From a virus (Duplodnaviria; Heunggongvirae; Uroviricota; Caudoviricetes), in the IMG/VR virus record IMGVR_UViG_2877291059_000002: 14,584 nucleotides of DNA. The stretch is one strand, 5' to 3'. The notes under the pieces were generated by a model. It saw only the letters and a program-made list of their open reading frames with translations, was not told the DNA's origin and made no database searches. The position numbers and the translations under genes are program-made. Shown here one piece after another: positions 1-14,584 of this stretch (position 1 is its first letter; every line of letters begins with the position of its first letter).

Positions 1-207
1 CAGAATGGTGCGCTCAAACTGCCCGGTTTTTCCGCGTTAATGCGAAAATAGGTGGAAAGTTCCATCGGACAGCGCACGCCTTTAGGCACATAAATAAACG
101 TACCGTCAGAGGCTACCGCCGCATTAAGTGCGGCAAAGAAGTTGTCATTCCCCGGCACCACGGTGCCGAGATATTTACGCACCAGCTCCGGGTGATCGTG
201 GATCGCC
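1..207 (-). CDS. sufB: Fe-S cluster assembly protein SufB, internal fragment; reading frame ends abruptly near 207 where prophage-end sequence begins
   Basis: Minus-strand translation of 1-207 gives [69 protein letters not shown], recognised from memory as SufB; an in-frame stop lies immediately upstream, consistent with an insertion junction. Confidence 0.7.
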
Positions 208-288
208 TAAAGCGAGCAAAATCATTTGATACCGTTTTGAATTTTTTTTGATACCACCCAAAACGGCACAACGAAAAATTATTTGATA
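208..288. other. Putative Mu-like prophage right terminus with three copies of an ATTTGATAC-like motif (candidate transposase-binding repeats)
   Basis: Lies between the sufB break and the mom stop; TTTGATACC at about 226 and 249 and TTTGATACT at about 281; terminal TAAAGCGAGCAAAA loosely resembles the Mu right end TGAAGCGGCGCACGAAAAA as recalled. Confidence 0.35.
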
Positions 289-1026
289 CTAATCGGGAGT
301 GCTTTTAGGGTATGGCTGAACCTTGAATAGCTTAGTATTTAGCCGCTTCCTTGCTCGCTTGTTCAGGAACCTGATGTAGCGATACTGATTAAATTTGTGC
401 ACCACGGCACGCTCTTTATTAGCCCGTAAATACACGCCTCGTTGTCCACCTCGCTTCATCGCGTTCATCGTTATCTCGTGATACCACTCACCATCCAGCT
501 CGTAGAATGTGCTTTCATGGCTGCCAATAAAATCAAAATTTGACGCCTGATACACAACGCCAGCACGTCCGCAGCGTTCGTCTGCAAAAGACTGAACCCA
601 CTCCACTGACGGATACAGTAACCTTATGGTTTTCAGTGCATAACTGATGGCCCGTGATTCAGAGTTGCGGGGCATGTTGTCGTGTAGCCACATGCGGTTC
701 AACTCCATATAGCCCCGGTTATCCGTTTCAAGCACGACACGACGACCTGAGTTGGGGTTAAGGGCATATCCCCACTGGAGAACGCCAACCAGATCGCGTC
801 CGCTGAATACTCCCAGGTGGAGGTAAGAGTTATTCACAAAACGGCGGGAATAGTGCTTTGTCTGAATAATTGTGCGGGCCAGCCAGCAGGATATGGTTTC
901 AACGTGCAGCTCCTTTGAACCATAGCCAACAATCTGGCCTTCATACTCAATAACACACGGTTTCGTCAGAATGCGTGATTTTTTCTCTTTTCCCACAATG
1001 TTTCTCCGTGGGATGCTCGCAGGCAT
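289..1026 (-). CDS. mom: Mom-like DNA modification protein (adenine modification, anti-restriction); true start uncertain
   Basis: 245-aa ORF whose 5' end overlaps the 3' end of com by 80 bp, as in the Mu com-mom operon; ATG at 1026, an in-frame GTG 10 codons downstream is an alternative start. Confidence 0.75.
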
Positions 1027-1135
1027 TCAGCATTATGATGTGACGTTTGCAACGCGGACACCTGATTTCAATGTGATCAAAGGAATCCGCCTTAAATAAC
1101 AGTTTGTTGCAGTTTTTACAGCGAATTGATTTCAT
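947..1135 (-). CDS. com: Com zinc-finger translational activator of mom
   Basis: 62-aa [16 protein letters not shown]...CPRCKRH with two CxxC pairs; AGGAGG ribosome-binding site upstream of ATG at 1135; sits immediately upstream of and overlapping mom. Confidence 0.85.
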
Positions 1136-1250
1136 CTCACCTCCTTTGCATCAATTCGCCACTATCTTAAAAAACATCGTGGGTTGAGTGTGGTTATTGG
1201 GGCATAATCGATCTATATTACCGATCGATTTGATTGATTCGATCGTCGTT
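1136..1250 (-). promoter_or_regulatory. com-mom regulatory region with a cluster of three GATC (Dam) sites
   Basis: GATC at 1210-1213, 1223-1226 and 1241-1244, just upstream of com on the minus strand and overlapping the gin 3' end; in Mu, three GATC sites upstream of the mom promoter mediate methylation-sensitive OxyR repression. Confidence 0.5.
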
Positions 1251-1811
1251 TTCTATATGTGTTCGTTTGGCGGGGTGTTTTTTATACAGCGTTGACAGGG
1301 CCACATCGTAGATCAATGCGACCTGCTTGCGGGGGATTCCTTGTGCTAATAAACGCCCGGCCTGCTCCCATTCCGCTTTGGTTAGTTTAGGTGGTCGCCC
1401 ACCGATACGGCCTTTATTTCTGGCAGCAGCAAGTCCAGCCATCGTTCTCTCGATGATTAGTTCTCGTTCCATCTCAGCCAGGGCACCCATAACGTGGAAG
1501 AAAAAACGCCCCATTGGAGATGACGTATCAATACTGTCAGTAAGACTGCGAAAATTAATCCCTCGCTCTCGTAATTCCCCTACGAGAGAAATCAAATGTT
1601 TCATGCTTCGCCCGAGGCGATCCAGTTTCCAGACAACCAGTGTGTCACCTTTTTGAAGACGCTTTAAAGCGCGTTTTAATCCAGGTCTGTCTGTCCTTGT
1701 TCCGCTTAATTTATCTTCAAATATTTGTTCACATCCTGCACAAACAAGAGCGTTTCGTTGCAGGTCTGTATTCTGGTCATTTGTTGATACCCTTACATAG
1801 CCAATCAGCAC
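1218..1811 (-). CDS. gin: Serine recombinase DNA invertase (Gin/Pin/Hin family)
   Basis: 197-aa ORF starting MLIGYVRVSTNDQNTDLQ (GTG start at 1811) with the resolvase/invertase catalytic N-terminus and a C-terminal DNA-binding region; adjacent to a gix-like site and to com-mom. Confidence 0.9.
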   Translation of the reverse strand: MLIGYVRVSTNDQNTDLQRNALVCAGCEQIFEDKLSGTRTDRPGLKRALKRLQKGDTLVVWKLDRLGRSMKHLISLVGELRERGINFRSLTDSIDTSSPMGRFFFHVMGALAEMERELIIERTMAGLAAARNKGRIGGRPPKLTKAEWEQAGRLLAQGIPRKQVALIYDVALSTLYKKHPAKRTHIENDDRINQIDR

Positions 1812-1865
1812 TCTGGATCTCCCGTTTAAAAACGCAAATCATGCCATGCAGGCCGGAAACAGCCA

Positions 1866-1891
1866 TTATCTAAAACCTCGGTTTACAGGAA
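1866..1891. other. gix-type recombination site for the Gin invertase
   Basis: TTATCTAAAACCTCGGTTTACAGGAA; reverse complement differs at one position from the Mu gix sequence as recalled; 55 bp upstream of the gin start. Confidence 0.7.
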
Positions 1892-2003
1892 ACGGTAAAT
1901 CAGGCTTCTGGCGCATTACAGAAAAACCAGAACGGCGCAGATATTCCAAGGAAAAGATACCTTCAACCAAAATATTGGTGCCTGTCGCGCATATAGCGCA
2001 TGG

Positions 2004-2245
2004 GTGGATATTGGTGGCGATAGTCAGGTCTGGACAACTGCGCAATTTATTTCGTGGCTGGAGAGTCAGGGGGCATTTAACCATCCTTACTGGATGTGCA
2101 AAGGCTCATGGGCTTATGCAAATAATAAGGTCATTACAGATACAGGTTGCGGAAATATTTGTCTTGCAGGTGCTGTTGTGGAAGTTACTGGCACTCGTGG
2201 CGCAATGACCATACGCGTTACCACGCCGGGCACGTCCAGCAGCTG
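2004..2245 (+). pseudogene. Possible remnant of an invertible G-segment tail-fibre gene, truncated by IS insertion
   Basis: ORF in the position expected for G-segment variable tail-fibre genes next to gix; runs into the IS terminal sequence at 2246; no motif recognised. Confidence 0.25.
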
Positions 2246-2639
2246 TGAGGTGTACTGGCAATAGCGGACACTACCATTTGTTCTTTTTTTAAGCACAGCC
2301 ATCTGATGATATTTTTCCCTGAAGGCTGCCGGGGAGATATTCCCCAGACGAGAGTGACGACGCTGACGATTGTAGAAAACTCTCAATGTATTCCCGTATT
2401 ACTGAGATGGCTTCATCCCGGTTAATTAAAACGATAGTGGCTCTGTGAGGTGTACTGGCAATAGCGGATACTACCATTTGTTCTTTTTTAAGCAGCCATC
2501 TGATGATATTTTTCCCTGAAGGCTGCCGGGGAGATATTCCCCAGACGAGAGTGACGACGCTGACGATTGTAGAAAATCTCAATGTATTCCCGTATTACTG
2601 AGGCCCGGCAGGTGGGCGCTGGCTCCTGAGCGCCATAAA
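2246..2639. repeat. Two tandem near-identical ~195-bp copies of the IS3-family right-end segment, followed by a third copy that continues into the element
   Basis: 2246-2445 and 2446-2639 are near-identical with a few substitutions or indels; copy 2 carries an extra internal deletion. Confidence 0.8.
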
Positions 2640-3160
2640 TGAGGTGTACTGGCAATAGCGGACACTACCATTTGTTCCATGGCGTAACCGACAATTTCGC
2701 ACGTATAAACATCTTTGACGCCGGCGAGATACAGCCATCCTTCCCGGGTGGCAACATACGTTATATCTGCGACCCAGACCTGATTAGGTGCTGTGGGCGT
2801 AAAGTTCTGATTCAGCAGATTCGGCGTAACCGGCAGATTGTGGTCAGAGTTTGTGGTCGCCCTGAACTTGCGTTTCTGCTTACAGTGCAGCCTCAGCTCC
2901 TTACGAAGACGTGCCAGTCTGTCACGACCGACGATAATTCCGTTATCTTCCAGCTCCGTCTGGAGCCGCCGGGTTCCATATGTTTCGCGAGTGCGGATAT
3001 GTGCCACCTTAATCTCCAGTTTTAGCCGCTCATCACTTTGTTTTCTGTCTGAGGGGGCATGCTGTACCCGGTCGTAATAACCGCTCCTCTGAGGGTTCAT
3101 GCTGTACCCGGTCGTAATAACCGCTCCTGGATACACCAGGTACCCGACACATCGCTTCAA
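2579..3160 (-). pseudogene. IS3-family transposase OrfB, N-terminal part with an internal deletion removing the catalytic DDE region
   Basis: 193-aa ORF matches the first 148 residues of the 6292-7263 OrfB, then jumps from EIVGYAM directly to IS-end-derived sequence. Confidence 0.7.
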
Positions 3161-3492
3161 CAGGGAATTGTTGTCGCCATTGTTCGACTAACGCGCATTT
3201 TTCAGCGACTCCTGGGCAAAATACGCTGTTGCTTTTTTTAATATATCTCGCTCAAGTCGTGCTTCATTTAAAACACATCGCTTCAATGGGAATTGTTGTC
3301 GACCATTGTTCGATTAACGCGTATTTTCTAGCGACTCCTGTGCAAAATACGCTGTTGCTTTTTTAATTATATCTCGCCCAAGGCGAGCCTCATTTAACGC
3401 CTTACGCAGTTGCAGAATTTCAGATTCCAGTTCAGCCACCGTGCGGGAACCAGGAGTACCGAGCCCTTTTCTGGCGGCGGTAACCCATTGTC

Positions 3493-3717
3493 CTAAAGGG
3501 CCTTCAGGAAGGGTATCGTCGGACGGTTGCCTGGCTCCTCTGGTGATGAGATGCTCCCCTCACTCACAACTGGCTGGATGAACTCCGCACCATAACCAGC
3601 TGTCGAAATCAGCGCACTACCATAAGGCTGCCACCCTTCCTTCAGTTTTTGAGTTATTCGTTTCGCAAGGTCTGACGGCGACGCCGCCCTGACAACATCA
3701 TAGTGTTTAAATGCCAT
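3493..3717 (-). CDS. Small hypothetical protein, copy 1; 3' end replaced by adjacent IS-derived sequence
   Basis: ATG at 3717 with a GGAGG ribosome-binding site; first 47 residues MAFKHYDVVRAASPSDLAKRITQKLKEGWQPYGSALISTAGYGAEFI shared with copy 2, then diverges. Confidence 0.3.
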   Translation of the reverse strand: MAFKHYDVVRAASPSDLAKRITQKLKEGWQPYGSALISTAGYGAEFIQPVVSEGSISSPEEPGNRPTIPFLKAL

Positions 3718-3898
3718 GAATCCTCCCGGCCGGGATAATATTGTGAGTAAAATAAGGAGCGGGCTGAAGTCCGGAAGTTACAGGACAATGGCAGAAGGGA
3801 GACTACAGCCCGCAATTCGAAAAAGGTCGCGCAGTTGCGCAGAGTGATTACTATGGGGTATTATTCGCCAGCTGAAATATTACTTCACGTTTCATTGT

Positions 3899-4123
3899 TT
3901 ATTCCTTGCCGCCCGCGTCTCCCAGCGCGGGCTTTTTTGTCCATAAGAAAGCCCCTCCGGAGAGGGGCTGGAGAGGTGGCGCGATGAACTCCGCACCATA
4001 ACCAGCTGTCGAAATCAGCGCACTACCATAAGGCTGCCACCCTTCCTTCAGTTTTTGAGTTATTCGTTTCGCAAGGTCTGACGGCGACGCCACCCTGACA
4101 ACATCATAGTGTTTAAATGCCAT
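3899..4123 (-). CDS. Small hypothetical protein, copy 2; C-terminal extension reads through terminator hairpins, so the native 3' end is probably missing
   Basis: ATG at 4123 preceded by GGGAGG; conserved 47-residue N-terminus; no family recognised. Confidence 0.35.
   Translation of the reverse strand: MAFKHYDVVRVASPSDLAKRITQKLKEGWQPYGSALISTAGYGAEFIAPPLQPLSGGAFLWTKKPALGDAGGKE
3911..3938 (+). terminator. Intrinsic terminator-like hairpin (GCCCGCG/CGCGGGC stem, T6 tail), copy 1 of the duplicated unit
   Basis: 7-bp GC stem, 8-nt loop, followed by TTTTTT. Confidence 0.5.
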
Positions 4124-4316
4124 GAATCCTCCCGGCCGGGATAATATTGTGAGTAAAATAAGGAGCGGGCTGAAGTCCGGAAGTTACAGGACAATGGCAG
4201 AAGGGAGACTACAGCCCGCAATTCGAAAAAGGTCGCGCAGTTGCGCAGAGTGATTACTATGGGGTATTATTCGCCAGCTGAAATATTACTTCACGTTTCA
4301 TTGTTTATTCCTTGCC

Positions 4317-4344
4317 GCCCGCGTCTCCCAGCGCGGGCTTTTTT
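4317..4344 (+). terminator. Intrinsic terminator-like hairpin, copy 2 of the duplicated unit
   Basis: Identical stem-loop plus T6 exactly 406 bp downstream of copy 1. Confidence 0.5.
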
Positions 4345-4608
4345 GTCCATAAGAAAGCCCCTCCGGAGAGGGGCTGGAGAGTGGCGCGATGTGCCATTGT
4401 ATGGTGCCGGGTGCCTCCCGGTGAGTTCAGCCCGGTGCCACTAAACCCGCGTCATTCTCGTTTTGATAATCAGAGATTATACCGTCACCAGTCGCCCCTC
4501 CGCTCAGGGGGATTCACCATGCAGTTTTTTCTAACAAATTCTCATCCGGGCAGACAACATTCAACTGACTTAATTGTGAGGTATGTAACATTCCTGTTGA
4601 ACGGATAC

Positions 4609-4638
4609 AAAAAAAGCCAGCCACCAGGGGAGGCTGGC
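4609..4638 (-). terminator. Minus-strand intrinsic terminator candidate
   Basis: GCCAGCC/GGCTGGC stem with a 9-nt loop, followed on the minus strand by a 7-U run (plus-strand A7 at 4609-4615). Confidence 0.45.
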
Positions 4639-4818
4639 AAACTCGTAGAGCAAAATGCTGTTACGCAAACTTCGTTACAGGGTTATCCTGCAATACTTAA
4701 AATATACAATATTTAGAAAACTAATAGTGCCATATGAGATTTTTAAGATTTTGTTATTAATTGCGGTCGCACCTTCCTTTCTGTGTACTTTCCGTATAGC
4801 TCACAGGATTCTGGGTAC

Positions 4819-4841
4819 AAAAAAACCCGCGCATCGGCGGG
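4819..4841 (-). terminator. Minus-strand intrinsic terminator candidate
   Basis: CCCGC/GCGGG stem with a 6-nt loop, followed on the minus strand by a 7-U run (plus-strand A7 at 4819-4825). Confidence 0.4.
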
Positions 4842-5125
4842 TTCGGCTGCGTGGCAATGTAACCACTCTTATCATGATATGCAGATTTTTACGTACGTAA
4901 AATACTTTTTTGGCATCCCACTTTATTCAGGTATGGAATCAAACAAGAGGACCGGGGTTCTACGGCGCTTTACACCCCCTCGGGCGAGGATTTTCGAGCT
5001 CTTTTTTTACCACATAGCAATGTATTCAGTCGGCGTTGTTTGGGGCTTCTGCATGGACGACACCAGCTTTGCGGCCTTTTCTTATTCCCACAAATTCTGA
5101 ATCCGAATTTTTTCTCAATTTAGTT

Positions 5126-5887
5126 GGTGATGCTTCCAATTAGTAGAACATGTGTTTTTCAATAAACGTCCCGATGACTTTTTCGTGGATCTCTACTGAA
5201 CGCGAGAAGCAGATTGTTTTACGAGCCAAGCGCTTAATGCGGGTGCGCAGCGTCAGGTTATTGCGCTCAATCCGTTGGGTGAATATTTTGATGCTTATCC
5301 TTCGGCACCTCCCGGCGTTGGTGATGCTTCCAATTAGTAGAACATGTGTTTTTCAATAAACGTCCCGATGACTTTTTCGTGGATCTCTACTGAACGCGAG
5401 AAGCAGATTGTTTTACGAGCCAAGCGCTTAATGCGGGTGCGCAGCGTCAGGTTATTGCGCTCAATCCGTTGGGTGAATATTTTTCCGGTCAGATGCTTAT
5501 CCTTCGGCACCTCCCGGCCATAGCTGCCCCAGTCGTCGCTGGTGATCATGCCGATGTTGAATGGCGTAAGTGAGTTTTTTAAAGTCCGGATGACGGTGTT
5601 AATGCCAATTTTCAGTGTCCTGGCGGTATCGCGAACCCCGGCGCCATTGAAGGCCATTTCAGTGATCAGCTCTTTAATGCCCGGCTTACGGGCCTCATAA
5701 GTGTAAGTGAGCTGAAAAACACGCGGTGGCAGTCACGGCAGCGAAATCTGTCATGGCCTTTAGGGTTCTGACCATGGCGGTAGACCTGTGCAGACTGACA
5801 ACGAGGACAATGAATGTTAACGCTGGCCATGAAAGAACCTCAAAAGCCCGCATTATACATCAGATTCAACTAATTAGAGGCATCACC
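5126..5887 (-). mobile_element. Divergent IS1-family element remnant with a ~200-bp internal deletion and a tandem duplication of its first 194 bp
   Basis: Imperfect terminal inverted repeats GGTGATGCTTCCAATTAGTAG (at 5126 and again at 5320) and GGTGATGCCTCTAATTAGTTG (reverse complement, ending at 5887); InsA-like and InsB-like coding sequence on the minus strand. Confidence 0.75.
5334..5657 (-). pseudogene. IS1-family InsA C-terminus fused to InsB C-terminal part (InsB N-terminal ~100 residues deleted)
   Basis: MAFNGAGVRDTARTLKIGINTVIRTLKNS resembles the IS1 InsA C-terminus, followed by ...KIFTQRIERNNLTLRTRIKRLARK... resembling the IS1 InsB C-terminus; the upstream InsA N-terminus is frameshifted. 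Confidence 0.7.
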
Positions 5888-5896
5888 CCGTATTCC

Positions 5897-7151
5897 TGAG
5901 TTTAACGGACACTCCTTCCTGAAATAGAATGGCATCAGAAGGAGCTAATAATGAGCAGAAAAACCCAACGTTACTCTAAAGAGTTCAAAGCCGAAGCTGT
6001 CAGAACGGTTCTTGAAAATCAACTTTCGATCAGTGAAGGCGCTTCCCGATTATCCCTTCCTGAAGGCCCTTTAGGACACCTGAGTTTAACGGACACTCCT
6101 TCCTGAAATAGAATGGCATCAGAAGGAGCTAATAATGAGCAGAAAAACCCAACGTTACTCTAAAGAGTTCAAAGCCGAAGCTGTCAGAACGGTTCTTGAA
6201 AATCAACTTTCGATCAGTGAAGGCGCTTCCCGATTATCCCTTCCTGAAGGCCCTTTAGGACAATGGGTACAACAATTCCCATTGAAGCGATGTGTTCGGG
6301 TACCTGGTGTATCCAGGAGCGGTTATTACGACCGGGTACAGCATGAACCCTCAGAGGAGCGGTTATTACGACCGGGTACAGCATGCCCCCTCAGACAGAA
6401 AACAAAGTGATGAGCGGCTAAAACTGGAGATTAAGGTGGCACATATCCGCACTCGCGAAACATATGGAACCCGGCGGCTCCAGACGGAGCTGGAAGATAA
6501 CGGAATTATCGTCGGTCGTGACAGACTGGCACGTCTTCGTAAGGAGCTGAGGCTGCACTGTAAGCAGAAACGCAAGTTCAGGGCGACCACAAACTCTGAC
6601 CACAATCTGCCGGTTACGCCGAATCTGCTGAATCAGAACTTTACGCCCACAGCACCTAATCAGGTCTGGGTCGCAGATATAACGTATGTTGCCACCCGGG
6701 AAGGATGGCTGTATCTCGCCGGCGTCAAAGATGTTTATACGTGCGAAATTGTCGGTTACGCCATGGGAGAGCGCATGACGAAAGAGTTGACGGGGAAAGC
6801 CCTGTTTATGGCGCTCAGGAGCCAGCGCCCACCTGCCGGGCTAATCCACCACACCGATCGAGGTTCACAGTACTGCGCATACGATTACCGGGTCATACAG
6901 GAGCAGTCTGGTCTGAAAACATCAATGTCGCGTAAAGGTAACTGTTACGACAACGCTCCGATGGAAAGCTTCTGGGGAACGCTGAAAAATGAAAGCCTGA
7001 GCCACTATCGTTTTAAGAGCCGGGATGAGGCCATCTCAGTAATACGGGAATACATTGAGATTTTCTACAATCGTCATCAGGGAAAAATATCATCAGATGG
7101 CTGCTTAAAAAAAGAACAAATGGTAGTGTCCGCTATTGCCAGTACACCTCA
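5897..7151 (+). mobile_element. IS3-family (IS600-like) element, plus orientation, with internal tandem duplications and deletions
   Basis: Ends TGAGTTTAACGGACAC (5897) and ...GCCAGTACACCTCA (7151); the left-end/orfA 5' segment of ~190 bp is duplicated (5886-6073 and 6076-6263). Confidence 0.8.
6135..6410 (+). pseudogene. IS3-family OrfA (HTH) with a deletion of its leucine-zipper region, fused in frame to downstream sequence
   Basis: MSRKTQRYSKEFKAEAVRTVLENQLSISEGASRLSLPEG recognised as an IS600-like OrfA N-terminus; the C-terminal part present in the minus-strand copy (3160-3490) is absent here. Confidence 0.6.
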
Positions 7152-7263
7152 GATTATCGCCAACCAGATCCGAACTCCCCATGATGGATGCGAGCTGCTC
7201 CTCGTTGTAATCCCGCCCAAATACGGTATTACTGGTTTTTACGCAAGCCAGATCAGGCATTGA
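6292..7263 (+). pseudogene. IS3-family transposase OrfB (DDE integrase fold) with a ~47-bp deletion near the 3' end causing read-through past the IS terminus
   Basis: Retroviral-integrase-like core (HTDRGSQY...CYDNAPMESFWGTLKNE); compared with the copy at 2246-2445, sequence after FYNR is deleted, so the ORF runs out of the element. Confidence 0.7.
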
Positions 7264-7812
7264 GGGGGCAAAAAACTCGTAATCACTCAGATCACCACGC
7301 TGGATAAGCTCACGAATCGTTGTAGGCTTGATCAGGCATTCGTAGTACTTGCCCATCCAGGCCGCGAACGGGGTACCGGAAAGCCCAAGAACCCTGATGT
7401 CTTTGTCCCGGATAACCTCAAGTAACGCACGGCGCTTCATGTGTGCTTCATCGATGATCAGCAGATCGATATTGTCAGGGAACTCACGACGGATCAGCGT
7501 GTCAGCGCTGGCAATCTGAATCAGTCGTGACGGGTCATAGTTAGGGTGATCACGCCATACAAAACTGATTTCTTCCCACGGCAAACCGTATTCGGTGAAA
7601 CGCTCTGCTGTCTGGTTCAGCAGGATTGTGTACGGGCAAACGAACATCACCCGCATACCACGTTCAACCATTCCGGCTGTGACGAATGCTGCAAGACCAG
7701 TTTTTCCAGAGCCAGTGAGTGCGTACATCAGGTACGTGCGATGCTGTTTCCACTCGTGCCGCAGCTGGTTTAAACCGCGCTCCTGTGCAAAGTTTGGGGT
7801 GATTTTCAGCAT
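7105..7812 (-). CDS. Phage SF2-type helicase, N-terminal ~220 residues only; C-terminus truncated by the IS insertion at 7151/7152
   Basis: Walker A LTGSGKTG and DEAH-like LLIIDEAH motifs; the last ~15 codons of the ORF are IS-derived. Confidence 0.7.
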   Translation of the reverse strand: MLKITPNFAQERGLNQLRHEWKQHRTYLMYALTGSGKTGLAAFVTAGMVERGMRVMFVCPYTILLNQTAERFTEYGLPWEEISFVWRDHPNYDPSRLIQIASADTLIRREFPDNIDLLIIDEAHMKRRALLEVIRDKDIRVLGLSGTPFAAWMGKYYECLIKPTTIRELIQRGDLSDYEFFAPSMPDLACVKTSNTVFGRDYNEEQLASIMGSSDLVGDNLRCTGNSGHYHLFFF

Positions 7813-8177
7813 GACGCCCCCTTGCTACGTGGTTTACCCGTTGCCGGGATCACGTCGATCTCATCACTAACGTATTGTTCAGGATTTCGTGAGCAGCGCA
7901 GAAGCACGATACCAGGAATGCCGTATAGCTTGAGTCTGCGCAGTTTCAGTATTGAACGTGCCCGTGGTGATGCTCTGTCCACCTCGATCGCGCACCGTTC
8001 ACCAGATGGGGCAACGGCCACGATATCGACGAATCCGCGCTTACCGTTGCCCATATCAACCAGATAATTACGTTCGATCGCCAGTCCGGCATCACGCAAT
8101 TTGGCAGCCAGCACATAATCAAACGTGACCTTGTCTTTTCCGGTGTAGAATTGGTTTCCGAGCAGGCTGACAACCAC
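7806..8177 (-). CDS. Hypothetical protein, translationally coupled to the helicase gene
   Basis: 123-aa ORF with GTG start at 8177 and no clear ribosome-binding site; stop overlaps the helicase ATG; no family recognised. Confidence 0.4.
   Translation of the reverse strand: MVVSLLGNQFYTGKDKVTFDYVLAAKLRDAGLAIERNYLVDMGNGKRGFVDIVAVAPSGERCAIEVDRASPRARSILKLRRLKLYGIPGIVLLRCSRNPEQYVSDEIDVIPATGKPRSKGASC

Positions 8178-14584: not shown

Follow-up and report, generated by a model that had tools for sequence, protein, structure and literature searches.

A Mu-type phage right end in sufB of Shigella dysenteriae type 1, cut off by IS600

Mu-type right ends and the locus in Shigella dysenteriae

The closest described systems include the transposable phages Mu (AF083977), D108 (GQ357916) and SfMu. 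In Mu, the Com protein opens a stem-loop that hides the start of mom, and the mom region is under Dam/OxyR control and carries a site for the activator C, the phage protein that mom transcription requires. The canonical ends of Mu and D108 carry a MuA-binding consensus that contains RCGAAAR, and their termini read 5'-TG...CA-3'. The left end of Mu is TGTATTGATTCACTTGAAG..., and the rule for Mu is a CA-3' terminus with a 5-bp target duplication. Mu-like remnants (SfMu) are common in S. flexneri, according to a report whose text does not refer to S. dysenteriae (PMC4406740).

The stretch of DNA analysed here (the window, 14,584 nt in all) is 100% identical to S. dysenteriae type 1 (SD1) strain Sd1617 (CP006736). 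Strain Sd197 (CP000034) is 99.8% identical to window 1-2243 and contains the same junction, the two strains differing at 4 positions across 2.2 kb. Sd197 comes from China in the 1950s and Sd1617 from Guatemala in 1968. The start of the window is very probably a right-end stump, about 2 kb long, of a Mu-type phage of a hybrid lineage described below, inserted in sufB and truncated by IS600. Such an insertion and truncation in SD1 is ordinary genome decay.

An earlier note on this DNA had described a transposable Mu-type right end within sufB, with mom, com and gin in the Mu order, and the junction and the Pfam domains bear this description out. All of the elements that it listed (sufB, the end repeats, mom, com, the GATC cluster and gin) were found where it had placed them. 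Its list was incomplete, however, in that the gix site and the S' fragment were overlooked and the truncating element was not named as IS600. The features are as follows.

1-207, minus strand: 3' part of sufB (codons 172 to about 240 of 495), a pseudogene that continues past base 1 into sufCDSE
208-304, minus strand: attR, the right end of the hybrid Muvirus lineage, with terminus T208; neither the Mu nor the D108 end
225-232, 247-254 and 282-289, plus strand: TTTGATAC repeat cores, 18, 40 and 75 nt from the terminus
289-1026, minus strand: mom, full length, 245 aa, the DNA adenine hypermodification enzyme (Pfam Mom, E = 4e-75)
947-1135, minus strand: com, 62 aa, the zinc-ribbon translational activator of mom (Pfam Zn_ribbon_Com), overlapping mom by 80 nt
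991-1013, minus strand: predicted stem-loop over the mom GUG start (996-994), hairpin CCCACGGAGAAACAUUGUGGG
1136-1260, minus strand: promoter and other control sequences of mom, including a GATC cluster (1210, 1223 and 1241, three sites in 35 bp)
1218-1811, minus strand: gin, 197 aa, the serine invertase of the G segment (Pfam Resolvase and HTH_7)
1866-1891, plus strand: gix site, on the gin side of the G segment, differing from Mu at 1 position
1892-2243, plus strand: truncated S' tail-fibre variable gene (5' piece), in which the S' frame can be read from about 1950
2244-2640, no strand assigned: start of the IS600 that cuts off the phage, present as repeated end fragments in Sd1617 and as one intact IS600 in Sd197

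The mom-com-gin arm

The arm has the same order and orientation as the attR-mom-com-gin-G segment of Mu, to which it is 96.3% identical in nucleotides over 305-2243, and its proteins are 96-100% identical to those of Mu and D108. SfMu mom-com-gin is 98% identical to 305-1906. For the proteins, D108 is the closest named phage: its Gin is identical (197/197, as against 192/193 for Mu Gin), its Mom has the same 245-aa form (237/245 residues matching, as against 227/231 for Mu), and its Com, like that of Mu, matches at 61 of the 62 residues. Mom is annotated 14 aa longer here than in Mu, by 10 residues at the N-terminus and 4 at the C-terminus. No NCBIfam model matched Mom or Com. The Mom residues described as essential or important (W48, H58, Y59, R111, S124, D149, R151, Y159 and W181; PMC13219725) are all retained.

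The control elements of mom appear to be retained as well, to judge from the three-GATC cluster and the predicted stem-loop at the start. Over 985-1140 (156 nt), where com and the translation of mom begin, there is no difference from Mu or D108, and the stretch of about 130 nt with the promoter and the GATC sites shows 2 differences from Mu. The succession read earlier, of mom, an overlapping com, a GATC cluster and gin, is upheld by the domains, the 80-nt overlap, the three sites and the identity to D108. Since mom transcription in Mu needs the C activator, and neither a C gene nor other Mu DNA is present in the window, mom is probably silent; a C-type activator could, however, come from another prophage elsewhere in the genome.

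The gix site aligns with the G-segment border of Mu and D108 and matches the second inverted repeat of a complete relative (L017, 32497-32537). There is no second gix copy in the window. With a single gix and its partner gone, inversion is impossible, and there is therefore nothing here for Gin to invert. The S' piece is identified from the annotated S' or tail-fibre genes of D108, Mu and E. coli prophages; in Sd1617 it contains one more A, at 1948, and is missing 231 bp present in Sd197.

By way of the gix site and the S' fragment, phage DNA continues beyond gin to about 2243.

The sufB junction and the terminal 97 bp

E. coli sufB matches window 1-208 at 98.6% identity, with a single gap, in 5,419 of 5,426 complete genomes. 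Translation of the minus strand from 206 to 1 yields the SufB sequence, and then the frame is lost through the deletion of one base from the T-run at 27-31. The deletion is also present in Sd197, which is without difference from Sd1617 over 1-207. A functional SufB would have 495 uninterrupted codons downstream of sufA; here, in addition to the frameshift, codons 1-171 (about the first third) are absent from the window, which holds no other suf DNA. The remnant is followed by sufC, sufD, sufS and sufE (loci L007 and L008). It is thus likely that sufB is dead and that sufCDSE are severed from the sufA promoter. A search of the literature on S. dysenteriae or Shigella pseudogenes for sufB returned nothing relevant.

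The junction between sufB and the phage reads GGATCGCCTAAAGCGAGCAAAATC. Six insertions of this phage end, each independent of the others, have TAAAGCG(A/C)GC in common, and the base preceding the T is variable. Because the six junctions agree from the T onward and differ before it, T208 belongs to the phage and sufB ends at 207. This comparison agrees with the earlier reading that the SufB-like coding sequence on the minus strand ends at 207, and that a transposable phage, whose end begins at 208, interrupts the suf gene. That the junction is an assembly chimera rather than a real insertion is very improbable. The Sd1617 assembly does have faults nearby, with tandem duplicates of IS fragments at 100% identity, and its suf genes are split relative to Sd197, but the junction is identical base for base in the independently sequenced Sd197, and the break coincides exactly with the terminus of the phage as set by the five other insertions.

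The Suf iron-sulfur assembly operon is therefore broken in at least two SD1 strains, decades and continents apart. This may bear on how SD1 handles iron limitation and oxidative stress, and adds another case in which mobile elements have caused gene loss in SD1.

The first base of homology is 305 for Mu and 275 for D108, which extends 30 bp beyond Mu; SfMu homology also ends at 305, as with Mu, so that the right end of SfMu is of another type. An alignment of the terminal 97 bp (208-304) with the Mu right end gave no similarity. The general layout is comparable, the Mu end likewise having three repeats in its last 80 bp or so, but the last 97 bp are unrelated, the repeats being of TTTGATAC type rather than CGAAA type and the terminus being TA-3' rather than CA-3'. 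Neither RCGAAAR repeats nor a TG...CA terminus is present. TTTGATAC occurs exactly 3 times in the 14.6-kb window, always on the plus strand, as against 0.45 expected by chance. These three direct repeats are presumed to be transposase-binding sites equivalent to R1-R3 of Mu. The end region of about 80 bp with repeated motifs that had been noted earlier is therefore real, while the comparison with the ends of Mu and D108 proposed for it disclosed no likeness to Mu.

The 97 bp match instead the ends of 11 E. coli prophages at 96-99% identity, with each match beginning at query base 1. The lineage is rare: besides the Yersinia phages vB_YpM_5 and vB_YpM_6, it is represented by prophages in 11 of the 5,426 complete E. 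coli genomes. The repeat offsets of 18, 40 and 75 are those of the prophage of strain O111:H2 12A, and the same repeats stand inverted at the left ends of the relatives with offsets of 18, 122 and 164, the terminal offset of 18 nt being mirrored. The termini are TA in all six right junctions and in all five left junctions of the relatives. The three complete relatives with the same end are each flanked by a 4-bp target duplication (CGCG, AGCC and TAAG), as against the 5 bp that the earlier note had suggested looking for. By analogy, the duplication here is predicted to be CGCC (204-207), and the other junction, if present, is predicted to join the left end to ...CGCC-TCGCCAAAGG in the orientation of the window.

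A canonical Mu or D108 right end, which would carry MuA-binding sites and be flanked by a 5-bp duplication, is thus very improbable here. Such a reading gains from mom, com, gin and S', which are 96-97% identical to Mu and D108, and from a Gin that is the D108 Gin. It is contradicted, however, by the limits of homology at 305 and 275, by the missing alignment and the missing CGAAA sites in the terminal 97 bp, and by TA in the place of CA. In D108, moreover, the extra gene 56 and Mu-type transposase sites lie between mom and the end, whereas here gene 56 is missing and 81 bp lie between the mom stop and the phage terminus. The homology limits and the failed alignment refute a canonical Mu or D108 end for the terminal 97 bp.

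The hybrid lineage and the history of the stump

Homology to the Mu-like stretch, running from 208 to 2240-2243, is found in E. coli prophages at unrelated loci (ppsR, glpT, mscM and an SDR gene). The entire stump from 208 onward is 97-98% identical to vB_YpM_5, vB_YpM_6 and the O111:H2 12A prophage, which have the same end repeats. These are complete elements of 37 kb with both ends and a transposase, whereas the window holds the last 2 kb, and in the region of the first repeat one base differs (GCGAGC here, GCGCGC in the vB_YpM_5-type relatives). In the complete members examined, the left end, the repressor, ner, most of the transposase and the right end are all replaced relative to Mu. The left-end sequence of the lineage is TATAGAGAGGTAAATYATTTGATAC.

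The O111:H2 12A prophage, for example, is 37,205 bp long and inserted in ppsR, and its nucleotide homology to Mu begins 93 nt ahead of the transposase stop and ends 97 bp short of the right terminus. Except for an identical tail of about 30 aa, its transposase has 25% identity to MuA; it is 99% identical to the transposases of vB_YpM_5 and vB_YpM_6, and 43% identical to that of the Haemophilus phage SuMu. The ends of the SuMu record include host flanks, and the repeats there are of a different type, TTTTGCATA. In the paper on the Yersinia phages, they are termed Mu-like and the transposase is mentioned only in passing (PMC10434027).

The prophage in sufB would belong to this lineage, judging from the 97 bp of right end at 96-99% identity; the transposase and left end of its own element are absent from the window. 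The 97-bp end may be a fossil of a Mu relative whose transposition machinery, with TA-3' cuts and 4-bp duplications, was swapped as one unit, a reading that we consider about evenly balanced between right and wrong. The same even balance applies to the unit as comprising both ends, the repressor, ner and all of the transposase except its last 30 or so residues. No description of such a swap among Mu relatives was found in the literature examined. If true, it would be a natural example of a transposase and its end specificity being inherited together and exchanged jointly. This is a modest point for phage biology, and it opens no long-standing question.

The following order of events may be proposed. 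A Mu-type phage would have inserted in sufB of an SD1 ancestor, adjoining codon 172, with its right end facing the 3' part of sufB. Its genome would have been Mu/D108-like from the last 93 nt or so of the transposase gene through mom, while the left end, the repressor, ner, most of the transposase and the last 97 bp would have derived from a SuMu-like transposition module, the TTTGATAC repeats at 225, 247 and 282 serving as right-end binding sites for the SuMu-like transposase. After the phage insertion, IS600 would have entered the S' tail-fibre gene, and a deletion or inversion mediated by IS600 would have fused the stump to a lambdoid prophage remnant, removing or displacing about 35 kb of phage together with the first 172 codons of sufB.

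That the phage gives way to IS elements after about 2 kb, as had been claimed earlier, is confirmed by the extent of the homology. Annotated IS600 shares 99.4% identity with the intact copy in Sd197 (L007, 7285-8556). Because the assembly of the IS region of Sd1617 is unreliable, with duplicated IS fragments and split genes, the exact boundary with IS600 at 2241-2246 may be artefactual. Beyond IS600 lies unrelated lambdoid prophage DNA, as would be expected from recombination between distant IS copies. It is possible, if somewhat doubtful, that the missing 35 kb and the 5' part of sufB were moved elsewhere by an inversion between IS600 copies rather than deleted. As cited in PMC7819885, Yang et al. 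(2005) drew attention to IS elements as a probable cause of rearrangements in Shigella genomes, with Sd197 the richest in them. Among called proteins, a search with SufB residues 1-172 returned frameshifted or contig-end fragments only, none of them ending at residue 172 and fused to a phage left end. A scan of species-representative genomes for the left-end sequence AGAGGTAAATYATTTGATACTG gave three matches in unrelated AT-rich gut bacteria, read as chance, and none in any Escherichia or Shigella record.

With the IS600-truncated stump taken as ordinary decay, it may still be asked whether what is left was retained as useful, with Gin acting in trans, Mom acting on host DNA, or gin/mom transcription driving sufCDSE. 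The frames of mom, com and gin and the control elements are intact while the flanking S' and sufB are both frameshifted, and mom is directed at sufB'-sufCDSE with no terminator-like site from the mom stop to base 1. Nevertheless, a retained function is improbable. The S' frameshift at 1948 is limited to the unreliable Sd1617 assembly, the window is without the activator gene C, one gix site is left, and 1.5 kb is expected by chance to stay intact over a short evolutionary time. Since the strains differ at the 4 positions given above, their comparison has no power to detect selection. In addition, the sufS of Sd197, called at 329 aa, is apparently short, and this speaks against maintenance of the suf operon.

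A neighbouring lambdoid remnant has been described as 'Region 15', with cI, cro and a methylase, in an account that mentions neither Mu nor suf (PMC7819885). The possibility that the window is the Stx prophage region of SD1 was rejected, the same source locating that region between sapC and ychK, so that the window contains another lambdoid remnant. In this remnant, an ORF with an Eco57I-type methylase domain (9775-11046) adjoins an endonuclease of the BsuBI/PstI family (11294-12247), and the earlier suggestion of a second DNA-modification system besides Mom is thus substantiated.

The junction in sufB

The remnant, or stump, considered here is the right-hand end of a Mu-type transposable phage within sufB. 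The earlier note had described it as a Mu-like right-end remnant (mom-com-gin) inserted in sufB. This observation is confirmed as a whole, and its interpretation holds in outline, except that the identity of the end was wrong and the extent of the remnant incomplete. The features of the region are:

up to 207, minus strand: 3' part of sufB (E. coli sufB match; minus-strand translation)
289-1026, minus strand: mom, 245 aa
996-994 (GUG), minus strand: predicted hairpin over the mom GUG
947-1135, minus strand: com, 62 aa
1210, 1223, 1241: GATC sites, promoter region
1218-1811, minus strand: gin, 197 aa
1866-1891: gix site of the G segment, one mismatch to Mu

Among the 5,426 complete E. coli genomes, 5,419 carry a sufB that matches positions 1-208 at 98.6%. 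This match corresponds in E. coli 118UI to codons 171-240 of the 495-codon gene, with sufC, sufD and the other genes of the operon downstream; sufCD and the following suf genes also adjoin the sufB remnant in both Shigella loci (strains Sd197 and Sd1617). No further suf DNA occurs elsewhere in the 14,584-nt window. From 206 the minus strand translates as SufB as far as ...RINAEK, where the frame is lost through the absence of one T from the run at 27-31. Sd197 and Sd1617 are identical in this stretch, so the deletion is genuine and does not stem from an error in Sd1617. sufB is dead, and sufCDSE would be cut off from their promoter.

The BLAST match reaches 208 because E. coli sufB also carries a T there. 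Six independent junctions of the same phage end were compared: the one in sufB, those of E. coli prophages lying in ppsR, glpT, mscM and an SDR gene, and that in the circularised vB_YpM_5 record. TAAAGCG(A/C)GCAAAATCATTTGATAC is common to all six, and the base ahead of the terminal T is not conserved (c, g, t, t, c, a). Therefore, T208 is the phage terminus and sufB stops at 207, as the earlier note had estimated.

The remainder of the suf operon beyond base 1 of the window (Sd197 and Sd1617 loci L007, L008 11027-15657) also looks decayed: the sufS call of Sd197 is 329 aa long and preceded by a gap, and sufD, sufS and sufE of Sd1617 are each in pieces, part of which may be sequencing error.

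The phage end and its lineage

The end had been taken as the right end of Mu, which does not stand. Megablast homology begins only at 305 for Mu and at 275 for D108, and the end region shows no similarity to the Mu right end when the two are aligned directly. Homology begins at 208 for the Yersinia phages vB_YpM_5, vB_YpM_6 and Tongde and some E. coli prophages. Of the 5,426 complete E. coli genomes, only 11 contain the segment 208-300, all matches beginning at query base 1.

The window contains TTTGATAC three times in all, on one strand and within 65 bp (0.45 expected by chance), and relatives with both ends carry three copies at the left end in inverted orientation. The core offsets from the terminus are 18, 40 and 75 at the right end and 18, 122 and 164 at the left end of the relatives, the first repeat being equally far from both termini. 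By reading of the Mu end sequences, this layout resembles that of R1-R3 and L1-L3. The left-end spacer between repeats 1 and 2 (L006, a hybrid-lineage locus, 2885-2960), CCGGGAGGAAAGTGGATTAAACGGGATTTGATGGGAT, resembles by eye the Mu spacer CCGGGAGGACATTGGATTATTCGGGATCTGATGGGAT (Mu 25-100, L016), the repeats themselves being unlike.

The relatives form a hybrid lineage, of which the E. coli O111:H2 12A prophage (37,205 bp) is complete. Its Mu nucleotide homology, at 99.2% identity, starts 93 nt ahead of the transposase stop codon and stops 97 bp short of the right terminus. The transposase is 25% identical to MuA, save for an identical tail of ~30 residues, and has no Pfam match to the Mu DDE_2 or I-gamma domains; its identity is 99% to the proteins of vB_YpM_5 and vB_YpM_6, and 43% to the SuMu transposase. 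The lineage is a module swap. Judged solely by its 97-bp end, the Shigella stump would belong to it.

Elements of the lineage start with TA at both ends, and target duplications of 4 bp are found in three complete relatives:

CGCG, ppsR: verified against intact ppsR
AGCC, glpT: the 4-bp overlap restores the reading frame ...LLCGWMSDKV
TAAG, mscM

On the model of these relatives, the duplication expected at sufB would be CGCC (204-207).

Another complete relative, in E. coli FDAARGOS_1059 (NZ_CP066032.1), is bordered on each side by a different truncated gene, on the right one for an SDR oxidoreductase and on the left one for an ABC-transporter permease beside ycjO, which suggests phage-mediated adjacent deletion or rearrangement. 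In the Stx-converting phages LC727895.1 and LC727881.1, the transposase of an 'inserted Mu-like phage' is 80% identical to that of the hybrid lineage; therefore, further variants of the transposition module exist in E. coli.

Phage genes and truncation by IS600

mom, com and gin are intact. Gin is identical to that of D108, Com differs from that of Mu by one residue, and Mom shares 237/245 residues with D108 and 227/231 with Mu. Mom retains W48, H58, Y59, R111, S124, D149, R151, Y159 and W181, all essential or important (PMC13219725). The 156-nt stretch covering both the com and the mom start, predicted hairpin included, is identical in the stump, Mu and D108, and the mom promoter region with the GATC sites differs from Mu at two positions. 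In Mu, Com opens the hairpin over the mom start, Dam methylation of the GATC sites blocks OxyR repression, and mom transcription requires the phage C protein. Since the gene for activator C is absent from the window, mom is most likely silent in the stump.

Of the extent described earlier, mom-com-gin stands, but the phage does not end at gin: homology runs on past gix into the tail-fibre variable gene S', as far as 2240-2243. S' and gin diverge as in Mu G(+). Only a single gix copy is left in the window, and therefore Gin lacks a local substrate. The S' fragment is 231 bp longer in Sd197 than in Sd1617 and is followed there by an intact IS600 (99.4% identity to annotated copies). Sd1617 lacks these 231 bp, has an additional A at 1948, and carries the IS600 end as three fragments of ~200 bp (at 2245, 2445 and 2640). 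Its IS region (2244-6400) contains tandem IS duplicates of 99-100% identity (406 bp x2 at 3577-4391, 194 bp x1.9 at 5123-5483, 184 bp x2 at 5895-6262), where IS600 and IS1 are each present as single intact copies in Sd197. These peculiarities of Sd1617 are probably assembly artefacts (repeat misassembly).

Past the IS elements lies lambdoid DNA with a helicase fragment, cI, a methylase and a PstI-family endonuclease; therefore, IS600 marks a rearrangement or deletion and not a simple insertion. In the order that we infer, the phage would have transposed into sufB, IS600 would have inserted in S', and an IS600-mediated deletion or inversion would have eliminated or relocated the remaining 35 kb along with the first third of sufB.

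Occurrence in strains and the lambdoid remnant

Only two chromosomes on record encode exactly the Mom protein of 289-1026, CP006736.1 (S. dysenteriae type 1 strain Sd1617, Guatemala, 1968) and CP000034.1 (S. dysenteriae type 1 strain Sd197, China, 1950s) (PMC7819885). The former is 100% identical to the window across the 11,026 bases compared, and the latter 99.8% across 1-2243. The two strains show just four differences in the whole 2.2 kb, so the intactness of the genes is uninformative on selection. The S. dysenteriae and Shigella papers that were searched contain no mention of the sufB insertion of S. dysenteriae type 1. The stump is a case of ordinary prophage and IS decay within a genome already published, and its non-Mu transposition end is the one detail of modest interest.

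The lambdoid remnant comprises:

7105-7812: DEAD/ResIII helicase, truncated
9022-9735: cI-like repressor
within 9775-12247: ORF with Eco57I-type methylase domain, 423 aa (longer in Sd197)
within 9775-12247, after the methylase ORF: BsuBI/PstI-family restriction endonuclease, 317 aa

The methylase-endonuclease block is also found in many E. coli Stx phages. At 13077-13112 the remnant contains a perfect 7-nt tandem repeat, ACCAATC x5.1.
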